A stretch of 64,000 nucleotides of DNA, taken from IMG/VR virus record IMGVR_UViG_3300045988_162372. One strand, written 5' to 3'. The notes under the pieces are model-generated. The model made no database searches and was not told the DNA's origin. It worked only from the letters and a program-made list of their open reading frames with translations. The stretch is from a virus. Positions within the stretch are counted from its first letter, which is position 1; every line of letters starts with the position of its first letter. The position numbers were made by a program, and so were the translations under genes. Below are positions 1 to 64,000 of this stretch, one piece after another.

Positions 1-104
1 TTATAAGTGGGGAATGATACCGCTTTACTTGTGTTTTTTGAAAACACTCCATGTTCACAAAGGTAGGAATTTTCTTCGATGTTTTTTACAACAAAACGTG
101 ACAT
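1..104 (-). CDS. hypothetical protein, partial (continues past window start)
   Basis: Minus-strand ATG at 104-102, frame open to position 1; promoter box at 137-144 upstream. Confidence 0.35.
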   Translation of the reverse strand, partial: MSRFVVKNIEENSYLCEHGVFSKNTSKAVSFPTY

Positions 105-136
105 AACTTTATTGTTTTTATTTGTTTTCTCTTTTG

Positions 137-144
137 CAAAGGTA
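137..144 (-). promoter_or_regulatory. -7 promoter box TAnnTTTG
   Basis: rc = TAccTTTG upstream of minus-strand ATG at 104. Confidence 0.55.
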
Positions 145-197
145 ATACATTTTCCTTTATTACCAAAATTTTTAGAGTATTTTTTCCTTAAAAATAG

Positions 198-419
198 TTA
201 ACGTGTTTTTGTCCACTGATAAAATTTAGTATGAGAATTATAATGGTAATAACCATATTTTTTCAGTTCTGAAGCTTTTGGGAAATAGCTATCTGCAAGC
301 TGATAGTCTTCTTTTGTGTTCTCTGTACGATTATTTACGATTTTAGATTTTTCAAGGAACTCTTTACGTTGTTGTTCCATGAAATTAATAAAAGCTTTAG
401 CCGTATAAGTAGTAACCAT
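198..419 (-). CDS. hypothetical protein (73 aa)
   Basis: ORF track; rc AGGAGG about 8 nt upstream of ATG; promoter box 471-478. Confidence 0.7.
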   Translation of the reverse strand: MVTTYTAKAFINFMEQQRKEFLEKSKIVNNRTENTKEDYQLADSYFPKASELKKYGYYHYNSHTKFYQWTKTR

Positions 420-470
420 AATTTAAACCTCCTATTTTAAAATAATAACTTTATTTCCTTATCTCTGATG

Positions 471-478
471 CAAAGGTA
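471..478 (-). promoter_or_regulatory. -7 promoter box TAnnTTTG
   Basis: rc = TAccTTTG(CA) upstream of ATG 419. Confidence 0.65.
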
Positions 479-511
479 ATACTTTTATATGGATTATCCA
501 AATTTTTATTG

Positions 512-763
512 TTAAAGAACGTTAACTGAATAGCCTATCATTTCAAGTTCTTTTTTCAACGGTGTATACTCTTCCTTACTTGCCTTTTCAAGTTCATTTA
601 CAAGACATTCCATGCACATACCATGTTGACCCATGTGCATATAAGACATTACTTCAGCTTTGCTATCTTTTGCAACGGGATAAATGTTCAGGAAAATAGC
701 AATTACTTCACCATCCTCAAACTTTCTGAATGCTACGTTGATTTTATTCATTTCCTTTTCCAT
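512..763 (-). CDS. hypothetical protein (83 aa)
   Basis: ORF track; promoter box 788-795. Confidence 0.7.
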   Translation of the reverse strand: MEKEMNKINVAFRKFEDGEVIAIFLNIYPVAKDSKAEVMSYMHMGQHGMCMECLVNELEKASKEEYTPLKKELEMIGYSVNVL

Positions 764-787
764 ATTGTTTATCTCTTAATCGTGATG

Positions 788-795
788 CAAAGATA
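788..795 (-). promoter_or_regulatory. -7 promoter box TAnnTTTG
   Basis: rc = TAtcTTTG(CA) upstream of ATG 763. Confidence 0.65.
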
Positions 796-917
796 AGGAG
801 TTTATTTCATATATCCAAAGAAAATCTGGATTTTAACGTTGATTTAACCAATCAATATCTTTTTGTTAATAAATTATAAAAAACTATCTGAAATTTGGTC
901 ATGTCGAAAATAATGCT

Positions 918-925
918 TATCTTTG
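918..925 (+). promoter_or_regulatory. -7 promoter box TAnnTTTG (drives sRNA copy A)
   Basis: TAtcTTTG on + strand with no ORF downstream. Confidence 0.55.
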
Positions 926-930
926 TAATG

Positions 931-1059
931 TGAAAAGGAAAACAGGTAGGCAAAGGTAAAACTTTGAAGTATTGTCTCCTTTAGAGCTAATCTATAATTG
1001 TTATCATATATTAAAAATACCTTACCAACATTAAAGTCAGTAAGGTATTACTTTTTTTT
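931..1059 (+). ncRNA. candidate sRNA, family copy A
   Basis: Promoter 918-925; hairpin CAAAG-GTAAAA-CTTTG 951-966; tail AAGTATTGTCTCCTTT 967-982; terminator 1018-1059; no ORF. Confidence 0.5.
1018..1059. terminator. rho-independent terminator (bidirectional position)
   Basis: Stem ATACCTTAC/GTAAGGTAT then T8; sits between sRNA A (+) and gene 1071-1316 (-). Confidence 0.7.
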
Positions 1060-1070
1060 CTTTTAGAGCT

Positions 1071-1316
1071 TTACAGATACAAATTTATCCATCTTGAAAT
1101 AGCTTCACTTTGCGTCAAATCATGTCTGTTATATATGGCATTTATTTCGTCTATGACGTTATCTGCCTCATCACCTTGAAAATAATATGATTCATTCTCA
1201 TCATTGATATTCTCAAAATAAGCATAAGACAAAGATGTATTTATTTCAACGTTGAAACCGTTTACATCTTTATATTTGCCGTTAAGCCACGTAGGGGAAA
1301 GCATTTCTTTATTCAT
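1071..1316 (-). CDS. hypothetical protein (81 aa)
   Basis: ORF track; promoter box 1344-1351. Confidence 0.7.
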   Translation of the reverse strand: MNKEMLSPTWLNGKYKDVNGFNVEINTSLSYAYFENINDENESYYFQGDEADNVIDEINAIYNRHDLTQSEAISRWINLYL

Positions 1317-1343
1317 ATCTATATTGTTTTAATTATTACACCA

Positions 1344-1351
1344 CAAAGGTA
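1344..1351 (-). promoter_or_regulatory. -7 promoter box TAnnTTTG
   Basis: rc = TAccTTTG upstream of ATG 1316. Confidence 0.6.
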
Positions 1352-1400
1352 CAAAAAATAAATGAAACCTCCAAGTTAATGGAGGTTAATCATTTGTTAA

Positions 1401-1673
1401 TTATGCCTTAATAAAGAAGATAGGATATTTGCCCCGTTCATTATCACAATTATAATAACGGTAGTCATTGATTACATTCTCAAATGTACTATCGTAAACA
1501 TCTTTGTTTTTATTTATAGGACACGGCGACTGCCACATATTATTAGGGCGCATATTGCAAGAAAGTAAATAAACCGTTTCTCCACGTTCATAAGCGTTTT
1601 TAGCGGCTATTTTATTCACTTGCTTTACTTTTTCACCATACATTTCCAAAACTTCACCTTTGTAACGTAACAT
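1401..1673 (-). CDS. hypothetical protein (90 aa)
   Basis: ORF track; promoter box 1721-1728. Confidence 0.7.
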   Translation of the reverse strand: MLRYKGEVLEMYGEKVKQVNKIAAKNAYERGETVYLLSCNMRPNNMWQSPCPINKNKDVYDSTFENVINDYRYYNCDNERGKYPIFFIKA

Positions 1674-1720
1674 ATCTTTTGAATTTTATTTGTTAGACAT
1701 CTTTGTTTTTTATCACAGTG

Positions 1721-1728
1721 CAAAGATA
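1721..1728 (-). promoter_or_regulatory. -7 promoter box TAnnTTTG
   Basis: rc = TAtcTTTG(CA) upstream of ATG 1673. Confidence 0.65.
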
Positions 1729-1860
1729 ACACATTTATTTGAATTCACCAAGCGTTTTCCAGTTTTAACATTAAATTAACCATCTAATATATTTCTGTTA
1801 AACAATGTTATAGCAAAGGAAATTCTATCTGAAAAATTTTGTAGTATGGAAAATTATCAC

Positions 1861-1868
1861 TACCTTTG
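1861..1868 (+). promoter_or_regulatory. -7 promoter box TAnnTTTG (drives sRNA copy B)
   Basis: TAccTTTG; upstream about 30 nt near-identical to promoters at 21291 and 46726. Confidence 0.55.
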
Positions 1869-1873
1869 TAGTG

Positions 1874-1990
1874 TAAAAAGAAAGATAGGGCAAGAGTGAA
1901 ATCTTGAAGTATAATCTCCTTTACGGCTTATTTTTTATAGTTATTGAATATTAAAAAATCCTCAACAATGTTACTTGCCGAGGATTTCTT
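1874..1990 (+). ncRNA. candidate sRNA, family copy B
   Basis: Hairpin CAAGA-GTGAAA-TCTTG 1891-1906; tail AAGTATAATCTCCTTT 1907-1922; hairpin AATCCTC/GAGGATT 1957-1986 + T-rich; no ORF. Confidence 0.5.
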
Positions 1991-2003
1991 GCGTTAAGGC
2001 TTA

Positions 2004-2294
2004 TTAAGCCTTTTTCACATATCTATGCAAACTATCTGCACACATTGGCACGTTATTTGCAGGTATTACGTTTTCATTACGCAAAGCATAACGAAGGTAG
2101 TATTGATGGCGACTTGTTGAAACGCTGTATTTTGTTTCATTCATAATAAAGTTGTAATACCCACGTTCATTTACAAAACGCTCACAAATACAAGTATTGT
2201 AAGAATATAGACGGTTATTGAATATCCGCATATTGCTTCCGTTACCTTCGTTTGCACCATTCACGAATCTTTCACACAAAACTGAATTTTTCAT
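2004..2294 (-). CDS. hypothetical protein (96 aa)
   Basis: ORF track; rc AGGAGG upstream; promoter box 2352-2359. Confidence 0.7.
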   Translation of the reverse strand: MKNSVLCERFVNGANEGNGSNMRIFNNRLYSYNTCICERFVNERGYYNFIMNETKYSVSTSRHQYYLRYALRNENVIPANNVPMCADSLHRYVKKA

Positions 2295-2351
2295 AATTGA
2301 AACCTCCTATTTTATTCGTTAGACTATTTGTTTTATTTCCTAATTGCACTG

Positions 2352-2359
2352 CAAAGGTA
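2352..2359 (-). promoter_or_regulatory. -7 promoter box TAnnTTTG
   Basis: rc = TAccTTTG(CA) upstream of ATG 2294. Confidence 0.65.
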
Positions 2360-2513
2360 GTGAATCCATTTGATATATGCAAATTTTCAGATAGAAATTT
2401 TCTCTAAATAAACATCTTTTAAGATTTATGGTTTGTTTCGTTAAATGGATTTGGCTTATCTGCAATAAATGTGAAATGATGTAAAATTATTTGGCGAATT
2501 CAATTTTTCTTCT

Positions 2514-2521
2514 TACCTTTG
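2514..2521 (+). promoter_or_regulatory. -7 promoter box TAnnTTTG
   Basis: TAccTTTG with TTTG at 2490-2493 (-33 position); upstream of ATG 2553. Confidence 0.65.
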
Positions 2522-2552
2522 CAGCGTTGAAACAATAAAACAAATATAAGAT

Positions 2553-2762
2553 ATGAAACAGATAAACAGATATTATTTAGTGTTTGGTGTATGGTGTGTA
2601 ATACTTGCTTATGCAGTATTTTTCAGCAATAACGTGTATTTTAACGCTATTTTACTTTTCTTTGGTTTTCTTGGATGTGTAACGGCTTATGCCTACATTG
2701 ACGAACATGAAAATGAAAAGGAACGCAAATTTAGTGAAAAAATTGTTAATTTGCTTGGATAA
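2553..2762 (+). CDS. small membrane protein (69 aa, 2 hydrophobic helices)
   Basis: ORF track; hydrophobic segments LVFGVWCVILAYAVFF and AILLFFGFLGCVTAYAYI. Confidence 0.65.
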   Translation: MKQINRYYLVFGVWCVILAYAVFFSNNVYFNAILLFFGFLGCVTAYAYIDEHENEKERKFSEKIVNLLG

Positions 2763-2777
2763 TTCAAATAAAATGAT

Positions 2778-2785
2778 TATCTTTG
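2778..2785 (+). promoter_or_regulatory. -7 promoter box TAnnTTTG
   Basis: TAtcTTTG(CA); AGGAGG at 2803-2808; ATG 2817. Confidence 0.65.
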
Positions 2786-2816
2786 CAACGTAATTAAAAC
2801 ATAGGAGGTAACAAAC

Positions 2817-3029
2817 ATGAAAACAAATTTTTATGTAACCGCAAGTGATAAGGTTTGGGGCGACAAGTTGATCGCCGCTTGTAATAGCCATCAAAAAGCT
2901 CAAGAAATCTTTGATAAGTGGCAAAACCGTAGTGACTTGAAATATGTCAACATACGTTCCACAAAACCGTATTACAAAAAATACGTTATGTATGATGAAA
3001 ACCTTATAGAAATAGAATCTTGTCATTAA
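2817..3029 (+). CDS. hypothetical protein (70 aa)
   Basis: ORF track; strong SD; own promoter. Confidence 0.7.
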   Translation: MKTNFYVTASDKVWGDKLIAACNSHQKAQEIFDKWQNRSDLKYVNIRSTKPYYKKYVMYDENLIEIESCH

Positions 3030-3077
3030 AAGATGTTAAAACATTGGTAAGGATTTGGTTATTTCAAACTTTTTCCT

Positions 3078-3085
3078 TACCTTTG
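3078..3085 (+). promoter_or_regulatory. -7 promoter box TAnnTTTG
   Basis: TAccTTTG upstream of ATG 3132. Confidence 0.6.
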
Positions 3086-3131
3086 TAGAGTAAAAATCAA
3101 AAATCTAACAATCTAAAAATAGATAAGAATT

Positions 3132-3653
3132 ATGGCAACTGGAAATTTTTGTTACGAAAACCGTTGTGTGGTAGTTACAGATGGTGACTACGAAATGGAT
3201 AATCTTCCCGAAATAGGAGAGTGTGTGGATAACTCACGTAATTACCCGTCATATTTGATAGAAGAATTTGAGTTTTGGGATGTTGTCCTAACCGCAGGAT
3301 ATTACGAAGGTGCTTGCATTGACTATATTGAGCATCACAAACATAGCCCTTATGATGTAGTGCAGGGATATATCGGTTATCCTTCTACAAAAAAAGAACT
3401 CTTTAAGGAATGTAAAGAAGCATTCGGTCTGTCAAGACTGAAAATGCAAGCTATTTGCGGAAACGTCGGAGATATGGATATTGATGACTATGTTGAGAAA
3501 GCAACTGAAAAGGTAGGGGAATATCTTGCCGAAAAAGAAGAAAAGGAGGTAAATGAATATATTGACAAGCTGAAAGAAGAATATGGATATGAAGAAGTTT
3601 GCAGAGTTGCAACTTTCAGCAACGGCGAAACAATCTACCGAAAAGTAGGGTAA
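3132..3653 (+). CDS. hypothetical protein (173 aa)
   Basis: ORF track; own promoter. Confidence 0.7.
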   Translation: MATGNFCYENRCVVVTDGDYEMDNLPEIGECVDNSRNYPSYLIEEFEFWDVVLTAGYYEGACIDYIEHHKHSPYDVVQGYIGYPSTKKELFKECKEAFGLSRLKMQAICGNVGDMDIDDYVEKATEKVGEYLAEKEEKEVNEYIDKLKEEYGYEEVCRVATFSNGETIYRKVG

Positions 3654-3692
3654 GAGAAGTAAACATGGGGTAGGGTGAAAATCCCTATCCTA

Positions 3693-3708
3693 TGTACTCA
3701 AATGAGTT
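3693..3708 (+). repeat. dyad motif TGTACTC-N4-GAGTA, copy 1
   Basis: TGTACTCAAATGAGTT, 40 nt after stop of 3132-3653. Confidence 0.8.
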
Positions 3709-3759
3709 CTATTAACATTGTTTAACTAAAAATAATTTGGTAAACACATAGTTTGTTTT

Positions 3760-3767
3760 TATATTTG
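3760..3767 (+). promoter_or_regulatory. -7 promoter box TAnnTTTG
   Basis: TAtaTTTG(CA) upstream of ATG 3785. Confidence 0.6.
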
Positions 3768-3784
3768 CAATGTAATTAAAAGAT

Positions 3785-4090
3785 ATGATTATGAAAGAAA
3801 AGAAATTACCTATTATATTTTATGTTGTTTCATTAGGGTTTGCCTACAAAGATAATTATACTATATGTTTTAATGCTAAAGAAATCAAAAATGCGTTGGA
3901 TAAGTATATTAAGGTTGGGGAAAACACTAATAATGATATCATAATAAAGGTATATCGAATCGAAAATAGACATATACTTGAGGATTTTTCTAGAAGAAAA
4001 TTTGTAGAATTGTATCTTTCAGATGTAAATTATTTTAGTAATGGTTTAAAACATATTGAAGAGATAAGTATAAATTTGAATGAAGAATAA
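3785..4090 (+). CDS. hypothetical protein (101 aa)
   Basis: ORF track. Confidence 0.65.
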   Translation: MIMKEKKLPIIFYVVSLGFAYKDNYTICFNAKEIKNALDKYIKVGENTNNDIIIKVYRIENRHILEDFSRRKFVELYLSDVNYFSNGLKHIEEISINLNEE

Positions 4091-4096
4091 AGGTGT

Positions 4097-4112
4097 TGTA
4101 CTCAAATGAGTA
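4097..4112 (+). repeat. dyad motif TGTACTC-N4-GAGTA, copy 2
   Basis: TGTACTCAAATGAGTA, 7 nt after stop 4090. Confidence 0.8.
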
Positions 4113-4163
4113 TCAAATAACATTTATTAACGATAAAAATTTGGTTATATCAAGATAAAGTAT

Positions 4164-4171
4164 TAACTTTG
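4164..4171 (+). promoter_or_regulatory. -7 promoter box TAnnTTTG
   Basis: TAacTTTG(CA) upstream of ATG 4202. Confidence 0.6.
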
Positions 4172-4201
4172 CAGTGTCGAACGAAAAAAGATAATAAAGC
4201 A

Positions 4202-4372
4202 ATGGAAGAAAGAGATTATATTATCATTAGAGAGAACGGCAAACCTTTGACTTTCAAGGACGGACAGACGGTTGTCTATGGGAGTTATGAAGAGGCTAAG
4301 GACGATTTATGCAAGACTGACCTTTGCATTATGCCCTTGGAAGACTATAACAAGATTATCAATAAACATTAA
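4202..4372 (+). CDS. hypothetical protein (56 aa)
   Basis: ORF 4169-4372 trimmed to first ATG downstream of the promoter box, which lies inside the longer call. Confidence 0.6.
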   Translation: MEERDYIIIRENGKPLTFKDGQTVVYGSYEEAKDDLCKTDLCIMPLEDYNKIINKH

Positions 4373-4391
4373 TAAAATAGGAGGTAATAAT

Positions 4392-4664
4392 ATGAAAGTG
4401 TATGTCATTGTAAGTAACGAGAATAATTTGGGTGAGTTGACTACAAATTGCGAAGGTGTGTTCCTGTCAAAAGACAAGGCGTTGGAACAACTCAAAAAGA
4501 ACGGGGAAGACCTTATGAATGATGAGGATTTTACAGATGAGGAATATGACAAGTATGTGGACGAAGATTGTAATGACTTCAACTTCACGGCAATGAACAA
4601 GGATAACGGTGAAATTGAATATACAATGTATCAATGCGTCCTTGAAAAGGAAATAACCGAATGA
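4392..4664 (+). CDS. hypothetical protein (90 aa)
   Basis: ORF 4272-4664 trimmed to the ATG preceded by TAGGAGGT; N-terminus MKVY... resembles 16187-16393. Confidence 0.65.
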   Translation: MKVYVIVSNENNLGELTTNCEGVFLSKDKALEQLKKNGEDLMNDEDFTDEEYDKYVDEDCNDFNFTAMNKDNGEIEYTMYQCVLEKEITE

Positions 4665-4666
4665 TA

Positions 4667-4682
4667 TGTACTCAAATGAGTA
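4667..4682 (+). repeat. dyad motif TGTACTC-N4-GAGTA, copy 3
   Basis: TGTACTCAAATGAGTA, 3 nt after stop 4664. Confidence 0.8.
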
Positions 4683-4767
4683 TGGTATTCTATTTTTTAA
4701 CGAACTTGAAGAAAAATATTTAGCAAAATTTCAATTTTATTGGCTTGCAATTAACAATTAAATTCAC

Positions 4768-4775
4768 TAATTTTG
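4768..4775 (+). promoter_or_regulatory. -7 promoter box TAnnTTTG
   Basis: TAatTTTG(CA) upstream of ATG 4804. Confidence 0.6.
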
Positions 4776-4803
4776 CAACGTCAAACAAAAAGATAATAAG
4801 ACT

Positions 4804-4974
4804 ATGGACAAGAGATTTGTATATGTAACGGTTAAGATGGAAATCACTAATCCAAACAAGGAGGTTATCACGGACGAGGATATCGAAAATGTTATCAATG
4901 ATGTTGACTACAACTTCAATGATGTGGATGATTTTCATATCAATACTGAAATTGTAGATTATGAATGCAACTAA
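4804..4974 (+). CDS. hypothetical acidic protein (56 aa), not in ORF track
   Basis: Hand translation MDKRFVYVTVKMEITNPNKEVITDEDIENV...VDYECN*; own promoter; the minus ORF 4720-5010 covering it looks spurious. Confidence 0.5.
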   Translation: MDKRFVYVTVKMEITNPNKEVITDEDIENVINDVDYNFNDVDDFHINTEIVDYECN

Positions 4975-4988
4975 ACACAAAGAATAAT

Positions 4989-5258
4989 ATGATGATATTT
5001 GTAATAACACTTTCAGATAAGAAATTTGATGAGAAATACAGAAATTTCTGTTATAAGAATCTCACATCACTCACAAAGCAATTTAGGGGCGATCTGGAAG
5101 ACTATCTTGATGATATGGATGATTACCTTACCGATAAGGATGAAAAGGAACTAGACGAACTTATTTCACGTCTAACAAAAACTTCAAGTGTAGGCAAAAC
5201 TATGAAATTAAAAGGTCTTGGCATTGAATTCACCTTAAGGAAAGAGGATTTGAAATAA
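4989..5258 (+). CDS. hypothetical protein (89 aa)
   Basis: ORF 4965-5258 trimmed to ATG after the stop of the preceding ORF. Confidence 0.55.
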   Translation: MMIFVITLSDKKFDEKYRNFCYKNLTSLTKQFRGDLEDYLDDMDDYLTDKDEKELDELISRLTKTSSVGKTMKLKGLGIEFTLRKEDLK

Positions 5259-5304
5259 AAACAATTTTTAACGAAAAAGATTTGGTTATATCAAGAATAA
5301 TACG

Positions 5305-5312
5305 TATCTTTG
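5305..5312 (+). promoter_or_regulatory. -7 promoter box TAnnTTTG (drives leader RNA + tRNA)
   Basis: TAtcTTTG(CA); no ORF between it and the tRNA. Confidence 0.6.
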
Positions 5313-5317
5313 CAGTG

Positions 5318-5586
5318 TAAATAAGAAAGAGAGAGAGTGATAAACTTTATGCTTGGCTAGCCCTTCGGATGTATTTGGTCGGATATGTTCGTCGTTTAAT
5401 TAAGGAAGCTACAATTCCCTTACGACCTTAAATATCAGTTCGCTAACAAACTGATTATGGATAAGGTAGCGTGTTAGCTAACATATAAAGGGCCTGCCAA
5501 AATTAGCCCTAATGATAAAAAACTAGTAAAGACGAAGTTTCTTCTGTTAATATGGTTGGGAAGTTTTAGATAGTCTTAAATTTAGA
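5318..5586 (+). ncRNA. ORF-free structured leader upstream of tRNA (candidate ncRNA)
   Basis: Several hairpins, e.g. ATCAGTT/AACTGAT 5434-5456, palindrome GTTAGCTAAC, AGGGC/GCCCT; no coding potential. Confidence 0.4.
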
Positions 5587-5660
5587 GGGCCTGTAACTCA
5601 GTCGGTAAGAGTAACTGACTCATAATCAGGAGGTCGCAGGTTCAAGCCCTGCCAGGCCCA
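5587..5660 (+). tRNA. tRNA with CAU anticodon (elongator Met or Ile2/lysidine type)
   Basis: Hand-folded cloverleaf: acceptor GGGCCTG/CAGGCCC, D stem ACTC/GAGT, anticodon loop CTCATAA, T stem GCAGG/CCTGC, T loop TTCAAGC, A73; no encoded CCA. Confidence 0.9.
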
Positions 5661-5665
5661 CACAA

Positions 5666-5681
5666 TGTACTCAATCGAGTA
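5666..5681 (+). repeat. dyad motif TGTACTC-N4-GAGTA, copy 4
   Basis: TGTACTCAATCGAGTA, 6 nt after tRNA 3' end. Confidence 0.8.
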
Positions 5682-5737
5682 TGGTATATTTAACAAATAA
5701 TTAACACGAAAAACTTGCAGGGTTGAAGAAAACTTCG

Positions 5738-5745
5738 TATCTTTG
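5738..5745 (+). promoter_or_regulatory. -7 promoter box TAnnTTTG
   Basis: TAtcTTTG(CA) upstream of ATG 5803. Confidence 0.65.
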
Positions 5746-5802
5746 CAATGTTGAAAGAGAAAATAAAAGGTCAAACATTAAAAAACATAGGAGATTAAGA
5801 CA

Positions 5803-6252
5803 ATGAACATTTCAGTTAAGTTTGGAACATTCAACGTGGTAGAGAACAAGGAAAACAACGGTATTTCTATCTATAACGGTAACAATAAAGTTCTAGACAT
5901 TGCCAACATTAATTGGTGGGATAAGGACGCTATTGAAAATGCAATGTATGCCAAAGAAAGCCTTATCAAAGAACGTAATAAAGACTACAGAGATGTAAAG
6001 ATCGAGAGCCTTAATCAAGCTATTGAGGCTATGAAAAAGATACATGAAAACGAAATCAACAAGTGGAAAGAAAGATATCGTGTACTGGCTGAAAGCAAGA
6101 ACAACATTTCAATCAATGATGGAAATGTGGTTGAGGTGCTTGAAACTGCTAATAATGTGTTGAAGAATATTTCAGATAAGAAGAATAGAGGATTTGTTTG
6201 TAGTCGTGTATCACAAGTTATCAACAAACTTCGTTCTATCACTGCTGAATAA
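5803..6252 (+). CDS. hypothetical protein (149 aa)
   Basis: ORF track; SD TAGGAGAT; own promoter. Confidence 0.7.
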   Translation: MNISVKFGTFNVVENKENNGISIYNGNNKVLDIANINWWDKDAIENAMYAKESLIKERNKDYRDVKIESLNQAIEAMKKIHENEINKWKERYRVLAESKNNISINDGNVVEVLETANNVLKNISDKKNRGFVCSRVSQVINKLRSITAE

Positions 6253-6436
6253 AACAAAATATTAACGGGATGCCTTTTCACAAGCCCGTATTCAGAAAAG
6301 TCAAAGAGGTTGTTTTAGTGTAACGTCCGCTTAAAACGTAAAACATTTCCTCCGCAGGGTTGATTGCTATCCTAATTGGTTCGTTAAGACCCTTGATTTA
6401 TATTGTTTATTAACATTAAAAGATATCATAATCATT

Positions 6437-6589
6437 ATGAAAGTACAAGAGAAAAAGAAAACAAATCAAGAGTTGAGAACTGCAAAGAAATTGAAAGGTG
6501 TGTATAAACACTGTATCAATATACTTTCATCCTCACCCAATGCAAAGCATATTGTTAAAAATATCGAGGCGAAGATGAAAAGTATTTAA
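6437..6589 (+). CDS. hypothetical basic protein (50 aa), not in ORF track
   Basis: Hand translation MKVQEKKKTNQELRTAKKLKGVYKHC...; no clear promoter or SD. Confidence 0.3.
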   Translation: MKVQEKKKTNQELRTAKKLKGVYKHCINILSSSPNAKHIVKNIEAKMKSI

Positions 6590-6711
6590 AACCTCCTATG
6601 TTGAAAAGGGGTAGGCAAAATTCTTATCAAGTATATATAAGCTATCATTGCGATTAAAGTCCTACCCCTTTGTTCTTATCACAAAAAAAAAATGATTGTT
6701 AGATTATGAAG

Positions 6712-6744
6712 TAGCACCGTCTGTGAAGATAGTGCTATTTTTTT
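6712..6744 (+). terminator. rho-independent terminator
   Basis: Stem TAGCAC/GTGCTA followed by T7. Confidence 0.65.
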
Positions 6745-6753
6745 ATACCTATA

Positions 6754-6769
6754 TGTACTCGATTGAGTA
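6754..6769 (+). repeat. dyad motif TGTACTC-N4-GAGTA, copy 5
   Basis: TGTACTCGATTGAGTA. Confidence 0.8.
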
Positions 6770-6843
6770 TTGTTATTCCAATTTATTAACTATTCGTTTA
6801 TTTTTATTTAACCTAAATAATTTGGTTGATATATCAAATATTA

Positions 6844-6851
6844 TTACCTTT
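6844..6851 (+). promoter_or_regulatory. -7 promoter box TAnnTTTG
   Basis: TAccTTTG(CA); about 150-nt leader with long-range pairing AGCCCCT 6871-6877 / AGGGGCT 6938-6944 before ATG 7003. Confidence 0.6.
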
Positions 6852-7002
6852 GCACATAAAAAGCTAAATTAGCCCCTATAATCAATTATCTATTATTAAA
6901 TGATAATTCTATCATAAGAAATAAGATAATGAAATTGAGGGGCTGAAAATAGCATTAAATCATATTATGATAATACATAAACTAATAAACGTATATTAAA
7001 GT

Positions 7003-8211
7003 ATGAAGAAAGATTTAATTGGCAAATGGTATAACCCAGACCTTACAGACGAGCAAAATGTTTCTTTATTAAAGGAACATGGTATTAGCATTTCAAAAAG
7101 AACATTGATTACTTGGAGAAAAAATCAAGGTATCGCAAAACAGCGTGGAGGTGATAGAAAAAGTATAGATTTTAAAAATCAAAGTGCAATTTTCAAAGTG
7201 CAAAATATTGCAGATAAATCAAAGTGCAATTTTCAAAGTGCAAATTCTTCTGAAAATCAAAGTGAAGAAATCAAAGTGCAATTATTAACTAATCAAAGTG
7301 CAAAAATTACAAAATCAAAGTGCAAAAATCAAGATGCAATTTTAGAAAATCAAAGTATCATTTCTGACCAAAGTATCAAAATCAAAGTATCAAACCCTCT
7401 AAATCAAAGTGCAATTTCAGAAGAAGAAAGTGATGTTCTGGATTGGGATAATGAAGATGAAAAGTTCGTGGAAATAATGCCGAAAGGTAGAATAACAAGT
7501 GAAATGTATGATAAGATGTTCGGCGATGATAGCGTTCCACATTACACTGGAAAAACACCTCCCAAACAAATAACTCTTGAAACTTTCAGAAATGAAACAG
7601 AGGATTTGCCAGTTAAGGATGTTAAGTATTATCTTTCAAAAAATCTTCCCGAAGTGATTGATGATGCAGAGGAATTCAAGAAGTGGATTAACGCCACATT
7701 CTACCTATTGAAAGGTACAAAAAACTGGACTGACTATCTGTTACATAGAGAAACATACAGCAAGATTTTGGCAGCGGCAAATAGAGGGTATAGTGCTGAT
7801 TATGAGAAGGGTACAACCGTTGAACAATGGCAAATTCAAAGGGCAAAGGATAGCTATTATAAAATGTGGGAAAACTATAAATACCCATACTTTGAAAAGA
7901 AATATTCTAACGAACCTTATAATGTCGCTTGCGAGGATTTATATAAGACTTACGGGATTGTTCCAATGAGGTTGGAAGATTACAGAAGAATAATGGATGA
8001 AAAGATGGGAAAGAAACAAGAGAAAATCAATTCAGACCCAAATTGGCAACCGTTCTCAATGAAAGGAAATACATACGCTGATGAGGATTATGACGAAGAT
8101 GAGGAAGAGGAAATTGAAAGAAAGAATTGCGATAAGGATATTTCAAACAAAGCTGTAAACGGAATGACAAATGAAGAAATGATGAGATTTGTTTGTGATG
8201 GAAATTTCTAA
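7003..8211 (+). CDS. putative DNA-binding, replication-initiator-like protein carrying iterons in its own coding sequence
   Basis: N-terminal HTH-like segment (EQNVSLLKEHGISISKRTLITWRKNQG); NQSA/KSKC repeats encoded by 12-nt DNA repeats; acidic C-terminus. Confidence 0.55.
   Translation: MKKDLIGKWYNPDLTDEQNVSLLKEHGISISKRTLITWRKNQGIAKQRGGDRKSIDFKNQSAIFKVQNIADKSKCNFQSANSSENQSEEIKVQLLTNQSAKITKSKCKNQDAILENQSIISDQSIKIKVSNPLNQSAISEEESDVLDWDNEDEKFVEIMPKGRITSEMYDKMFGDDSVPHYTGKTPPKQITLETFRNETEDLPVKDVKYYLSKNLPEVIDDAEEFKKWINATFYLLKGTKNWTDYLLHRETYSKILAAANRGYSADYEKGTTVEQWQIQRAKDSYYKMWENYKYPYFEKKYSNEPYNVACEDLYKTYGIVPMRLEDYRRIMDEKMGKKQEKINSDPNWQPFSMKGNTYADEDYDEDEEEEIERKNCDKDISNKAVNGMTNEEMMRFVCDGNF
7178..7413 (+). 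repeat. iteron cluster 1: 13 copies of ATCAAAGTGCAA / ATCAAAGTATCA
   Basis: Copies counted by eye at 7178, 7193, 7218, 7233, 7256, 7270, 7292, 7314, 7328, 7349, 7367, 7381, 7402. Confidence 0.85.
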
Positions 8212-8321
8212 ATCAAAGTATCATTTCTGACCAAAGTGAAAAAATCAAAGTGCAATTTTCAAAGTGCAAATTCTTCTGAAAATCAAAGTATCAAAAGCAA
8301 AGTGAAGAAATCAAAGTATCA
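8212..8321 (+). repeat. iteron cluster 2: 7 copies of the same 12-mer family
   Basis: Starts right after stop 8209-8211. 45-bp exact repeat 7218-7262 = 8244-8288; 26-bp exact repeat 7349-7374 = 8212-8237. Confidence 0.85.
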
Positions 8322-8338
8322 TTTTTCCAGATATTATT

Positions 8339-8517
8339 GTATACTTCTCGTTGTTAACAATAATAATCGTTAACGTTAATATTGTATACTAGTATAGTAT
8401 AATAATGTTAACGTATAATACCATATACTCATATAGTACAATATTCTATACATTATTACCGTATACTCGTATAGTATATTATTCTCTTGCGATATTACTG
8501 TATACTGGTATACTAGG
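8339..8517 (+). repeat. 5 spaced copies of GTATACTnGTATAGTA-like element, period about 38-44 bp
   Basis: Copies at 8339, 8383, 8422, 8460, 8499; each contains a short palindrome (ATACT/AGTAT). Confidence 0.7.
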
Positions 8518-8525
8518 ATCGATCT

Positions 8526-8569
8526 GGAAAGAAAAAGAAGAAAAAAATAAAAAAAAAAGAAAAAGAAAG
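8526..8569 (+). repeat. polypurine (A/G) tract
   Basis: 44 nt of A/G interrupted by a single T. Confidence 0.8.
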
Positions 8570-8837
8570 TGTCAAACATTATCCTTGCAAGGAAATAATA
8601 TCTACATTCAAACGGGCGTAAGCGAAATAAAGCGTTCTGGGTAATTTTCTCGTAGTGAGGTAATAACTTATACCACTTTAACGTAAAAATGCCTTAGAAA
8701 CGAAAAGAAAGGTATTCTGACGCAAATTTCAATCGTAAGAATGTGAACGAATGTTACAATATCAGCGTTAAAGGTGAAAATTAGCTAACGTAATGAAGAT
8801 TTTTCTTATTTCATTTGGAAGATTAAATAAAATGTTG

Positions 8838-8845
8838 TATCTTTG
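8838..8845 (+). promoter_or_regulatory. -7 promoter box TAnnTTTG
   Basis: TAtcTTTG(CA); SD TAGGAGGA; ATG 8907. Confidence 0.65.
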
Positions 8846-8906
8846 CATCGTTCTTAGAAGTAGAACAATAATATTAACTTTTTAATTTCATAGGAGGATT
8901 TGAATT

Positions 8907-9812
8907 ATGAGTCATTTCGCAGTTATGGTCATCGGAGATAATGTTGAAGAACAACTATCAAAGTATGATGAAAACATTAAAGTAGAGGAATATTGTAAGG
9001 GAGAAGTTACAGAAGACGAGAAGAAGTGCATGATCGAATATTACGAGCGTGAAAAGGGTGAAACATTCAATAGCTTCGATGAATGCTATACAAGGTACGG
9101 GAAAGATTGGAATGATAACCGTTACAGAAAAGATACAGACGGTAAGTGGAAAGTATATAGCACATACAACCCTCTTTCAAAATGGGATTGGTGGCAAGTC
9201 GGAGGTCGTTTCTCTGGTGCATTTATCACTCATATCAAAAAGGATGTAAAGGTTTCAGATGAAAATTACGGAGAGCCTTCGTGGTGTACAAAAGAGATTG
9301 GAGTTGACCGCATTGAAAAGAAACATATTGATTTTGAAGCAATACGCAAGGATGCTGAAACTGATGCAAGAGAACGCTATCGTAATATTGCGAGATTGTT
9401 TAAGAATGGAGAAATACCAAAGGTAGGCATGACTTGGGCAAAGGTATGTGAATTGTTCAAAGATAAAACTTTGGATGAAAAACGGAATATCTACAATGCA
9501 CAAACGGCTGTCATTGAATGGAACAAAGCAAGAGAAGAGGATAAAAATAGTACTTCACCCGTACTTGGTTTCTTTACAAGTATTGAGGATTACCAAATGA
9601 GTGAAGAAGAATATGTCAAGAAAGCTGGTGATGAATCTTTTGTTCCCTTTGCAGTTGTCAAGGATGGTAAATGGTATGAGCGTGGAGAAATGGGATGGTG
9701 GGCAATGGTAGCCAACGAAAAAGAGCCAACAGAATGGAATGAAATTGTAAGGAAATTGTTAGATGAAACTGACGATGATGAAATGATAACATTTGTTGAT
9801 TGTCATATTTGA
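8907..9812 (+). CDS. hypothetical protein (301 aa)
   Basis: ORF track; SD; motif WDWWQVGGRF; family not recognised. Confidence 0.75.
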   Translation: MSHFAVMVIGDNVEEQLSKYDENIKVEEYCKGEVTEDEKKCMIEYYEREKGETFNSFDECYTRYGKDWNDNRYRKDTDGKWKVYSTYNPLSKWDWWQVGGRFSGAFITHIKKDVKVSDENYGEPSWCTKEIGVDRIEKKHIDFEAIRKDAETDARERYRNIARLFKNGEIPKVGMTWAKVCELFKDKTLDEKRNIYNAQTAVIEWNKAREEDKNSTSPVLGFFTSIEDYQMSEEEYVKKAGDESFVPFAVVKDGKWYERGEMGWWAMVANEKEPTEWNEIVRKLLDETDDDEMITFVDCHI

Positions 9813-9837
9813 CAATAATGTAGTGTGGACAAATTTT

Positions 9838-9876
9838 ATGCTATTGCTATTGTGAAAATAGTAATAGCATTTTTAT
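9838..9876 (+). terminator. rho-independent terminator
   Basis: 14-bp stem ATGCTATTGCTATT/AATAGTAATAGCAT then T5. Confidence 0.75.
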
Positions 9877-9936
9877 TTATATCTTGATTTATACGGTGAT
9901 TTTTATTATCTTATTAAAAGATAATAAATTTAAATT

Positions 9937-11037
9937 ATGAAAGATATAAAGCAACACTTAAATGTATTAATGTATGATCTTACATTGAAAAAGATAGAAG
10001 ATGTTAAAATCGGTGACTTATTAATGGGTGACGATGGTACATATAGAAGAGTAATAAGTAAAACAAATAAATATGGTAAGATATATAATATACATCAAAC
10101 TAGTGGGGAAGATTATTTTACAAATGGTGAACATACGCTTGTATTAAAAAAATCGGAAACTGCCAAGAGGCCATACGGTAATATAACGAAAAAAGGTACA
10201 CTTCGACATCCTAATGGACGATTGGCATCTTATGAGGATTATGAAAATATGAATATAATAGATTTTTTGCAAAAATCACTTACATTTAGAGAAAATTTTT
10301 TCACTTTTAAACCTACAACAATTCATTGTGAAGAAAAAGAAGTGTATATTGATCCTTATCTCCTGGGTATTTGGTTAGGAGATGGTTCTGCTCGTAATAC
10401 TTCAATAATCTCAATGGATGATGAAATTATTAAGTACATATATGAGTATGCAGACAAAAATAATTTATCTGTGAATAAACTTGAACGGGATTGGGAAAAA
10501 GCTGATGTATATAAATTAAATAGACCACTTGTTAATAGGACAAGGAAGAATGAGCTTCTAGAAAATTTACGAAAATATAATTTAATAAATAATAAACACA
10601 TTCCACAAGAATATATAAATAATAGTGAAAGAGTTAGAATTGAATTAATGGCAGGATTAATAGATACAGATGGCAGTTTGTCTAAAAATAACGTTTATGA
10701 ATTTTATCAAAAATCGTATGATTTTATACGAGATGTTAAAATAATTGCGGATTCTTTAGGATTTAGAACAAGTTTACGTGAAAAGAAAAATTGTATTTGT
10801 AATGGAAAAAATTATGGAACACATTATAGATTAAGTATAAGCGGAGATTTATGGAGAATACCGTGTAAAGTGAAAAGAAAAAAGGTAACAAAAGATATGT
10901 TAAGCAAAAATAAGGATTGGAGAGTTTCAATGATTAAACCTATTGAAATAGGGGATGGCGAATATACTGAAATAAAAGTTGATGGAAATGGAAACTATTT
11001 ATTAGGTGACTTTACAATAGCACATAATTCGATATAG
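9937..11037 (+). CDS. free-standing intein-like (Hint + LAGLIDADG) homing endonuclease
   Basis: Intein blocks: VLMYDLTLKKIEDVKIGD (A, Cys1 replaced by Asn), TNGEHTLVL (B), LLGIWLGDGS and LMAGLIDTDGS (two LAGLIDADG), EIKVDGNGNYLLGDFTIAHNS (F/G); no promoter box; more AT-rich than neighbours. Confidence 0.8.
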   Translation: MKDIKQHLNVLMYDLTLKKIEDVKIGDLLMGDDGTYRRVISKTNKYGKIYNIHQTSGEDYFTNGEHTLVLKKSETAKRPYGNITKKGTLRHPNGRLASYEDYENMNIIDFLQKSLTFRENFFTFKPTTIHCEEKEVYIDPYLLGIWLGDGSARNTSIISMDDEIIKYIYEYADKNNLSVNKLERDWEKADVYKLNRPLVNRTRKNELLENLRKYNLINNKHIPQEYINNSERVRIELMAGLIDTDGSLSKNNVYEFYQKSYDFIRDVKIIADSLGFRTSLREKKNCICNGKNYGTHYRLSISGDLWRIPCKVKRKKVTKDMLSKNKDWRVSMIKPIEIGDGEYTEIKVDGNGNYLLGDFTIAHNSI

Positions 11038-11041
11038 TAAG

Positions 11042-11746
11042 ATGAATCAAATAGACATTAGAAAAATAGTTAATGAATGTATCTCTGCTTTAAAAGAGAG
11101 ACATTGTATAATTCAAGAAAATAGACTCGTAACATTTGGTAAAAGAGTATATCCTAATAGTGGGTGGTGTATTTTTTTAACAGGTGGTTCTGGATGTGGA
11201 AAAGGCTATACACTTAATAATCAACTTCCAATCAACGGAAAAGTTATCAATGTTGACCATTGGAAGAAAACCTTTGCCAAAATGAATAATATTGACTATG
11301 ATAGCCATGACCCAGAACAAGTAAGTCAATTACATAAAGCAATTGCAGATAAGGGTTATAAGGAGAAATATATAAACAATCTTTTTAACCCACAAGCACA
11401 CAATAGCAAAGACAGATTACCAAACATTATCTTTGACATTACAGGAAAAAATCCCTACCATGATGTCTTGGATATTGCGCAGGACGCACAAGACTTAGGA
11501 TATAAGACAATGCTTGTATGGGTAGTTGCGACAAGAAGTGAAGCAATACTAAGAAACTTGAAAAGGGATAGAAAGGTTCCAGATTCAGTCTTTCACTCAA
11601 TACACAATATGATATTGGACAATATGCCACGTTTCCTGCAAGGAAGTTATGCCACAGAGTGTTTGGATGATGCTTGGCTTATATTTTCTTCCGCCCCGAT
11701 ATTTCCAGAGGTGATTTGGAGGGTGATGAAAAGAAAACAGCCGTAG
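11042..11746 (+). CDS. P-loop kinase, zeta-toxin-like fold (N-terminal part of an apparently frameshifted gene)
   Basis: Walker A GGSGCGKG; GYKTMLVWVVATRSEAILRNLKRDRKVP resembles the zeta-toxin family C-terminal motif. Confidence 0.6.
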   Translation: MNQIDIRKIVNECISALKERHCIIQENRLVTFGKRVYPNSGWCIFLTGGSGCGKGYTLNNQLPINGKVINVDHWKKTFAKMNNIDYDSHDPEQVSQLHKAIADKGYKEKYINNLFNPQAHNSKDRLPNIIFDITGKNPYHDVLDIAQDAQDLGYKTMLVWVVATRSEAILRNLKRDRKVPDSVFHSIHNMILDNMPRFLQGSYATECLDDAWLIFSSAPIFPEVIWRVMKRKQP

Positions 11747-11961
11747 TACAACTTCAAAGAGGAAGTAAAGGTTTTATAATTGATAAAAATACAATGCAAC
11801 GTCTTGTACAATATCTTGGTGAGAGAGAAGCAAATGTGGATAATCCACAGACATTCCTATCAAGCAAGGAAGTAATAGACAGATACGGTATTCCAAACGA
11901 TAAGGGTGGTTATGATGTTGATAGAACAAAGATAGACCCAAAGAAAGGATTATATCGTTAA
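11674..11961 (+). pseudogene. -1 frame continuation of 11042-11746
   Basis: Frame opens at 11671, overlaps the end of the upstream ORF; listed start is TTG, no SD; T4 run at 11684-11687. Confidence 0.4.
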
Positions 11962-11985
11962 AAGATGTTATTCTAATGATATTTT

Positions 11986-12018
11986 ATGCCACAGAATTTT
12001 GTTTTGTGGCATTTTCTT
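11986..12018 (+). terminator. rho-independent terminator
   Basis: Stem ATGCCACA/TGTGGCAT then T-run. Confidence 0.7.
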
Positions 12019-12020
12019 TA

Positions 12021-12028
12021 TATCTTTG
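12021..12028 (+). promoter_or_regulatory. -7 promoter box TAnnTTTG
   Basis: TAtcTTTG(CA) upstream of ATG 12051. Confidence 0.65.
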
Positions 12029-12050
12029 CATTGTAATAATAAGATAAGAT

Positions 12051-12497
12051 ATGAAATATAAGAAGATATACAAGTTAATCAATAACGAAAGGGATTGTTA
12101 TGATTGTGATTACACGGGCAATGCTGAAGATTTAATCAGTCCTTTGAATAAGCTATTTACAAAAATATTCCTTACGGAAGAATTGCTTTCAAGAGTTAAT
12201 GAGGAATTGAAAGGAAAACCTCATCAGAAATTTCATTTGGTATTGAATTTTATCCCCTTTGGTAAGGATAAGCCTATTACAGAAGTAAGTGTAGGCATTG
12301 AGTATGACAGCAATCTGACTGCGACAAGTACGAATTACGAAGAAGAAACAACTTATATTATCACAAGGGTTGTAAATGAGTTTCTACGTGATTTAGGTTA
12401 TCCAATTGATAGCTGTAATCCTAACAATTTTTTAGATAGGTTGATTCTGGAATATTCAGAATTTGGAAAATATTTCAATGTGGAAATAAATAAATGA
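12051..12497 (+). CDS. hypothetical protein (148 aa)
   Basis: ORF track. Confidence 0.7.
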   Translation: MKYKKIYKLINNERDCYDCDYTGNAEDLISPLNKLFTKIFLTEELLSRVNEELKGKPHQKFHLVLNFIPFGKDKPITEVSVGIEYDSNLTATSTNYEEETTYIITRVVNEFLRDLGYPIDSCNPNNFLDRLILEYSEFGKYFNVEINK

Positions 12498-12509
12498 AAC
12501 AATTTGATT

Positions 12510-12971
12510 ATGAACGATAGAGAATTCTTAAAATTAAAGACAATCATACGAGAGTGTATTGAAGAAGTAATCAATGAGCGTGAGAAAATGAGATTAGATG
12601 AAATGGCAAGAGTTGGGATTATGTTAAATAATCTTGATGTTGTCGTTTATACGGATGATAAAGGATATATTCCACACGTTCATATATTGGATAGAGGGAC
12701 TAATGGAAGAGAATTTGATTGCTGTGTTCAGTTAGAAACCAATCGTTATTTTTCTCACGGAAAACATCTTGATACATTTAATAATAAGCAGTGTAGAGAA
12801 TTTAATGATTTTATGAAACAGCCTTGTCGTTCTCCGAAATATAGAAACAATTATGAATTTGCTGTTGAAATGTGGAATGCAAATAATTCAGATAGCTATG
12901 TTCAGATACGAGAAAATGAATTAGGAGAAATCATGATGCCAGATTACTCAATAATTTTACCATATAAATAA
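12510..12971 (+). CDS. hypothetical protein (153 aa)
   Basis: ORF 12504 (TTG) trimmed to ATG 12510. Confidence 0.65.
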   Translation: MNDREFLKLKTIIRECIEEVINEREKMRLDEMARVGIMLNNLDVVVYTDDKGYIPHVHILDRGTNGREFDCCVQLETNRYFSHGKHLDTFNNKQCREFNDFMKQPCRSPKYRNNYEFAVEMWNANNSDSYVQIRENELGEIMMPDYSIILPYK

Positions 12972-12980
12972 AAATGATAT

Positions 12981-13313
12981 ATGAAAAAGAAAATTCTATC
13001 TGTTATTTTATTCTTGTCTCTATTCTCTTGTTCAATTTATTCACAAGAAAGGTATGTGTCTTGTCAGATTGTGGAAACAAAAGATAGTATTTATATTGTT
13101 CCAAACAAGAATTATCTGAAAGGTACGGATTATTGGAAGTGGGTAATCTATGGCCAAAATAAGATACCTTACAAGTTTGAAACAATAGATGAAGCCATAT
13201 CCCACTTGGGAAAATTCGGTTGGAAGAACACAAGGGAATATAGAAAGGAAGATAAACATATTATCATTATGAGCAGGGAATATTCTAACTATTTGGAATA
13301 CAAGGACGAATAA
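12981..13313 (+). CDS. putative lipoprotein (110 aa)
   Basis: Signal peptide MKKKILSVILFLSLFSC with lipobox-like LFSC. Confidence 0.65.
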   Translation: MKKKILSVILFLSLFSCSIYSQERYVSCQIVETKDSIYIVPNKNYLKGTDYWKWVIYGQNKIPYKFETIDEAISHLGKFGWKNTREYRKEDKHIIIMSREYSNYLEYKDE

Positions 13314-13394
13314 GCTATATTTTGTTTTGTTGTTTCTTAACATCCCGTTAATACCATTTAACATAAAAGTTTTGGTTAAACGGGATTTTTTGTG

Positions 13395-13402
13395 TACCTT
13401 TG
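13395..13402 (+). promoter_or_regulatory. -7 promoter box TAnnTTTG (drives sRNA copy C)
   Basis: TAccTTTG, no ORF downstream. Confidence 0.55.
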
Positions 13403-13406
13403 TATC

Positions 13407-13610
13407 GTTGAAAGGAAGGAGATATTCAACGAAGCAGAAGTAAAATTCTGAAGTATAGTTTCCTTTATAATTAAAAATAATTTCTTAATAATATTGAAAA
13501 TAAAATAAGAAATGTATATATTTATTTTTGAATTAATTTCTCAGAGATTATACATAAATATATTAATGCAAGGAAGGAACGGTTCGTGATGAATAGTTCC
13601 TTTCATTTTT
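13407..13610 (+). ncRNA. candidate sRNA, family copy C
   Basis: H1 CGTTGAA/TTCAACG 13406-13431 with purine loop AGGAAGGAGATA; H2 CAGAA-GTAAAA-TTCTG 13435-13450; tail AAGTATAGTTTCCTTT; terminator AAGGAAC/GTTCCTT 13574-13602 + T-run. Confidence 0.55.
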
Positions 13611-13669
13611 GTTAACATTCAATTAACTTCTTTTCACATAAAATATTTGGTTATTCCAGTCTAATCTAT

Positions 13670-13677
13670 TATCTTTG
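13670..13677 (+). promoter_or_regulatory. -7 promoter box TAnnTTTG
   Basis: TAtcTTTG(CA) upstream of ATG 13706. Confidence 0.65.
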
Positions 13678-13705
13678 CAACGTGAAACAATAAAAGATAA
13701 ATGAT

Positions 13706-14038
13706 ATGTACGATCAACAACTCTTAAAAGAAAAATATGGTTTCAGTGCTGACACTTACGGTGGTGGATGGGCAAACTATCTGAAAGCCAAAGTGAAACT
13801 TATCCGTAAGAATGGGTTGGAAGCCGTTAAAATGGATTATAACGGTTATGGAATATACGACATATATTCGTATAAGGGAGACTGCAAATTTGATGTTGTA
13901 ATACTTAGTGGATTGGATGATGGTTTTCCACAAGTGGGAGTAAATCACTCTAATAAAACCGTATCACCCTTGCATGGATATATGGGGCGTGGTAAAGAAC
14001 TTGCAAAAAGACTTGGTTACAAATATCATGATATTTAA
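13706..14038 (+). CDS. hypothetical protein (110 aa)
   Basis: ORF track. Confidence 0.7.
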   Translation: MYDQQLLKEKYGFSADTYGGGWANYLKAKVKLIRKNGLEAVKMDYNGYGIYDIYSYKGDCKFDVVILSGLDDGFPQVGVNHSNKTVSPLHGYMGRGKELAKRLGYKYHDI

Positions 14039-14081
14039 CTTCTATTAACTTGAAAAATTTGCTGGTTCAAAAAAGAATCAT

Positions 14082-14089
14082 TATCTTTG
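14082..14089 (+). promoter_or_regulatory. -7 promoter box TAnnTTTG
   Basis: TAtcTTTG(CA); lies inside the longer ORF call 14087. Confidence 0.65.
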
Positions 14090-14143
14090 CATCGTCAAAA
14101 AGAAAGAAGATGTCTAACAATTAAAATTATAGGAGATAAGATT

Positions 14144-14692
14144 ATGGCACGTGAGAACAAAATTCAGAAGATGATTGCAGAAGTGGCTAACAATAAGTTG
14201 GCAGGTAAGTACAATCTTGTTCAGTACAAGGAGGGCGGAAAACGCTATGGCGAGAAGGTAAAGGCTATGGCTCATAAAAAGGCTTGTGAGGATATTGTTA
14301 AGTTTATGAACGAGCATAAGGATATTCCGTTCTATTTCGTCCTTTCAGTAGGTGTTTCCAAAGGTGCTTACAAGGAAAGTGAGTTTAACAAAGGATATAA
14401 AGCATTTGACGCTTACAAGGTATTGCAGGTGCATATCATGGGTATGGAATATCTCAAATACAATGGCTTGGAGGGTAAGAAGATGTCAGATGTTGCAATT
14501 CGTTTGATTATGCGTTACTACGAAAAGAAATCATCTGATATTGCAATGTTTATGCTTGATTTGCAGAACTCTAAGAAATTGGGTAAGATGTGTGGTAGCC
14601 GTGAAGTGCCTTATTCTGACTTGTGTAAGAATTTGAACATCCCGTTTGCCGATGAGACCTTAATGGATAAGGAGTATTCTATGGTCGGATAA
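14144..14692 (+). CDS. hypothetical protein (182 aa)
   Basis: ORF 14087-14692 trimmed to ATG after SD TAGGAGAT. Confidence 0.7.
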   Translation: MARENKIQKMIAEVANNKLAGKYNLVQYKEGGKRYGEKVKAMAHKKACEDIVKFMNEHKDIPFYFVLSVGVSKGAYKESEFNKGYKAFDAYKVLQVHIMGMEYLKYNGLEGKKMSDVAIRLIMRYYEKKSSDIAMFMLDLQNSKKLGKMCGSREVPYSDLCKNLNIPFADETLMDKEYSMVG

Positions 14693-14734
14693 CATCATTT
14701 AACTAGAAATGTTTGCAGGGGTAAGATTTATTTC

Positions 14735-14742
14735 TTACCTTT
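14735..14742 (+). promoter_or_regulatory. -7 promoter box TAnnTTTG
   Basis: TAccTTTG(CA). Confidence 0.65.
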
Positions 14743-14790
14743 GCATTGTTGAAAGAACAAACAAGTCTAACAATTAAATTTCAAAGTGAT

Positions 14791-15330
14791 ATGATTAGTA
14801 AAGAAGTAATGGAGGTTAAGTATGCGTGTGAAATCAAGATGGACAAGTTGTTCATTGACGCTATCAAACGTATTAAGGAAATTTTGGTAGAACGTAAATG
14901 TGATGGCAAAGTGTTCAATAAACGCATTACAGATATGATAGAAAAGGAACTTGGTATTTCTCAATTCTGTGCAGTCAGTAAAGATGCGTCTGGTAGAAAC
15001 AGATATATCAAGGTTTATTTAAACAATGACGAGAGATGGTATTCTGACGGAAATAAAATTAAAGGCTATGTCGAACAGAATTCTGTTTTGGGTTTGGATG
15101 TCATTGTGGATTTGCAAAATGAGCGCATAAAACTCGCAGAAACGCTTAAAAGTTTGGATGATAGTATTTCCCACTATGAGAAAAATATCACCAATATGGA
15201 AGAATATATGGCTAATTACGATACATATAAGGCTTATGAAGATAAACTGAAAGATATGATTGAGGAATATACTAAGAAAGTCCCTTCCCGTCTTAGAAGC
15301 GTTGTGAATATTAATGATTGTAGTTATTAA
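14791..15330 (+). CDS. hypothetical protein (179 aa)
   Basis: ORF 14746-15330 trimmed to first ATG after the predicted TSS. Confidence 0.6.
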   Translation: MISKEVMEVKYACEIKMDKLFIDAIKRIKEILVERKCDGKVFNKRITDMIEKELGISQFCAVSKDASGRNRYIKVYLNNDERWYSDGNKIKGYVEQNSVLGLDVIVDLQNERIKLAETLKSLDDSISHYEKNITNMEEYMANYDTYKAYEDKLKDMIEEYTKKVPSRLRSVVNINDCSY

Positions 15331-15396
15331 GTATATATTATCTTTTATTTTCACCTACTTTAACTGAATAAATTTGGTTAGAGTAGGTTTTTTGTG

Positions 15397-15404
15397 TATC
15401 TTTG
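15397..15404 (+). promoter_or_regulatory. -7 promoter box TAnnTTTG (drives sRNA copy D)
   Basis: TAtcTTTG(CA), no ORF downstream. Confidence 0.55.
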
Positions 15405-15408
15405 CATT

Positions 15409-15457
15409 GTCAATAAGAGATAGGAGCAATGGTAACACATTGGAGTATATTCTCCGT
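15409..15457 (+). ncRNA. candidate sRNA, family copy D (divergent; 3' end undefined)
   Basis: CATTG...CAATG-GTAACA-CATTG 15427-15442 (alternative pairings possible); tail GAGTATATTCTCCGT. Confidence 0.4.
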
Positions 15458-15553
15458 CATAATTAATTGAAAATTGTTAATAAGTGTAAAATTTCAGATG
15501 GAAATTACAACATCTTTTAACTGGGAAAATTTGTCTGTTCCAAATAAAAGTAT

Positions 15554-15561
15554 TATCTTTG
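15554..15561 (+). promoter_or_regulatory. -7 promoter box TAnnTTTG
   Basis: TAtcTTTG(CA); SD TAGGAGGT; ATG 15609. Confidence 0.65.
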
Positions 15562-15608
15562 CATCGTTGAAAGTTGAACAAATAATATAGAATAGGAGGT
15601 TTAAGATT

Positions 15609-16115
15609 ATGGTATACGATTTGAAGTATGGAACGTTGAGAGACTTGATTGAAAATAATAAATTCAACCCTCACGAAACAAATTGCGGTAGGGCTATTAT
15701 AGAACTCTGTGGAACGTTTAATGAGGTTGTAAATAAAAGTTGTCAGCCGAGACATATTGTAAGTGTTCTTTTGGATTATAAGGAAAGAAAACCTAATAAG
15801 CTATCAGAGACAACCGTAGATAATCTTGAAAGGGTTTGTTTGGTTATGTATGATAAGTTTGGCGGTAGTTTTTATTATATAAACAAAGAAAATTTATTAG
15901 AGGGCAACAAAATACCTTACCGTGCAGATTGGGTGAAAAATGTAAAATTGGAAGATTTAAGCAGATGGCAGCATTTCGGACTTGGCGGTACTGAATTTGT
16001 TTTGAGGGATTATCCCGATACAGCAGGTATGCTTTTAACTTGCCGTAATCTTAGAACACATAATGATGTGAAATTTGAAAAGGATATAATTGTTGAACAA
16101 TTATATTTTGATTAA
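15609..16115 (+). CDS. hypothetical protein (168 aa)
   Basis: ORF track; SD. Confidence 0.7.
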   Translation: MVYDLKYGTLRDLIENNKFNPHETNCGRAIIELCGTFNEVVNKSCQPRHIVSVLLDYKERKPNKLSETTVDNLERVCLVMYDKFGGSFYYINKENLLEGNKIPYRADWVKNVKLEDLSRWQHFGLGGTEFVLRDYPDTAGMLLTCRNLRTHNDVKFEKDIIVEQLYFD

Positions 16116-16158
16116 CATCTTTTAATTTGAAAATTTTGGATAATTCAAATAAATGTAT

Positions 16159-16166
16159 TATCTTTG
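16159..16166 (+). promoter_or_regulatory. -7 promoter box TAnnTTTG
   Basis: TAtcTTTG(CA) inside the longer ORF call 16127. Confidence 0.65.
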
Positions 16167-16186
16167 CACTATCAAAAGAAAAAGAT

Positions 16187-16393
16187 ATGAAAGTATATAA
16201 GTTTACACCAAAAGAATCTTATTGTGGTGGCTGTATATTGGTTGCAGCCGAGACAGAGGAACAAGCAAAAGATCTTATAGATATTTATACTTTTCATGGT
16301 ATAGATGGATTTTATTCTGACGGTACAATAGAAAACCTTGAATATAAAGGTGATATGGCTGAGATAATTATTAACCACACTTATTTTGAATAG
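16187..16393 (+). CDS. hypothetical protein (68 aa)
   Basis: ORF 16127-16393 trimmed to ATG after the promoter. Confidence 0.6.
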   Translation: MKVYKFTPKESYCGGCILVAAETEEQAKDLIDIYTFHGIDGFYSDGTIENLEYKGDMAEIIINHTYFE

Positions 16394-16397
16394 GATT

Positions 16398-16661
16398 ATG
16401 GCAAAGAAAAAATCACAGAAAATTGTTAGAATTGACAGAGTAGAGAAATATGCAAACATCCTTATTCCCGAATTGTTACAGATTGATGCTGTATATAGGA
16501 CTTCGTTCACAATCAGCAATGGAAGCTGTTATATTCTTTCCACCCCGTTCAACAACGAGGAAATACAGAAATTTCTTGCAACACGCATTGAAATGGATGA
16601 CGTAACTTTCTTGAAGGGTAAAATGAAGTTGGAATTGTATTACACAGAAAAAGTGATTTAA
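16398..16661 (+). CDS. hypothetical protein (87 aa)
   Basis: ORF 16386-16661 trimmed to ATG 16398. Confidence 0.6.
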   Translation: MAKKKSQKIVRIDRVEKYANILIPELLQIDAVYRTSFTISNGSCYILSTPFNNEEIQKFLATRIEMDDVTFLKGKMKLELYYTEKVI

Positions 16662-16663
16662 TT

Positions 16664-16795
16664 ATGGGATGGTTTGATAATGTTTCAGTAAATAAAATTG
16701 AATTACTCAACGTAGATAAGGTTGAGGATAGAGAAGTTAAGGTAACGCTTTCTAACGGTACGGAAATATATATTGTACCCTGCTATGAAAGTTGA
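16664..16795 (+). CDS. hypothetical protein (43 aa to TGA; frame stays open to 16903)
   Basis: Hand translation MGWFDNVSVNKIELLNVDKVEDREVKVTLSNGTEIYIVPCYES*; 35 further open codons with no start codon follow. Confidence 0.4.
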   Translation: MGWFDNVSVNKIELLNVDKVEDREVKVTLSNGTEIYIVPCYES

Positions 16796-16886
16796 CAACA
16801 ATATGGCGGAACTACAGAAGAACTTGGTTTAACCGTTGATATTGCTGAAAGATATAATGCTTGGCTTCACGGAGAGGAGGGATATA

Positions 16887-17057
16887 ATGAGGAACTATTT
16901 TAAGGCTTTGCTTGGCATTATTTTAGCGTTGGTAATAGGAACTATTCCCTTATGGGTAAAAGTCGAATATAACGGCACAGAGGTCGTATTTATAATGGTT
17001 GCAATGTTTATTGGCATTCCGTCTTTGGTGGTGTACTTTAATGAAATGTTCAAATAA
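16887..17057 (+). CDS. small membrane protein (56 aa)
   Basis: ORF 16836-17057 trimmed to ATG after GGAGAGGAGGG; two hydrophobic helices. Confidence 0.6.
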   Translation: MRNYFKALLGIILALVIGTIPLWVKVEYNGTEVVFIMVAMFIGIPSLVVYFNEMFK

Positions 17058-17063
17058 TAAGTT

Positions 17064-17357
17064 ATGGAAAAAATTTGTAACAAATTGATATTTTTAACAG
17101 TTTTTATTGTATTTAAAATACCAATCAGAATTATAGGTTATATTTTATTTGGATTGTTGTATGTTTCGCCAATTTTAATCTATATTGCAATGAATTTCTT
17201 TCTGATTGCACATGTATTCTTAGGTGGTGTTCTTCATAAACCTAGTTCATACGAAACAGGGTCATTAGTGTTTTATTATATATTCTGTTTTTTGTATGTA
17301 ATAGCAGATATTCTTTTTACACTTTATGGTTTAAAATATCTATTTAGAAAGAAATGA
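17064..17357 (+). CDS. membrane protein (97 aa)
   Basis: ORF track; three hydrophobic segments. Confidence 0.65.
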   Translation: MEKICNKLIFLTVFIVFKIPIRIIGYILFGLLYVSPILIYIAMNFFLIAHVFLGGVLHKPSSYETGSLVFYYIFCFLYVIADILFTLYGLKYLFRKK

Positions 17358-17668
17358 GAAAGTTTACAAAAGAACACAATGAAATTGGGTGGCTGTTTCC
17401 TTCAGTACTTCCCGAAGATAACCCCGAAGAGGATTTCAATACCTTTGAGGAAAGGGGAAAATTTTTGTTTGAAGAAGCCTATCAAGACAAAGAAGCATTC
17501 ACTAAGGATGATATGATGGACGCTTTTATGAAAGGCTGTTCAGTGGCGCAGCAACATCTGTCTGAAAAATATGGATATATGATACATACCGTATTGGATG
17601 AAACAAAGCGAAATAGAGAGATAATGAAAGACGTGAAGGAAATTCTTTCTTCTATTAATTCTATTTAA
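17354..17668 (+). CDS. hypothetical protein (104 aa)
   Basis: ORF track; ATGA overlap with upstream gene. Confidence 0.65.
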   Translation: MRKFTKEHNEIGWLFPSVLPEDNPEEDFNTFEERGKFLFEEAYQDKEAFTKDDMMDAFMKGCSVAQQHLSEKYGYMIHTVLDETKRNREIMKDVKEILSSINSI

Positions 17669-17724
17669 CAATAAAAACTTGTATTTCTTTAACAAGAAAA
17701 ACTTGTATAATCCAAATAAAAGCA

Positions 17725-17732
17725 TTACCTTT
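17725..17732 (+). promoter_or_regulatory. -7 promoter box TAnnTTTG
   Basis: TAccTTTG(CA); SD TAGGAGAT; ATG 17777. Confidence 0.65.
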
Positions 17733-17776
17733 GCAGTGTAATAAGAAATAAATAAAACAATAGGAGATTATAAGTT

Positions 17777-18040
17777 ATGAACAAGCAAGAAATTCTGAAT
17801 GAACTTATCATTAAGTTGAATGATTATCCTTTCATCTTGTTTGATGATGCTGTTGAGATGCCGAGTTTGAACAACTCAATCAAGGAATTTAGCGGTGGAG
17901 ACCCAATATGGGAGGATATGTCCGACGATGATATTGAATTGGAAGATGCGTCAGAAGATGATTTGGCAAATCTTCTGTATTGGATAGACGCACAGATTGA
18001 GCGTGATGACAAACTGATGGATAGATGTCAAGGTTGGTAA
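17777..18040 (+). CDS. hypothetical acidic protein (87 aa), paralog of 40144-40410
   Basis: Shared C-terminal pattern DDL..LLY.I..QIE.D..LM..C..W. Confidence 0.7.
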   Translation: MNKQEILNELIIKLNDYPFILFDDAVEMPSLNNSIKEFSGGDPIWEDMSDDDIELEDASEDDLANLLYWIDAQIERDDKLMDRCQGW

Positions 18041-18069
18041 AAACAAATACAAATTAGAATAATAAAATC

Positions 18070-18639
18070 ATGGGACAATATTATAGACCCGTCGTATTGA
18101 AAGAGGATTACGAGAACGAGAATTTTCCTTGTATCTTGTCACTTACTTCTTGGGATATGGGTAATGGTGCAAAACTGATGGAGCATTCCTATGTTGGAAA
18201 CAACTTTGTGGAGGCATTTGCGCAGATTATCCACAAGAATAACACAAAAGGTTATGCAGATAACCGTGTAGTATGGTGTGGCGATTATGGTGAACCTATA
18301 AACGATAATAGTATTTACCATCTTGCGAAACATTGTGATGCGTCGGAATTTTATCTTGAGAAATATACAGATGGAGTACAGCGTCCTTATCAATACATTG
18401 TGAATACTGATAAGGAACAATATGTCAAGGTCAAGCCTTATAATGAAAATGAGTGGACTATTCACCCGTTACCCTTGCTCACAGCCTACGGAAACGGACA
18501 AGGTGGTGGTGATTATTATGGCAGTGATATGGATAAGGTAGGAATTTGGGCATTTGACCATGTTTATACATCTGACGAAGTGCCAGAGGGATATGAAGAA
18601 CTTGTAGTTGATTTCAAGGAAGATACAGAAGAGCCTTAA
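18070..18639 (+). CDS. hypothetical protein (189 aa)
   Basis: ORF track. Confidence 0.7.
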   Translation: MGQYYRPVVLKEDYENENFPCILSLTSWDMGNGAKLMEHSYVGNNFVEAFAQIIHKNNTKGYADNRVVWCGDYGEPINDNSIYHLAKHCDASEFYLEKYTDGVQRPYQYIVNTDKEQYVKVKPYNENEWTIHPLPLLTAYGNGQGGGDYYGSDMDKVGIWAFDHVYTSDEVPEGYEELVVDFKEDTEEP

Positions 18640-18697
18640 AAATTGTTTCGTCTGAAAAATAGTTGGGTTATTATTTGGATAATCCAATTATTTTTCT

Positions 18698-18705
18698 TAC
18701 CTTTG
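18698..18705 (+). promoter_or_regulatory. -7 promoter box TAnnTTTG
   Basis: TAccTTTG(CA); SD AAAGGAGAT; ATG 18758. Confidence 0.65.
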
Positions 18706-18757
18706 CAGAGTGATAAAGAAAAAGATATATAACTAACAATCAAAGGAGATTAAAGCT

Positions 18758-19258
18758 ATGAGTTACGAAAAAGTAAAGTCAGTAAGATTTTTTTCAGATG
18801 ATAACATCATTCTTGAAAGTGTGTCAAACAACGTTTCCCCTAAAAAGTACCACAAATGGAAATTTACTGGAACTCTTATTGATTTCCTTAGATATGTGCA
18901 AGGAAGTGAATTGCAAATAACCACAAGCGCAAATGGCTACTTTTGGTCTGCATTATTTGCTATGTATTACAAGACGCTTAAAGCGCAAAACATTGAATAT
19001 TCAGACCTTTATTCCTTAGATAAGGACGACCCTAGATGGGATGATATTATCAAGACATTTCATATTGCAATGAACTATCTGAAAGCAAACAGAAACAAGA
19101 AATGCTATGTCAAAAATGGTAGTTTTTATATCGCAGGTAGAGCATACGGCGGTAAATATTACCTTGTTGAGAATAAAGAGGACGCAAAGAAATATCCTTA
19201 TTGTCAAGCAAGGTATATGTCAGAAAATAATGATTGGATTTTTGAAGAAGCGAGATAG
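18758..19258 (+). CDS. hypothetical protein (166 aa)
   Basis: ORF track; SD. Confidence 0.7.
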   Translation: MSYEKVKSVRFFSDDNIILESVSNNVSPKKYHKWKFTGTLIDFLRYVQGSELQITTSANGYFWSALFAMYYKTLKAQNIEYSDLYSLDKDDPRWDDIIKTFHIAMNYLKANRNKKCYVKNGSFYIAGRAYGGKYYLVENKEDAKKYPYCQARYMSENNDWIFEEAR

Positions 19259-19297
19259 AATATAATAACTTGATTTTTTGTACGTGTACTCATTTTA

Positions 19298-19339
19298 GCT
19301 TCCCATCCGTTGTGATAATGTGTGGGAAGCACTTTTTTA
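19298..19339 (+). terminator. rho-independent terminator
   Basis: Stem GCTTCCCA/TGGGAAGC then T6. Confidence 0.75.
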
Positions 19340-19407
19340 TTAACATTATTTAGAAATTAATTAAGACTTATTATTTGAAATAATTTTCCTATATCAAATT
19401 TTATTGC

Positions 19408-19415
19408 TATCTTTG
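19408..19415 (+). promoter_or_regulatory. -7 promoter box TAnnTTTG (drives sRNA copy E)
   Basis: TAtcTTTG(CA), no ORF downstream. Confidence 0.55.
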
Positions 19416-19419
19416 CATT

Positions 19420-19479
19420 GTGATTGAGAAAGAGATAATCACAGAAGCAGATATAATAATCTGAAGTATAATCTCCTTT
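19420..19479 (+). ncRNA. candidate sRNA, family copy E (3' end undefined)
   Basis: H1 TGTGATT/AATCACA 19419-19443, loop GAGAAAGAGAT; H2 CAGAT-ATAATA-ATCTG 19448-19463; tail AAGTATAATCTCCTTT 19464-19479. Confidence 0.55.
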
Positions 19480-19574
19480 GGATATGAACTGAAATTGTTA
19501 ATGTTTCTAAAATCAATTAACATCATTTTACAGAAAATAATCAGCCAAACTATTGCATATATCAAAAACTTTAT

Positions 19575-19582
19575 GTACCTTT
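19575..19582 (+). promoter_or_regulatory. -7 promoter box TAnnTTTG
   Basis: TAccTTTG(CA); SD TAGGAGGT; ATG 19637. Confidence 0.65.
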
Positions 19583-19636
19583 GCAACGTCAAAAGGAACA
19601 AAGAACAAATTAAAACAATTAGGAGGTAAAAACAAT

Positions 19637-19930
19637 ATGGCAACAAAACAAGGCAAGGAACTTCTACAAGCTATCAGAAACACAAAAAAATGTGCAATGA
19701 GAGATGCGTATGACTATATGCTTTACCTTGCGGATGATGGTACTTACGCAATAACCAGATTATTCGGTGAGCCTACAAATTGGTATTTATGGGACTTAAA
19801 GGAAATTATAGGTTTTGCAACCTATGATTATTCAACGAAGTCTGCAAGGTATTTCAGTATGACAAACCGAAGCAAGGAGGCTAAGGCATTTTGTGAGAGA
19901 CTAATCAATAAAAATCATATCAAATATTAA
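19637..19930 (+). CDS. hypothetical protein (97 aa)
   Basis: ORF 19553-19930 trimmed to ATG after promoter and SD. Confidence 0.7.
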   Translation: MATKQGKELLQAIRNTKKCAMRDAYDYMLYLADDGTYAITRLFGEPTNWYLWDLKEIIGFATYDYSTKSARYFSMTNRSKEAKAFCERLINKNHIKY

Positions 19931-19944
19931 AAAATACATACATT

Positions 19945-20388
19945 ATGACTTCATACGAAAAATCAAACAGCATACTTGAGGTTGCATTGAAACGCTTTTC
20001 AAGCTCTTATAGCCACGATTTTCTTTCAAGTGATACAAGTATCAAGGATAGGGAGAAAAACGCACAGAAACTCGTGGATTATCTTTGCGACAAGTTTAAG
20101 ATACCACATTGCTATGTTATTATCTCAAACAAGCGTCAAAATCACGTTACAAGGAACGGTAAACTTATCAAGAAAGTATACGGCAGATATATGATAAATC
20201 TTAACACTATCGAGATTTTCAACCTTACTGCAATGACGAGGAAACCAGTTGCAATTAAGACAATGTACGATACATTATTGCATGAGTTTATGCACCACTA
20301 TGATTACACCAAACTGAAACTATCCGAAAGTTTGCATACCAAAGGTTTTGCAATGAGAATTTCAGATTTGAAAAAGAAGTTGAATTAA
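19945..20388 (+). CDS. SprT-like zinc metalloprotease-domain protein
   Basis: HExxH in TLLHEFMHHYD near the C-terminus, SprT/WLM-like context. Confidence 0.5.
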   Translation: MTSYEKSNSILEVALKRFSSSYSHDFLSSDTSIKDREKNAQKLVDYLCDKFKIPHCYVIISNKRQNHVTRNGKLIKKVYGRYMINLNTIEIFNLTAMTRKPVAIKTMYDTLLHEFMHHYDYTKLKLSESLHTKGFAMRISDLKKKLN

Positions 20389-20416
20389 TGAACAACTTTA
20401 AAAACTTAATAAGGAT

Positions 20417-20689
20417 ATGGAAAGCAAGAATTTTTCAGCAATGAATTTTGAGGAACAAGTAACTTTGCTTTATGATTTGGCAGACGGATGGAATATACTT
20501 CACGCTAAACTTGTTTTTAAGGTAATTCTAAACGCTATCAAAGCCGTTGGGTATAGTTATACCTATCAAAAAAATTTAGCCATTAAAACACTTAAATCAA
20601 TGCTTAATGACGTTGAAGAAAAATATGGGATAGAGTCCGCTCAATACAGGGAAATAGCAATTTTGTATCATATTATATTAAAAGGATAA
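20417..20689 (+). CDS. hypothetical protein (90 aa)
   Basis: ORF track. Confidence 0.65.
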   Translation: MESKNFSAMNFEEQVTLLYDLADGWNILHAKLVFKVILNAIKAVGYSYTYQKNLAIKTLKSMLNDVEEKYGIESAQYREIAILYHIILKG

Positions 20690-20695
20690 TGCCGT

Positions 20696-21055
20696 ATGGA
20701 AAAGAAATATATCAAAGCAAATATAGACGAGAAAAACGTAACAAGTGATTGGATATTTGATTATGTATTGGATGATAGAAATGATATATCCGTTTCAACA
20801 AGAATTCCATCAGACAAAGGAAACTCTTTTATTGGTGTGTATAGAAATAGTGTAGTAAACGCATATTGGAAAGCAACCGACAATAAGGTAACATTCAAAT
20901 TCCTACATACGCTTACTACAACTGCAAATGATAGTGACATGGATAAGTTATATCATTTCTTGTTGGAGGATTTCAATGATGATAACCTTGTAACGAGAGT
21001 ATCTCAAGTAGATGATACCACCATCGTAGTAAAGTTTTATTGGAAAGAAGAATAA
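20696..21055 (+). CDS. hypothetical protein (119 aa)
   Basis: ORF track. Confidence 0.65.
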   Translation: MEKKYIKANIDEKNVTSDWIFDYVLDDRNDISVSTRIPSDKGNSFIGVYRNSVVNAYWKATDNKVTFKFLHTLTTTANDSDMDKLYHFLLEDFNDDNLVTRVSQVDDTTIVVKFYWKEE

Positions 21056-21087
21056 ATATCATTTAACATATTTATTTAGCTTTATTA

Positions 21088-21120
21088 ACGCCCGAAATTC
21101 TTTATTGGGCGTTTTATTTT
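21088..21120 (+). terminator. rho-independent terminator
   Basis: Stem ACGCCC/GGGCGT then T-rich run. Confidence 0.7.
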
Positions 21121-21121
21121 G

Positions 21122-21129
21122 TATCTTTG
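21122..21129 (+). promoter_or_regulatory. -7 promoter box TAnnTTTG (drives sRNA copy F)
   Basis: TAtcTTTG(CA), no ORF downstream. Confidence 0.55.
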
Positions 21130-21133
21130 CAAT

Positions 21134-21195
21134 GTGAAAAAGGAAAGATACCTATCACAGAAGCAAAAGTAACATTTTGAAGTATAGTCTCCTTT
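21134..21195 (+). ncRNA. candidate sRNA, family copy F (3' end undefined)
   Basis: H1 TGTGA/TCACA 21133-21159, loop AAAAGGAAAGATACCTA; H2 CAAAA-GTAACA-TTTTG 21164-21179; tail AAGTATAGTCTCCTTT 21180-21195. Confidence 0.55.
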
Positions 21196-21290
21196 ATAAT
21201 CAATTTTTAATTGTTAATGAACCTTTAATCAATTAACGTCTTTTAATAGAAAAACATTGGATAAAATTTTGCTATATGGAAAATAATCAC

Positions 21291-21298
21291 TATCTTTG
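21291..21298 (+). promoter_or_regulatory. -7 promoter box TAnnTTTG
   Basis: TAtcTTTG(CA) upstream of ATG 21328. Confidence 0.65.
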
Positions 21299-21327
21299 CA
21301 TTGTGAAACTTAAAGAGATAAAACAAT

Positions 21328-21633
21328 ATGAGTAAGAAAATGACAAAATTAGGCAGTGTCAATCCTTGTGCTTTGTTATATCTTTATAATAAGGATAACG
21401 AAGAAATTGGCACTTGTTTAGATACTCCGAACAATTTTGCAGTAGCTTGTATGTTAAATGATAACGTACAATATGGTAAAGCATATTATCAGTTCTTCGG
21501 AGAAACTATCAAACAAAGAAAAGATAAGGATATTTTAGATAGAATATCCGTATACCAAAAACTTGTCAGTCTTGAAAATAAAGATACGTTAGAGGAAATT
21601 AACAGGCATAAACTGACTATTAACTTTCTTTAA
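21328..21633 (+). CDS. hypothetical protein (101 aa)
   Basis: ORF track. Confidence 0.7.
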   Translation: MSKKMTKLGSVNPCALLYLYNKDNEEIGTCLDTPNNFAVACMLNDNVQYGKAYYQFFGETIKQRKDKDILDRISVYQKLVSLENKDTLEEINRHKLTINFL

Positions 21634-21657
21634 CTTGTATATTTTGATAAAAAGTTG

Positions 21658-21665
21658 TACCTTTG
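21658..21665 (+). promoter_or_regulatory. -7 promoter box TAnnTTTG
   Basis: TAccTTTG upstream of ATG 21712. Confidence 0.6.
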
Positions 21666-21711
21666 TAAAAGCAATCAGAAAGAAAAACAAATAACAAAAT
21701 AAGCTACAATT

Positions 21712-22044
21712 ATGGGAAGAAAAAAGAACTATATCAAAATTCCAGTAAAACCTCTCTTATCAGCAATAACAGCAGAAAATAAGACCGTTGAGTCTGTTTT
21801 GCGTAATATCAATGTAAACGAGGATTATGTTACAGATTTTCCTACTGATGATTTGGGAAAAGAAATAAACAAAGATTTAAATTTTCTTCAACTTTTCAAT
21901 GGCTTGTTATGTGGAAAAGACATCTACGAAATGTTGGATGTTTCAGATTCTTTGATACGTGAGAGAGTGTTGGAACGTCTCGCATATCTTATGGGTATAG
22001 ACTATCAGATAATTTACTACCTTTGGTTGAACGAGAACAAATAA
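21712..22044 (+). CDS. hypothetical protein (110 aa)
   Basis: ORF track. Confidence 0.7.
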   Translation: MGRKKNYIKIPVKPLLSAITAENKTVESVLRNINVNEDYVTDFPTDDLGKEINKDLNFLQLFNGLLCGKDIYEMLDVSDSLIRERVLERLAYLMGIDYQIIYYLWLNENK

Positions 22045-22061
22045 AAACTAATATAGTTATT

Positions 22062-22325
22062 ATGGCAACTACAAAAGGAAATAAAAAACGCCCCAAATAT
22101 ATACAAGATATTGTGAATGATATAAATGCACAACTTAGGGCTAACTATATCAAAGACGAAAATAATGACTTGTTCGTATGGCTGTGTGACTATCTTCTCA
22201 AACGGAAAATGTATGAAGGCTACAATTTCCACAAGTATGGAGATAAGATAGTGAACGGCAAACCTATCGTATGCCTTGCAGGAACAGCAGACAAGAACAA
22301 GTTTGACTTTCTTCAAGTATGGTAA
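22062..22325 (+). CDS. hypothetical protein (87 aa)
   Basis: ORF 22023 (non-ATG start) trimmed to ATG after the upstream stop. Confidence 0.6.
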   Translation: MATTKGNKKRPKYIQDIVNDINAQLRANYIKDENNDLFVWLCDYLLKRKMYEGYNFHKYGDKIVNGKPIVCLAGTADKNKFDFLQVW

Positions 22326-22340
22326 TAACAATGTACGCGA

Positions 22341-22736
22341 ATGAGTACGATACATCTAAATAACAAGAGGTTAAGAATAAGGTTTGGAGAAACAAAATTC
22401 CTCAAGCCCAACAAAGGGCTGCAAGACATCTTCGTGAATAATCTTTGTATAGGCTACGTTATTACAGAGGATAAGAACTTGCTTTCACCTATCTATGAAC
22501 GCTTTTGGTCAAACGGCTTGTCTGAAAAACAGATTGAGGATAACAAACAATCACTATCAAAGTATGACAAGTGTGATACTGAAGATGAAGGCTATTATCA
22601 AGTCGGCTATATGGTTGACAGTGATACTTGTGACTCTAAGGAATGGGATATACGTCTTAGAGAATTTTGTGAAACAATTTATAACATCTTAATCAACGAC
22701 AAGGAATATGTACAAGGTAATTATAACAGACAATAA
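22341..22736 (+). CDS. hypothetical protein (131 aa)
   Basis: ORF track. Confidence 0.65.
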   Translation: MSTIHLNNKRLRIRFGETKFLKPNKGLQDIFVNNLCIGYVITEDKNLLSPIYERFWSNGLSEKQIEDNKQSLSKYDKCDTEDEGYYQVGYMVDSDTCDSKEWDIRLREFCETIYNILINDKEYVQGNYNRQ

Positions 22737-23019
22737 TACGAATAAGTCTTATTTTTTCAAGACACAGCATTCCACAGACTACACATCAATGTGGTCTATC
22801 ACTTCAAAGATTGTGGAACAGGAAAAGAAATACCACGACATTGACATACCTTTGGGTGAAGTAAATCTGAAAGAATATCTTAATGCAGTATATAATATAT
22901 CTGTAGAGTGTTTTCCTATGGACGGAAGAAAAAGATATGCAAGAAACCTTAATTGGTTTAACTGGTGGCAACCTTTTGAACTTGCTTGGCAGGACATTAA
23001 GGATAATGTACTCAAATGA
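22708..23019 (+). CDS. hypothetical protein (103 aa)
   Basis: ORF track; its last codons and stop (GTA CTC AAA TGA) lie inside dyad motif copy 6. Confidence 0.55.
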   Translation: MYKVIITDNNTNKSYFFKTQHSTDYTSMWSITSKIVEQEKKYHDIDIPLGEVNLKEYLNAVYNISVECFPMDGRKRYARNLNWFNWWQPFELAWQDIKDNVLK

Positions 23020-23022
23020 GTA
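23007..23022 (+). repeat. dyad motif TGTACTC-N4-GAGTA, copy 6
   Basis: TGTACTCAAATGAGTA; 33 nt before ATG 23056, no TAnnTTTG box in between. Confidence 0.8.
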
Positions 23023-23055
23023 TGGGGACAGAAAACTTAAAAACATTATTTCACT

Positions 23056-23295
23056 ATGAATGATATATTTGTTGTTAATGCTATCATCAATATAGGTGAA
23101 TGCCAAAGTTGTATAGAACTATATGCCAATCCTAATGATGCAGATAAGGCATACAGAAAATATGTAAAAAAAGTAGATAAACTCTTTAAAGTTTTCGATT
23201 GCATTAAGACAACGGAAACAAAAGGCTATTATGAAATGACCACACAAGGCTCTTCGTTTGCCATCGTTAAAATTACAAAACAAAATATATTATGA
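23056..23295 (+). CDS. hypothetical protein (79 aa)
   Basis: ORF track. Confidence 0.65.
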   Translation: MNDIFVVNAIINIGECQSCIELYANPNDADKAYRKYVKKVDKLFKVFDCIKTTETKGYYEMTTQGSSFAIVKITKQNIL

Positions 23296-23576
23296 AAACA
23301 TTTCAAATCAAGAAACTTATCAATAGGGTGACAAAAATATCACAACCCAACAATGATAACTTCACCTACTACGGAAATGAAGTAACCCTACAAAGCGGTA
23401 CACCAGACTATGTAGTAGTGTCAGTCAAGACAGAAGATAACAACGTTATGGAATTTGATTTCGATTTCTTAACAAAAGAACTTAACATCACCTTTGCCGA
23501 TACTGACGAAACTCTGGATACAATCATTAACTCTTTCAAAGAACTATACAGAAATGTCAAAATATCTATAGAATAA
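23292..23576 (+). CDS. hypothetical protein (94 aa)
   Basis: ORF track; ATGA overlap. Confidence 0.65.
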   Translation: MKTFQIKKLINRVTKISQPNNDNFTYYGNEVTLQSGTPDYVVVSVKTEDNNVMEFDFDFLTKELNITFADTDETLDTIINSFKELYRNVKISIE

Positions 23577-23622
23577 ACTTTATTCATATTTATAAATTGT
23601 AACTTAATTATTTTTTGCATTG

Positions 23623-23661
23623 AACCAGATAGTCCGTGACGGATAGTCTGGTTTTATTTTT
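23623..23661 (+). terminator. rho-independent terminator
   Basis: Stem AACCAGA...TCTGGTT (imperfect inner stem) then T-run. Confidence 0.6.
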
Positions 23662-24187
23662 TATATATGTCTTTTAACTTTATATAAAATTTCTTCTATA
23701 AAAAATATTTTATATAATTACAAGAAATTTTAACTATCATTATCTTAATATTTAAATACCAAAATAAGTCTTAAATATTAATAAAATAATAGTTAAACAT
23801 ATTTTAATATATTTTATGATATATTAGCATTTAACATCTTTTTCAAAATTTTAAAATTTTTTAATAAAACACACAGCACACAGAATTTTTGCCCATTTTC
23901 TTCTCTTGGGCAATTTAAATATTTTTACCTAATTTTTAAAACTACTATTTCTATATTGTGTGTTTCTTAATAAAACCCTTAAGAAAATATCCTTTTGAGG
24001 AAATATTTATATTTTTGAACACCTAATTTGCGATTTTTCAGCAACTTTCCACATTTTATTTGTAAGTCATTGATACTCAACCACTTAGATAATTCAAAGG
24101 GTAAATCACCTTTATAACTAATTGACTATCAGACACTTTCAAAAAACCTCAAAATTCTATCTGATTTTTCTATGTTCCAGACTGTTT

Positions 24188-24203
24188 ATGTACTCAAATG
24201 AGT
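24188..24203 (+). repeat. dyad motif TGTACTC-N4-GAGTA, copy 7
   Basis: TGTACTCAAATGAGTA inside the ORF-free spacer. Confidence 0.8.
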
Positions 24204-24393
24204 ATGGTATATATATCTCTTTATAGGCACATATTTCTTTCTTATGTGCCGAATTATTATATATCTAAAAATGTATTTAAAGATTTATATACCTAACCTA
24301 ATTTGATTATTTTATTCGGGAACGGGAACTTTTCTTTTTGTTCCCATTTTTATTCTTTAACATATAATATTTTCCCATATCAGATGTTTTTCG

Positions 24394-24401
24394 TATATTT
24401 G
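24394..24401 (+). promoter_or_regulatory. -7 promoter box TAnnTTTG
   Basis: TAtaTTTG upstream of ATG 24465. Confidence 0.55.
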
Positions 24402-24464
24402 CGATGTCTTAAAAGAAACAAAATACGCTATTGTATAACAAAATCTTATAAGGAGGAAAAAAAT

Positions 24465-24545
24465 ATGAATACTGTTATTGCATTAACTTTATGGATTATT
24501 GCCGTATATTGTGTTTACAATACTTTTTATCGAAATTTGAAATAA
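24465..24545 (+). CDS. 26-aa hydrophobic peptide
   Basis: MNTVIALTLWIIAVYCVYNTFYRNLK preceded by AAGGAGGA; the longer ORF call 24303 spans the promoter. Confidence 0.45.
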   Translation: MNTVIALTLWIIAVYCVYNTFYRNLK

Positions 24546-24561
24546 AAAATTATATGAAGAT

Positions 24562-24735
24562 ATGATTGCAATTATCTGTATATGGCTTATATGTCTGGTA
24601 TATGTATTACATTACATAATGAGGATATGTAGACCATATTCTTTATCATCGTATGTAACCATTTCTTTCATTACATCTGTCTTATTTTACCTAAGTTTCA
24701 TTTTCTTTTGTTTATTGACTTTGTTTAACATATAA
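24562..24735 (+). CDS. 57-aa hydrophobic protein, not in ORF track
   Basis: Hand translation MIAIICIWLICLVYVLHYIM...; no SD. Confidence 0.3.
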   Translation: MIAIICIWLICLVYVLHYIMRICRPYSLSSYVTISFITSVLFYLSFIFFCLLTLFNI

Positions 24736-24771
24736 TATTTGTATATTCCACTTATTTTGATTACCTTTGCA

Positions 24772-24779
24772 TCAGAAAA
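24772..24779 (+). promoter_or_regulatory. -7 promoter box TAnnTTTG
   Basis: TAccTTTG(CA); SD AAAGGAGAT; ATG 24799. Confidence 0.65.
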
Positions 24780-24798
24780 CAAAAAAGGAGATTACATT

Positions 24799-25296
24799 AT
24801 GAAAACAGTTGACACTTTAAAAGTATATCTTCGCCATCCGAAATGTATTGTGCAAGATATGAGATTTTATACCAAGAAATACAAGGAGAAATATGAATTC
24901 TGGCTTAGAAAGAAATTGTTGAAACGAATTTTAGAAAGTGATATTTGTTCTTATACCTACGAAATGAGGCATCAGTACAGACCTTTCAATAGGGCAATGC
25001 TCTTTCCTTGTTCTGTTGTGTCAATGGTATTAGCGGAATATTTCCAAAGGGTTGATTTGTTAGGCATACATGGTATAAGTGTTGATACGCAATCAGATGA
25101 AGCCGTAACTGCGATAATAGCACTTGCTCGTCCAGGGCTTCTTATAGGAAAGGGTGGTAAGGATATAGATGCAGTTAGGGAAAGATTGTCTGTACTATTC
25201 GGTAAGGAGACTAATATTGATATTAAAGAAATAAATGATGTGAATGAAGAAAAGATACTTAAATATCCTTCTGATTTCTATCTTATTGAATATTGA
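24799..25296 (+). CDS. KH-domain RNA-binding protein resembling the N-terminal KH domain of ribosomal protein uS3
   Basis: VTAIIALARPGLLIGKGGKDIDAVRERLSVLFGKETNIDIKEINDV vs remembered E. coli S3 [47 protein letters not shown]; GxxG = GKGG. Confidence 0.6.
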   Translation: MKTVDTLKVYLRHPKCIVQDMRFYTKKYKEKYEFWLRKKLLKRILESDICSYTYEMRHQYRPFNRAMLFPCSVVSMVLAEYFQRVDLLGIHGISVDTQSDEAVTAIIALARPGLLIGKGGKDIDAVRERLSVLFGKETNIDIKEINDVNEEKILKYPSDFYLIEY

Positions 25297-25319
25297 AAAT
25301 AACATAAAAATATAAAGAC

Positions 25320-25727
25320 ATGAAACTGGGAAGAAATTTAAAACAGCCAAAGGTAGGGGAGCATTATTTCATTGCTTCCAATGATTACCAGAAAACAAAG
25401 ATTAAAAAGGAAGTGATTGTTACTTCCGTAGGGAGGAAGTATTTTACCGTAAAGTTGGTTGATGGTATTGATGAATTGAAGTTTAGCAAAGCTGATTTCA
25501 GTCATAACAACGGTGAATATTCCTCTGCCTATGTCCTTTATAATGATGTTGATGATTATGAGAAGAAAACCGTTGTTAAATCATTCACAAGAGAGATACA
25601 GCAGAATATAAGACTTTTAGACTACCTTTCAGACGATGAATTGATTTCTTTGTACAAGACACTTATGGAAAGAAAGGATTTATATAGCAAGAATAAGGAC
25701 ACTGAATTTGTCGAACTTAAATTTTAA
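25320..25727 (+). CDS. hypothetical protein (135 aa)
   Basis: ORF track. Confidence 0.65.
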   Translation: MKLGRNLKQPKVGEHYFIASNDYQKTKIKKEVIVTSVGRKYFTVKLVDGIDELKFSKADFSHNNGEYSSAYVLYNDVDDYEKKTVVKSFTREIQQNIRLLDYLSDDELISLYKTLMERKDLYSKNKDTEFVELKF

Positions 25728-25732
25728 CTAAT

Positions 25733-25888
25733 ATGAGTATTATAGTATTATGTGTTTGTGCTGCGTGTGCGGATTTGTGTGCGATGGTATGGAAGATTAG
25801 GAAAAGGGATTATGATATGGCTATCTTAATGTTTTGCTTGTTTATTATAATGATTTATTGTACCATTCTAAATATAAGTCGATTATGA
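25733..25888 (+). CDS. 51-aa Cys-rich hydrophobic protein, not in ORF track
   Basis: Hand translation MSIIVLCVCAACADLCAMVWKIRKRDYDMAILMFCLFIIMIYC...; ATGA overlap with next ORF. Confidence 0.35.
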   Translation: MSIIVLCVCAACADLCAMVWKIRKRDYDMAILMFCLFIIMIYCTILNISRL

Positions 25889-26067
25889 TTAAGGATAGGA
25901 TTGGTATATTATACGACTGGCTGCGAGAAGAGTTCTACAAAAGCAATTTGAACAAATACCGTCATTACTTTGAAGTATGGGTTGAAAATCTGACACAGCC
26001 GCAAATTGACGGATTTGCTAAACAGATGTACAACAAGAAGAATAATGTGTTAGGAGAAATAGATTAA
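25885..26067 (+). CDS. hypothetical protein (60 aa)
   Basis: ORF 25834 (non-ATG) trimmed to ATG 25885. Confidence 0.5.
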   Translation: MIKDRIGILYDWLREEFYKSNLNKYRHYFEVWVENLTQPQIDGFAKQMYNKKNNVLGEID

Positions 26068-26080
26068 ATATATCATACAA

Positions 26081-26088
26081 TATTTTTG
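26081..26088 (+). promoter_or_regulatory. -7 promoter box TAnnTTTG only 5 nt before ATG 26093
   Basis: TAttTTTG(CA)TT-ATG; the spacing implies a leaderless or near-leaderless mRNA if the box is used. Confidence 0.4.
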
Positions 26089-26092
26089 CATT

Positions 26093-26941
26093 ATGTTAAA
26101 AGAGTTTTTAGAACATAACAATCCATGTGATATCTGTTTGAATGAAAAATGTAGGGGAAAACATACTTGTAATTGTTCTACTTGTAAGATACTTGCTGAT
26201 TGTCCCAAATTTTTACGTGCTGTGATAAGAATAACGAATAAATGTACCCAGACTTGTTCGCATTGTTGTTTTAAGAGTTCACCAAAAAGCAATATCATGA
26301 TGAATATCGAAATGGCAAAAAATGTGGCGGCATTTATTAAATCTAATAAGGTATGTGATTTGAATGTGATGGGTGGTGAATTTTTCTGTAACCCAGATTG
26401 GTATGAAATACTTTCCATTCTTATAGACAGCACTCATTCCATGCGCCTTGTAACAAACGGTGATTGGGCGGCCAATAAAGTTATTGCAGACAAAGTTATA
26501 GAATTTATAAATTTAAACAAAAATAAAGTTAGAATAGCCATATCAAAAGACAAGTGGCATACAAACAAGAATATTGAAAATGCAGAAGAATATATTAAAC
26601 AGACTGGCGCATTATATCATGTCGCCTTACCGTCAGAGACAACTGATAGTTCCATTGTTCCTATTGGAAGAAGTGAACTTGAATATACACCTTTTTATTC
26701 TTTTGCTGGTTGTTATTGCCATAATCCCTATGAACAATATACGATTCTTATTGATGAGAATGGGGATATCTATAAATGTGGGTTTGGCGCATGGAAATAT
26801 GCAAATATCAAGGGCTACATAAATGGGGGTTTCAACAAAAAGTTTAAAGAATTTAACAAAAAATTTTATGACATCTTTATTCCATCTTGCAAGTCTTGTC
26901 TGTATGCTTGTAATAAAGAACGTCGAGTTAAAACGGATTAA
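26093..26941 (+). CDS. radical SAM protein with Cys-rich N-terminal extension
   Basis: CX3CX2C in ITNKCTQTCSHCCF; upstream CDIC..C..C.C..C...C cluster; GGE-like MGGEFF. Confidence 0.7.
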   Translation: MLKEFLEHNNPCDICLNEKCRGKHTCNCSTCKILADCPKFLRAVIRITNKCTQTCSHCCFKSSPKSNIMMNIEMAKNVAAFIKSNKVCDLNVMGGEFFCNPDWYEILSILIDSTHSMRLVTNGDWAANKVIADKVIEFINLNKNKVRIAISKDKWHTNKNIENAEEYIKQTGALYHVALPSETTDSSIVPIGRSELEYTPFYSFAGCYCHNPYEQYTILIDENGDIYKCGFGAWKYANIKGYINGGFNKKFKEFNKKFYDIFIPSCKSCLYACNKERRVKTD

Positions 26942-27008
26942 CAGCATTACTTTTTTAATATAATGAAATACTTATATAAAAGTATAATTAATTAAATATT
27001 AATATAAT

Positions 27009-27272
27009 ATGAAAGATAAAATTGTGAAATTTTTTACAAATAAATGGGTACATGGTGCTATTTCATTTATTTTAACTCTTTTAATCATATTACAAGAAGT
27101 ATTGCTATCAAATCCTATTTGTGTGTGGTATGGGCTTATATTCTCTGCTGTATTTGGAGTTTTTGCAGAAGCAATACGCATGATTGCACAAGGACAGAAA
27201 TATAATATTTTAAATGTACTTCCCTGGTTAATCGGTGGTGCGTTAGCTTGTTTAATCATGATGTTTGTATAA
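27009..27272 (+). CDS. membrane protein (87 aa)
   Basis: ORF track; 3 hydrophobic helices. Confidence 0.65.
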   Translation: MKDKIVKFFTNKWVHGAISFILTLLIILQEVLLSNPICVWYGLIFSAVFGVFAEAIRMIAQGQKYNILNVLPWLIGGALACLIMMFV

Positions 27273-27355
27273 ACATACGAGATGTTTTTGTTTTCAATAT
27301 TGTTATCTATGAATAAAATGATAACAATATTTTTATTTATTTCAAATATTCTTGT

Positions 27356-27363
27356 TATCTTTG
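27356..27363 (+). promoter_or_regulatory. -7 promoter box TAnnTTTG
   Basis: TAtcTTTG upstream of ATG 27402. Confidence 0.6.
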
Positions 27364-27401
27364 TGTTTATAAAATTGTTAAATCAAAAATAAAAAAGAAC
27401 A

Positions 27402-28031
27402 ATGAAAGAAAAGAATAGAACGGAAATAGGTGAGATATTCAAGTTTGGTGGAATATGGTGGCAAAAAGTAAGACATGACGATTATCCTTCAGATGAGGAC
27501 GAATGTGTGGCATTAAGAAGTACAATGGCACGTAATTATGGTCTTGTAAAACTTAAAAAAGTAGGACAACCTATATGTAAGCATGGAATAATGCTCCAAT
27601 CTTATAAAATATATACTTATCCTTTTTATTTACCAGATAAACCATATATGTTTTATAATGGAGTAACAGGACTATTGGAAATTGAAATAGAGGACGAAAA
27701 TATGAAAAAAGAAAATATAGTGAATGATATAAAACTTTATTCAGCGGACATACCGAAACCATCTGACTTCTTGTTGTCTTATGAGAAGTTCAGAAGAATG
27801 TGTCTTGAAGAACTTTCTAAGAAACTGGATGACATTGAGAAGAAAGGCTATGTGGAAATAATCATCCCAATCAATAAAATGCTTATAAGAAATGAACATC
27901 TTACCAAGTTGAAGAATGAGTTTATGAGGGCAGGATGGGAACAAAAGAATATCAATGTACATTACAGCAAAGTAGTTAATAAGGAAGGTGTTTATATTTC
28001 ACTGTCTCTATCCAAAACGGATATAGAATAA
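27402..28031 (+). CDS. hypothetical protein (209 aa)
   Basis: ORF track. Confidence 0.7.
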   Translation: MKEKNRTEIGEIFKFGGIWWQKVRHDDYPSDEDECVALRSTMARNYGLVKLKKVGQPICKHGIMLQSYKIYTYPFYLPDKPYMFYNGVTGLLEIEIEDENMKKENIVNDIKLYSADIPKPSDFLLSYEKFRRMCLEELSKKLDDIEKKGYVEIIIPINKMLIRNEHLTKLKNEFMRAGWEQKNINVHYSKVVNKEGVYISLSLSKTDIE

Positions 28032-28083
28032 TCTATTTAGCTTTCTTTAACACATAATATTTGGATTTTTTCTACTTTCTATA

Positions 28084-28091
28084 TATTTTTG
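28084..28091 (+). promoter_or_regulatory. -7 promoter box TAnnTTTG
   Basis: TAttTTTG(CA). Confidence 0.55.
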
Positions 28092-28125
28092 CACTATCAA
28101 AATAACAATAAAAGAGACTGAAAAT

Positions 28126-28224
28126 ATGAAAGTAAGAAAAATGATAGAAGCATTGAACAAGGTTGTTGATAAGGAACGTGAGGTTGAAATAGCTGAACTG
28201 CGTGACAGGAATAACATTGTATAA
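28126..28224 (+). CDS. 32-aa charged peptide, not in ORF track
   Basis: MKVRKMIEALNKVVDKEREVEIAELRDRNNIV after promoter 28084. Confidence 0.3.
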   Translation: MKVRKMIEALNKVVDKEREVEIAELRDRNNIV

Positions 28225-28311
28225 ATTGTATTTGATAATGGAAATGTTCAATACTAAAAGACATATTATCAGAACTAACGAACAACTTAACGAATTAAAA
28301 AATTAACGATT

Positions 28312-28632
28312 ATGATGAAAGTATACACCCCAGAAGATGTGATGAACAAGTGCAATGAGATGATTCCCGATTTTGTTATTGCTGCTTTCAACGATTTATT
28401 GTCAGAAAATTATGTGGACGGAGAGACTGTTATCAAGCAGAATGATGCTATTAGTAGGATTTTGCAGTACAGCGATAATGATGAATTGACAAGAGAAACC
28501 ATATTCAAGAAACGGTGGTTGGATATTGAAAGCCTATATAGGAAAAACGGATGGGAAGTCAGTTACGAGAAACCTGCATTTGATGAACGGTTTGACCCAT
28601 ATTTTGTATTCAAGCCCAAGAAAAAGAATTAA
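28312..28632 (+). CDS. hypothetical protein (106 aa)
   Basis: ORF track. Confidence 0.65.
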   Translation: MMKVYTPEDVMNKCNEMIPDFVIAAFNDLLSENYVDGETVIKQNDAISRILQYSDNDELTRETIFKKRWLDIESLYRKNGWEVSYEKPAFDERFDPYFVFKPKKKN

Positions 28633-28675
28633 CATTAATTATCACTGAAAATTTGTATAATCCAAGGAAAATCAT

Positions 28676-28683
28676 TATCTTTG
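28676..28683 (+). promoter_or_regulatory. -7 promoter box TAnnTTTG
   Basis: TAtcTTTG(CA) upstream of ATG 28708. Confidence 0.65.
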
Positions 28684-28707
28684 CAACAATAAACATTGAA
28701 AGAAAAT

Positions 28708-29553
28708 ATGATTACAAAAGTACAAATTACAGATAACTCCAAACTGCCTTTGAAGTATGCAAAGGAACTGGACGCTTTCAAGAATGGTAAAGAGTATAAT
28801 TTCAAAGGTGGTGTCAATGTTATCATCGGCAAAAACGGTAGTGGTAAGACTACACTTATGAAAATGATTGCCATGTATATGTTATGCAATGATAGCCTTT
28901 GTTCAAGACTTCCTAATTTTGCCAATTATGGAGCATTGAAATTAAATGATATATTTAACGAAGAGGAATTGTTGGATGGCATTAAAATAATGGCAGATTA
29001 TGCAGGAGTTGTATATAATTGCCTTGCGCATAATGAAATGAAAGATGAGGATATTTTGGATAATGTTACCAATATGAACTATTATCTAAGCAATAAGGGT
29101 GCGTCTACTGGTGAAACAATCGTCAATAGTGTGGGGCAATTATTCAAGTTTGCATTTAGGAATACGAATATTGAGTTTCCTTTGAAAGAGATTATGGATA
29201 TAGTAAAAAACAAAACGTGCAACGATTTTTGGGAAGAGCGGCTGATAAACTTGTTGAAGTATTATAGGGATAATAGAGATAATTTCATTACACAGCAGGA
29301 TTTTGAATATACGTTCCTTTTGGATGAACCAGACAGGAATTTGGACATTACCAATATTGATAGTGTATATGAAATACTTTCCCATAGAAAAGAAATGACA
29401 CAACTAATTACAGTTATTCATAATCCAGTATTGATTTATAAATTATCAAAGGTCAAGGGAAAGAATAAGGTGAATTTCATCGAACTTACTGATGGGTATT
29501 TGAATGACATTAGAAATGTATTTGAAAATTTATATTCTAAGGTTAGGGGATGA
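28708..29553 (+). CDS. ABC/SMC-like P-loop ATPase (AAA_15/21-like)
   Basis: Walker A GKNGSGKTT; Walker B/D-loop FLLDEPDRNLD; ORF 28696 (TTG) trimmed to ATG. Confidence 0.7.
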   Translation: MITKVQITDNSKLPLKYAKELDAFKNGKEYNFKGGVNVIIGKNGSGKTTLMKMIAMYMLCNDSLCSRLPNFANYGALKLNDIFNEEELLDGIKIMADYAGVVYNCLAHNEMKDEDILDNVTNMNYYLSNKGASTGETIVNSVGQLFKFAFRNTNIEFPLKEIMDIVKNKTCNDFWEERLINLLKYYRDNRDNFITQQDFEYTFLLDEPDRNLDITNIDSVYEILSHRKEMTQLITVIHNPVLIYKLSKVKGKNKVNFIELTDGYLNDIRNVFENLYSKVRG

Positions 29554-30353
29554 AGATAGAGAACGATAAATACTATACACCTATTGCAGTTGCCAACAAA
29601 TGTTGGGATAAGGTAATAGAACTGATTGGAAAAGATAACATTGCAGATGTTATTGAACCCAGCTGTGGAAACGGCGCATTTTATCATTACCCATCAATGA
29701 AACCTAATATGGGTATTGATATTGCGCCAGAGATAGATAATAGAGAGGAAAGTATTATTACTGGCGATTATCTTGAGATGCCTATTGAATACAAGAAAGG
29801 TAGATTGGTAATTGGGAATCCTCCGTATGGCAGTAGGATGTTGCTTGCACAAAGGTTTTTCAAGAAGTCAGTAATGATTGCCGATTATATTGCCTTCATT
29901 CTGCCTATCAGCCAATATAATAATACATCTTCGCTTTTTGAATTTGATTTGATATATAGTGAGGATTTAGGGTTGCAGACATACACTGACAGGAAACTAC
30001 ATTGTTGTTTCAATGTTTACGCAAGACCAAAGGACGGAAAATTGAACAGCAGGAAAAAGGAAACATTGCCTTTTTTACATATATTTAGGCAAGACTGCAA
30101 GGGTTATGAAAACAAGCAGTTTGATATAAGGATATGTTACTGGGGAGACGGTACAACTGGAAAAATATTATCAGATGGTGAACATTATGCAGGAGAATAT
30201 AAACTATTGATAAATGATGATTATTCAAGAAAATCTGAATTGATTGATTTTATCCTGCATTTTGATTGGAAAGGTTATCTGAATTGCATTGCAATGAAGA
30301 GGTTGAAACAATATCATATTATTAACGTGATAAAAGAAAAGTTTATGTTATGA
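29550..30353 (+). CDS. N6-adenine DNA methyltransferase, gamma class
   Basis: Motif I VIEPSCGNGAF before motif IV VIGNPPYG; ATGA overlap with the ATPase gene. Confidence 0.8.
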   Translation: MKIENDKYYTPIAVANKCWDKVIELIGKDNIADVIEPSCGNGAFYHYPSMKPNMGIDIAPEIDNREESIITGDYLEMPIEYKKGRLVIGNPPYGSRMLLAQRFFKKSVMIADYIAFILPISQYNNTSSLFEFDLIYSEDLGLQTYTDRKLHCCFNVYARPKDGKLNSRKKETLPFLHIFRQDCKGYENKQFDIRICYWGDGTTGKILSDGEHYAGEYKLLINDDYSRKSELIDFILHFDWKGYLNCIAMKRLKQYHIINVIKEKFML

Positions 30354-30502
30354 GCAAGGTAGTGGAAGAAGAACGGGAGGTTAAATGCCCTTATTGCAAA
30401 TATAAAATACGTTATACAAGTGAGGATGTAAGGAGTATATGGTTATTGAAATATCCTTACATTATTTGTCCTGTGTGTGGGGAGAGAATTTTTATTGAAT
30501 AA
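30350..30502 (+). CDS. 50-aa zinc-ribbon protein, not in ORF track
   Basis: MSKVVEEEREVKCPYCKYKIRY...IICPVCGERIFIE: CxxC...CxxC; ATGA overlap with the MTase stop. Confidence 0.55.
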   Translation: MSKVVEEEREVKCPYCKYKIRYTSEDVRSIWLLKYPYIICPVCGERIFIE

Positions 30503-30531
30503 GATGATATACAAGTGATAGAAGTTATATT

Positions 30532-30972
30532 ATGTGCTTAAATGTTTATGGAAAAAATCTATTACGATTAAAAGCTCAAAATGATATAAGATGTTATAAG
30601 ATAATGGGCATAAGTAAAGATGGGACATTAATAACACCTTATATTAATTTTCCTATGAAGAAAGGTAAATTATATGAGGATAAAGAAGATGAGAATATTA
30701 AATATGGTTGTGTTATAAATAAGAACTCATATTTTAATAATTTTGCAATAAATTATGGATATATGATATACGAAGGCTTCTTTCATACATTCGTAAGAAA
30801 TGCAGATGCAAATATAAATTGTGATAAACTTAACAGAATTCGACTGAATAAAGATGTTATATATCATGTATATCCTTGTATCATACCTTCTGGTAGTGAA
30901 TATATCAACGGCAATTACTTTAATAATGAGTCTGTCTTTGCTTCAAAGAAACTGATGATATTGGATGATTAA
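30532..30972 (+). CDS. hypothetical protein (146 aa); N-terminus paralogous to 34322-35362
   Basis: Both start MCL... followed by (Y/F)KI(M/L) and TPY. Confidence 0.65.
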   Translation: MCLNVYGKNLLRLKAQNDIRCYKIMGISKDGTLITPYINFPMKKGKLYEDKEDENIKYGCVINKNSYFNNFAINYGYMIYEGFFHTFVRNADANINCDKLNRIRLNKDVIYHVYPCIIPSGSEYINGNYFNNESVFASKKLMILDD

Positions 30973-31015
30973 TATATTTTCACATAAAATATTTGGTTAT
31001 TCATATAGATTTCTG

Positions 31016-31023
31016 TATCTTTG
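31016..31023 (+). promoter_or_regulatory. -7 promoter box TAnnTTTG
   Basis: TAtcTTTG(CA) upstream of ATG 31053. Confidence 0.65.
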
Positions 31024-31052
31024 CAAAGCAAAATAATTAAAACAATTAAGTT

Positions 31053-31397
31053 ATGGAAACAATCTACAATAAAATATTACGAATTGTAGGAGATACTTCA
31101 TGGTCTGCAAGTGTAGAAGATAAAAGTTATGTCGAATTTTCAACCTATACAACCTTTGGCAATGATTTTAGTTTTGATATAAGAGTAGGTAGAGATGATG
31201 ATTTGTCTGATATTATAGATAGAATAAAAGAATATATCGACGGTTTTGATGTGGATTATGAAGCATATCTCTGGATTGGTGATGATGGTCACGGAAAGAA
31301 TGGTGCGCCGTATCATATCAAAGATATTGTATCAGACATGGAAGATGCACGAGATTCGATGAAAAAACTTGTGCAAGTCTTTGAAAAGAGTGTATAA
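31053..31397 (+). CDS. hypothetical protein (114 aa)
   Basis: ORF track. Confidence 0.7.
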   Translation: METIYNKILRIVGDTSWSASVEDKSYVEFSTYTTFGNDFSFDIRVGRDDDLSDIIDRIKEYIDGFDVDYEAYLWIGDDGHGKNGAPYHIKDIVSDMEDARDSMKKLVQVFEKSV

Positions 31398-31418
31398 TTG
31401 TTAAAATATAATGTAACT

Positions 31419-31994
31419 ATGGGATTGGATATTTCTGTTTGCAAATTAAAGAAAAAGGGAAATGAAATCAATGAAAATGATAACTTTTTCAGGATGGTGG
31501 ATGATAATTATGATTTTTCCAACCGAAATTTTCCTCAATGGGCTAAAAAGTTTTTCACTCCTTACAAACAAGAGATGTATGATTGGGAGAAGTATAAAGA
31601 ACAAACTGGCATTGATGTACCTGCAATGGCATGGTGCAGTACGGAATACGGCGAAAAGTGTATAATGACACTTGAGTCAAATGATGAAGAAAAGAAACAA
31701 ATAAAGATTGATTTGGACGAAGTTCCCACCTATTTCAAAGACATACAGATAGTTCCCTATGAAGAGGTTGGCTACCAGAGAAAAGGTTTGAATAGTAAAT
31801 TCTATGATGATTACAATAATGGTAAAATTGGTTACTTCGTATGGTCTAAAAAAGAACTGGAAAGGTATAAAGAAGAATATTGTGATGAGAAAAGTCCTTA
31901 TGGTGATGACTACGAGAGTCCTAAAACGGACTTTCAACGTAACATTATTGACAAGTTCACCGAAGGCGAAGATTGTGTAATTTTTGACTGGTAG
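31419..31994 (+). CDS. hypothetical protein (191 aa)
   Basis: ORF 31398 (TTG) trimmed to ATG 31419 (MGLDISV...). Confidence 0.65.
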   Translation: MGLDISVCKLKKKGNEINENDNFFRMVDDNYDFSNRNFPQWAKKFFTPYKQEMYDWEKYKEQTGIDVPAMAWCSTEYGEKCIMTLESNDEEKKQIKIDLDEVPTYFKDIQIVPYEEVGYQRKGLNSKFYDDYNNGKIGYFVWSKKELERYKEEYCDEKSPYGDDYESPKTDFQRNIIDKFTEGEDCVIFDW

Positions 31995-32016
31995 AAAAAT
32001 AAACCTTTAAAACCTT

Positions 32017-32244
32017 ATGATTATGTGGGAAATTTACGTTGCTGTATTGATAATCCTTATTTTATGTATGTTGTATGTCTACCATAACTATATGTGGTGC
32101 AAAACTTGCCATAGATTTGTAAGAATACAAACGCTTTGTTATACTGAAGGCGAGAAGGATATAATGAGAGTTTATGCAAAATGTCCTAAATGCGGCAAGA
32201 TGTTAAAAGACGAAATATATACCTCAATAGAAGGTGAGGAATAG
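32017..32244 (+). CDS. membrane-anchored zinc-ribbon protein (75 aa)
   Basis: N-terminal TM helix; CKTC...CPKC. Confidence 0.6.
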   Translation: MIMWEIYVAVLIILILCMLYVYHNYMWCKTCHRFVRIQTLCYTEGEKDIMRVYAKCPKCGKMLKDEIYTSIEGEE

Positions 32245-32294
32245 AATATTAACATCATTTAACAAAATTAACTTGCATATTTTATTGAAAGTTC

Positions 32295-32302
32295 ATACCT
32301 TT
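32295..32302 (+). promoter_or_regulatory. -7 promoter box TAnnTTTG
   Basis: TAccTTTG upstream of ATG 32332. Confidence 0.6.
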
Positions 32303-32331
32303 GTGGTGTAATAATTAAAGCATCTAAGATT

Positions 32332-32514
32332 ATGGATAAAAAGAATGTTATTATTTGTGATGGAATAGAACATGGAGATTATGTCGTATGTTCTAATTGT
32401 GGCACAGTGATGCTTGTTCCTTGTGGAGAAGATATTTGCCCAATGTGCCACAAGGACGGATGTCTTATGTGGGCTGATGACGAACAGGAACATAGTGCCA
32501 GTGATTTTGTATAA
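32332..32514 (+). CDS. zinc-ribbon protein (60 aa)
   Basis: CSNC...CPMC plus further Cys/His. Confidence 0.6.
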   Translation: MDKKNVIICDGIEHGDYVVCSNCGTVMLVPCGEDICPMCHKDGCLMWADDEQEHSASDFV

Positions 32515-32533
32515 TGAAAAAAGATATAAAGAT

Positions 32534-32920
32534 ATGAAAACAGCAAAAACTTTCAATGATTTATCTAGTGATGTTACCATTGCCTATTATAGGATTAGCA
32601 CTGCCGTAATAGGATATGCAAGGTTTGTAAGGAATTGTCAGAATGAAGCAAGGTTACTTAGTAAAAGTGGAGAGATATTGGTTAATTTTGGCAAGGATAA
32701 TTTATTATATACACCTTTTTTTAAATGCGAGACGTTTTTAGGGGAATGTATGTTCGCTGCTGATACTTCATTACTTATGAAAAATATTGCGCAATATCTA
32801 AATAAAAATAACGAAATACAAAAACAAGAATGTATCGTCAAAGATATGGAAGAAATATTCGTTAATGAAAAAGAAAAATTGAGGAGGATGAAGCATATAT
32901 TGAAAGAAACAAAAGGTTAA
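32534..32920 (+). CDS. hypothetical protein (128 aa)
   Basis: ORF 32414 trimmed to first ATG after the upstream stop. Confidence 0.55.
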   Translation: MKTAKTFNDLSSDVTIAYYRISTAVIGYARFVRNCQNEARLLSKSGEILVNFGKDNLLYTPFFKCETFLGECMFAADTSLLMKNIAQYLNKNNEIQKQECIVKDMEEIFVNEKEKLRRMKHILKETKG

Positions 32921-32971
32921 TTTGTTAACTTTATTTAACTCAATACATTTGGTAATTTAAAATATTCTTGT

Positions 32972-32979
32972 TATCTTTG
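32972..32979 (+). promoter_or_regulatory. -7 promoter box TAnnTTTG
   Basis: TAtcTTTG(CA); SD GGGAGGT; ATG 33034. Confidence 0.65.
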
Positions 32980-33033
32980 CAATGTCAAAAGAAAAAGGTA
33001 ACAAGAATATTAATTTAATGGGAGGTATTAATT

Positions 33034-33276
33034 ATGAGAAGTATTAATAGGATTGGTAGAAAAGATACTATTAAGGCTTATTCTTATGATAAGAATAGAA
33101 AACTTATTACAAGTTTGTACGATAGTGGTTTTCATTCTATTGAAGAAATTGTAAATAGACTTAATGAAAAAGGTTCTGGATGGCTTAAAGCAATCTATGA
33201 GGTTAATATCATTAATGAGGATAAAAATATTTCTTACTGGTATGTTATTAAAGGCAACAAGATTATCAAACAATAG
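33034..33276 (+). CDS. hypothetical protein (80 aa)
   Basis: ORF track; SD. Confidence 0.7.
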   Translation: MRSINRIGRKDTIKAYSYDKNRKLITSLYDSGFHSIEEIVNRLNEKGSGWLKAIYEVNIINEDKNISYWYVIKGNKIIKQ

Positions 33277-33291
33277 AGAGGAGGGTAAAAT

Positions 33292-33783
33292 ATGGACTAT
33301 AAAGAGGAAGTTTTCCCATTAAATAATTTCGCTTTGTTTAGCAAAGGATGGTATTCACCAGTAAATGACGATGAGGATTTATTAACAACGGTAAAACACG
33401 TATTGGCATTGGATGGATATGACTTTATTTCTAATTACAATGACGTTCTTTGTATATTATTGAGCGAGATTGATAGGTACAACAAATATCTGGATAGTGT
33501 TAATGCAAATACTCTTAACTTGTTTAAATTCTGTAAGGAAATTAGTGAAGAAAAGAACTTGTGGCATAAGGATATAAGTAATGAAGAAGCTATTGTGAGA
33601 GTGATTGCAAAATTCTTGCGATATATGGATAGTAAATATATAAAGTTACAATGTCCTTTTTATAGCCGAAAACTTACCAAGAAGTATGGATTAACATTAC
33701 AACCTTTCTTCTATAAAAAGAGTAAGCAGGGAACAACATATAAGGAAATGAACAGAGTTGCAAACAAATATTTTAATCAATAG
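33292..33783 (+). CDS. hypothetical protein (163 aa)
   Basis: ORF track; SD GAGGAGGG. Confidence 0.7.
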   Translation: MDYKEEVFPLNNFALFSKGWYSPVNDDEDLLTTVKHVLALDGYDFISNYNDVLCILLSEIDRYNKYLDSVNANTLNLFKFCKEISEEKNLWHKDISNEEAIVRVIAKFLRYMDSKYIKLQCPFYSRKLTKKYGLTLQPFFYKKSKQGTTYKEMNRVANKYFNQ

Positions 33784-33797
33784 AAACATATCATATT

Positions 33798-34052
33798 ATG
33801 ATAGATACTTACGATAAGTTCTGGGATGCAGTACAGAAGATTGAAAAAACAATTAAGAGTTGTAAAACTATTGCACAAATTGAAAACTGCAAACAATGGA
33901 TGGATAATGTGTGGGATGATAACCTTTTACAATATAAAGGTTTAGGTGTGAGCTTGCAAGACATGGTTGAGATTAAACAATTATTAAATACTGCATACTC
34001 AACCCAACGGCAGATTATCTTAAATAATCAAAACTTAAAAGATGATGAATGA
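33798..34052 (+). CDS. hypothetical protein (84 aa)
   Basis: ORF track. Confidence 0.65.
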   Translation: MIDTYDKFWDAVQKIEKTIKSCKTIAQIENCKQWMDNVWDDNLLQYKGLGVSLQDMVEIKQLLNTAYSTQRQIILNNQNLKDDE

Positions 34053-34218
34053 GAAAGAAGTACAAGATTATATAAATCGTTTGATTACTTTGCAAAAGAA
34101 TGGCGATCCTGAAATAGACCATCCCGAAGCAGATAATATATTGTGCGAGATTATAGAACAATTAGGGTATCCAGAGATTATAAAAGAATACGATAAGATA
34201 CATAAATGGTATAGTTGA
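34045..34218 (+). CDS. hypothetical protein (57 aa), not in ORF track
   Basis: Hand translation MNEKEVQDYINRLITLQKNGDPEIDHPEADNILCEIIEQLGYPEIIKEYDKIHKWYS; overlaps the upstream stop. Confidence 0.5.
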   Translation: MNEKEVQDYINRLITLQKNGDPEIDHPEADNILCEIIEQLGYPEIIKEYDKIHKWYS

Positions 34219-34266
34219 TTTATTATTTATTAACAATAAAAGTTTTGGATATAAAAAACATTTTTG

Positions 34267-34274
34267 TATCTTTG
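34267..34274 (+). promoter_or_regulatory. -7 promoter box TAnnTTTG
   Basis: TAtcTTTG(CA) upstream of ATG 34322. Confidence 0.65.
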
Positions 34275-34321
34275 CAAAGTAATAAGAAAAGAGATTATTA
34301 ACGTTTAAACTGAATTATATT

Positions 34322-35362
34322 ATGTGTTTGATTAGCCAAAGTTTAAAGCCATTCGTAGCTAAGAAAGATTTGAAAGTGTTTAAAATCCTAAACAAGGATG
34401 AAAAAGGTAATTATGAAACACCCTATCAGCATTGCAAAGTTGAACTTAATAGTTTGATGCAAGCTAATGAAAATAGTGGTGATTATAGTAAATATAACTG
34501 GGGAGATGGCGGTCATAAATGCCAATTACAAATTAATGGTGGATTTATTCATTCTTTGTTCCACGATATTAAGGAATATACAGACAATAATAATCCATGT
34601 ATCGTGGTAGCTTACATTCCAGAAGGAACTGAATATTTCATCAGTACAAGGTTTATGGATGTTTGTTCCAAACAACTTAAATTGACAGATGAGATTGTTA
34701 ACATTGATGATGCAGTTCTTTCAAAAGAGGAAATGATGGATATTCTTTCACCAATTTCTGAAACTATTGACAAAGAAAAGGTAGATGCTGGATGGTTGGT
34801 AAAAAGTGATAAGACTTTTCTTCATCCGTCAGAATATACCAACGAAGTGAAAGATGATATTATTGGTGTTGTGGGAAGCATTATTGACGGGAAGATTATC
34901 GTTATTGCTCTTGATAAAACAAGATGCGAATGGTGTCAGAATAATGAGAAAGTAGATGATATGCCTACTATTCCTTATAGTGAGGTATATGATAACTTTA
35001 AGGGAAAAGAATATACTGAAATTATTAAAAATAACAAAAAATATAAAAAGGATAATAGCTATTTTCCTGCGTTTGATTATTGCCTGAAATACAAAACGAA
35101 AGGCACTGAAAGCGGTGATTGGTATCTGCCTTCAAGTGGGGAATTACATAGAATGCTCAATATGAATAGGGATGTCCTTAATTATGCTTTTTTTATTATG
35201 GGTACGGAATTAATAAAGGACGATACGGGTTACTGGGCTTCTGCCGAGACTAGCTCCACGCATGCTTGGAGTTGCTATACGTACGGTGCGGGTCTGGGCT
35301 ATTGGTACGGTAAGTGGGGTAGCGGTTACGTGCGTCCTTCCTTTGCTATTGAGGCTGATTAA
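34322..35362 (+). CDS. protein with C-terminal DUF1566-like (Lcl C-terminal type) domain
   Basis: DWYLPSSGELHRML ... YWASAETSSTHAWS ... GYVRPSFAI pattern; the 3' end is visibly more GC-rich than its surroundings. Confidence 0.6.
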   Translation: MCLISQSLKPFVAKKDLKVFKILNKDEKGNYETPYQHCKVELNSLMQANENSGDYSKYNWGDGGHKCQLQINGGFIHSLFHDIKEYTDNNNPCIVVAYIPEGTEYFISTRFMDVCSKQLKLTDEIVNIDDAVLSKEEMMDILSPISETIDKEKVDAGWLVKSDKTFLHPSEYTNEVKDDIIGVVGSIIDGKIIVIALDKTRCEWCQNNEKVDDMPTIPYSEVYDNFKGKEYTEIIKNNKKYKKDNSYFPAFDYCLKYKTKGTESGDWYLPSSGELHRMLNMNRDVLNYAFFIMGTELIKDDTGYWASAETSSTHAWSCYTYGAGLGYWYGKWGSGYVRPSFAIEAD

Positions 35363-35440
35363 GCCTCTATTAGCAGTGTAACTGCCTTATTGTAAGCAAA
35401 GCGAACTTGTATTAAGCGTTAGCTTTATTATTTACTATAC

Positions 35441-35480
35441 AGATAGTTAGTGGAACATATCTCATTAACTATCTTTTTTA
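35441..35480 (+). terminator. rho-independent terminator
   Basis: Stem AGATAGTTA/TAACTATCT then T6. Confidence 0.7.
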
Positions 35481-35538
35481 TTATTCTATTATTAACGTCA
35501 TTTAACCATAATAATTTTGTCAGACGAAATATTTTTAC

Positions 35539-35546
35539 TACCTTTG
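35539..35546 (+). promoter_or_regulatory. -7 promoter box TAnnTTTG
   Basis: TAccTTTG(CA); SD CGGAGGT; ATG 35591. Confidence 0.65.
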
Positions 35547-35590
35547 CACCTGTAAGAGATAAGGAAATAAACAAATCGGAGGTTAAAGAT

Positions 35591-35767
35591 ATGGATAAGA
35601 CGATTTCTTATGTAATGAATACCGTTGTAGGTAAGATTACAAGTGTAAGCGAATTTATGAACATCGTTTCAGACTATGATTATTGTCAGTTTGGAATAGA
35701 TAGGGGTGAAGGAGATTTCTTTTTCTTTGAATTGAAGATTAAGGAATTGTATAATAAAGGAAGGTAA
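35591..35767 (+). CDS. hypothetical protein (58 aa), possibly the 5' fragment of a gene split by the tnpB element
   Basis: ORF 35450 trimmed to ATG after promoter and SD; ends just before the tnpB element. Confidence 0.5.
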   Translation: MDKTISYVMNTVVGKITSVSEFMNIVSDYDYCQFGIDRGEGDFFFFELKIKELYNKGR

Positions 35768-35874
35768 TAATATACCAGATGACCCAGAAACGAAAAAGTG
35801 ATAAAAAACGAAGTTTTCTATTAATTTTTTGGAAAGTAACCGATATTTATTAATATAATAGAAACGAGAAGAAT

Positions 35875-37095
35875 ATGAAACGTGCATACAAATACAAACT
35901 GAAACCAACAATGAGGCAGCAACAAATGTTGTTGCAGCATTTCGGTTGTTGCCGTTTCATATACAACTGGGGATTGGATAGGAAAAAGAATGCATGGACG
36001 AATGAAAAGAAATCCATAGGTTATCTTCAACTTGCAAGGGAATTAACGCTATTGAAGAATGACGGCGAACATGGTTGGCTGAAAAATGTGGCAAACGAAA
36101 GTTTGCAGCAATCATTAAGAAACTTGGATAATGCTTATACGCAGTTCTTCAAGGCAAAGAAGGGATTCCCCAAATTCAGATCGAAGAAACACAGCAAGAA
36201 CGTATGCAAGTTCATCAACAACGTGCGCTTTGACTTTGATAAATGGAAAGTCAGAATACCCAAGATGGGATGGACAAAGTTGTGTCACAACAAAGCATTT
36301 GACTTGTCCAAATGCAAGATTGGAACTCTTACAGTGTCACAGGACAAATGTGGAGACTACTGGTGCGTAATCATTGTCGAGGATGGTGAAAAACCGAAAC
36401 CGAAAGCCAAGATTTCGGAGAAAACTGCCGTTGGCGTAGATTTAGGCATCAAAGATTTTGCCATATTGTCCGATGGTACAAAATATGGAAATAACAAATT
36501 CCTTGAAAAAGGACAAATACGCTTGAAGAAATTGCAACGCAGGTTTTCAAAAGCACAGAAAGGGTCGAAAAGAAGGGAAAGGCTGAAAATTAAAATCGCA
36601 AGACAGCACAGAAGAATATCCAACCGCAGGTCGAATTTCTTGCACAAACTGACAACCGATTTAATGTGCAAATATGACACAATCTGCCTTGAGAACCTTA
36701 ATGTGCAAGGGATGATGCAAAATCATCATTTGGCAAATGCAATTTCAAGCGTTTCATGGAATGAATTTGTAAGACAACTTGCATACAAAGCCGAATGGAA
36801 TGGGAAAAACGTGATATTTATCGGCAGGTTTGAACCCAGTAGCAAGACTTGCTCTTGTTGTGGGTACATTAAGAAAGACCTATCATTGAAAGACAGAAGT
36901 TGGATTTGCTCCAAATGTGGCGCAAGCCATGACAGGGATGTGAATGCAGCAATAAACATACGCAACTTTGGATTGCATCCACAATCGCAGGTTGCGATAG
37001 AAAATAAAATCCCAGAGGTAACTGGGATAAATACGGACGGTGAGGGCAATGGCACAAGTCACCCTGTGAAACGTCAAGATAATAAACCGTGTTAG
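35875..37095 (+). CDS. tnpB: TnpB (OrfB) RNA-guided endonuclease, IS200/IS605 family
   Basis: N-terminal YKYKLKPT..Q...L...FG.CRFIYN; RuvC-I GVDLGIKDFA; RuvC-II ICLENLN; zinc finger CSCCG...CSKCG; RuvC-III HDRDVNAAINI. Confidence 0.9.
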   Translation: MKRAYKYKLKPTMRQQQMLLQHFGCCRFIYNWGLDRKKNAWTNEKKSIGYLQLARELTLLKNDGEHGWLKNVANESLQQSLRNLDNAYTQFFKAKKGFPKFRSKKHSKNVCKFINNVRFDFDKWKVRIPKMGWTKLCHNKAFDLSKCKIGTLTVSQDKCGDYWCVIIVEDGEKPKPKAKISEKTAVGVDLGIKDFAILSDGTKYGNNKFLEKGQIRLKKLQRRFSKAQKGSKRRERLKIKIARQHRRISNRRSNFLHKLTTDLMCKYDTICLENLNVQGMMQNHHLANAISSVSWNEFVRQLAYKAEWNGKNVIFIGRFEPSSKTCSCCGYIKKDLSLKDRSWICSKCGASHDRDVNAAINIRNFGLHPQSQVAIENKIPEVTGINTDGEGNGTSHPVKRQDNKPC

Positions 37096-37110
37096 CACAG
37101 CGATGCTGGG
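36950..37110 (+). ncRNA. expected omega (re)RNA scaffold at the tnpB 3' end (position inferred, not demonstrated)
   Basis: Family knowledge places the omega-RNA over the tnpB 3' end and right end; hairpins ATCGCA/TGCGAT, ATCCCA/TGGGAT and GGTGA/TCACC seen here. Confidence 0.3.
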
Positions 37111-37238
37111 TGAACATGTATATCATTACCTTGAAAATGATATTGATACTGCACGTTATTACGCTGCACAAGAATTATTCTACGAATGGGTAGAAAATCT
37201 TTAATTCGTAATTTGTTTCATATAAAAATAATACATAA

Positions 37239-37760
37239 ATGCGAAAGATTTTTACATATATTGGAATTTGTTTTGCAATAGCAGGGATGGTCAATGCTGC
37301 AATGGTACATAGTGAAGAAGCAAGGGAAAACGTAACAACTGAAATGTTATTGAATGATAATGTAGACGTTTCATCTGAAATTGTTAAAGAGGATAAAGAA
37401 CTTCTTGCAGAAGAAAACAATATGAAGAAAAACAAGAACACTATTACCCATGTAAAGGTTACTTGTTATCAGCCAGTAGAAGCACAATGTGATAGTGATC
37501 CACTTATAACGGCAGATGGGAGCAAGATTGATTTACATAAATTAAAGAAAGGAAATGTTAAGTGGTGCGCTATTTCACGTGATTTGTTATGGCTCTTTCC
37601 AAAGGATAAACCTAAACGTGTACATATTGAGGGATATGGCATATACGAAGTGAGAGACGTTATGAACAAGCGTTTTAATCACAGAGTGGATATTCTTATT
37701 CATCCGTCAGAAAAGGCTAATATCAGTGAAGAAAATGTAAAAATGACAATTTTAGGATAA
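37239..37760 (+). CDS. secreted 3D-domain (MltA/RlpA-like double-psi barrel) cell-wall protein
   Basis: Signal peptide MRKIFTYIGICFAIAGMVNA; VTCYQPVEAQCDSDPLITADGSKI matches the 3D-domain signature. Confidence 0.65.
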   Translation: MRKIFTYIGICFAIAGMVNAAMVHSEEARENVTTEMLLNDNVDVSSEIVKEDKELLAEENNMKKNKNTITHVKVTCYQPVEAQCDSDPLITADGSKIDLHKLKKGNVKWCAISRDLLWLFPKDKPKRVHIEGYGIYEVRDVMNKRFNHRVDILIHPSEKANISEENVKMTILG

Positions 37761-37772
37761 GGAGGCAATATT

Positions 37773-38099
37773 ATGGAAGTTTTTGGGAACATTGTTTATT
37801 TCATTATTGTTGCAGGTTTGTTATTTCCAGTCAATAGTATTTTGAATGCAGTTAGAAAGAAATATGATAAAGATGCAGATGTTAAAGCGTTTTATATCTT
37901 GGCGAATGTCGATAGGGCTATCTTTATCTTGGCGATGGTTGCATTGATGGGAACATTGAATTTCTTTACAAATGAGCCAGAAGCAATAGATGTATATAGA
38001 GGAAAAACTGAATTATACATTGAACAGACAATGAGAGGTAATAAAGTCATAAAAAGCGACACCACGGTAGTTTTCAAACAAGAAAAATCTATCAAATAA
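37773..38099 (+). CDS. membrane protein (108 aa)
   Basis: ORF track; SD AAGGAGG; 2 hydrophobic helices. Confidence 0.65.
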   Translation: MEVFGNIVYFIIVAGLLFPVNSILNAVRKKYDKDADVKAFYILANVDRAIFILAMVALMGTLNFFTNEPEAIDVYRGKTELYIEQTMRGNKVIKSDTTVVFKQEKSIK

Positions 38100-38143
38100 A
38101 CATCATTTAACATACAATGTTTGGATAATCAAAATAAAATGAT

Positions 38144-38151
38144 TATTTTTG
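38144..38151 (+). promoter_or_regulatory. -7 promoter box TAnnTTTG
   Basis: TAttTTTG(CA); SD AAAGGAGA; ATG 38178. Confidence 0.6.
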
Positions 38152-38177
38152 CATCATAATTAAACAAAGGAGACTTT

Positions 38178-38438
38178 ATGAAAAAGAAATATGAAAAATA
38201 TGTAGGAAAATATTTCAGACGTAAATGTGAACATTATATCATAGTGTTCCATATTATCGGATTTGAAGAAATAGATGTTATTCCTTTCTTTATTGGTGAA
38301 GAGTACATTATGTCAAAGAAAGGCGATAATTTTACAATAGAATGTCGTAAAGGATGTGAGTATTTTTTAGATGTGTTTACTGAAATAACAAAAGAAGAAT
38401 ATGCAGAACAGATTTCTTTGGGGTTTCCCCACGATTAA
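38178..38438 (+). CDS. hypothetical protein (86 aa)
   Basis: ORF track. Confidence 0.65.
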   Translation: MKKKYEKYVGKYFRRKCEHYIIVFHIIGFEEIDVIPFFIGEEYIMSKKGDNFTIECRKGCEYFLDVFTEITKEEYAEQISLGFPHD

Positions 38439-38685
38439 TCAAATAAGGCCTGCCGATAATCTTATTGTGAAGGCTTACGGATGGGATAAGAAAGTCATTG
38501 TAGAGAAAACAATGACAGGCATTCATAAAGTGCAAGACGCAATTAATTCAATTAAAAAATGTACTGACAAAGAAGTGGTGTGGGTTAATATCTACAATAG
38601 TAGACTGGATATTTCAAGAACCTATGCAGTATTTAAGAATACACATAAAAGAACATTAATTTATGGAATTGAAGAGAAATTTTAA
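38401..38685 (+). CDS. hypothetical protein (94 aa; start uncertain)
   Basis: ORF track; 38-nt out-of-frame overlap with the upstream ORF. Confidence 0.45.
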   Translation: MQNRFLWGFPTINQIRPADNLIVKAYGWDKKVIVEKTMTGIHKVQDAINSIKKCTDKEVVWVNIYNSRLDISRTYAVFKNTHKRTLIYGIEEKF

Positions 38686-38863
38686 ATTGGTTTGTTATTT
38701 GTTACTAGGAATAGGAGTGTTAGTGATTATATTAAAGATGTTTGGATTATTACCGTTTCTATCTTGGTGGGTGATATTGTTTCCTATATGGTTTCCGATT
38801 ATGGTTATTATTACTCTTATTCTCATCATTTTCTGTTTCTTGAAATATCATAATGTCATTTAA
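38663..38863 (+). CDS. small membrane protein (66 aa)
   Basis: ORF track; two hydrophobic helices. Confidence 0.6.
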   Translation: MELKRNFKLVCYLLLGIGVLVIILKMFGLLPFLSWWVILFPIWFPIMVIITLILIIFCFLKYHNVI

Positions 38864-38917
38864 CAATCTGATTTTATTATTTAACATATAAAATACTGAT
38901 AATTCAAATATAATTTG

Positions 38918-38925
38918 TATCTTTG
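38918..38925 (+). promoter_or_regulatory. -7 promoter box TAnnTTTG
   Basis: TAtcTTTG upstream of ATG 38974. Confidence 0.6.
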
Positions 38926-38973
38926 TATTGCGATAAGAAAGAAGAAGTTTAATAATTAAAACATGAAAGTGAT

Positions 38974-39279
38974 ATGAACAAGAGCAACAAGAATAAAAAT
39001 TACATGGGAGTACATCTTCGTACTTGGTATGGAGAAACTGCTATGTACTTGCTTAACAGCATTAAGGATAAAAAGATGACTCTTGAGGAAGTTATCCAAA
39101 ACTGGAACAATTGCCTCGGTGAGGGAGATAGTTTTGAATCTGAAAAAATTGATACAAATGATTGTAATAAGTTTTATATAGTTAAGGTAAACTATACTGA
39201 TTATATCATTATGTTCTCAAATTGCGAAAGCGAGGTAGATATGATGTGTGATATTTATGAAATTGAATACGAGTTATGA
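38974..39279 (+). CDS. hypothetical protein (101 aa)
   Basis: ORF track. Confidence 0.65.
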   Translation: MNKSNKNKNYMGVHLRTWYGETAMYLLNSIKDKKMTLEEVIQNWNNCLGEGDSFESEKIDTNDCNKFYIVKVNYTDYIIMFSNCESEVDMMCDIYEIEYEL

Positions 39280-39497
39280 AAACAAACGAAATTATTTCTG
39301 AATTGTGGATTGTTACCGTATATGACGCAAGACATGACGAAATGGTAAAAGAAGTTACGGTAATTGGTAAACAAAACTTAGATAAGGCGATTAAAAACAT
39401 TAAATCCAGTTATATGGGTTATAATGTAGGTGTAAACAAAGGTATTATCTGTTTTGATGGGTATGTTGCGAAGGGTGATTATATAGGAGATTTTTAA
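39276..39497 (+). CDS. hypothetical protein (73 aa)
   Basis: ORF track; ATGA overlap. Confidence 0.65.
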   Translation: MKTNEIISELWIVTVYDARHDEMVKEVTVIGKQNLDKAIKNIKSSYMGYNVGVNKGIICFDGYVAKGDYIGDF

Positions 39498-39500
39498 GGT

Positions 39501-39809
39501 ATGGAAATAATTTTCTATTTTTGGATATTACCAGTTCTGATCGGACTGGTAATATTTTACTTTTGGAAATTCAAAGGACAGACAATAAAAGATTTTGTGG
39601 ATGAAATAAGTTACTATGATAGCATAGTACCGCCATACTGGTTGTTTATTACTTTTCCAATAGTTAATATTTTATTCATTGTCGTATGGTGTGTTTTGAT
39701 GATATATAAGGGCATATTTTTTCTATATAGAAAATTTCTGCAACCTCATATCAATTACGAAAGACTGAATAATATATTAGATAAGTTTTTGAATTTAAAA
39801 ATAAAATGA
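39501..39809 (+). CDS. membrane protein (102 aa)
   Basis: ORF track; hydrophobic helices. Confidence 0.65.
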   Translation: MEIIFYFWILPVLIGLVIFYFWKFKGQTIKDFVDEISYYDSIVPPYWLFITFPIVNILFIVVWCVLMIYKGIFFLYRKFLQPHINYERLNNILDKFLNLKIK

Positions 39810-40039
39810 AAGATTTTGTATATTTGTGTTTAGGAATCTGGTTTATATTATGTATAGTTGCATTCTTTTATTCCAGTTATGAAAAGGATGAACAAGAGAA
39901 GTTAATCAAGATAGGTGATAAAGTTATACTTGGAAATGACACGTTGATAGTCACCAAAATAGAATTATTTGATAAAACCTATCTTCATAACGGAGCTATT
40001 ATAGACACCAATTTTGCAATAGAAAATTTGAGTAAATGA
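39806..40039 (+). CDS. membrane-anchored protein (77 aa)
   Basis: ORF track; N-terminal TM; ATGA overlap. Confidence 0.65.
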   Translation: MKDFVYLCLGIWFILCIVAFFYSSYEKDEQEKLIKIGDKVILGNDTLIVTKIELFDKTYLHNGAIIDTNFAIENLSK

Positions 40040-40086
40040 TTTATCTTATTTAACACATTATTCTTGCATATATTAAATATAATGTT

Positions 40087-40094
40087 TATCTTTG
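40087..40094 (+). promoter_or_regulatory. -7 promoter box TAnnTTTG
   Basis: TAtcTTTG(CA) upstream of ATG 40144. Confidence 0.65.
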
Positions 40095-40143
40095 CAAATA
40101 AGAATAATAACCAATATAAATTTATAAAGAAAAATACCAAAAT

Positions 40144-40410
40144 ATGAATAGAAATGAACTGATACAAAGGATTGATGCGAAATTGATTGATAATGGTACG
40201 ATAAGTTTTAATGTACCGTTTTTCGTTAAGAGTGCAAATGATAACATTAAGAACATTTGCTTTGGGGAAATACAATGGGGAAATAGATATACCAACGCTG
40301 ATTTGTCTGATTTATCCAATGACGAGTTATCTGACTTATTGTATGAAGTTGAAAGACAAATTGAAAGTGATAACAATTTTATGCAGCATTGTTCTGATAT
40401 TTGGTATTGA
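40144..40410 (+). CDS. hypothetical acidic protein (88 aa), paralog of 17777-18040
   Basis: Shared C-terminal motif (DELSDLLYEVERQIESDNNFMQHCSDIW). Confidence 0.7.
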   Translation: MNRNELIQRIDAKLIDNGTISFNVPFFVKSANDNIKNICFGEIQWGNRYTNADLSDLSNDELSDLLYEVERQIESDNNFMQHCSDIWY

Positions 40411-40431
40411 TTTTTAAAAGGAGGTACACAA

Positions 40432-41157
40432 ATGAGCAAACCGAAACATACGGTATTTTGTCCAGAATGCGGGCGTAGCAAGATATTGTTTGAAACAGAG
40501 AAGAAGGCAAATTTGTTTCTTCAATACAATTCAGACGATATAGCACACAGCAATAGATACGGAAAGAAACCAGTAAGGAGTTATTATTGCAAGGTGTGTG
40601 GCGGATGGCACGTTACAAGTGTCAAAGAGAATCTATATCAAGATTATAGCCTTACTGATAGAGTTGTTTCTTTATATCATCAAGACGAATTAAATAAAAA
40701 ATTAATTTTGAAACATATAACTTCCTCTCCAACAATCAAAGAAATTGTAGATAATTTTCAATATATTGGATTATTTCTGACAAATGAGTCAAAAGATGTA
40801 CTGAAACAATATATCGAAGATAATTTTGCTGATATGATAAAAGATGGAAAGATGTATCTTGACCATTGTACAATTCTACATCGCTCTCAAAAAGAGGATA
40901 AGAAAGCATTACGTTGTCTTGACAGATATATCAAGGATAGTGGCAAAGGTATAAAGGAAACTATTGTTATAAACAAAATAGGGTATAACAATGAAGCTAT
41001 GGCGTTTGGATGTAGGGTGAATACTCCTTGCGTGAATACCCAACCTCATATTACTATCTGTACATTCGGTAACGGAAAACCTATGGCAAGTAATTCTATT
41101 ACTAATTGGAAAGATATCAATCCTATTAAAGTGAAAGCTATCATACATAGAGTTTAA
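40432..41157 (+). CDS. zinc-finger / 2H-phosphoesterase (LigT/CPDase/Acb1-type) fusion protein
   Basis: N-terminal CPECG...YYCKVCGGWH; C-terminal two HxTx motifs (LDHCTILH and QPHITICT) about 60 aa apart; SD AAAGGAGGT. Confidence 0.6.
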   Translation: MSKPKHTVFCPECGRSKILFETEKKANLFLQYNSDDIAHSNRYGKKPVRSYYCKVCGGWHVTSVKENLYQDYSLTDRVVSLYHQDELNKKLILKHITSSPTIKEIVDNFQYIGLFLTNESKDVLKQYIEDNFADMIKDGKMYLDHCTILHRSQKEDKKALRCLDRYIKDSGKGIKETIVINKIGYNNEAMAFGCRVNTPCVNTQPHITICTFGNGKPMASNSITNWKDINPIKVKAIIHRV

Positions 41158-41201
41158 CTTCTTTTAATAGCTTAACTATTGTGTATCTCAAAGAAAAGTA
41201 T

Positions 41202-41209
41202 TACCTTTG
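41202..41209 (+). promoter_or_regulatory. -7 promoter box TAnnTTTG
   Basis: TAccTTTG(CA) upstream of ATG 41239. Confidence 0.65.
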
Positions 41210-41238
41210 CAAAGTAATAAGGAAAAAGAAACAATAAT

Positions 41239-41445
41239 ATGAAAGCAAAATTCAAACAAGGAGACAAAGTAAGAATCGTCAAGAATGGACAGGTTATTCT
41301 TGATAATGGTATTATCAGCAACATTGATATCAATGATTGCACTTTTGAAATGCAATATAGTGTTGAATATTTCAACAAGGAGAAGAATATGCAATATACA
41401 ATGATTTGTATACCAGAGAAGAATGTGGTTAAAATAATTGATTAA
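41239..41445 (+). CDS. hypothetical protein (68 aa)
   Basis: ORF track. Confidence 0.65.
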   Translation: MKAKFKQGDKVRIVKNGQVILDNGIISNIDINDCTFEMQYSVEYFNKEKNMQYTMICIPEKNVVKIID

Positions 41446-41488
41446 CAATTATTAACACAATAAATTTGTTTAATCTAAATAAAATAAT

Positions 41489-41496
41489 TAACTTTG
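41489..41496 (+). promoter_or_regulatory. -7 promoter box TAnnTTTG
   Basis: TAacTTTG(CA); SD TAGGAGGT; ATG 41531. Confidence 0.65.
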
Positions 41497-41530
41497 CACT
41501 ATCAGAACAAATAAAATAGGAGGTAATATT

Positions 41531-42088
41531 ATGAACACAACTTTTAATTTCAAGAAAGGCGATTATGTAATCTTTACTGATACATATAATAATGATTATG
41601 TAGATATCATCGGGGATTATAACCCAGAGAATAATAGTGTAGAGGAAATTGTTTCCGTTATGTATATGGATAGAAATGGAGGTGAGGAAGAAGGATTTAT
41701 CTACTATCGTACAACTTTATTTTTAGATGCAGTAAAGGAAATGCGTCTTGCAACAAAGGATGAGGTAAACTTTTTGAACGCTGTCTTAATGGATGATGAC
41801 AATAAGTTTGACAAGGATAAGATGGAAGTTGTTAGCAGGGAAACTGGTACGAAGAAGACATTTCATCTGACAAGAACCGTCATGCTCGGTGGCTATTATC
41901 AAGACACTATTGATGTGGAAGCAGAGAATTTGGAAATTGCTTTAAACAAGGCCACTGAATTCAATTCATCTTCTGAAAATGTATGGGCCACTATGGATAA
42001 GGATGAAATCATTATGGACGAATCTGATATTAAACGGATAGAAATTTCTGATGCTAACGGAGAAGAGTATCGTGAAATTGATTTTTAA
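41531..42088 (+). CDS. hypothetical protein (185 aa)
   Basis: ORF track; SD. Confidence 0.7.
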   Translation: MNTTFNFKKGDYVIFTDTYNNDYVDIIGDYNPENNSVEEIVSVMYMDRNGGEEEGFIYYRTTLFLDAVKEMRLATKDEVNFLNAVLMDDDNKFDKDKMEVVSRETGTKKTFHLTRTVMLGGYYQDTIDVEAENLEIALNKATEFNSSSENVWATMDKDEIIMDESDIKRIEISDANGEEYREIDF

Positions 42089-42096
42089 CAATGTAA

Positions 42097-42114
42097 TGTA
42101 CTTGAATGAGTACA
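42097..42114 (+). repeat. dyad motif, copy 8 (TGTACTTGAATGAGTACA)
   Basis: The C-to-T change at stem position 6 would keep a G.U pair in RNA; 9 nt after stop 42088. Confidence 0.75.
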
Positions 42115-42381
42115 AAGGGTTTCAAAAATAATTTATTTAATTTTTATTCTCAAATGATTTAAATTTATAAAAAGTATGAAAAGAAACAACACTATCGAAG
42201 AATTATCAACAAAGGCTATGTTTATCAAACATTTGTTGAGGCAAAGGAGGGTACAACTGTTTTCGACGGAATTGACGAAGCGATAGATAATGCAATTGAT
42301 GCAACTGATAAAGGGGGTAGTATCTATGTTATTGTTGATAACGAGAATAATAAAGTACAGGTACTTGATGATGGATGTGGA

Positions 42382-43791
42382 ATGACACATACATTACTAA
42401 AAGATGTGATGCAAAATGCAACTTTTCATAAAGCAGATGGAAAATCTATTGGTATTAATGGTATTGGCATAAAAAAGTTTGCAGCTATTGTTGGTAATCT
42501 TCGTGGTTGTCGTTTGAATGTATTGTCAAGTAAGGGTGATGGATATGTTTCTTCTGCCACATTGCATATTTCTCCGAATGATGAGGAGATTATTCACCCT
42601 ACTATAGAATGGTTTGAGAATGGAAACTTACCAGATAATGGTATGAATATTATTAATGGGAAGTTGAAAGGTACTATTGCAACTTTAACTTATACAGAAG
42701 AAGTTAATTTTACCGATGATATTATTGAGCAATATTCAATTAAATATGCAGAACAAATTTTATTGAACAAGAAACACATTTTTATTAATGATAAGGAATT
42801 AGTTGCAATTGACCCTACTCATACAATAGGTATCAATGATATCAATAAAGACCTTATTGTAGATGAAGAAAATAGATTGTATATTGCTAATTTTAAATTA
42901 GAAGCCTTTATTGAGGGACAAGAGAATATTAAAATACCGTTTATTGTAACATCTGTGCAGGCACTCGATCCGTCACTTCTTCGTAAAAAATATCCTTTTG
43001 AAAATAAGCCTTTTAATTATCTGGGTGGTATATACACTATTCGTGGTGGACGTTTCATTGATTATGGTAATAATACCAATATAATGTTTGCTATGGAAAG
43101 CAGTAAACTTGGCTCAACCAAAGGCAGTGGAATGTATGGAGATATTAGTGGTAGCCTAGCTGGATACAACCGTTTGATTATTAATCTGGATAATACGGAA
43201 AGCGCACGTTTATTTGGTGTCCAATCAATTAAAAGCAAGGGAATAATTCCATTGCATGAAAATGACAACCTTTTCAAATATAAGGTTAATGTAAATGGGG
43301 TGAAAATTACGGTATTTGAAGCTATTTCATACATTCGTTGTTTTAACCATAAATTCTACACAACAACCATTAAATCTTCTAAATATAATTGGAAGAATTT
43401 TAGAGAAGATGTTTACAAGAAATTTTATGAATACGATTTTTCTACGTCCAAACAGATTAAAAAGTCAGTAACTTCTGCCACGGCACACAAGAGTAAGAAT
43501 AACGAAGAGGCGATTTATACCATCGCTGATAGTGCTTGTTATCTTAAAGTTCAATGGAAACAGAACGCTCATAACGACAAGGCAAAAATTGTGTATTCAT
43601 TACCTAATGAAGATTGTTTGTTGTACAGACGCAATAAAGAAAATGTAAATCTAATTAGTAAACTTACAACACTTTTCATAGAAGATTTTAAGTGTTTCGC
43701 TGATTATGCTCATTATGATAGGGAGGGTATTAAGAATTTACTAATTGCAAGAACAAATCAATATCTTGATAAAATGAAAGAGGAGGAATAA
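42382..43791 (+). CDS. GHKL (HATPase_c_3/MORC-like) ATPase; the listed ATG truncates the ATP-binding domain
   Basis: ATG 42382 is the M of the G1 box DDGCGM; the N box EAIDNAIDA is encoded in the same frame at 42277-42303; frame open from 42163 with no ATG/GTG/TTG. Confidence 0.7.
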   Translation: MTHTLLKDVMQNATFHKADGKSIGINGIGIKKFAAIVGNLRGCRLNVLSSKGDGYVSSATLHISPNDEEIIHPTIEWFENGNLPDNGMNIINGKLKGTIATLTYTEEVNFTDDIIEQYSIKYAEQILLNKKHIFINDKELVAIDPTHTIGINDINKDLIVDEENRLYIANFKLEAFIEGQENIKIPFIVTSVQALDPSLLRKKYPFENKPFNYLGGIYTIRGGRFIDYGNNTNIMFAMESSKLGSTKGSGMYGDISGSLAGYNRLIINLDNTESARLFGVQSIKSKGIIPLHENDNLFKYKVNVNGVKITVFEAISYIRCFNHKFYTTTIKSSKYNWKNFREDVYKKFYEYDFSTSKQIKKSVTSATAHKSKNNEEAIYTIADSACYLKVQWKQNAHNDKAKIVYSLPNEDCLLYRRNKENVNLISKLTTLFIEDFKCFADYAHYDREGIKNLLIARTNQYLDKMKEEE

Positions 43792-43845
43792 TATGGAAAA
43801 GTATTTTGTAATTTTTTATTATAAACCAAAGTAAATTTTAATAAA

Positions 43846-44238
43846 ATGAAAAATTTAACATTAAACAATGTGCGAATTGCATGGAATGAAAGTAAGAATA
43901 GTGAATTCTTAAAAACTAAAATGGTTGTGTATAAGTTGGTATTTCCAGATAATACTTGCTATGTAGGATTGACATCACTCACTATGTATGAAATGCTTTC
44001 AAATCTATGTAAGTATTATCATCAGGGAATGAGTAGAATTAATCAAAAAATAAAAGATTATCGTTCTTTCCTTGCTGAAGTGCTTTATGAAGCGGAAGAT
44101 AAAAATGATGCCGAGGATTATAAAAAATATGCAATTTCTAAAATAGTTAAAGAAATTGCACAGAAAGGGCATCTAAGAAAATACCACCATTTACAAGATG
44201 ATAATATTCTAAAAGTCTTATTAAACGATAGGTGGTAA
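43846..44238 (+). CDS. GIY-YIG-like domain protein (degenerate)
   Basis: VVYKLVFPDNTCYVGLT fits GIY-x9-YIG spacing; downstream catalytic residues not clearly seen. Confidence 0.4.
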   Translation: MKNLTLNNVRIAWNESKNSEFLKTKMVVYKLVFPDNTCYVGLTSLTMYEMLSNLCKYYHQGMSRINQKIKDYRSFLAEVLYEAEDKNDAEDYKKYAISKIVKEIAQKGHLRKYHHLQDDNILKVLLNDRW

Positions 44239-44973
44239 ATTCTCTGTAAATTTATTTATTCTTTCGTTAGTCATATCAACATATATTTTGAATTTTTCAA
44301 AACCAATATATTCAAAGTTATGTTGTAATGCAGCAAGAGCAACCGTACCACTACCCATAAATGGGTCTAAGACTATTATATTGTTATTCTCTTTTGATGG
44401 GATACAATCCATAATATTGTTAGGCAAGTCTATTGGGAATGGTGCGGGATGCTTTGTATTTTTTTCAAATGGGAATGACCATATTTCGTTTTTGTATTTT
44501 GTCGTAAGGCTACGATAAAAATTAGGTTTAGTTGTTTTTGTTAGCCAAAATACTAATTCAGTCATTGGTAGGAAACGACAAGTATTGACGTTATTCGTAC
44601 TTCCCCTATCCCATATAATTTCTTGTCTGATTTTGAATTTTGTTTTGAACAGCCATTGATAAGGTGATACTATTTCACCTTTATGTATTCTGTTTTTATG
44701 ATTGTAAAACATTGATCCGTCAGACTTTAAGACTCTGAAACATTCATTTAAGAAATTTATTTGCCATTTTTGGTATTCATCTTCTGGAATATTATCGACA
44801 TTTACATCATCATTGTAATCTATCGTTCCTTTCCATTTCTTACCTTTTTGTATACCGTTAAGACCTGCTTTATTGTAAGGTGGCGAAGTAATGATTAAAT
44901 CTATTGAATTATCATCCAATAATTTCAGGCCATCCATCACATCTATATTATATATTCTGTTTGTTTCTAACAT
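44221..44973 (-). CDS. DNA methyltransferase, beta class (N4-C or N6-A)
   Basis: Motif IV DLIITSPPYN near the N-terminus, motif I VLDPFMGSGTVALAA near the C-terminus; only minus-strand gene in a 60-kb + block. Confidence 0.85.
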   Translation of the reverse strand: MLETNRIYNIDVMDGLKLLDDNSIDLIITSPPYNKAGLNGIQKGKKWKGTIDYNDDVNVDNIPEDEYQKWQINFLNECFRVLKSDGSMFYNHKNRIHKGEIVSPYQWLFKTKFKIRQEIIWDRGSTNNVNTCRFLPMTELVFWLTKTTKPNFYRSLTTKYKNEIWSFPFEKNTKHPAPFPIDLPNNIMDCIPSKENNNIIVLDPFMGSGTVALAALQHNFEYIGFEKFKIYVDMTNERINKFTENLPPIV

Positions 44974-45074
44974 ATCAAATCATTTTATATATATAAATAG
45001 AGTACTGAATATATTTAGGTATAACTTTTAGTAGTTTTTAACTATTAATATTTGGTTATTTGAGTTAGAATTTA

Positions 45075-45082
45075 TATTTTTG
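45075..45082 (+). promoter_or_regulatory. -7 promoter box TAnnTTTG
   Basis: TAttTTTG(CA) upstream of ATG 45099. Confidence 0.55.
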
Positions 45083-45098
45083 CATTATTAAAAATAAA

Positions 45099-45383
45099 AT
45101 GTATAAAGTTATGGCAGTAAGAAAAGAAAGAAGTATTTACTTCACCAGAAAAGAAGAATTGGATTTTGTGAGACTTTGTACTATTCATGGTTTCAAGAAA
45201 CGTGATATTATTAAAGACGAAGAAAATAGAGTGACTAAGTTTGAAATCTATCTGCCGTTTATAAGTGGCAGTATGGAGAAGAAATTGAGCAATGTGGCAA
45301 GATACACGAATAGTCGTAGGACTTCAGCACCTTGCATTGTAGGACGGCAACATCTTATCAAAGTAACATTTAACAAAAAATAA
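45099..45383 (+). CDS. hypothetical protein (94 aa)
   Basis: ORF track. Confidence 0.65.
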   Translation: MYKVMAVRKERSIYFTRKEELDFVRLCTIHGFKKRDIIKDEENRVTKFEIYLPFISGSMEKKLSNVARYTNSRRTSAPCIVGRQHLIKVTFNKK

Positions 45384-45395
45384 TTGATTATAGGT

Positions 45396-45872
45396 ATGGC
45401 GACAAGAGCAACAATTACATTAAAAATCAAGGATGAAGATTTGAATAAGACAAAGAAATTTGACATTGATAAACTTCCAGAAAATACGTCTTATAATGAT
45501 GATTGCATCGAGAACTTGAGGGAGGTTACTCTTAACAAACCTTACATAAGTATTTATCATCATTTTGACGGTTATCCAGATGGATTAGGGGTTACTTTGT
45601 TTACTAAATTTCATGATTATGATAAGACATTGAATATCCTTCTAGGCGGTGATGCTTCATCCATTAACGGTGATACCATTATACAGTATTGTCCAGCTTA
45701 TCAAGATGAGGATTGGGATAGTACCAAACCAGATTTAACTGATGAAATTCCTGTTGCTGATCAAGACTATCAGTATTATTTTGACGGTGAAAAATGGTGG
45801 TTTAGAGGTTACGAGAAAACTAAATGGAAAGATTTGGAAAAGTTCTTACAAGAAAATAATTTGGTTAATTAA
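45396..45872 (+). CDS. hypothetical protein (158 aa)
   Basis: ORF 45384 (TTG) trimmed to ATG 45396. Confidence 0.65.
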   Translation: MATRATITLKIKDEDLNKTKKFDIDKLPENTSYNDDCIENLREVTLNKPYISIYHHFDGYPDGLGVTLFTKFHDYDKTLNILLGGDASSINGDTIIQYCPAYQDEDWDSTKPDLTDEIPVADQDYQYYFDGEKWWFRGYEKTKWKDLEKFLQENNLVN

Positions 45873-45915
45873 CACTATTTAACTATTTCTTCTTGTTTTT
45901 TTCAAATACATCTCT

Positions 45916-45923
45916 TATCTTTG
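45916..45923 (+). promoter_or_regulatory. -7 promoter box TAnnTTTG
   Basis: TAtcTTTG(CA); SD TAGGAGAT; ATG 45959. Confidence 0.65.
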
Positions 45924-45958
45924 CAGTACGAAACTAAAAAAGATAGGAGATTTTTGTT

Positions 45959-46300
45959 ATGAGAGACTATGGAGTTATAGAAAAAGAAGATTTGTCTGCT
46001 GAAAATATTTATAAGACTCTTAATGAGGTCTTTAAAGATGTGGATAGAGAGTATGATTATGCTGTGATTTACTACGAACGCAAGGAAGATAAAATTACGA
46101 GATTAACAGAATTATTTGGTTGTCCTTGTTCTCAAAACATAGTGGATGTTAATGATTATGGCTGTATTGACTACTATAAAGACTTGTATGATGCCACATA
46201 CAGATGGCGTGAATTACAACAGATAACTAATAAGAGTTATCATAGGGTTGCTATTGTTTCTTATCTTGATTCAAAAATTATTATTTCAGAAGATGAATAA
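45959..46300 (+). CDS. hypothetical protein (113 aa)
   Basis: ORF track; SD. Confidence 0.7.
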   Translation: MRDYGVIEKEDLSAENIYKTLNEVFKDVDREYDYAVIYYERKEDKITRLTELFGCPCSQNIVDVNDYGCIDYYKDLYDATYRWRELQQITNKSYHRVAIVSYLDSKIIISEDE

Positions 46301-46682
46301 TCAAGATATATTATTTACAGATGAAATTTGGAGAAACATTGCAGGTTATAATGGCAAATACCAGATTTCAAATATGGGTAGGGTAAGACATAATGAAACA
46401 ATATTAAAACCTTACCCAAATTCTTGTGGATATTTGAGAGTTGGATTATATAAAGAAGGGAAGCATAGAAAAGAGCTGGTACACAGACTTGTTGCAGATG
46501 CTTTTATTGACAATCCTTATAATTTGCCAGTTGTTAATCACAAGAATGAGGACAAAGAAGATAATAGGGCTACTAATTTAGAATGGGCTACAATAAAAGA
46601 AAATATGAATTATGGCTCATTACAGGATAGGAAATCAAGGAGCTTAAAATTAGCATATAACAGAAGAAAAATAATCTATTAA
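46293..46682 (+). CDS. HNH homing endonuclease with NUMOD4-like N-terminus
   Basis: YNGKYQISNMGRV (NUMOD4); VHRLVADAF; VNHKNEDKEDNRATNLEW (HNH_3); ORF 46248 trimmed to ATG 46293. Confidence 0.85.
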   Translation: MNNQDILFTDEIWRNIAGYNGKYQISNMGRVRHNETILKPYPNSCGYLRVGLYKEGKHRKELVHRLVADAFIDNPYNLPVVNHKNEDKEDNRATNLEWATIKENMNYGSLQDRKSRSLKLAYNRRKIIY

Positions 46683-46725
46683 CTTCAATTAACATAATAT
46701 ATTTGGTAGTATGAGAAATAATCAC

Positions 46726-46733
46726 TACCTTTG
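46726..46733 (+). promoter_or_regulatory. -7 promoter box TAnnTTTG
   Basis: TAccTTTG(CA); SD TAGGAGAT; ATG 46797. Confidence 0.65.
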
Positions 46734-46796
46734 CATTGTGTTTAAGAAATGAGTTATTATTCAAAACAACAATTAAAAATCATAGGAGATAAAATT

Positions 46797-47369
46797 ATGG
46801 GACAAAGAACTCAAATGTTAATTCAAACGGTGAATAATAAAGGTGAAAAGAAAAACCGTTTATATCATTTTCAATGGGGATTTGGTAGGACAATGTTTTT
46901 GCAGTTAATGGATTTATACCTTAGTGATTATTTTAAAGATTGTTTTCAAAGGGATTACTCTGTTTTTGACGTAACAAAACTAACCAAACATGCTTATGAT
47001 ATTACCGATGAGGTTGATATTCCAGAGGATTTGGATATAAATAATATCGAACAGGTAAAATCTATTTTCGAGCATTGTGACAACAATAATGGTGGTATGG
47101 TAATACAAGTAACTGAAGATAAAGTTGATTATCATGGGTTTCATTATCTTGTAGGTCTTGTGCTTGGTTATGAAGGCTGTTGGGATTATGACAAAGAAAT
47201 TGAAATAGAAAAGCCTTTTTCAAGATTTGTTTCTTGGAAAGAATTTTTTGAAAAAGAAGGAGGGAAATTTTGTGAAAATAAAGGATTTCTACAAATGTGG
47301 AGAGGGTTTATTAAATTTGGTAATATCAAGTTTATCAAACCGACAAAGACAAATAAAAAGAATGTATAA
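46797..47369 (+). CDS. hypothetical protein (190 aa)
   Basis: ORF 46749 trimmed to ATG after SD. Confidence 0.7.
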   Translation: MGQRTQMLIQTVNNKGEKKNRLYHFQWGFGRTMFLQLMDLYLSDYFKDCFQRDYSVFDVTKLTKHAYDITDEVDIPEDLDINNIEQVKSIFEHCDNNNGGMVIQVTEDKVDYHGFHYLVGLVLGYEGCWDYDKEIEIEKPFSRFVSWKEFFEKEGGKFCENKGFLQMWRGFIKFGNIKFIKPTKTNKKNV

Positions 47370-47394
47370 TTACTAAAATATAGGAGATAAAATA

Positions 47395-47619
47395 ATGCGT
47401 AAATTGATTGGTACTATAGTTATTTTGTTGTTTTTGTATGTTGGTTTCTTTGGTTGTGAACGTTATCACATCAAACCGTTTATTGCAGAGTGGTTACAAA
47501 GTGATAAACCAGAAAAGTTAGGGAAGAATATTGAAAAAGTAAGTAACAAAGTAAAAGAAATTACAGATACTGTTGTAGAAAAGGGTGATAAGGTTATCAA
47601 TTCGGCAGTAAACGAGTAA
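47395..47619 (+). CDS. membrane-anchored/secreted protein (74 aa)
   Basis: SD TAGGAGAT; N-terminal hydrophobic helix. Confidence 0.65.
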   Translation: MRKLIGTIVILLFLYVGFFGCERYHIKPFIAEWLQSDKPEKLGKNIEKVSNKVKEITDTVVEKGDKVINSAVNE

Positions 47620-47633
47620 AATAATATAACGAT

Positions 47634-48197
47634 ATGAAGAATACATTTAAGACATACGCAGGGCTGATTTTAGCCCTGCTGTTGGCAAGCTGTTCAACAA
47701 CAAAGGATTTTCATCTTTACCAAAGTGACCATTCATTTAAGGTAAAGGCTGAATTTGACCAGGTGTGGGAAGAAGTAATTGATTATGTTGCAGAAAGCAA
47801 TTATGAAATTACTAATTTGGAAAAAGAAAGTGGTATCATAACGATTAGTCCATGTCGTTTTAAGGCTGCATTTCAAGTAAAAGGTATGCAGAATAACAAT
47901 TACTACTATGCAGTGCAGAACTATCCTAAATATAAGAAAAAGGACTTATATGTAATAAGTAATTGGAACATCCGTGTAAAGCCTATCAATCATTATGTAA
48001 CCAAAATATCGGTGAACCTTTTGGATAACGGCAGGGTAATAGCCATTGATGACGATAAGAAGCAGACTGAATTGGATTTGGCAAACCAAAGCACAGGCAC
48101 GTTTGAAAAGAAAATACTTTATCAGATTTTGGATAATTTACGAAAGAGAAATTTTGACGAATACGATTGGAGATATTATGAAGGCGAAAATCATTGA
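47634..48197 (+). CDS. putative lipoprotein (187 aa)
   Basis: Signal peptide with lipobox LLASC. Confidence 0.7.
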   Translation: MKNTFKTYAGLILALLLASCSTTKDFHLYQSDHSFKVKAEFDQVWEEVIDYVAESNYEITNLEKESGIITISPCRFKAAFQVKGMQNNNYYYAVQNYPKYKKKDLYVISNWNIRVKPINHYVTKISVNLLDNGRVIAIDDDKKQTELDLANQSTGTFEKKILYQILDNLRKRNFDEYDWRYYEGENH

Positions 48198-48202
48198 TAA
48201 GT

Positions 48203-48913
48203 ATGAAGTATATTCAACGATATATAAAGACGTTGGCAGATGGAGTCATTGAAAAGAAATCAGAAATATCAAACTCGGTATATTATAAATTAACTGGTAA
48301 AGACGGGAGTAGATTTACCATACGTTGTAGCGACCATTTTTCTGTAATGAAAGCATATATCACCAATGATATTGACATCATACAGGCGTTTGGTGAAAAG
48401 GATAAGTTTGTTGTAATGTATGATGAATACAACACCCCAATGATAAAAAATCGTAAAGAAACAAAAGACTTCATTAAATTCGCTTATGACTTGTATATGA
48501 TGAAAACCTTTAAAAAAGAAAGTGAAATGTTAAAGAAGAGTAAAGAAAGCATAAGTGAAGAAGAGTTGATGGAAATCAGAGATTTACCAGAAAGTGTTTC
48601 TTTGAAATGGAATAATCATCTAGCAGACGTAGTAAAACTAAAACATAAGCATACAAAAGTATTTGAAGGTGAATGGTCATCGTTCTATGGTATGCTTGTA
48701 TGTACATTTAAAGGCAGAATCGAATTTACCAAGAAGGAACGAGATATAATTGCCAAATATTTGGAAAAAGAATACCTGAACAGGGACGAAATTTGCGAAG
48801 TATTGTACAATATTGTATCATTAGAACCTAAAAGAGAGTTTAACGAAGGAAAATTAAAACAATATCTCTATCATAGATATTTGATGAAAAAAGAAGAGGA
48901 GGAAAAGAAATGA
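48203..48913 (+). CDS. hypothetical protein (236 aa)
   Basis: ORF 48194 (TTG) trimmed to ATG 48203. Confidence 0.65.
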   Translation: MKYIQRYIKTLADGVIEKKSEISNSVYYKLTGKDGSRFTIRCSDHFSVMKAYITNDIDIIQAFGEKDKFVVMYDEYNTPMIKNRKETKDFIKFAYDLYMMKTFKKESEMLKKSKESISEEELMEIRDLPESVSLKWNNHLADVVKLKHKHTKVFEGEWSSFYGMLVCTFKGRIEFTKKERDIIAKYLEKEYLNRDEICEVLYNIVSLEPKREFNEGKLKQYLYHRYLMKKEEEEKK

Positions 48914-49185
48914 CAAGAGAGGAATTAAATAAGATATTGGTTGAACATCATTTTCAACTGATTTCAGAACATAATAATAAACGTGTGACTACATATACCT
49001 ATACTTGTAGTATATCGTATCTCAATCGTTTTATCACATTCAATGTACTAAACGGTAGTGATGATATATATAATGATAGTGTTCTGTATGAGATACAATC
49101 ACCAATATATCATAGAACTATTGATAGTAGTGAATGGAAAGGAATACAAGAGGTGAAAGATTATTTAATAAGAAACCATTTCTGA
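48910..49185 (+). CDS. hypothetical protein (91 aa)
   Basis: ORF track; ATGA overlap. Confidence 0.65.
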   Translation: MTREELNKILVEHHFQLISEHNNKRVTTYTYTCSISYLNRFITFNVLNGSDDIYNDSVLYEIQSPIYHRTIDSSEWKGIQEVKDYLIRNHF

Positions 49186-49186
49186 A

Positions 49187-49206
49187 TTGTACTCAATTGA
49201 GTACAA
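49187..49206 (+). repeat. dyad motif, copy 9; perfect 20-bp palindrome TTGTACTCAATTGAGTACAA
   Basis: Starts 2 nt after stop 49185; 34 nt from the 16-nt core (49188-49203) to ATG 49238; no TAnnTTTG box. Confidence 0.85.
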
Positions 49207-49237
49207 GGACTCATCTAAATTTATAAAAAGGGAAGTT

Positions 49238-49465
49238 ATGGAAACATTTGAAATAGTATTGATAATATTAGGGTTGTTAATGTTGGTCTGTGCATTACTA
49301 TACAGTTATAATAGAGGTTGCTTGAATGGCTTAATGCAAGCAAAGAAAATTGTTGAACAATTATATAATGATATGGATGAACAAAAGAAAATATATCAAG
49401 ATATCTTAAAGGCATACCAGAAACTATTAGATGAAAAGAAAGAAAAAGGGCTTAATATTAATTAA
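49238..49465 (+). CDS. membrane-anchored protein (75 aa)
   Basis: ORF 49187 trimmed to ATG 49238 (the longer call starts inside the palindrome). Confidence 0.6.
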   Translation: METFEIVLIILGLLMLVCALLYSYNRGCLNGLMQAKKIVEQLYNDMDEQKKIYQDILKAYQKLLDEKKEKGLNIN

Positions 49466-49499
49466 CTATTATTCATTTGGCTAAACCAATAATAAGCGG

Positions 49500-49507
49500 T
49501 ATCTTTG
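49500..49507 (+). promoter_or_regulatory. -7 promoter box TAnnTTTG
   Basis: TAtcTTTG(CA) inside the longer ORF call 49477. Confidence 0.65.
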
Positions 49508-49533
49508 CAACAAATAAAATTAGAGAATATAGG

Positions 49534-49809
49534 ATGAAAGATGATAAATCAAAATATAAATTAATAGCAATAATAATGATGCTTGCAGGAATCTTATTCG
49601 ACGGTTCATTAATATTTTCCTGTATTATTGTAATGCTGTTTATGATGCCGCTTATTAACGTGAATCAAATTGAAGAAATGTCTATAAGTGAAATGACACA
49701 AGAAGATATTGAAACGATGGTTTTCAAAGCGTTGGCATATATGAGTATGTATGTTGCGAGTGTAGCGGTAGTTAATAATATGATAGAAACTGCTATGACC
49801 ACATTTTGA
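49534..49809 (+). CDS. membrane protein (91 aa)
   Basis: ORF 49477 (TTG) trimmed to ATG after the promoter. Confidence 0.6.
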   Translation: MKDDKSKYKLIAIIMMLAGILFDGSLIFSCIIVMLFMMPLINVNQIEEMSISEMTQEDIETMVFKALAYMSMYVASVAVVNNMIETAMTTF

Positions 49810-49820
49810 GTTATGGGCTA

Positions 49821-50423
49821 ATGAATGATAAAAATTTATTGAAAATGATAACAAGGTATATTGCAGGAAATTGTAAGATTGATATTGAAAAGAAAAAGGC
49901 AAATGATGAGGAAATCAAAAATTATATCAATAGTTTGCCTTTTAAAATTGTAGTGTATAACAAGGATAACCAATCATTGAAGAATTTATCCGCCTTTGAC
50001 AGCATTGATAATATTCGTGATTACAAACGAATGTATGGAAAGAAAAGCTATTTTACTTTTCCTATAAAAATCGAAGGAGAAGCAAGTATCAGGATTGACG
50101 ACGATGTTGTTGTAGAGGATAGCAAAGATGGCGTTATGGCTGTTTCTAAGCGTTATATGAGGACTTTCTTTCCTGAGTTGAAGACTGCCTTATCTAAGGA
50201 TGTAAAGCTCAAAGGACGGCAAATATGCGATAATTTTATAACTTCGTCATTATCTTCCATCATTAATCGGGAATATTACAATGTAACATTGTATGAGGGT
50301 GATAATGTACAGAATCTAAATATGATATTCGCAGATGATACGCTGGTACTTAGACGATATATTACCAATAACCTTGTATTGTCTAGTAATTCAATGAGGG
50401 CATTGGTGAATGAGATTAAATGA
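49821..50423 (+). CDS. hypothetical protein (200 aa)
   Basis: ORF 49806 (TTG) trimmed to ATG 49821. Confidence 0.6.
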   Translation: MNDKNLLKMITRYIAGNCKIDIEKKKANDEEIKNYINSLPFKIVVYNKDNQSLKNLSAFDSIDNIRDYKRMYGKKSYFTFPIKIEGEASIRIDDDVVVEDSKDGVMAVSKRYMRTFFPELKTALSKDVKLKGRQICDNFITSSLSSIINREYYNVTLYEGDNVQNLNMIFADDTLVLRRYITNNLVLSSNSMRALVNEIK

Positions 50424-50441
50424 AACTAAAATAGAATTTTT

Positions 50442-50993
50442 ATGGAAAGAACAGACAAATTTGTAGCAAAATTGGATAAGTTTGATACCACCGCTTTTCC
50501 TGACAGATATTATGACATCGAGGAAATGATATATGCTTATAAAAAACTAAACGAAACTGATGAAGTGGTTAATTCTCATCTTACTGCTCTTAAAAACATT
50601 ATAAACAATGCAAGAAAAGAAAAAGGAACGATGGTAATGGATAGGATACGTTTCTGGGAAAAATTGCTATATGATTTTTATCATATCAAAGTAATGGATA
50701 ACAATGAAACTGACAAAGTGCTTTACGAATTCTATTTCTATCCTTATAAAGTGGTAAGAAGTAATTCTACCGTCTTTGGATTATATTGTGAAAAGAAAAA
50801 TCAAGATAATTTTTATGTCTATGAATGTGGTATTGTAGATAAGGGTCTTAATATCTTCAAGGATCTGGGAACAAACCCTATGGAAATTGAATATTCTGAT
50901 GAAAAGGAGATGTTGAAGAATGCAACAGATACGTGTAAGAACTTGATTGATATGCGAATGTGGAAACTGAAATACAGGGATAAGGTAATTTAA
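50442..50993 (+). CDS. hypothetical protein (183 aa)
   Basis: ORF track. Confidence 0.7.
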   Translation: MERTDKFVAKLDKFDTTAFPDRYYDIEEMIYAYKKLNETDEVVNSHLTALKNIINNARKEKGTMVMDRIRFWEKLLYDFYHIKVMDNNETDKVLYEFYFYPYKVVRSNSTVFGLYCEKKNQDNFYVYECGIVDKGLNIFKDLGTNPMEIEYSDEKEMLKNATDTCKNLIDMRMWKLKYRDKVI

Positions 50994-51021
50994 TGTTTTG
51001 ACATAAGAAATAATTTCTGTA

Positions 51022-51037
51022 TGTACTCAATTGAGTA
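51022..51037 (+). repeat. dyad motif TGTACTC-N4-GAGTA, copy 10
   Basis: TGTACTCAATTGAGTA; 32 nt before ATG 51070; no TAnnTTTG box. Confidence 0.8.
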
Positions 51038-51069
51038 TTATTTATTCACTAATTTTAATATAAAAGAAC

Positions 51070-51474
51070 ATGGAAGTAAAAGAATGGTTTAACAGTCTTT
51101 TTAGGAAGATTGAACCGAAAGAAAAGGCTCTGACGGCAGAGGAGGCGTATTTCAAAACCAAGTATGGTGTTTATCGTACTGTGGAACAACGTATCAAGGA
51201 CAATCAGAAGAACATCAAAGAACTTATCAAGTCAAAGGTAACACCTGCTTATAAAGCAGAAACAAAGTTCAGTTCTTTCTATTGTGTCATTGATTTGGAT
51301 GATGAATTGAAGCCTTACGTGAATGACATATTTAAGCCGTTTGTGGAGAATGGTTTTAAAGTAATCAATCTTTCAGATAAAGTTGAAGAAATCAATGATG
51401 AACTTGTATTTCTTATTTCGTGGTACAAAAACGATTTTGGAGAAGTTGTTAAGTCAAACACTAAAAATAAATAA
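51070..51474 (+). CDS. hypothetical protein (134 aa)
   Basis: ORF track. Confidence 0.7.
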   Translation: MEVKEWFNSLFRKIEPKEKALTAEEAYFKTKYGVYRTVEQRIKDNQKNIKELIKSKVTPAYKAETKFSSFYCVIDLDDELKPYVNDIFKPFVENGFKVINLSDKVEEINDELVFLISWYKNDFGEVVKSNTKNK

Positions 51475-51479
51475 AAACT

Positions 51480-52097
51480 ATGTTTAAGAATGGAGTCGAT
51501 TTGAATAAGAATGGATGGTATTGCAAGTTCCTGGAATTTCTGTGGGGAGGCAATATTGCAAAGGAGTATAAAAACTTCTGTCCGTTGTTTTGGCTGATTA
51601 TTGGTTCAATAGTCATATCTCCAATAGTCTTGATAATAAAAGGTTTAATTCGTTTTGGTAATATCAAAATAGGATATATGCCAAATAAGGATACTGCCAT
51701 TACTATTGGAAAAAGTGTATTCTGGATTATGAGATTTGTATTTAGTTTGGTAGTAGCTATTAGTATTTCAATATTCTTATACTTAGTAGTTGTTGTCGTT
51801 AGTGATGCTATAGCACAAGGAGAAATATATATGATATTGGCAGTAATAGGGATTTCTGTAATTGTTGCTGCTATTATTGGTGGTTTCCTTTACTATCTTA
51901 TTCATTATGATGGAAAAATGGAAAAAGTCGGTTATCATTATAAAGACCTTGACACTACAAAAGATAAAATAATGGCAATACCATTTATGTTTTTGCGAAT
52001 TATTTTTGTAAAGATATTTGGTGGTTTTTTCAAACTGATAGGTGGTGCGATATATCATATTTATAAAAAATGTTGCCCTATAATTAATTGGAATTAA
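51480..52097 (+). CDS. multi-pass membrane protein (205 aa)
   Basis: ORF track; about 4 hydrophobic helices. Confidence 0.7.
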   Translation: MFKNGVDLNKNGWYCKFLEFLWGGNIAKEYKNFCPLFWLIIGSIVISPIVLIIKGLIRFGNIKIGYMPNKDTAITIGKSVFWIMRFVFSLVVAISISIFLYLVVVVVSDAIAQGEIYMILAVIGISVIVAAIIGGFLYYLIHYDGKMEKVGYHYKDLDTTKDKIMAIPFMFLRIIFVKIFGGFFKLIGGAIYHIYKKCCPIINWN

Positions 52098-52120
52098 GAA
52101 CAATATAAAATAAAAAGATT

Positions 52121-52573
52121 ATGTTATTGATTATAATATTATTTGTGGCATTTTATATACTTGCCTATACACTCTTGAAAAATTGGGACTCTTTTAAATG
52201 GGGTGGAACTTTTGAAGGAAATCAAATGGGATTTGCAATAATTGCAACGGTGGTAGTTGCAGTAATAGTTAATGTAACTTCATATTACATCAATGTTGAT
52301 GATATCAAATATTACCCGTCAGCACCAGAAAAATGTAAAGTTACTACATACGATAAAGAGAATAATAAGATAGTAATTGATAGCGAAGATAAATGGGATA
52401 GTAATGACAAAATATTACGATATTACAACAACAATGAAGTTGATAGCTGTTATGCGGTGAAATATGTTAGCAAGGCAGATACAACATTGAGTATGGCGTG
52501 GTTATTTAATATGTTTCCACCAAAAACTGATTCTGTTATTGTTTATAATATATACAAATACAAGGAAAAATAA
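52121..52573 (+). CDS. membrane protein (150 aa)
   Basis: ORF track; 2 N-terminal TM helices. Confidence 0.7.
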   Translation: MLLIIILFVAFYILAYTLLKNWDSFKWGGTFEGNQMGFAIIATVVVAVIVNVTSYYINVDDIKYYPSAPEKCKVTTYDKENNKIVIDSEDKWDSNDKILRYYNNNEVDSCYAVKYVSKADTTLSMAWLFNMFPPKTDSVIVYNIYKYKEK

Positions 52574-52607
52574 GACTATTTATATCTATAAGAATAGATA
52601 TAAAAAG

Positions 52608-53069
52608 ATGAGAAATAGAGAATACACTTTTATATACTCAAGCCCTTGCATAGAATCTTTACGGGAGCTAATAAATGAAATGTTGTTAATCTTCAATTCA
52701 CCGTTGAGGATTGACGACATTTTCTATTATGGTGTGTTTTGCAAGCCTGAAACATATGCGAATTATCAACATTGGGATGAAGCACCTCTTGACATGGAAG
52801 TACCTTTCTATTTAACTAACCCTTGTTCGACAGAGAAAGATAGAATGGAATATGTCAAAGATATTATCGTACAAGTAATGAAGGGGGAAATGGATAAGCC
52901 ATCTTGGATGATATATGTCGAAATGGAGGAAATATGTAATGAGTATGAACAAGCTCCATCAACATTCCTTTATATTGAAGTTAAGGATGAAACATATAGA
53001 ATACTTGCGGAGAAATTAATAAATTTCTTATATTCTCCAAACTTAATAATAACACTGGCAAATACTTAA
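52608..53069 (+). CDS. hypothetical protein (153 aa)
   Basis: ORF 52539 trimmed to ATG after the upstream stop. Confidence 0.6.
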   Translation: MRNREYTFIYSSPCIESLRELINEMLLIFNSPLRIDDIFYYGVFCKPETYANYQHWDEAPLDMEVPFYLTNPCSTEKDRMEYVKDIIVQVMKGEMDKPSWMIYVEMEEICNEYEQAPSTFLYIEVKDETYRILAEKLINFLYSPNLIITLANT

Positions 53070-53078
53070 AGGGAATAT

Positions 53079-53645
53079 ATGGGAAAACTAATAATATCAG
53101 AAAGCCGTTTGAAACAAATAATAAAGGAAGAAGTCTCTAAGTTAATCAAAGAAACATCTCAAAAATATAAGACTATTTCTATTGATGCGCCTTCGAACAA
53201 AAAGCCAATAGATAATTCAGTCAAAGTATTTTTGGCAGGAACTATTGATGCTGACACTGGAAGTGAGGATTGGCAGCACAAAATTTGTAAAAGAATAGAA
53301 GATACCACTAACAATAAATACAATATCACAATATACAATCCACGAAGAGAGGAATTCCCTGATAGCGGAAGCTCAGAAGTGAGAAGACAAATCAAGTGGG
53401 AACATAAGCACATGGATGATGCAGATTTGATAGTTATGAATATATTAGAGGATTCCAAAAGTCCTATAAGCCTTATGGAAATCGGTATGTATGCAGAGAG
53501 CGGAAAATTGGTGGTGTTCTGTAAGCCTGGTTTTTATCGTTATGATAATGTTCAAATGGTTTGTAAGAAATATAACGTGCCTTTACATAACACAAATGAT
53601 ATTGATGAGATTTGTAAATTAATTTTAAATTATAAAAAGAAATGA
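53079..53645 (+). CDS. nucleoside 2-deoxyribosyltransferase-like (NDT/DNPH1 fold) protein
   Basis: VFLAGTID...DW ... KWEHKHMDDADLIV ... SPISLMEIGMYA pattern typical of the family. Confidence 0.55.
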   Translation: MGKLIISESRLKQIIKEEVSKLIKETSQKYKTISIDAPSNKKPIDNSVKVFLAGTIDADTGSEDWQHKICKRIEDTTNNKYNITIYNPRREEFPDSGSSEVRRQIKWEHKHMDDADLIVMNILEDSKSPISLMEIGMYAESGKLVVFCKPGFYRYDNVQMVCKKYNVPLHNTNDIDEICKLILNYKKK

Positions 53646-54697
53646 TGGAATTAGAACAAATAAAAACAATCCTGATTGATAGAGTAAAAAAATATGATAA
53701 GGATGATATAATTAATCCTATTGATATTCAGCTTTGTGCAGATATACCCACATTATTGTCTGTTATATTAAAACATAAAAAAGATGTTTGTTATAATTTA
53801 GCAGAAGATAAGTATATTGATATGTTATTGAAGAACAATACTTTGACTGTAGATTTACTTGTAGAGTTGTTTACTGAGAAAACACTTAATGAAAATTACA
53901 TTTATACAACGGGTAGTCATAGATTAAGCGGAAGTCACACATATCATGTATTTGGAAATGCGGATGTAAGCGTTTATCACGACAGCATTGTATATGCTTA
54001 TAATCAGGCAATAGTCAAAACAAGACAGAAAGCTACGTTAATAGCGTATGATGAAGTTACATTCACAGCATCTGATGACAGTGTAGTTTATTGTGATAGC
54101 ACTATAAGTGTCAATGGTGATTTCTATGAAAGAACACAAGGTTTATTATCAAATATACATGGCAAAATAAGAGCGTATGCTAATTCCAAATTGACAGCTA
54201 TCAAATGTTCTCAGATTGAAATGTATGATAAATCTACTGCTGAGATAAGATGTGGCTCAAAGGCAAAGACTCTGGATAAATCCCAAATAACTTGTTGCTA
54301 CGATTCATCTGTGGATGCTTTTGATAATTCTTGTATATACGCTTATGGTAGTTCAACTGTAAGAATGTTTAATAATTCTTATGGCTACTTCTTTGATAAT
54401 AGTTATTGCATCGCTGATTCTGCAAATGAGATAACTGCAAAGGACAATAGTATTGTTGAAGCAGGTCAATATGTTAAATTTATAAATGCCTATAATTATA
54501 GCACTATCAAGATTAAGAAAATGGGAGCAAAACTAAGGGCATACGATAATTCAATCATAGAAGATTATGCTGACATCTACACCAACGCATTAAATAATGC
54601 CGTTATTATATGGATGAACAAACATCAAATATTTAAAAACCAACAAAAATATAGCGCAGAAGTTCCATTTGATTATACAGATGAACAGAAATGCTAA
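53642..54697 (+). CDS. repeat protein, probable beta-solenoid (351 aa)
   Basis: Many approximately 20-aa-spaced (Y/F)D(N/S/K)S repeats: YHDSIV, SDDSVV, YDKSTA, YDSSVD, FDNSCI, FNNSYG, FDNSYC, KDNSIV, YDNSII. Confidence 0.6.
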   Translation: MMELEQIKTILIDRVKKYDKDDIINPIDIQLCADIPTLLSVILKHKKDVCYNLAEDKYIDMLLKNNTLTVDLLVELFTEKTLNENYIYTTGSHRLSGSHTYHVFGNADVSVYHDSIVYAYNQAIVKTRQKATLIAYDEVTFTASDDSVVYCDSTISVNGDFYERTQGLLSNIHGKIRAYANSKLTAIKCSQIEMYDKSTAEIRCGSKAKTLDKSQITCCYDSSVDAFDNSCIYAYGSSTVRMFNNSYGYFFDNSYCIADSANEITAKDNSIVEAGQYVKFINAYNYSTIKIKKMGAKLRAYDNSIIEDYADIYTNALNNAVIIWMNKHQIFKNQQKYSAEVPFDYTDEQKC

Positions 54698-54728
54698 GAC
54701 AGAAAAATAATATGTTTTTGTATTTTTT

Positions 54729-54762
54729 AACGGGAATTATTGTGTTAGTTCCCGTTTATTTT
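54729..54762 (+). terminator. rho-independent terminator
   Basis: Stem AACGGGAA/TTCCCGTT then T-rich run. Confidence 0.75.
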
Positions 54763-54763
54763 G

Positions 54764-54771
54764 TATCTTTG
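54764..54771 (+). promoter_or_regulatory. -7 promoter box TAnnTTTG
   Basis: TAtcTTTG upstream of ATG 54806. Confidence 0.6.
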
Positions 54772-54805
54772 CGACAAATAATATAATCAAATAAGCTAAA
54801 CAGTT

Positions 54806-55477
54806 ATGGTAGTTATCAGTAAAGACTTAGAGAATACAATTAAAAATAAGTTTGTCGTTCCTTACTTGACTATTCTGAAAGACAATCAATATTTGGTAAT
54901 CACTGATGAAGACGATGTGATTCAAGGAAGATTTGTAAATAATGATGATAATTTAATTGAAATATTCAATATATACAATACAAAAGAAGTGGAGAAATAT
55001 GTTGAATGGATGTATCCCCTCTCATTCTTTGTTCGAGATATTGATAAATGGGAGTTGTTGAAATTCAATGTATTTGACAGAAAGGGTTATGTGCAATTTA
55101 TGAAGAACAATCTGAGAAAGAGCGTGGAACAAGTAATCAAATTTCGTAGTGATGATAATGACACCTATTCAATGATGAAAGAAAAGATTGAAAAATATGG
55201 TGGCAAAGTTGTGTCATTTGAGACTAATGATGATGGTTTACTGGTAGGAGCAACAATAACCGATGAGGATTTGTATTGGGTATACGTAGATAAAGATTTC
55301 AAAGTACATTTGTCTTCCGCTGTCGGTGCTTTCAAGGTTATAGAAAATCCTGACGATAGTTTCAAAACATTATTGCATGTAGCACAAAGTGAACCTGAGA
55401 ATATTGCACTTATTGTTAATGAAAGAGTGGAAGATGATATTGATTACATATTTACAGGATTAAAAATCAGAGAATAA
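54806..55477 (+). CDS. hypothetical protein (223 aa)
   Basis: ORF track. Confidence 0.7.
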   Translation: MVVISKDLENTIKNKFVVPYLTILKDNQYLVITDEDDVIQGRFVNNDDNLIEIFNIYNTKEVEKYVEWMYPLSFFVRDIDKWELLKFNVFDRKGYVQFMKNNLRKSVEQVIKFRSDDNDTYSMMKEKIEKYGGKVVSFETNDDGLLVGATITDEDLYWVYVDKDFKVHLSSAVGAFKVIENPDDSFKTLLHVAQSEPENIALIVNERVEDDIDYIFTGLKIRE

Positions 55478-55478
55478 G

Positions 55479-55694
55479 ATGAAAAATATAAAAGTTTCTT
55501 ATAGAATAACTACTAAAAGTGGTGGATGGTCTAAATTTAATAGCATTGAAGGAGCTATTACATATTATAAAAAGTTATATATTCAAGGTATTAAACGTCA
55601 AATCTTAAACATTATTAAGGTAACGGAAGAATATTTACCACAGGAAGAAATTGACAAAATTAATAAAGAAATTCAAAAGGAGATTAAAATATGA
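55479..55694 (+). CDS. hypothetical protein (71 aa)
   Basis: ORF track. Confidence 0.65.
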   Translation: MKNIKVSYRITTKSGGWSKFNSIEGAITYYKKLYIQGIKRQILNIIKVTEEYLPQEEIDKINKEIQKEIKI

Positions 55695-56098
55695 AAACAA
55701 AAAATTACAATCAGGCATTTGAAGAATTGATTAAATGTCTTTTGAAGAACACAAAAGAAGCAAAGTGTGTCACAGCATTAAAGTTCTTGGTGGAAGAATA
55801 TAAAGGTGACGTGAATCTAAAAGAAATCGTTGTCACAGAATATGCTAAATTCTTAGGATTTTGGTTTCCTTATTTGCGAGAAACATTAAAAACTTCAAAG
55901 AAAATGCAGAATTATCTTTTGACTAAAAGATTTCTTAATCCTAATGGATGGTTTGATAAAATTTGGGATTTAAAATATGAAAAAACAGATAAAAATAGAA
56001 TGTACCAAATTATAAGTCACACACAAGCAATAGTTAAGGCTCTCATTCAGACACAGAGAAGAAAACTTGGTTTTGACCAAAACAGTACAAAATATTAA
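55691..56098 (+). CDS. hypothetical protein (135 aa)
   Basis: ORF track; ATGA overlap. Confidence 0.65.
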   Translation: MKTKNYNQAFEELIKCLLKNTKEAKCVTALKFLVEEYKGDVNLKEIVVTEYAKFLGFWFPYLRETLKTSKKMQNYLLTKRFLNPNGWFDKIWDLKYEKTDKNRMYQIISHTQAIVKALIQTQRRKLGFDQNSTKY

Positions 56099-56110
56099 AG
56101 ACATAGAGAA

Positions 56111-56320
56111 ATGGGCGAAGCATTTAAAGAATTTCAAAAAGAAGTACGTGGGACACTTGAAACACTTTTAATCGTGTTCATTGTTCTGAAGCTAACAGAC
56201 CTAATAAATTGGTCTTGGGTGTGGGTTTTAGCTCCATTTTGGATACCTGCATGTGTGGCAATAGTCGGAGTAATAATATATTTAATTATTTTCATCTGTA
56301 ATAAAGACATTAATGAGTAA
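56111..56320 (+). CDS. small membrane protein (69 aa)
   Basis: ORF track; two TM helices. Confidence 0.65.
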   Translation: MGEAFKEFQKEVRGTLETLLIVFIVLKLTDLINWSWVWVLAPFWIPACVAIVGVIIYLIIFICNKDINE

Positions 56321-56975
56321 CACAAAATATCCAAGAACATACCATTTTCCATTTTCACCAGGTGCTACAAGCGACGATAAAATAGTTGATGAGGAATGGT
56401 TTGAATATTTCAAAGGTAAAGAATTAGTTATCACTGAAAAACTTGACGGTTCTAATACTGCCATAATGCAGAGTGGTGTATATTCTCGTTCACATGCCGC
56501 ACCATCAGTAAATGAATGGGATAAATATCTCTTTAGGCATGGTGGTATTTTCGACAAGATTAAGCCTTTAATAAGTGAGGATGAAATTATATACGGAGAA
56601 AATATGTATGCCGTTCATTCCATTGAATATGAGCATCTTCCTGATTATTTCTTTGTATTTAATATCCGTAATAGTGAAGAATATTATTCTTGGGATGAAC
56701 TTGAAGAAATGTGTGAAATCATCGGTTTGAAGCATGTTCCACTGCTTGATAGAGCAGTATTTAATAAGCCAGAGGACTTACAGAATACAATACTTGAACT
56801 TATGAAAAATGGTTCAACCTTTGGTAATACTATTGAAGGTGTTGTAGTCAGAGTAGCTGAAAGATTTTCGACACAAGATTTCAAACATAATGTAATAAAA
56901 TATGTGCGAGCAAACCATGTTCAAACTGATATTCATTGGACAAGGAATTGGAAACAGGCAAAATTGAATCCTTAA
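56313..56975 (+). CDS. ATP-dependent RNA ligase (RNA_ligase/Rnl2-Rnl5-like nucleotidyltransferase)
   Basis: N-terminal KYPRTYHFPFSPG..SDD and motif I lysine in TEKLDGSN. Confidence 0.75.
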   Translation: MSNTKYPRTYHFPFSPGATSDDKIVDEEWFEYFKGKELVITEKLDGSNTAIMQSGVYSRSHAAPSVNEWDKYLFRHGGIFDKIKPLISEDEIIYGENMYAVHSIEYEHLPDYFFVFNIRNSEEYYSWDELEEMCEIIGLKHVPLLDRAVFNKPEDLQNTILELMKNGSTFGNTIEGVVVRVAERFSTQDFKHNVIKYVRANHVQTDIHWTRNWKQAKLNP

Positions 56976-56990
56976 AAACAATAAAAAATT

Positions 56991-57380
56991 ATGACATATC
57001 AGATTTATTATAGACCCGACAACTCTGCCGAAAATAGTAGAGGATATGTGATGTTCGATATTGAATATTATCGTGAACAATCTCAAACGAAAGATAAATG
57101 GTTTTCTGAAATTAGATGTCTACCTTGTGTAGAAGGTAATACACGTTTTTTAAGAGATGTATTTGAGCATAAAATAGATATTGACTTTGATTTTGAAGAA
57201 TTTATCAAAGAAGGGACTGAAATACAAGAATTACGTGGTTTACTATATGAAAGGTTTAATAACAAGCCAAAAGAAGATGAAGAATCCCGTGAATTCCATT
57301 ACCATATCTTTGGAAAAGTATTAGAAAAATTATTAAATGATTTCGCTAATAAATATAAATTATATATTAATAAAGACTAA
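56991..57380 (+). CDS. hypothetical protein (129 aa)
   Basis: ORF track. Confidence 0.65.
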   Translation: MTYQIYYRPDNSAENSRGYVMFDIEYYREQSQTKDKWFSEIRCLPCVEGNTRFLRDVFEHKIDIDFDFEEFIKEGTEIQELRGLLYERFNNKPKEDEESREFHYHIFGKVLEKLLNDFANKYKLYINKD

Positions 57381-57398
57381 CTTAAAAAATCATAAATT

Positions 57399-57815
57399 AT
57401 GAATGTAGAAAATAAGAAAATTTGGGATGAAATTTTCCAAAAGCAGCCACCTGTAAACAATGATGATTGTTGTGTAATGTGTGAGGGTGAGAATGGCGAA
57501 TATATACCTGCAACTCCACTTGGTTTTGATGACGAGCAGAAAACATTTGATGCTTTGAAAGAAATCATCGAAACAGCTATTAAAGTCAAGAAATATAAAA
57601 CTTGGCATATAGGAAGTGGACTTGTAGAAACTTATACTGAAGATAAATCTCCCATTGAAGAGTTCGATGTTGTTTATCTTTTTTCAAAATCCTGGGAAGA
57701 GCCATTGTTCCCTGTTTTGGTTAAAGAGATTACTGACAAAGTGATTAAAGTTCAGTGGATAGGTGGAAAAGAGAATGAGGATATTATTAATAAGGAAATT
57801 CCTTACAAACAATAA
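57399..57815 (+). CDS. hypothetical protein (138 aa)
   Basis: ORF track. Confidence 0.65.
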   Translation: MNVENKKIWDEIFQKQPPVNNDDCCVMCEGENGEYIPATPLGFDDEQKTFDALKEIIETAIKVKKYKTWHIGSGLVETYTEDKSPIEEFDVVYLFSKSWEEPLFPVLVKEITDKVIKVQWIGGKENEDIINKEIPYKQ

Positions 57816-57840
57816 TTTAATTTGAATTATTAGATATAAA

Positions 57841-57882
57841 ATGCTGTGATATGCGACAAATATCATAGCATTTTTACTTTTT
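57841..57882 (+). terminator. rho-independent terminator
   Basis: 12-bp stem ATGCTGTGATAT/ATATCATAGCAT (one G.U) then T-runs. Confidence 0.75.
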
Positions 57883-57918
57883 TAACATTATAAATTTTGA
57901 TTTCTGTGTTGATTTCAC

Positions 57919-57926
57919 TATCTTTG
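57919..57926 (+). promoter_or_regulatory. -7 promoter box TAnnTTTG
   Basis: TAtcTTTG(CA) inside the longer ORF call 57897. Confidence 0.65.
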
Positions 57927-57956
57927 CACTTAGTTAATATAAAATATAAATATAAT

Positions 57957-59162
57957 ATGGAACAAATTATCAAACATTTTACAGACAATGACGCTTATAC
58001 GTTTACTTGTCAATACTACATATTGAAGACATATCCTCGTGCTGAAGTAGAATATAAATTCTTTGATAGGAATCATACAAAGTATCCGAAAGGCTTTGCC
58101 GAGCTATTACAAGAACAGGTGAATTACATGAAAGATGTGATTATCACAGACGAAGAGATTGCATTTATGTCTAAGAATATGTATTATCTTCCTTTATGGT
58201 ATTTTACTTTCTTGAAAGGTTATAGATTTAACCCTAACGAAGTAACTATTTCACAAGATAATGAGGGTCATCTTGATATTGCGGTAAAAGGAAAGTGGTT
58301 TTCAACGATTATGTGGGAAATGCCATTACTTTCTTGTATTTCTGAATTGATGCATAAACTTAATGGTGATGAGGATAAATATAATTTAGCAACAGAATAT
58401 TGGAAAAATTATGATAAAATGACCAAAGCACTTCAAAATGGCTTAATCATCTCCGATATGGGAACAAGACGCAGATTTTCTTATAATTATCATCACAATG
58501 TAATTAGATCTTTTGTTGAAGCATCTGAAAAATCAATGGAAGAACTTTATAGTTACGGAGAATTTGTAGGAACATCAAACGTATGGCTTGCCAAAAGATA
58601 TAATTTAAGACCAATCGGTACGATGTCTCATCAAATTATTTCGTTTGAAGAAACTGTTAGTGGTATCTTTGAATGTAATAATCAAACAATGTCTAAATGG
58701 AGTGAATGTTATGATGGTTTAAACGGAACATATCTCTATGATTGTTTTGGTGATAAAGTATTCTTTAACAATTTCCAAACAAAATATGCAAAATTATTTG
58801 ATGGATTAAGAGTAGATAGTGGTGACGAGTTTGAACAAATAGAAAAAATCATTGATAAATATAAGTCTTTGGGAGTTGATCCTAAGACAAAAACTGTCGT
58901 ATTCAGCAATGGGTTGAATTTGGATAAAGCATTGGAAATACATAAATACATTGGTGGAAGAGTTAGAGATACATATGGTATCGGCACATTCTTTACTTGT
59001 GATATTGAGAATGTTAAACCTTCAAATATTGTAATCAAATTGGTAAAAGGGAGAATTACTGAACAACGTGAATGGCATGATTGTGTGAAGCTCTCCTGTG
59101 ATAAAGGAAAGACACTGGGTAATCAAGAGAAATGTAACTATTTGTCTAACATTATTAATTGA
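57957..59162 (+). CDS. pncB: nicotinate phosphoribosyltransferase
   Basis: DNDAYTFTC and YRFNPNEVTISQDNEGHLDIAVKGKWFSTIMWEMPLLSCISE parallel remembered E. coli PncB DTDAYKLHM / [41 protein letters not shown]. Confidence 0.85.
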   Translation: MEQIIKHFTDNDAYTFTCQYYILKTYPRAEVEYKFFDRNHTKYPKGFAELLQEQVNYMKDVIITDEEIAFMSKNMYYLPLWYFTFLKGYRFNPNEVTISQDNEGHLDIAVKGKWFSTIMWEMPLLSCISELMHKLNGDEDKYNLATEYWKNYDKMTKALQNGLIISDMGTRRRFSYNYHHNVIRSFVEASEKSMEELYSYGEFVGTSNVWLAKRYNLRPIGTMSHQIISFEETVSGIFECNNQTMSKWSECYDGLNGTYLYDCFGDKVFFNNFQTKYAKLFDGLRVDSGDEFEQIEKIIDKYKSLGVDPKTKTVVFSNGLNLDKALEIHKYIGGRVRDTYGIGTFFTCDIENVKPSNIVIKLVKGRITEQREWHDCVKLSCDKGKTLGNQEKCNYLSNIIN

Positions 59163-59169
59163 TGAAATT

Positions 59170-59979
59170 ATGAAAAATAACAAACTTATACTTTGTGGAA
59201 TTTTTGGAGATATTATCGGAAAGCATTTCGAGTTTTTGAGAATAGCCAATAAGACAAAAGACTTTGAATTGTTTAGTAAAGATTCAACATACACAGATGA
59301 TACAATGTGTACGTTGGCTGTAATGAAGTGGCTCATTGATGATGTAAAGAAGCCCTTAGCACCTATTATGCGTGAAACATGTAATGTTGAACCATATAGA
59401 GGATATGGTGGAATGTTTCGTAAATGGTTACATGATGAAACTATGAGTGCCTACGGCAGTTTTGGGAATGGCAGTGGAATGCGAGTTGCACCTGTAGGTT
59501 GGTATGCCAAGACGGAAGAAGAGTGTCTTGAACTTGCAAAGCAATCTGCGATAATCACACATAATCATCCAGAGGGTATAAAGGGTGCGCAAGCTATTGC
59601 ATTGTCTGTATTTATGGCAAAGAATGGTAAGAGCAAACAAGATATTAAAGAAAGAATAACAGAGTTGTTCCACTATAATTTGGATAGAACACTCGATGAA
59701 ATTCGCCCTCACTATCATTTTGATGTAACTTGTCAAGGCTCTGTTCCAGAAGCAATTATTTCTTTCCTTGAAAGTACATCCGTCGAAGATGCTGTAAGAA
59801 ATGCTGTTTCACTTGGTGGTGATACTGACACACAAGGAATAATGGCAGGAGCTATTGCAGAAGCATATTACAAAGATTATGGAGATAGCATTATCTATGA
59901 CAAGACGTTGGAATATCTTCCACAAAAACATCTTGATGTAATAAAGAAATTTAACGAGAAAGTAAAAAATGCACAGTAA
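59170..59979 (+). CDS. ADP-ribosylglycohydrolase (ARH/DraG family)
   Basis: GDIIGKHFEF, YTDDTMCT, GNGSGMRVAPVG, THNHPEGIKGAQAIA, GGDTDTQGIMAGAIAEA; ORF 59098 trimmed to ATG 59170. Confidence 0.85.
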   Translation: MKNNKLILCGIFGDIIGKHFEFLRIANKTKDFELFSKDSTYTDDTMCTLAVMKWLIDDVKKPLAPIMRETCNVEPYRGYGGMFRKWLHDETMSAYGSFGNGSGMRVAPVGWYAKTEEECLELAKQSAIITHNHPEGIKGAQAIALSVFMAKNGKSKQDIKERITELFHYNLDRTLDEIRPHYHFDVTCQGSVPEAIISFLESTSVEDAVRNAVSLGGDTDTQGIMAGAIAEAYYKDYGDSIIYDKTLEYLPQKHLDVIKKFNEKVKNAQ

Positions 59980-60880
59980 TAGATTTATTGTTAAGGAAGA
60001 ACTTTCTGTATCTGATACAGTTGTAAAAATAACAAATGAAATATATACCCAATTGCTTAATAAATTAAGTATTGGAAAATCTTTTATTTCAAAAGAACGA
60101 AATGTTATAATTAAAAAAGGTATTTTTGATTATCAAACAGCAGGAAAACTCAAGAATACATCTTTTATTAAAGTAAAATATGTCGTTTATTATTTTAATG
60201 ATGAACAAGAACATCAAGCATATATGAAATACGGTTATTTCAGAATGAATTCTTCTGCTGATTATGAAAATAGGGTAATTAATTTATATTTATCAATGGT
60301 AGATAACAAACCTACGATTGATTTCAAGAGTGATATACAACACGAAGTTAATCATATATTCCAATATGATAATGGTCAGCAAAAGGATGAGGATTTCTAT
60401 AAAAAGATTATTGATTTGAACAAAAGTAAGGTTAAAATGGATAGAATCATCGCTCGTGCGTTGTATTACACTTTCCCAACGGAACAGGATTCTTTTGTTT
60501 CTCAATATTATGCTTATTTAAAACGAAATAATATCCCTATCAAACAAGCAATTAATTATCGTTATGATAAAAATTGTCCTTATTATGATTTTGATACTCT
60601 TTTTGATAATATTGATGATATAAGTGGAGAAATAACTGATGAATATACACAAGATAAATTAGGTATCAGTTCTAAAAAATTATTCAACATCTTGAATAAT
60701 GCAGATGATAGATTTACTAACAAATTAGGAAAAGTAATAATGCGTTATGTTCAAGAAAAAGAACTAAATGAAGATTTCGAACACAGCGAAATTCATCTTA
60801 AAATTGATCCTCGTTTATCATTTGTATTAGAATGTTATAAGAAAGGAATTAATGAAGAAGAAAGTGAGTATTTTGAATAA
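59969..60880 (+). CDS. hypothetical protein with HExxH motif (303 aa)
   Basis: DIQHEVNHIFQ; otherwise unrecognised. Confidence 0.6.
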   Translation: MHSNRFIVKEELSVSDTVVKITNEIYTQLLNKLSIGKSFISKERNVIIKKGIFDYQTAGKLKNTSFIKVKYVVYYFNDEQEHQAYMKYGYFRMNSSADYENRVINLYLSMVDNKPTIDFKSDIQHEVNHIFQYDNGQQKDEDFYKKIIDLNKSKVKMDRIIARALYYTFPTEQDSFVSQYYAYLKRNNIPIKQAINYRYDKNCPYYDFDTLFDNIDDISGEITDEYTQDKLGISSKKLFNILNNADDRFTNKLGKVIMRYVQEKELNEDFEHSEIHLKIDPRLSFVLECYKKGINEEESEYFE

Positions 60881-60887
60881 TATGTGT

Positions 60888-60921
60888 AATGACTTAGAAA
60901 ATTAGTCCTAAGTCATTTTTA
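60888..60921 (+). terminator. rho-independent terminator
   Basis: 10-bp stem AATGACTTAG/CTAAGTCATT then T-run. Confidence 0.75.
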
Positions 60922-60963
60922 TATTATTAACAGTTCTAATTTGTTTCTTTCATTGAAAAATGT

Positions 60964-60971
60964 TATCTTTG
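60964..60971 (+). promoter_or_regulatory. -7 promoter box TAnnTTTG
   Basis: TAtcTTTG(CA); about 95-nt leader to ATG 61069. Confidence 0.65.
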
Positions 60972-61017
60972 CAACGTGAGATGTAAAAAAAAATAATGTT
61001 TAACAATAAAAGGATAT

Positions 61018-61061
61018 GTTTCAATCCCTCTCCATCCTGAAGGACGGAGTTCCCTTGAAAC
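61018..61061 (+). promoter_or_regulatory. GC-rich leader hairpin 8 nt upstream of ATG 61069
   Basis: GTTTCAA/TTGAAAC outer stem, symmetric 5x5 pyrimidine internal loop (TCCCT/TTCCC), inner stem CTCCATCC/GGACGGAG, TGAA loop. Confidence 0.5.
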
Positions 61062-61068
61062 AAATTAT

Positions 61069-62079
61069 ATGGAAAATAATGAACTTTTGTATGACAAGGA
61101 TTTGGCTAATCGCTTTGTAAGTGATTATAAGTTGCCTATACAGCTAACTGATAAGAAGTATTTCTTTTATTTTCTTTCATTATATGAGAAAGAATACAAA
61201 TCATTAACAAAATATATACAGCTTTGTAATTTAATCAAAGAGAAGTATTACGATTCACCTAAGCTGTTCTTGGAGAAATATTACGAAGTGCGTGATGATA
61301 TTATAAAAACTGTCGAGGCAAGTAAGGCATATCAGAAGTTTAATAATATGGATATGTCTGTGTTTTCTATTAAAAATAAAAAGAATATCACAACAAACAA
61401 TATCTATAATGAGAATAATGCAGGGCGTATTTTCGTTTCATTTGACTTAAAGAAGGCTAATTTCCAAGCATTGAAGTATGTTAACCCTGACATCGTATTA
61501 AATGCTGATACTTATCAGGATTTTATTAAGAAATTCACAGATTTGGATTATGTTGCAGAAAGCAAGTATACAAGGCAAGTAGTGTTTGGCAAAATGAACC
61601 CAAAACGTCATATTACTGTTGAAAAGTATATGATTGATAAGGTATACGAATATATCACCGAAACCCATCATCTTACGAATTGTGTATCTATGTCAAATGA
61701 CGAACTTGTATTTGATATGGGTGAGGCTAAAAAACTTGACAGTCTTGCTATTCATAGTATTAATATTACTTGTGAGATGATTAGACAATTCATCCAAACA
61801 ATGTTGGGATTTGAAATGAATTTAGAAGTTTTCAAACTGCATAAATTACAACTTTGCTGTAACAAGTTCAAGAGAAGCCCTTATTATTATAAGGAATATT
61901 TGAATACAGAAGAACCAAAAGGAAAACTGATGTGCGTACCTATGAATTACTTTGCAATTGTATATAAGCTGTTTAATAATCTACCTTTGCAAGAAGAAGA
62001 CTATCATTTCGATTATGAAGGATTGGATAGCAAATATTGTGAGAATTTTTACCTTCTAACTGATTTTCAAAATAACTAA
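61069..62079 (+). CDS. hypothetical protein (336 aa)
   Basis: ORF track; weak palm-like motif string (see findings). Confidence 0.7.
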   Translation: MENNELLYDKDLANRFVSDYKLPIQLTDKKYFFYFLSLYEKEYKSLTKYIQLCNLIKEKYYDSPKLFLEKYYEVRDDIIKTVEASKAYQKFNNMDMSVFSIKNKKNITTNNIYNENNAGRIFVSFDLKKANFQALKYVNPDIVLNADTYQDFIKKFTDLDYVAESKYTRQVVFGKMNPKRHITVEKYMIDKVYEYITETHHLTNCVSMSNDELVFDMGEAKKLDSLAIHSINITCEMIRQFIQTMLGFEMNLEVFKLHKLQLCCNKFKRSPYYYKEYLNTEEPKGKLMCVPMNYFAIVYKLFNNLPLQEEDYHFDYEGLDSKYCENFYLLTDFQNN

Positions 62080-62083
62080 ATAT

Positions 62084-63130
62084 ATGGATAATAATAAAAC
62101 AAGTATTATATTTTTTGGTTCTGGGGATTTTCCTTACCCTACATTTAAGACCATTGTAGAGAATGAAGTTTATGATGTGAAAGGTTTGGTTACTTCTCCG
62201 TATAAGCCGTATTTTTATTCTGAGACATTGAAAGATGTAGCAGAAAGAAACAATATACCTGTGTTTTCAACACATAAGCCAAATTGTGCAGAGCTTGTCG
62301 AATGGTTGAAAGAAAAGGAAACCGACATTTTCTGTGTGATTTCTTATAAATTCCTTTCAAATGATATATTGAGAATTCCAAAGATAACAGCATTTAATGT
62401 ACACGCTTCATTACTGCCACTACTTCGAGGTGCTGCCCCTATTAACTGGGCAATCAGATATGGTTTTAAAAATACTGGTTTAACCTCATTTGTATTAAAT
62501 GAACATATTGATTGCGGAGAGATTATAAATAATATAAGTATCCCGATTGAAAGTAATGATGATTATGGTGTAGTTTTCAATAGATTATCTGTTCTTAATG
62601 TTGGCTTTACCATTGAAACAATATCACGTTTAAGAAAGTCTGATTGGAGACGTTATTTAATACTTCAACCAGATCATATTGAAGATGATATGTTCATGAA
62701 TGCTCCAAGATTGAATAATGATAATTGTACATTAAATACACATATATTTTCTGCATTTAATTATGCAATACCACAACTTTATGATGTGATTAGGTCGCTA
62801 TCACCAAATATAGGGTTAAATATTACATTAAGGGCAATGAATGAAGAAAGAAATGGTTTCTGTTGCCTTAAAAAATATGATGCCAAAATATATAAAGCTA
62901 AACTTTTTCCTGAGATACCAGAAGAACATAAAAGTTATTGCAAGAGTTATTCAAACGTGGTAACTGATGGTAAATCTTTCATGTACTTAGTTAATAATTT
63001 AAACACACAAATTATATCCATTGAAGAAATACAATTAGCAGGAAAGAAAAAACTTAATATAAAGGATTTTGTTGCAGGTTTTCAATGGGCAAGAGATAAA
63101 AATGTATATTTGCTAATAACTGGTAGATAA
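62084..63130 (+). CDS. fmt: methionyl-tRNA formyltransferase-like protein
   Basis: IIFFGSGDF; FNVHASLLPLLRGAAPINWAI vs remembered E. coli NVHGSLLPRWRGAAPIQ; C-terminal IQLAGKKKLNIKDFVAG vs LQPAGKKAMSAQDLLN. Confidence 0.8.
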   Translation: MDNNKTSIIFFGSGDFPYPTFKTIVENEVYDVKGLVTSPYKPYFYSETLKDVAERNNIPVFSTHKPNCAELVEWLKEKETDIFCVISYKFLSNDILRIPKITAFNVHASLLPLLRGAAPINWAIRYGFKNTGLTSFVLNEHIDCGEIINNISIPIESNDDYGVVFNRLSVLNVGFTIETISRLRKSDWRRYLILQPDHIEDDMFMNAPRLNNDNCTLNTHIFSAFNYAIPQLYDVIRSLSPNIGLNITLRAMNEERNGFCCLKKYDAKIYKAKLFPEIPEEHKSYCKSYSNVVTDGKSFMYLVNNLNTQIISIEEIQLAGKKKLNIKDFVAGFQWARDKNVYLLITGR

Positions 63131-63146
63131 CAAAAAACTTAAATAA

Positions 63147-64000
63147 ATGACATTAAATTTAACGTATAAAGGAAATAAATGGTTGAGTGGGGCAATTCCT
63201 GCTCTTTTGATACACTGCTGCATTGGCAGTGTATATTGTTGGTCTTTGATTAAGAACAACATCGCAATTGAAATGGGTGTGGCTTCTTCCCAAATTGAAT
63301 TTGCATTTTCATTGGCAATTTTCTTTTTGGGCATGAGTGCTGCGTTCTGTGGCAGATTCATCGAAAAGAACGTGAAGTATTCTTCACTTATTTCAGCGAT
63401 TTGCTTTACTTCTGGATTGTTCTTGACAACAGTTGCGATGCATTTGCATAGTATACCCTTGCTGTTCTTATCTTACGGATGTATCATGGGTATCGGATTG
63501 GGTATAGGCTATTTAAGTCCAGTCAAAACATTGATGTTATGGTTCAGCGAACATAAGGGCTTGGCAACTGGTATTGCTATTAGTGGCTTTGGATTATCAA
63601 AAGCAATTCTTTCACCATTCATTGAATGGTGTAATGCAAATTATTCCATTTATGTAACATTGTGGGCTATTTCATTGATAAGTATGTTCTGTATGTTATT
63701 GGCTTCAGCACTTATTAAAAAACCTGAAGGATGGGTGGAAACTACTGATAAATTTTCGATAAAGGATGTGTGGAAAATAATTACAAATTCAGAGTATATT
63801 AAGATATGGCTGATATTTTACATTAACATAACCTTGGGTTTATGTCTGATAAGTTTTGAGAAAGATTTATGTCTTACTAACGGCATAGTTGCTGTGGGCA
63901 TTATATCGTCATTAACGGCATTGTTCAATACTATTGGTAGATTTGGCTATTCTTCCTGTTCGGACTTTTTAAAACGTAAGGAAATAATCTATGTTATTAT
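63147..64000 (+). CDS. MFS transporter, oxalate/formate antiporter-like, partial (runs off window end); not in ORF track
   Basis: Hand translation MTLNLTYKGNKWLSGAIPALLIHCCIGSVYCWSLIKNNIAIEMG... with successive TM helices; G.VY.WS motif near the N-terminus. Confidence 0.7.
   Translation, partial: MTLNLTYKGNKWLSGAIPALLIHCCIGSVYCWSLIKNNIAIEMGVASSQIEFAFSLAIFFLGMSAAFCGRFIEKNVKYSSLISAICFTSGLFLTTVAMHLHSIPLLFLSYGCIMGIGLGIGYLSPVKTLMLWFSEHKGLATGIAISGFGLSKAILSPFIEWCNANYSIYVTLWAISLISMFCMLLASALIKKPEGWVETTDKFSIKDVWKIITNSEYIKIWLIFYINITLGLCLISFEKDLCLTNGIVAVGIISSLTALFNTIGRFGYSSCSDFLKRKEIIYVI

Follow-up and report, generated by a model that had tools for sequence, protein, structure and literature searches.

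From a 64,000-nt stretch of DNA belonging to a jumbo phage of the gut with a full genome of about 217 kb (the stretch is termed the window in the following), a 366-aa protein can be deduced which probably represents a former intein that has abandoned splicing and now persists as a free-standing homing endonuclease. Judging from lipoprotein-like signal peptides and the AT-rich DNA, the phage probably infects a member of the Bacteroidota. The corresponding gene, referred to as HEG (Table 1), is an ORF of its own between two complete genes and outside any intron or intein host gene, and an Rfam scan of the locus did not reveal an intron. Its stop codon TAG is directly followed by TAA, several in-frame stop codons are found within 15 codons upstream of the ATG, and the ATG of the next gene (11042) follows after a gap of only 4 nt. 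With a GC content of 28.1%, HEG is more AT-rich than its neighbors (37.6 and 35.1%) and the window as a whole (31.3%), ranking eighth lowest among the 95 ORFs of the latter. An earlier note on this DNA, made from the letters alone, had described both the narrow spacing and the compositional difference correctly, and also the terminator upstream of HEG, then placed at 9838-9876, was recovered as a hairpin followed by a T run (one terminator hairpin found versus 0.2 expected). In HEG-less relatives, a different hairpin is located in the corresponding place. With regard to the promoter box stated to be missing in the earlier note, a scan restricted to promoters of the sigma-70 type gave seven matches versus 11.2 expected, i.e., not above chance. 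The motif TATTTAT, considered as a shared promoter element behind the terminators of alleles with and without HEG, was dropped as it is not enriched upstream of the window genes.

Table 1. Features of the HEG locus, with positions referring to the window.
Feature	Position	Strand	Evidence or remark
Upstream flanking gene, 301 aa, PHROG 10079	8907..9812	+	Complete; not an N-extein
Mobile cassette: terminator, leader, HEG and first 27 nt of downstream gene	9820..11068	+	Pairwise BLAST versus L035
Intrinsic-terminator-like hairpin (14-bp stem) plus T run	9838..9880 (hairpin 9838-9870)	+	Just 5' of HEG
Extein-less intein-like homing endonuclease gene (HEG), 366 aa	9937..11037	+	ATG..TAG ORF, Pfam, PDB matches, AF2 model, orthologues
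N-terminal Hint half, residues 1-75, including block B (N63..H66)	9937..10161	+	Pfam Hom_end_hint
Codon GAT (Asp3) at the place of the intein Cys1 nucleophile	9943..9945	+	Alignment with PI-SceI and 117 inteins
Insert/linker between Hint and endonuclease domain, residues 76-135	10162..10341	+	Matches site of PI-SceI DNA-recognition region
Double-motif LAGLIDADG endonuclease domain, residues 136-305	10342..10851	+	Pfam, PDB sequence matches, homologue alignment
LAGLIDADG motif 1, LLGIWLGDGS	10360-10389	+	D149 codon 10381-10383
K220	10594-10596 (codon)	+	Aligns with PI-SceI K301
LAGLIDADG motif 2, LMAGLIDTDGS	10645-10677	+	D245 codon 10669-10671
C-terminal Hint half, blocks F and G	10852..11034	+	Ends with His363-Asn364 (11023-11028), then Ser365 (+1) and Ile366
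First 9 codons of downstream gene, travelling with HEG	11042..11068	+	MNQIDIRKI in window; MSKYTKSEIRQL in HEG-less sister
Presumed "host" gene, Zeta-toxin/AAA_33-like P-loop NTPase	11042..11961	+	306 aa in relatives; broken in window
Walker A codons GGSGCGKG, candidate cleavage site	11183..11206	+	Cys codon TGT at 11195-11197

In line with the Hint plus double LAGLIDADG architecture proposed in the earlier note, Pfam assigns residues 9-75 of the protein to Hom_end_hint and residues 222-304 to LAGLIDADG_3/Hom_end, and both LAGLIDADG motifs bear a catalytic acidic residue, as is characteristic of single-chain enzymes of this family. The best sequence match in the PDB is PI-SceI, albeit at an identity of only about 20%. 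The AF2 model (pLDDT 92.8, pTM 0.90) is placed by Foldseek on full-length PI-SceI (TMq 0.72-0.76), with Prp8 mini-inteins matching as well. In view of this superposition, a Hint fold is present and not a LAGLIDADG domain alone; the contrary case, a LAGLIDADG protein devoid of the Hint fold, is thus at odds with the Pfam and Foldseek results, and the proposed PI-SceI/HO-like type agrees with PI-SceI being the best match by sequence and by structure. Of 117 homologues, 116 share D149, all share K220 and 116 share D245, whereas N63 and H66 of block B are found in 109 and 113 of them, respectively. The segment comprising residues 76-135, within which residues 80-100 are modelled at lower confidence (pLDDT 69-72), may be a DNA-contact region, judging from its counterpart in PI-SceI.

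Outside its own group, the closest relatives of the HEG protein are classic P-loop inteins with identities of at most 48%. Homologues with E-values up to 0.001 number 15,815. The 117 homologues aligned are true inteins residing in DnaB, Tmk, PhoH, TK, ABC, AAA and terminase proteins, with Lys at position -1 in 83 and Thr, Ser or Cys at position +1 in 108 of them. The nearest true inteins interrupt the terminase P-loop, where TGGRG is followed by the intein (C...HN) and then SGKS. Among the 150 nearest 50%-identity clusters from a set of 1.84 billion representatives, solely the cluster of HEG itself is extein-less, in accordance with the rarity that had been ascribed to such free-standing intein-like proteins. 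The cultured-phage relatives listed show identities of at most 36% and are found under genes annotated as helicase, terminase or hypothetical protein; one match annotated as homing endonuclease (H30) in fact corresponds to an intein within a protein of 882 aa. A DNA search of cultured phages did not retrieve a relative of the HEG locus, and NCBIfam gave only sub-threshold matches, all to intein-containing proteins. Independently of HEG, another extein-less intein-like ORF, P0064 (L150), was encountered directly upstream of a P-loop ATPase gene; this P-loop ATPase of L150 is itself interrupted by a related intein, the endonuclease of which is crippled.

The alignment with PI-SceI and the 117 inteins, in which the first column is occupied by Cys in 105 and Ser in two cases, places Asp3 at the position of the Cys1 nucleophile. 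The earlier assignment of this position to Asn9 is therefore wrong, and only two residues (M-K), not eight, precede it. HEG orthologues bear Asp, Ile or Val at this position, and Leu in P0002, so that variation is tolerated there. Moreover, the block-A Thr conserved in 106 of the 117 homologues is replaced by Leu8. As judged from the alignment, block A is degenerate and blocks B, F and G (HN followed by Ser) are kept; because of this degeneration, the view that all intein blocks are present holds for B to G only. The C-terminal TIAHN followed by Ser, with two residues after HN, was read correctly. This Ser-Ile tail resembles the typical +1/+2 extein residues of the 117 homologues, which, with only two residues, is a weak similarity. 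Lys2 was considered as a relic of the P-loop Lys, a reading not supported as orthologues have Glu at this position. In sum, the protein shows the block B His, the C-terminal His-Asn followed by Ser and the Hint fold, and it lacks both an insertion in frame into a host protein and a nucleophile at position 1. Without the latter, splicing is implausible from established intein chemistry. The ORF limits (366-367 aa) recur in at least four lineages from independent samples. The absence of exteins, as already claimed in the earlier note, is corroborated by the stops upstream, the double stop downstream and the completeness of both flanking genes.

HEG behaves as expected for a free-standing homing endonuclease gene, as proposed earlier and as far as comparison of related genomes can tell. 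Orthologues sharing 96, 91-93, 87 and 81% identity were found in independent assemblies, and three or four diverged phage lineages possess the gene in precisely the slot where their closest sisters lack it. In the HEG-less relatives (L035, L029-31, L026-28, L020-21, L036 and L117), the gene for the 301-aa protein directly adjoins the downstream gene. When the window is compared with its HEG-less sister L035, homology ends at 9819 and restarts at 11069, showing a cassette of 1249 bp in place of an unrelated 292-bp segment. Equivalent boundaries were obtained for the pair L023/L036. Between the window and the L023 lineages, the HEG proteins are 91-93% identical, compared to 60 and 66% for the flanking proteins, and dS is 0.24 for HEG versus 2.87 and 1.46 for the upstream and downstream gene, respectively. 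Hence, synonymous divergence of HEG between lineages is 6-12 times below that of its flanks, and the gene has been transferred laterally.

The transfer has also affected one flank. Among the informative sites within nt 1-180 of the downstream gene, 49 group L023 with the other HEG-bearing clade and 12 with its own sister lacking HEG, whereas the relation is 10 versus 125 within nt 501-930 and 29 versus 262 in the upstream 301-aa gene. Judged by these site patterns, L023 carries a one-sided co-conversion tract extending over about 180 nt of the downstream 5' end, and none into the upstream gene. Such a tract is clear in this one pair with and without HEG only; in the window lineage it comprises 27 nt. 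All sequences compared are metagenomic assemblies, and chimeric assembly could in principle mimic mosaics, which is argued against by the recurrence of the same structures in several independent samples.

Orthologue comparisons with dS values up to about 1 gave a dN/dS of 0.10-0.15 for HEG overall, and the same level was obtained for each of four regions of the gene in the two more diverged comparisons. By region, dN/dS is 0.07-0.15 for the N-terminal and 0.05-0.13 for the C-terminal Hint half, and 0.14-0.20 for the linker (residues 76-135) except in the closest pair, which does not show any non-synonymous change in the latter. Altogether, the comparison of related phages indicates that HEG is intact, subject to selection and continues to move from one genome to another, as a phage equivalent of the yeast HO/WHO elements. 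Neither of the two attributes considered in the earlier note, decaying or domesticated, is supported. The former is contradicted by purifying selection acting on both Hint halves, by the intact catalytic residues and by the confident model. Nothing points to the latter, as presence or absence among close relatives together with lateral movement is the behavior of a selfish mobile element. That HEG can also be lost follows from the HEG-bearing IMG/VR contig L007, where an 8-bp duplication frameshifts the N-terminus.

Taking these findings together, HEG has probably originated from classic P-loop inteins, which have the junction GK followed by C...HN and then Ser or Thr, by loss of exteins and Cys1, and splicing would have become dispensable for it. 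In mixed infections, the enzyme would cut HEG-less alleles at or near the slot between the gene for the 301-aa protein and the P-loop NTPase-like gene, the break would be resected and repaired from the HEG-carrying genome, and the cassette would thereby be copied in, consisting of the terminator, HEG and a variable portion of 27 to about 180 nt of the downstream 5' end. The Hint domain would have been kept for its contribution to the folded, DNA-binding enzyme, by analogy with PI-SceI, and not for splicing. Within the downstream gene, both its 5' end and its P-loop are candidates for the cleavage site. Against homing as such speaks that ordinary homologous recombination between mosaic phages could move the cassette without an endonuclease-made break.

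The proposed course of homing matches both the "intronless homing" of the free-standing T4 endonucleases (PMC2988022) and the homing of WHO elements in yeast (PMC7282813). Like HEG, the Seg and Mob enzymes of T4-like phages are encoded by intergenic ORFs, present or absent among related phages and associated with flank co-conversion, and they probably share with it a cut within or near a neighboring conserved gene (PMC2988022); unlike HEG, a LAGLIDADG enzyme in a complete intein fold, they are of the GIY-YIG or HNH type without a Hint domain. PI-SceI (VDE, the yeast VMA1 intein) shares with the HEG protein a Hint fold into which a single-chain endonuclease with two LAGLIDADG motifs is inserted, the aligned catalytic Asp pair and Lys, the N-x-x-H block B and the HN terminus, but lies in frame inside VMA1 and splices with Cys1, whereas the HEG protein is extein-less with Asp at position 1. 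Likewise, the classic P-loop inteins (TerL1-a, DnaB; PMC5050341) can be aligned with the HEG protein from end to end (32-48% identity), including blocks B to G and the endonuclease, but they interrupt the Walker A motif in frame after Lys and before Ser/Thr, and possess Cys1, whereas HEG is found outside host ORFs. From the sequence comparison, these inteins are evidently the ancestors of HEG. HO and WHO of budding yeasts, too, are LAGLIDADG endonucleases that derive from inteins, lack exteins and have genes of their own, and WHO elements sit beside a host gene whose adjacent end is replaced at each homing (PMC7282813; bioRxiv 10.64898/2026.08.13.744650). In the case of HEG, the 5' 27-180 nt of the neighboring gene came along with the element, which may reflect a corresponding replacement. 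In contrast to HEG, the yeast proteins have a C-terminal zinc-finger domain and have lost intein motif G, which is kept as HN followed by Ser in all four HEG orthologue lineages. WHO elements of yeast have also been classed as a "third category" of homing element. Pfam did not identify a zinc finger or other extra domain in the HEG protein, which ends two residues after HN. Furthermore, HEG is of independent origin, deriving from a bacterial/phage P-loop intein lineage, has a bacteriophage as host and was not seen in clusters.

A variant of the homing scenario would be that the target of the same element is formed by the Walker A codons located some 150 nt from HEG in the downstream NTPase-like gene, in the way P-loop sites are cut by its intein ancestors, a possibility we consider rather improbable. 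According to this variant, HEG is located beside and not inside the gene because GKG does not offer the Ser, Thr or Cys required at the GK/S-T insertion point. In favor of it, the whole intein family inserts in P-loops (PMC5050341), and the TGGRG-C...SGKS arrangement of the nearest terminase inteins resembles TGGSG-S/C-GKG of the downstream gene, the variable codon of the latter corresponding to the +1 residue of the terminase inteins when the two motifs are aligned. At the DNA level, the terminase homing site is matched by no more than about 50%, which speaks against the variant. The GKG, again in its favor, is invariant in 19 of 19 family members, with and without HEG, by which the Gly after GK could be ruled out as an immunity mutation. 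Among the 27 homologues of the downstream gene product, all of 190-338 aa, none has an intein or Hint domain. The sole fixed difference between three HEG-bearing genomes and HEG-less L035 within about 317 nt is TGT versus AGT, changing Ser to Cys in the P-loop, and a second HEG-bearing lineage has Val at this codon. However, a residue other than Ser is present in two of three HEG-bearing and one of seven HEG-less lineages, which is not significant, with L117 (HEG-less, Cys) and L023 (HEG-bearing, Ser) as exceptions; given the few lineages and exceptions both ways, a firm association of Ser, Cys or Val with HEG status was not found. Further in its favor are the end of the L023 co-conversion tract about 15-40 nt past the Walker A motif and the position of the independent extein-less P0064 directly 5' of a P-loop ATPase gene. 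In the window, on the other hand, the downstream gene does not differ from that of the HEG-less sister within nt 28-153, which would hardly be expected after a break at about nt 150 and repair from a donor of only about 80% identity. Scanning IMG/VR and metagenomes with a profile of the downstream gene retrieved distant HEG-less relatives (27-48% identity) and one known contig, and did not give new pairs with and without HEG. If this variant is true, changes in the P-loop codon would confer immunity.

Other explanations depart further from homing. That HEG is a domesticated nuclease or DNA-binding protein useful to the phage, for example, by excluding markers of competitors or regulating the downstream gene, would be compatible with the strong purifying selection acting throughout the protein, Hint halves included, with the 4-nt spacing to the next gene, which suggests co-expression, and with the precedents of HO (PMC7282813) and T4 marker exclusion (PMC2988022). 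Nevertheless, this is unlikely, considering that HEG is missing from the closest sister genomes and moves between diverged lineages, and purifying selection also acts on selfish endonucleases as long as they are active and spreading. Even less probable is a decaying relic, i.e., an intein stranded by rearrangement and no longer active as endonuclease. The degenerate block A with Asp for Cys1 and Leu for Thr, the frameshifting duplication in one relative and the frameshift in the window copy of the downstream gene itself, caused by a 1-nt deletion near 11695, could be taken as signs of decay, but are opposed by the low dN/dS over substantial synonymous divergence, the intact catalytic residues, a full-length ORF in all lineages but one and the recent lateral transfer. 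Finally, it is extremely improbable that HEG is a true intein and that sequencing or assembly errors conceal its exteins. Intact blocks B to G and HN followed by Ser would be in line with it; however, the multiple in-frame stops upstream, the TAG TAA end, the identical ORF limits in independent assemblies of four lineages and the missing nucleophile at position 1 disagree, as do the flanking genes, which are complete, separated by a terminator and adjacent in HEG-less relatives.

To our knowledge, extein-less inteins acting as independent homing elements have so far been characterized only in budding yeasts (HO, WHO). A further, independent case from phages would show that inteins have turned into free-standing endonucleases on more than one occasion, and the case of HEG is backed by pairs of alleles with and without the gene from nature. 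The purifying selection, which includes the Hint domain, bears on the role of this domain apart from splicing, presumably in DNA recognition. Besides, HEG represents a compact LAGLIDADG enzyme of 366 aa with probably new specificity, the target of which could be mapped on the known empty alleles, and a natural system for studying how P-loop inteins hop between unrelated ATPase genes. Speculatively, and with rather low probability, HEG might even be a counterpart of WHO in prokaryotic viruses that dropped splicing because the GKG Walker A motif of its target, a kinase-like NTPase family, lacks the Ser, Thr or Cys of the GK/S-T insertion point, and that parks upstream of the gene, cuts the P-loop of empty alleles and replaces the 5' end of the gene at each homing. 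If so, the variation between Ser, Cys and Val at the central P-loop codon would be the visible trace of an arms race, and the L150 case, combining a free-standing copy with an ATPase intein bearing a crippled endonuclease, would represent a transitional stage.

The protein encoded by HEG, a putative homing endonuclease gene, combines the Hint (intein splicing) fold with a LAGLIDADG nuclease, as the earlier note had read from the sequence, and not LAGLIDADG alone, since both domains are found by Pfam (Hom_end_hint at residues 9–75, LAGLIDADG_3/Hom_end at residues 222–304) and in structure comparison. PI-SceI chains are the top matches in a PDB sequence search (E 7e-13), and a PHROG search retrieves intein-bearing terminases, one helicase and one primase. 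The AlphaFold2 model, for which 121 sequences were aligned, has high confidence (mean pLDDT 92.8, pTM 0.90) and most closely matches full-length PI-SceI (TMq 0.72–0.76, E 2e-25), followed by further intein endonucleases and, at lower rank, by partial matches of the nuclease half to I-DmoI and of the Hint half to Prp8 mini-inteins. No exteins are encoded: stop codons interrupt the frame several times in the 15 codons before the ATG, the ORF closes with TAG TAA, the upstream gene ends 125 nt ahead of it and the downstream, P-loop NTPase-like gene starts 4 nt behind it. These limits (366–367 aa) are common to independent assemblies of HEG orthologues, whose identity amounts to 96% in the related contigs L005/L006, 91–93% in L022–L025, 87% for protein P0002 and 81% in L001–L004. 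An Rfam search of the HEG region matched no family, group I introns included. The AT-rich TATTTAT... element 3' of the terminator also occurs in intergenic regions of L020, L026, L032, L035 and L036; sequences preceding genes in the window show no enrichment for it.

Coordinates of HEG, its surroundings and features in related or comparable contigs
Feature	Sequence	Position	Strand	Remark
Upstream gene	window	8907–9812	+	301 aa
Terminator hairpin	window	9838–9870		after upstream gene
TATTTAT... element	window	9871–9936		in alleles with and without HEG alike
HEG ORF	window	9937–11037	+	366 aa
Downstream gene	window	11042–11961	+	P-loop NTPase-like
Walker A (P-loop) coding sequence	window	11183–11206		in downstream gene
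Duplication in HEG orthologue	L007 (IMGVR_UViG_3300045988_157961)	7034–7070		8-bp tandem, AATGTATT
P0064 region	L150 (GCA_013565615.1, JACCDO012270932.1)	547–3465		P0064, 341 aa
P0040	L151 (Cyclobacteriaceae MAG JBKCVO010000037.1)	3001–4353		450 aa
Terminase large-subunit gene	L118	4001–7249		apparently three ORFs
HNH_3 gene	L005	5163–5822		219 aa
Slot lacking HNH_3 gene	window	~5544–5689		145 bp versus 845 bp in L005
TnpB / IS605 OrfB (Cas12f-like)	window	35875–37095	+	406 aa
TnpB	L032	2674–4041		three genes downstream of NTPase-like gene
Radical-SAM gene	window	26093–26941
Nicotinate phosphoribosyltransferase gene	window	57957–59162
Formyltransferase gene	window	62084–63130

In an alignment with 117 homologues, all from outside the HEG clade, D149 and D245 are each conserved in 116 sequences and K220 in all; by PDB sequence alignment they correspond to PI-SceI D218, D326 and K301, respectively. 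Intein blocks B, with N63 and H66, and G, with H363 and N364 followed by Ser, are intact, whereas block A is degenerate, with the block-A Thr of 106 homologues replaced by Leu8 and the position-1 nucleophile Cys1, present in 105, by Asp3 (D, L, I or V among HEG orthologues). The earlier note was essentially right in its observation as a whole, save for placing Cys1 at Asn9, six residues off. Similar to HO, which begins at the Cys1 position, only Met-Lys precede position 1 in HEG. The homologues share the junction ...GK/C...HN/(T or S), with Lys at –1 in 83 and T, S or C at +1 in 69, 34 and 5 of the 117 sequences, respectively, corresponding to the "classic" P-loop intein insertion (PMC5050341). 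Their host proteins include DnaB, thymidylate and thymidine kinases, PhoH, ABC and AAA ATPases and terminases.

The window phage falls into a jumbo-phage clade from gut metagenomes, in which one IMG/VR contig spans 216,649 bp. HEG lies between the same two genes in the window, L005/L006, L007, L001–L004 and L022–L025, and is missing from this slot in L035, L029–L031, L026–L028, L020–L021, L036, L032–L034 and L117. Compared with L035, the HEG-less sister of the window lineage with 94% identical flanking proteins, homology ends at 9819 and starts again at 11069, with 1249 bp standing in place of an unrelated 292 bp; equivalent boundaries separate HEG-bearing L023 from its HEG-less sister L036. 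Informative sites were used for comparing L023 with L036 and with the HEG-bearing window clade (L005). L023 matches the window clade at 49 sites and L036 at 12 within nt 1–180 of the downstream gene, at 10 and 125, respectively, from nt 501 onward, and at 29 and 262 in the upstream gene, with no switch in agreement near the 3' end of the latter. The switch within the downstream gene implies that L023 gained HEG together with the 5' end of this gene. The window lineage imported less of it, namely the first nine codons (MNQIDIRKI), which resemble those of the L023 and L001 clades and not the sister's MSKYTKSEIRQL. The same signature is known from break-initiated gene conversion by free-standing T4 endonucleases (PMC2988022), and the tract resembles the replacement of the neighboring end of FBA1 by yeast WHO elements (PMC7282813).

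Two side observations concern assembly or decay at this locus. A 1-nt deletion near 11695 (GC-CCC in the window versus GCTCCC or GCACC in L005, L035 and L007) divides the downstream gene in two (ORFs of 234 and 95 aa), so that it is a pseudogene here unless the deletion is an error of assembly; the product is intact in relatives (306–309 aa). In L007, the duplication after about codon 13 frameshifts the HEG N-terminus and could be a first step of decay in this genome or an assembly error.

The favored candidate for the HEG cleavage site, which has about an even chance of being correct, is the segment of empty alleles that is replaced, whether in the 5' end of their downstream gene or in their intergenic region; with conversion tracts that vary in length, this would fit both lineages. 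Cleavage within the Walker A codons of the downstream gene seems rather unlikely, albeit P-loops are the targets of the entire intein family and the nearest true inteins occupy a terminase P-loop (TGGRG/C..HN/SGKS, versus TGGSG-S/C-GKG in the downstream gene). Moreover, the L023 tract stops just beyond this motif, and in the unrelated contig L150 an extein-less intein-like ORF also directly precedes a P-loop ATPase gene. The sole fixed difference over ~317 nt between three HEG-bearing genomes and L035 is AGT to TGT (Ser to Cys) at a Walker A codon, at which L001 has Val; however, Cys is also found in HEG-less L117 and Ser in HEG-bearing L023. In addition, the window lineage and its HEG-less sister do not differ at nt 28–153 of the downstream gene, which counts against Walker A cleavage because such identity would not be expected had a diverged donor served to repair a break at nt ~150.

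Overall dN/dS of HEG is 0.10–0.15 (dS up to about 1) and alike in all four regions (both Hint halves, insert and endonuclease domain); HEG is maintained and not decaying. Between the window and L023 lineages, HEG proteins are 91–93% identical versus 60% and 66% for the flanking proteins, and dS between L005 and L023 is 0.24 for HEG, 2.87 for the upstream and 1.46 for the downstream gene. Constraint on the protein cannot account for this 6–12-fold lower value; the cassette has moved between phage lineages.

About 4 kb upstream of HEG, a second endonuclease polymorphism is seen, with an HNH_3 gene in L005, L006 and L027 that is missing from the window. Together with the TnpB genes in the window and L032, several kinds of mobile nuclease genes are thus present in these phages. 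The terminase large-subunit gene of L118 appears to be fragmented into three ORFs, namely P0006, which is a LAGLIDADG intein of the P-loop kind, a 451-aa ORF combining Terminase_3 with Hint and HNH_3 (a second intein, of HNH type), and a Terminase_3C ORF. The window also carries radical-SAM, nicotinate phosphoribosyltransferase and formyltransferase genes, auxiliary metabolic genes typical for large phages.

In a HMMER scan over all 1.84 billion cluster representatives, HEG has 15,815 relatives (2,755 with E ≤ 1e-30). Its own cluster is the only one of the best 150 to match end to end (1–366 to 1–366), nearly all others lying inside longer proteins and a few short ones aligning over part of their length; the score falls from 798 to 311 bits at the next best. 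Cultured-phage relatives reach at most 36% identity and are annotated as helicase, terminase or hypothetical-protein genes. Further extein-less derivatives within the top 120 matches are P0064 and P0040/88/89, the latter with an added helicase-associated (HA) domain; therefore, the transition from intein to extein-less form occurred more than once. P0064, lacking HN, adjoins a 601-aa ATPase (GKAG/C...RN/TGKS) bearing a 43%-identical intein with its first LAGLIDADG half deleted, which could reflect "trans-homing" or a transitional stage; an adjoining PLAC8-family gene suggests a eukaryotic or giant-virus origin. P0040 has lost HN, gained its HA domain C-terminally, a DNA-binding-type addition reminiscent of the HO/WHO zinc finger, and has no adjoining P-loop gene. 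A literature search, incomplete in coverage, found extein-less intein-derived homing elements for yeast HO/WHO only (PMC7282813; bioRxiv 10.64898/2026.08.13.744650) and no phage case; HO/WHO proteins possess a zinc finger and lack motif G, whereas HEG differs on both counts. Overall, the analysis supports the earlier proposal of an uncommon, free-standing homing endonuclease of intein origin. HEG joins known kinds, namely free-standing phage homing endonucleases and HO/WHO-type extein-less inteins, without forming a new category, and, instead of the decaying or domesticated intein envisaged before, is on comparative grounds best described as an intact, selected and laterally moving selfish element.

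Follow-up and report, generated by a model that had tools for sequence, protein, structure and literature searches.

A phage-borne tnpB locus is probably a transposase-less derivative of an IS1595-type element

Introduction

The rules by which TnpB nucleases are assigned a guide and a target motif (TAM) have so far been derived from IS200/IS605 and IS607 elements, which excise scarlessly. IS200/IS605 elements have neither terminal inverted repeats (TIRs) nor target-site duplications (TSDs) (PMC13565253, PMC4810608). TnpBs associated with DDE transposases have been known since 2023, when the main text of Altae-Tran et al. described the branches DDE-1 to DDE-6; as stated there, solo TnpBs with inverted ends share these ends with transposase-bearing elements and are presumably mobilized in trans, and IS630 is the DDE family named together with TnpB (PMC10691335). 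A 2026 review names ISL2, IS630, and IS1031 and describes the benefit of RNA-guided nucleases to duplication-making DDE transposons as still debated (PMC13565253). In the literature, which for PMC10691335 means its main text, we found no mention of a link between TnpB and IS1595.

Here, we analyze a tnpB locus in a 64,000-nucleotide stretch of viral DNA (the window; IMG/VR record IMGVR_UViG_3300045988_162372) that a first-pass annotation had filed as a solo TnpB of the IS200/IS605 family. The locus is probably a derivative of an IS1595-type transposon. IS1595 is a family of DDE elements related to the eukaryotic Merlin elements, and its ISNwi1 group in ISfinder has ends of the form ggnnatTAT, 8-bp repeats, and, in some members, passenger genes. 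The identity of the chassis matters: with IS1595 instead of IS200/IS605, both the mode of movement and the location of guide and target motif change. Labeling such genes "IS200/IS605 transposase" and reading the TAM beside the left end would lead to wrong predictions.

Results

The first-pass annotation had recognized the hallmarks of TnpB in the open reading frame at 35875–37095 and its phage setting, and both observations hold; the phage is ~313 kb in size. Judged by its sequence, the gene encodes an intact TnpB RNA-guided nuclease, with cleavage itself being predicted. The protein contains three Pfam domains, all exceeding their gathering scores, i.e., HTH_OrfB_IS605 (PF12323; aa 1–46, 63.5 bits), OrfB_IS605 (PF01385; aa 173–283, 92.4 bits), and Cas12f1-like_TNB (PF07282; aa 295–362, 88.3 bits), and scores 334 bits against NCBIfam guided_TnpB (NF040570; cutoff 100). 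A phmmer search of the PDB aligned it to ISDra2 TnpB (8BF8/8EXA/8H1J) with 255 bits. In this alignment, D189 of GVDLG and E273 of CLENL correspond to D191 and E278 of ISDra2 TnpB, and HDRDVNAAINI (D353/D355) lies on the RuvC-III HDRD motif. The residues of the RuvC triad and the zinc finger, with cysteines C326/C329 and C345/C348, are invariant in an alignment of 14 TnpB sequences. Moreover, dN/dS between the window copy and five sister copies is 0.06–0.10, indicating strong purifying selection. The family-level NCBIfam models both score below cutoff (IS200_TnpB, 383.8 bits, cutoff 425; IS607_TnpB, 231 bits, cutoff 350).

Similarity between the window element and five other insertion contexts begins with GGKAAT and ends with ...ATTACC, and relatives of the window phage are 91–96% identical to it through 35762 and then again from 37131. 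The element spans 35763–37130 rather than 35770–37210 as initially proposed (Table 1). Its ends, GGTAATAATATACC... on the left and ...GTATATCATTACC on the right, form TIRs of ~24 bp, and the TIR motif GGKAATNATATAC has exact matches at 35763–35775(+) and 37118–37130(−). The two TIRs are identical at 19/24 positions in the window copy and at 20/22 in L001, and the right-end sequence ...GGTATATNNTTNCC is kept across TnpB relatives down to 47% identity. The GC content is ~0.40 inside the element vs. ~0.30 in its flanks. The sigma-70-like promoter match upstream of tnpB is weak evidence because a scan of the region found such sites no more frequently than in shuffled sequences; the block ...TTTTGAAAA...ATATTTAT... 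around this match is conserved among family members. Protein look-ups led to close copies in ENA and Logan assemblies only; IMG/VR and GTDB genomes contain no exact match to the right-end pattern of this close subfamily, and megablast of 33000–40000 against GenBank phages gave no match.

Table 1. Features of the element and the adjoining phage gene (positions in the window)
Feature	Position	Strand	Description or basis
Whole mobile element	35763..37130	+	1368 bp; TIR, promoter-like region, tnpB, omega-RNA scaffold, TIR; transposase gene absent
Left TIR	35763..35786	+	GGTAATAATATACCAGATGACCCA; 19/24 identical to reverse complement of right end
Promoter match, sigma-70-like	35830..35859	+	TGGAAA-18-TATAAT; inside left end, 16 nt 5' of tnpB start
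tnpB	35875..37095	+	406 aa, ATG start; RuvC triad D189/E273/D355, CxxC...CxxC zinc finger
Conserved omega-RNA helices (predicted)	37009..37075	+	RNAalifold, covariation, drop in synonymous rate
Omega-RNA hairpin (predicted)	37009-37015/37022-37028	+	Conserved with covariation
Omega-RNA nested three-part stem (predicted)	37036-37039/37072-37075, 37043-37046/37062-37065, 37050-37053/37058-37061	+	Conserved with covariation
Terminal scaffold hairpin (predicted)	37086..37118	+	By inspection; sequence varies among relatives, pairing kept; 3' arm is inner right TIR
Right TIR	37107..37130	-	Reverse complement GGTAATGATATACATGTTCACCCA; also last ~24 nt of predicted omega-RNA scaffold
Predicted guide	37131..37150	+	TTGAAAATGATATTGATACT; first ~16-20 nt outside right end, from TnpB biology
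Truncated 5' part of phage gene	35592..35767	+	58 codons; stop TAA comes from left TIR (GGTAAT)
Orphaned 3' end of same phage gene	37131..37207	+	...ENDIDTARYYAAQELFYEWVENL*; comparison with relatives

A guide RNA scaffold overlapping the 3' end of tnpB had been anticipated from family knowledge, and a structured RNA with covariation, reaching the right end, is indeed present there; we predict that the conserved structure at 37009–37075 is the omega-RNA scaffold. RNAalifold on 17 relatives returned 22 base pairs, 11 of them with compensatory changes. Within the scaffold alignment, 98.8% of cells are paired, compared to 84.5% in shuffled alignments and 30–44% when the structure is slid, and 10/19 pairs have changed on both sides. 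In the tnpB codons that overlap the RNA (366–406), synonymous divergence drops to 0.16–0.21 vs. 0.4–1.0 upstream. Three hairpins had originally been placed at roughly 36985–37075; the structures at 37009–37028 and 37036–37075 are conserved and covarying, and a hairpin at ~36961–36996, 5' of the conserved helices, appears in the MFE fold only. A terminal hairpin follows, in which the sequence changes while pairing persists (GACAC-TATT-GGTGTC in L001, CTTGTC-TTAGG-GACAAG in L049, and GTTGGC-TACT-GCCAAC in L032); RNAalifold missed it because of indels. Alignment to omega-RNA covariance models, the check suggested at the outset, gave no matching family in Rfam, either at gathering thresholds over the whole window or at E-value thresholds over 35700–37250. 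These Rfam searches returned one tRNA and a chance snoRNA match.

Several observations bear on the type of transposon to which these ends belong. First, perfect 8-bp TSDs flank seven independent TnpB insertions (L001, L023, L025, L028, L032, L042, and L058), and an eighth (L010) has a 7/8 match; overall, 33 TIR pairs are flanked by TSDs, and the TSD is absent in about half of the TnpB copies examined. Second, TIRs of the same type with 8-bp TSDs bound proteins that match Pfam DDE_Tnp_IS1595 (124–154 bits) and NCBIfam transpos_IS1595 (182–206 bits, cutoff 75), and of six TIR-bounded proteins tested, five also match Zn_ribbon_IS1595 (E ≤ 0.001), with three scoring above the Pfam cutoff. Searching with GGKAAYNATATACCNGTTKWC yields elements in which a TIR pair surrounds such DDE_Tnp_IS1595/transpos_IS1595 proteins. 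The left TIR of the window is identical at 18/22 positions to a TIR of L323, which, like L296 and L113, encodes a transposase in a TIR-matched element, and across transposase-bearing elements the match to the window TIRs is just 16–18/22. Third, miniature elements of 246–557 bp bear the same TIRs and 8-bp duplications. Fourth, so does a second, unrelated TnpB lineage; in both lineages, tnpB points the same way with respect to the end, and its 3' terminus is no more than ~40 bp away from the TIR. Because IS1595 genes, miniatures, and the second TnpB lineage all have the same TIRs and 8-bp duplications, the locus is, on sequence comparison, best read as an IS1595-type element that has no transposase gene and whose cargo is tnpB with its guide RNA. 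IS1595-type TIR/TSD elements occur in gut and rumen phage contigs and in bacterial genomes; TnpB is present in 16/116 phage TIR loci vs. 0/120 bacterial TIR loci. Between the same TIRs, IS1595-type elements can also hold cargo of unrelated kinds, as seen in L297, L262, L113, and L124.

These ends contradict the IS200/IS605 membership first assigned to the locus: the TIRs, and the 8-bp TSDs of sister copies, are common to IS1595 DDE elements and foreign to IS200/IS605, and the original filing is, therefore, unsupported. An IS607 element is rejected by the TIRs, the 8-bp TSDs, and the sub-cutoff IS607_TnpB score. The absence of tnpA was noted correctly, as no Y1 (HUH) TnpA is encoded in the 1368-bp element; same-ended sister elements encode IS1595 DDE transposases instead. 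Because tblastn found no IS1595 transposase in the element or in the 64-kb window, membership in IS1595 can only be non-autonomous. We found no locus with an intact TnpB and an IS1595 transposase within one TIR pair; L041 alone has both genes, which are adjacent there, but its TnpB gene is interrupted by stop codons and we detected no TIR pair around the two. Scanning IMG/VR with the conserved omega-RNA core motif added only nine loci and no new perfect TSDs. Close copies of the window element occupy at least five distinct insertion sites, and sister copies differ by 8–13% in TnpB protein sequence and thus give no sign of very recent transposition.

The window element lies within a phage gene of which two relatives have an intact version (155 aa in L022, 5271–5738). 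Between the two remnants, 222 bp (74 codons) of this gene are gone and replaced by the element. Only 3/8 positions agree between the flanks TAAAGGAA and TTGAAAAT; there is no TSD, and the 222-bp deletion explains why. Together, the missing TSD and the deletion fit either an IS-mediated adjacent deletion or recombination between insertions 222 bp apart. An ancestor naturally without the 222 bp is rejected because the flanks joined through GGTAAT give a stop codon and a frameshift. The same insertion recurs in all of the at least 11 contigs found via an identical neighboring protein, including a contig of 312,870 bp (ERZ1314577 NODE_1). A putative second copy of the element lies ~3.5 kb past the right end of the window. 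Because its TIRs are only 19/24 alike and 16–18/22 identical to those of transposase elements, and because it lacks a TSD, the window copy may no longer be mobile.

When copies from different sites are compared, conservation ends sharply after ...ATTACC and the following flank differs in every context. Because the conserved right end extends to 37130, the predicted guide starts at 37131. The first-pass annotation had placed the guide just beyond the right end, as we do, but its interval of 37100–37125 lies about 10–30 nt too far left. In the left flank, AA occupies positions −2/−1 in 7/8 TnpB-bearing copies, and the second TnpB lineage has TAA|AA in 6/6, these biases coming from 8 and 6 insertions in AT-rich DNA; a T follows the right end in 25/25 TnpB-bearing copies plus 7 more. 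The bias is asymmetric, affecting the 5' flank and not the 3' flank, and transposase-only elements do not show it. The TAM is expected in the left flank of an empty site, and the flank biases suggest ...AA|T (AA or WRA) as a candidate. GGKAAT is rejected as the TAM because it mirrors the right end and belongs to the IS1595 TIRs. Two relatives lack the element, but the empty-site comparison proposed earlier for defining the TAM is uninformative: with 222 bp of the target gene replaced by the element, there is no clean TAM|target junction. The empty allele in these relatives reads TTGAAAATAATATTGATACT (L022) and is preceded by ...ATATGA; the predicted guide differs from the intact allele of the two relatives by 1–2 mismatches.

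Discussion

Altogether, these findings support a model, which we consider probable, whereby 35763–37130 is a non-autonomous derivative of the IS1595 (DDE) family in which TIRs enclose only tnpB and an omega-RNA, which is moved in trans, and whose guide comes from the flank. An IS1595 transposase from the host or from another phage-borne copy would move the element. The tnpB transcript would be processed to the omega-RNA, its 3' guide being read from the flank, from 37131 onward; in an intact copy, the guide would comprise the 8-bp duplication and the next ~10 nt. The TnpB-RNA complex would then cut a matching empty site, where the left flank (bias ...AA, or WRA) would serve as the TAM, while the filled site would be spared because its target is preceded by ...TTACC. 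In phages, the element could in this way be retained or be copied into co-infecting relatives. The window copy would have lost its duplication and adjoins the 222-bp deletion in a phage gene of 155 aa that appears dispensable.

A more far-reaching version of this model is possible but rather doubtful at present. It holds that IS1595-type transposons of gut and rumen jumbo phages captured TnpB/omega-RNA at least twice independently, that the transposase-binding right TIR also forms the 3' terminus of the scaffold, that the guide begins with the 8-bp duplication, the left flank of the empty site being the TAM, and that the nuclease drives homing between co-infecting phages and produces the deletions and hypervariable DNA beside the right end.

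Three other explanations were considered. The best of them, although unlikely, is that the window copy is immobile and domesticated by the phage, with TnpB and its RNA being kept, e.g., to cut the intact allele of competing phages, and the ends being relics. The insertion in all of the at least 11 contigs with the identical neighboring gene, the lack of a TSD, the diverged TIRs, the strong purifying selection on tnpB, and the near-match of the predicted guide to the intact allele of two relatives agree with this idea. However, the family is mobile overall, with clean TSDs, and the guide is merely the adjoining flank, as in any copy. Moreover, cleavage may be prevented by the mismatch that the relatives have at guide position 9 and by their ATGA 5' flank, and the data are compatible both with an insertion fixed because it is neutral in a dispensable gene and with one kept for a function. 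A fixed, end-less domesticated copy, which the first-pass annotation had held to speak against its reading, is not what we found, as the ends are sharp and the family occupies at least five distinct sites.

Still less probable is that the TIR/TSD architecture is real but TnpB a mere passenger, with the flank biases reflecting no more than where the IS1595 transposase prefers to insert in AT-rich phage DNA. Such a role would be in line with the unrelated cargo in four elements with the same TIRs, with the small samples behind the flank bias, and with retention of DDE elements having no obvious need for a nuclease (PMC13565253). Against it stand the strong conservation of both TnpB and the overlapping RNA, the use of the same kind of element by two unrelated TnpB lineages in the same orientation and close to the TIR, the asymmetry of the flank bias and its absence from transposase-only elements, and the restriction of TnpB to phage loci in our TIR sample. 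Finally, a canonical IS200/IS605 (IS1341-type) solo TnpB, moved as single-stranded DNA by a Y1 TnpA in trans and inserted 3' of a 4–5-nt TAM without duplication, is hardly credible: the protein is nearest to IS200/IS605-type TnpBs (IS200_TnpB model; ISDra2 in the PDB) and a small imperfect inverted repeat can be seen by eye in the left end at ~35799–35823, but the IS200_TnpB score is below cutoff, the TIRs and 8-bp duplications contradict the family definition (PMC13565253, PMC4810608), no conserved 4–5-nt motif lies directly outside the left end, and the conserved GGKAAT mirrors the right end and is common to IS1595 transposase elements.

With the IS1595-type model, the window locus and its relatives form a compact natural case, comprising a 1.37-kb element, transposase partners, miniatures, and a second TnpB lineage, mostly in large phages. 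The locus poses the questions of whether a TIR can serve as the end of an omega-RNA, whether a guide can contain the duplicated target, and whether TnpB biases inheritance during phage co-infection. Because the ends, the transposase partners, the miniatures, and the second lineage are known, these questions are directly testable.

Compared to known systems, the window family resembles ISDra2 TnpB/OMEGA of IS200/IS605 in the domain order, the RuvC D-E-D triad, and the zinc finger, and in having a structured RNA that extends over the 3' end of the gene to the right end and is followed by a variable flank. By contrast, it has TIRs and 8-bp duplications in place of subterminal hairpins and scarless TAM-adjacent insertion, the last ~24 nt of its RNA scaffold are predicted to be also the transposase-binding TIR, and the sequence abutting the left end cannot be the TAM. 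With the TnpBs of DDE-1 to DDE-6, as described in the main text of PMC10691335, the family shares inverted terminal repeats, a tnpB 3' end near the transposon end, and the occurrence of solo TnpBs; here, however, the chassis is probably IS1595, although on comparison with that main text it may overlap with one of the branches, large phages predominate among the carriers, and the same TIRs serve two unrelated TnpB lineages. With IS1595 elements encoding DDE_Tnp_IS1595 and Zn_ribbon_IS1595, the window element shares the TIR type GGnnAYnATATAC... and, as a family, the 8-bp target duplication, but it lacks the transposase gene, carries an RNA-guided nuclease as cargo, and is itself missing the duplication. 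A further parallel is with the free-standing homing endonuclease genes of T4-like phages: in the window, too, a selfish nuclease gene interrupts or lies between genes of a large phage; it could bias inheritance during co-infection, and the DNA beside the window gene varies among relatives. Unlike in these homing genes, an RNA derived from the flank, not the protein, would set the target, and transposon ends enclose the gene. Fanzor is likewise a TnpB-type RNA-guided nuclease on DDE/TIR transposons that make target duplications (PMC3627910, PMC10530073), while the TnpB described here is a compact prokaryotic/phage protein (406 aa) that shows no sign of a eukaryotic origin. Should the more far-reaching version of the model hold, the jumbo-phage chimeras would represent a prokaryotic equivalent of the TIR transposons that bear Fanzor.

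Element ends and relationship to IS1595

TnpB relatives 85-92% identical to the window protein lie in four further gene contexts (ENA and Logan assemblies), at least three of them phage-like in appearance. DNA similarity of the close copies to the window starts abruptly at GGKAAT... and stops abruptly at ...ATTACC, defining a sharply bounded element with terminal inverted repeats (TIRs; Table). In L001, a 67%-identical relative, the left and right TIRs agree at 20/22 positions. With the element bounded as GG...CC and 8 bp compared on both sides, the flanks agree fully at seven independent insertions of TnpB and at 7/8 positions in the sister copy L010; among the TnpB copies examined, about half have no duplication. 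The first-pass annotation had filed the element under IS200/IS605. TIRs alike at 19 of 24 positions and 8-bp duplications at seven insertions are foreign to that family and rule out its architecture.

A scan of GTDB genomes and IMG/VR with the TIR pattern GGKAAYNATATACCNGTTKWC yielded >120 GTDB loci (those listed coming chiefly from ruminant MAGs of Bacteroidales, Prevotella and Muribaculaceae, with Streptococcus and Dehalococcoidia) and 116 IMG/VR loci. Among fetched loci, TIR pairs with perfect 8-bp duplications bound several content types. The proteins of the transposase-type elements match Pfam DDE_Tnp_IS1595 (124-154 bits) and NCBIfam transpos_IS1595 (182-206 bits, cutoff 75), and Zn_ribbon_IS1595 was matched at E<=0.001 in 5/6 proteins tested, three above the Pfam cutoff. 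Because TIRs and 8-bp duplications are common to these IS1595 transposase elements, the window element is, on sequence grounds, an IS1595-type DDE transposon derivative without a transposase, with TnpB as cargo. We hold its boundaries, TIRs and IS1595 relationship, taken jointly, with high confidence. The ISNwi1 group of IS1595 in ISfinder has 'ggnnatTAT' ends and 8-bp repeats.

TnpB was found in 16/116 phage TIR loci versus 0/120 bacterial ones, and the IS1595 transposase in 22/116 versus 19/120, the bacterial counts being among the matches listed. A second TnpB lineage (403 aa, with only 22% identity to the window TnpB) is encoded in the 1327-bp elements; it matched OrfB_IS605 and TNB domains, and had no HTH match and no CxxC motifs within the aligned region. 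In one contig (L041), genes for an IS1595 transposase and a TnpB are arranged head-to-head; the TnpB is 58% identical to the window's and contains two stop codons, and no TIR pair enclosing both was found. The pair may be the remnant of an autonomous IS1595+TnpB element that has decayed, or two insertions that lie side by side.

Features of the window and of compared contigs (L-numbers)
Feature	Location	Size	Detail
TnpB element	window 35763-37130	1368 bp	
Left end			GGTAATAATATACCAGATGACCCA; inverted repeat of right end
Right end, reverse complement			GGTAATGATATACATGTTCACCCA; inverted repeat of left end
Small imperfect inverted repeat, left end	window 35799-35823		TGATAAAAAAC..AGTTTTCTATTA; spotted by eye; matching variants in sister copies L010, L023, L028; may act as transcription signal or protein-binding site
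tnpB	window 35875-37095 (+)	406 aa	
Main RNA structures	window 37009-37028; 37036-37075		
Terminal hairpin	window ~37086-37118		
Predicted guide	window, from 37131		TTGAAAATGATATTGATACT
Target gene, first 58 codons	window 35592-35767		stop codon from element
Target gene, last 25 codons	window 37131-37207		
Intact target gene	L022 5271-5738	155 aa	
tRNA gene	window 5587-5660		Rfam tRNA, 70.5 bits; sole window Rfam match at gathering threshold
ORF	window 9937-11037		weak PHROG matches, terminase-large-subunit or helicase-like
ORF	window 62084-63130		PHROG phosphoribosylglycinamide formyltransferase (auxiliary metabolic gene)
Second tnpB copy	L023 4001-5221	406 aa	89% identical; perfect duplication
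8-bp duplications	L001; L023; L025; L028; L032; L042; L058		TAATATAT; TTAATGCA; TTATCTTA; TAATTATT; TAATTTAA; TTTCTTTA; TTACAATA, respectively
Transposase-type elements		2.2-5.8 kb	TIR pair, perfect 8-bp duplication; 305-334-aa protein
TnpB elements		1319-1438 bp	TIR pair, perfect 8-bp duplication
Second element type		1327 bp	TIR pair, perfect 8-bp duplication; different protein
Second TnpB lineage	L261 7928-9254; also L264, L276, L277, L283, L292, L314		
Cargo-only elements			TIR pair, perfect 8-bp duplication
Miniature elements	L130 488-733; L253 607-985; L192 2279-2732; L268 3615-4130; L345 6534-7090	246-557 bp	TIR pair, perfect 8-bp duplication; Muribaculaceae MAGs, phage contigs
IS1595-type elements, Streptococcus	L113 2646-7615; L124 1956-7729; L155 1552-7329	5-5.8 kb	perfect TIRs and duplications; several cargo genes besides transposase: 484-aa ORF (L113), 654- and 332-aa ORFs (L124/L155)
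IS1595 transposase gene; TnpB gene	L041 1852-2787 (-); 3001-4155 (+)		

The TnpB gene and its phage setting

The tnpB ORF, confirmed at the coordinates first annotated and lying on the + strand, almost certainly is an intact gene for a genuine TnpB. First, its product matches all three TnpB domains in Pfam (HTH_OrfB_IS605, OrfB_IS605 and Cas12f1-like_TNB) and NCBIfam guided_TnpB (334 bits, cutoff 100), and scores under the cutoffs of the narrower IS200_TnpB model (383.8 bits, cutoff 425) and of IS607_TnpB (231 bits, cutoff 350). Second, its top natural match among PDB sequences is ISDra2 TnpB (8BF8/8EXA/8H1J; 255 bits); in this alignment D189 (GVDLG) corresponds to D191, E273 (CLENL) to E278, HDRDVNAAINI falls on the RuvC-III motif, and two CxxC pairs are found. 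Third, the catalytic and CxxC residues are unchanged in 14 relatives at 63-92% identity. The RuvC and CxxC..CxxC hallmarks initially read from the sequence are thereby upheld.

The window looks phage-like, as had been proposed: it has a terminase-like ORF, one tRNA and many small same-strand ORFs with PHROG matches that are absent or 'unknown' only. GC content is ~0.40 inside the element versus ~0.30 in the background. An identical neighbouring protein is encoded in the same arrangement on a 312,870-bp contig. TnpB genes are a common feature of phages: homologues occur in 431 GenBank phage records, every one at <60% identity to the window protein.

Insertion into a phage gene

In IMG/VR, two phages related to that of the window lack TnpB; they match it at 91-96% identity as far as 35762 and from 37131 onward, and in place of the element hold 222 bp of in-frame coding sequence of a 155-aa gene. 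Comparison with element-free relatives, suggested earlier as a route to the ends and the TAM (the motif 5' of the target), thus gave no simple empty site, 222 bp of the target gene being replaced. At the window copy the two flanks (TAAAGGAA versus TTGAAAAT) form no duplication, and the copy adjoins this 222-bp deletion. IS-mediated adjacent deletion would yield exactly the window structure, and recombination between a pair of insertions separated by 222 bp would yield the same.

The filled allele is present in every contig recovered via the identical neighbouring protein: nine, represented by one place, carry the full gene, and two, represented by another, break within tnpB, as is typical of a repeat. 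A near-identical phage contig (L023, 36 kb) holds a second family copy ~3.5 kb past where the window ends on the right; positions 1-517 of this contig correspond to window 63483-63998 at ~98% (translated). Given this overlap and the second tnpB, two or more copies of the TnpB element family probably reside in the window phage. In four related phages of IMG/VR 3300045988 (L313, L307, L303 and L285), the TnpB element occupies the same place with a common left flank (91-95% identity), and the 7-470 bp past the right end differ before homology resumes; judged from these alignments, the guide-side flank seems unstable and hypervariable-looking.

Predicted omega-RNA, guide and TAM

A conserved RNA at the element's 3' end is very probable. 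Alignment of the last 230 nt in 17 sequences (relatives at 54-92% protein identity) gave an RNAalifold consensus of 22 pairs with compensatory changes in 11. In the two main structures, which essentially bear out the three hairpins first noted at ~36985-37075, 98.8% of cells are paired, versus 84.5% in column shuffles and 30-44% with partners slid, and 10/19 pairs have changes on both sides. By inspection, the terminal hairpin keeps its pairing as its sequence differs among relatives; its 3' arm coincides with the right TIR's inner half. Against five sister copies, dN/dS is 0.06-0.10 over codons 1-365 (dS 0.4-1.0), and dS drops to 0.16-0.21 over codons 366-406, where gene and RNA overlap. Thus, selection acts on the protein and on the RNA.

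Because conservation reaches 37130, the guide is expected from 37131 onward, and the sequence listed in the Table is its likely identity; the earlier placement near 37100-37125 falls within conserved sequence and is abandoned. In a duplication-making element, the right-end flank would consist of the 8-bp duplication and then the right flank, and in the empty site the target would have the left flank directly 5'. With the target following the left flank, the TAM would have to lie there and not beside the element's left end. Of the TnpB-bearing copies whose duplications are perfect or match at 7/8 positions, 7 of 8 have AA at -2/-1, and T is the first base past the right end in 25/25 TnpB-bearing copies and in 7 more; no mirror-image bias was found on the 3' side of TnpB-bearing copies. 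The second lineage has TAA|AA in 6/6 insertions, that is, TAA 5' of a duplication starting AA. Transposase-only elements have neither flank pattern. A bias specific to TnpB-bearing copies fits a TAM constraint, in small samples and AT-rich DNA, and we propose only tentatively an A-rich TAM in the left flank. In the filled site, ...TTACC would precede the target and would give self-protection. The window guide has 1-2 mismatches to the two intact-gene relatives, where the target follows ...ATATGA. In phages the element may have a homing or competition role, to which we give low confidence.

Relation to known TnpB systems

TnpB is well known as an RNA-guided nuclease, as are TnpBs in phages and solo TnpBs; a solo phage TnpB as first stated would be ordinary. 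What sets this case apart is the IS1595 chassis, shared by two TnpB lineages, together with the TIR doubling as RNA end and the enrichment in phages. Six branches of TnpB associated with DDE transposases have been described, each bearing inverted terminal repeats, as have solo TnpBs that share such ends; the DDE family named in the main text of that study is IS630 (Altae-Tran et al. 2023, PMC10691335). In prokaryotes, DDE associations are rare according to a 2026 review, which lists ISL2, IS630 and IS1031 (PMC13565253). A full-text literature search returned nine papers, with no TnpB-IS1595 link in their titles or abstracts. Both inverted repeats and duplications are absent from IS200/IS605 and IS607 elements (PMC13565253, PMC4810608, PMC6188088), whereas the window element's family has TIRs and, in sister copies, 8-bp duplications.
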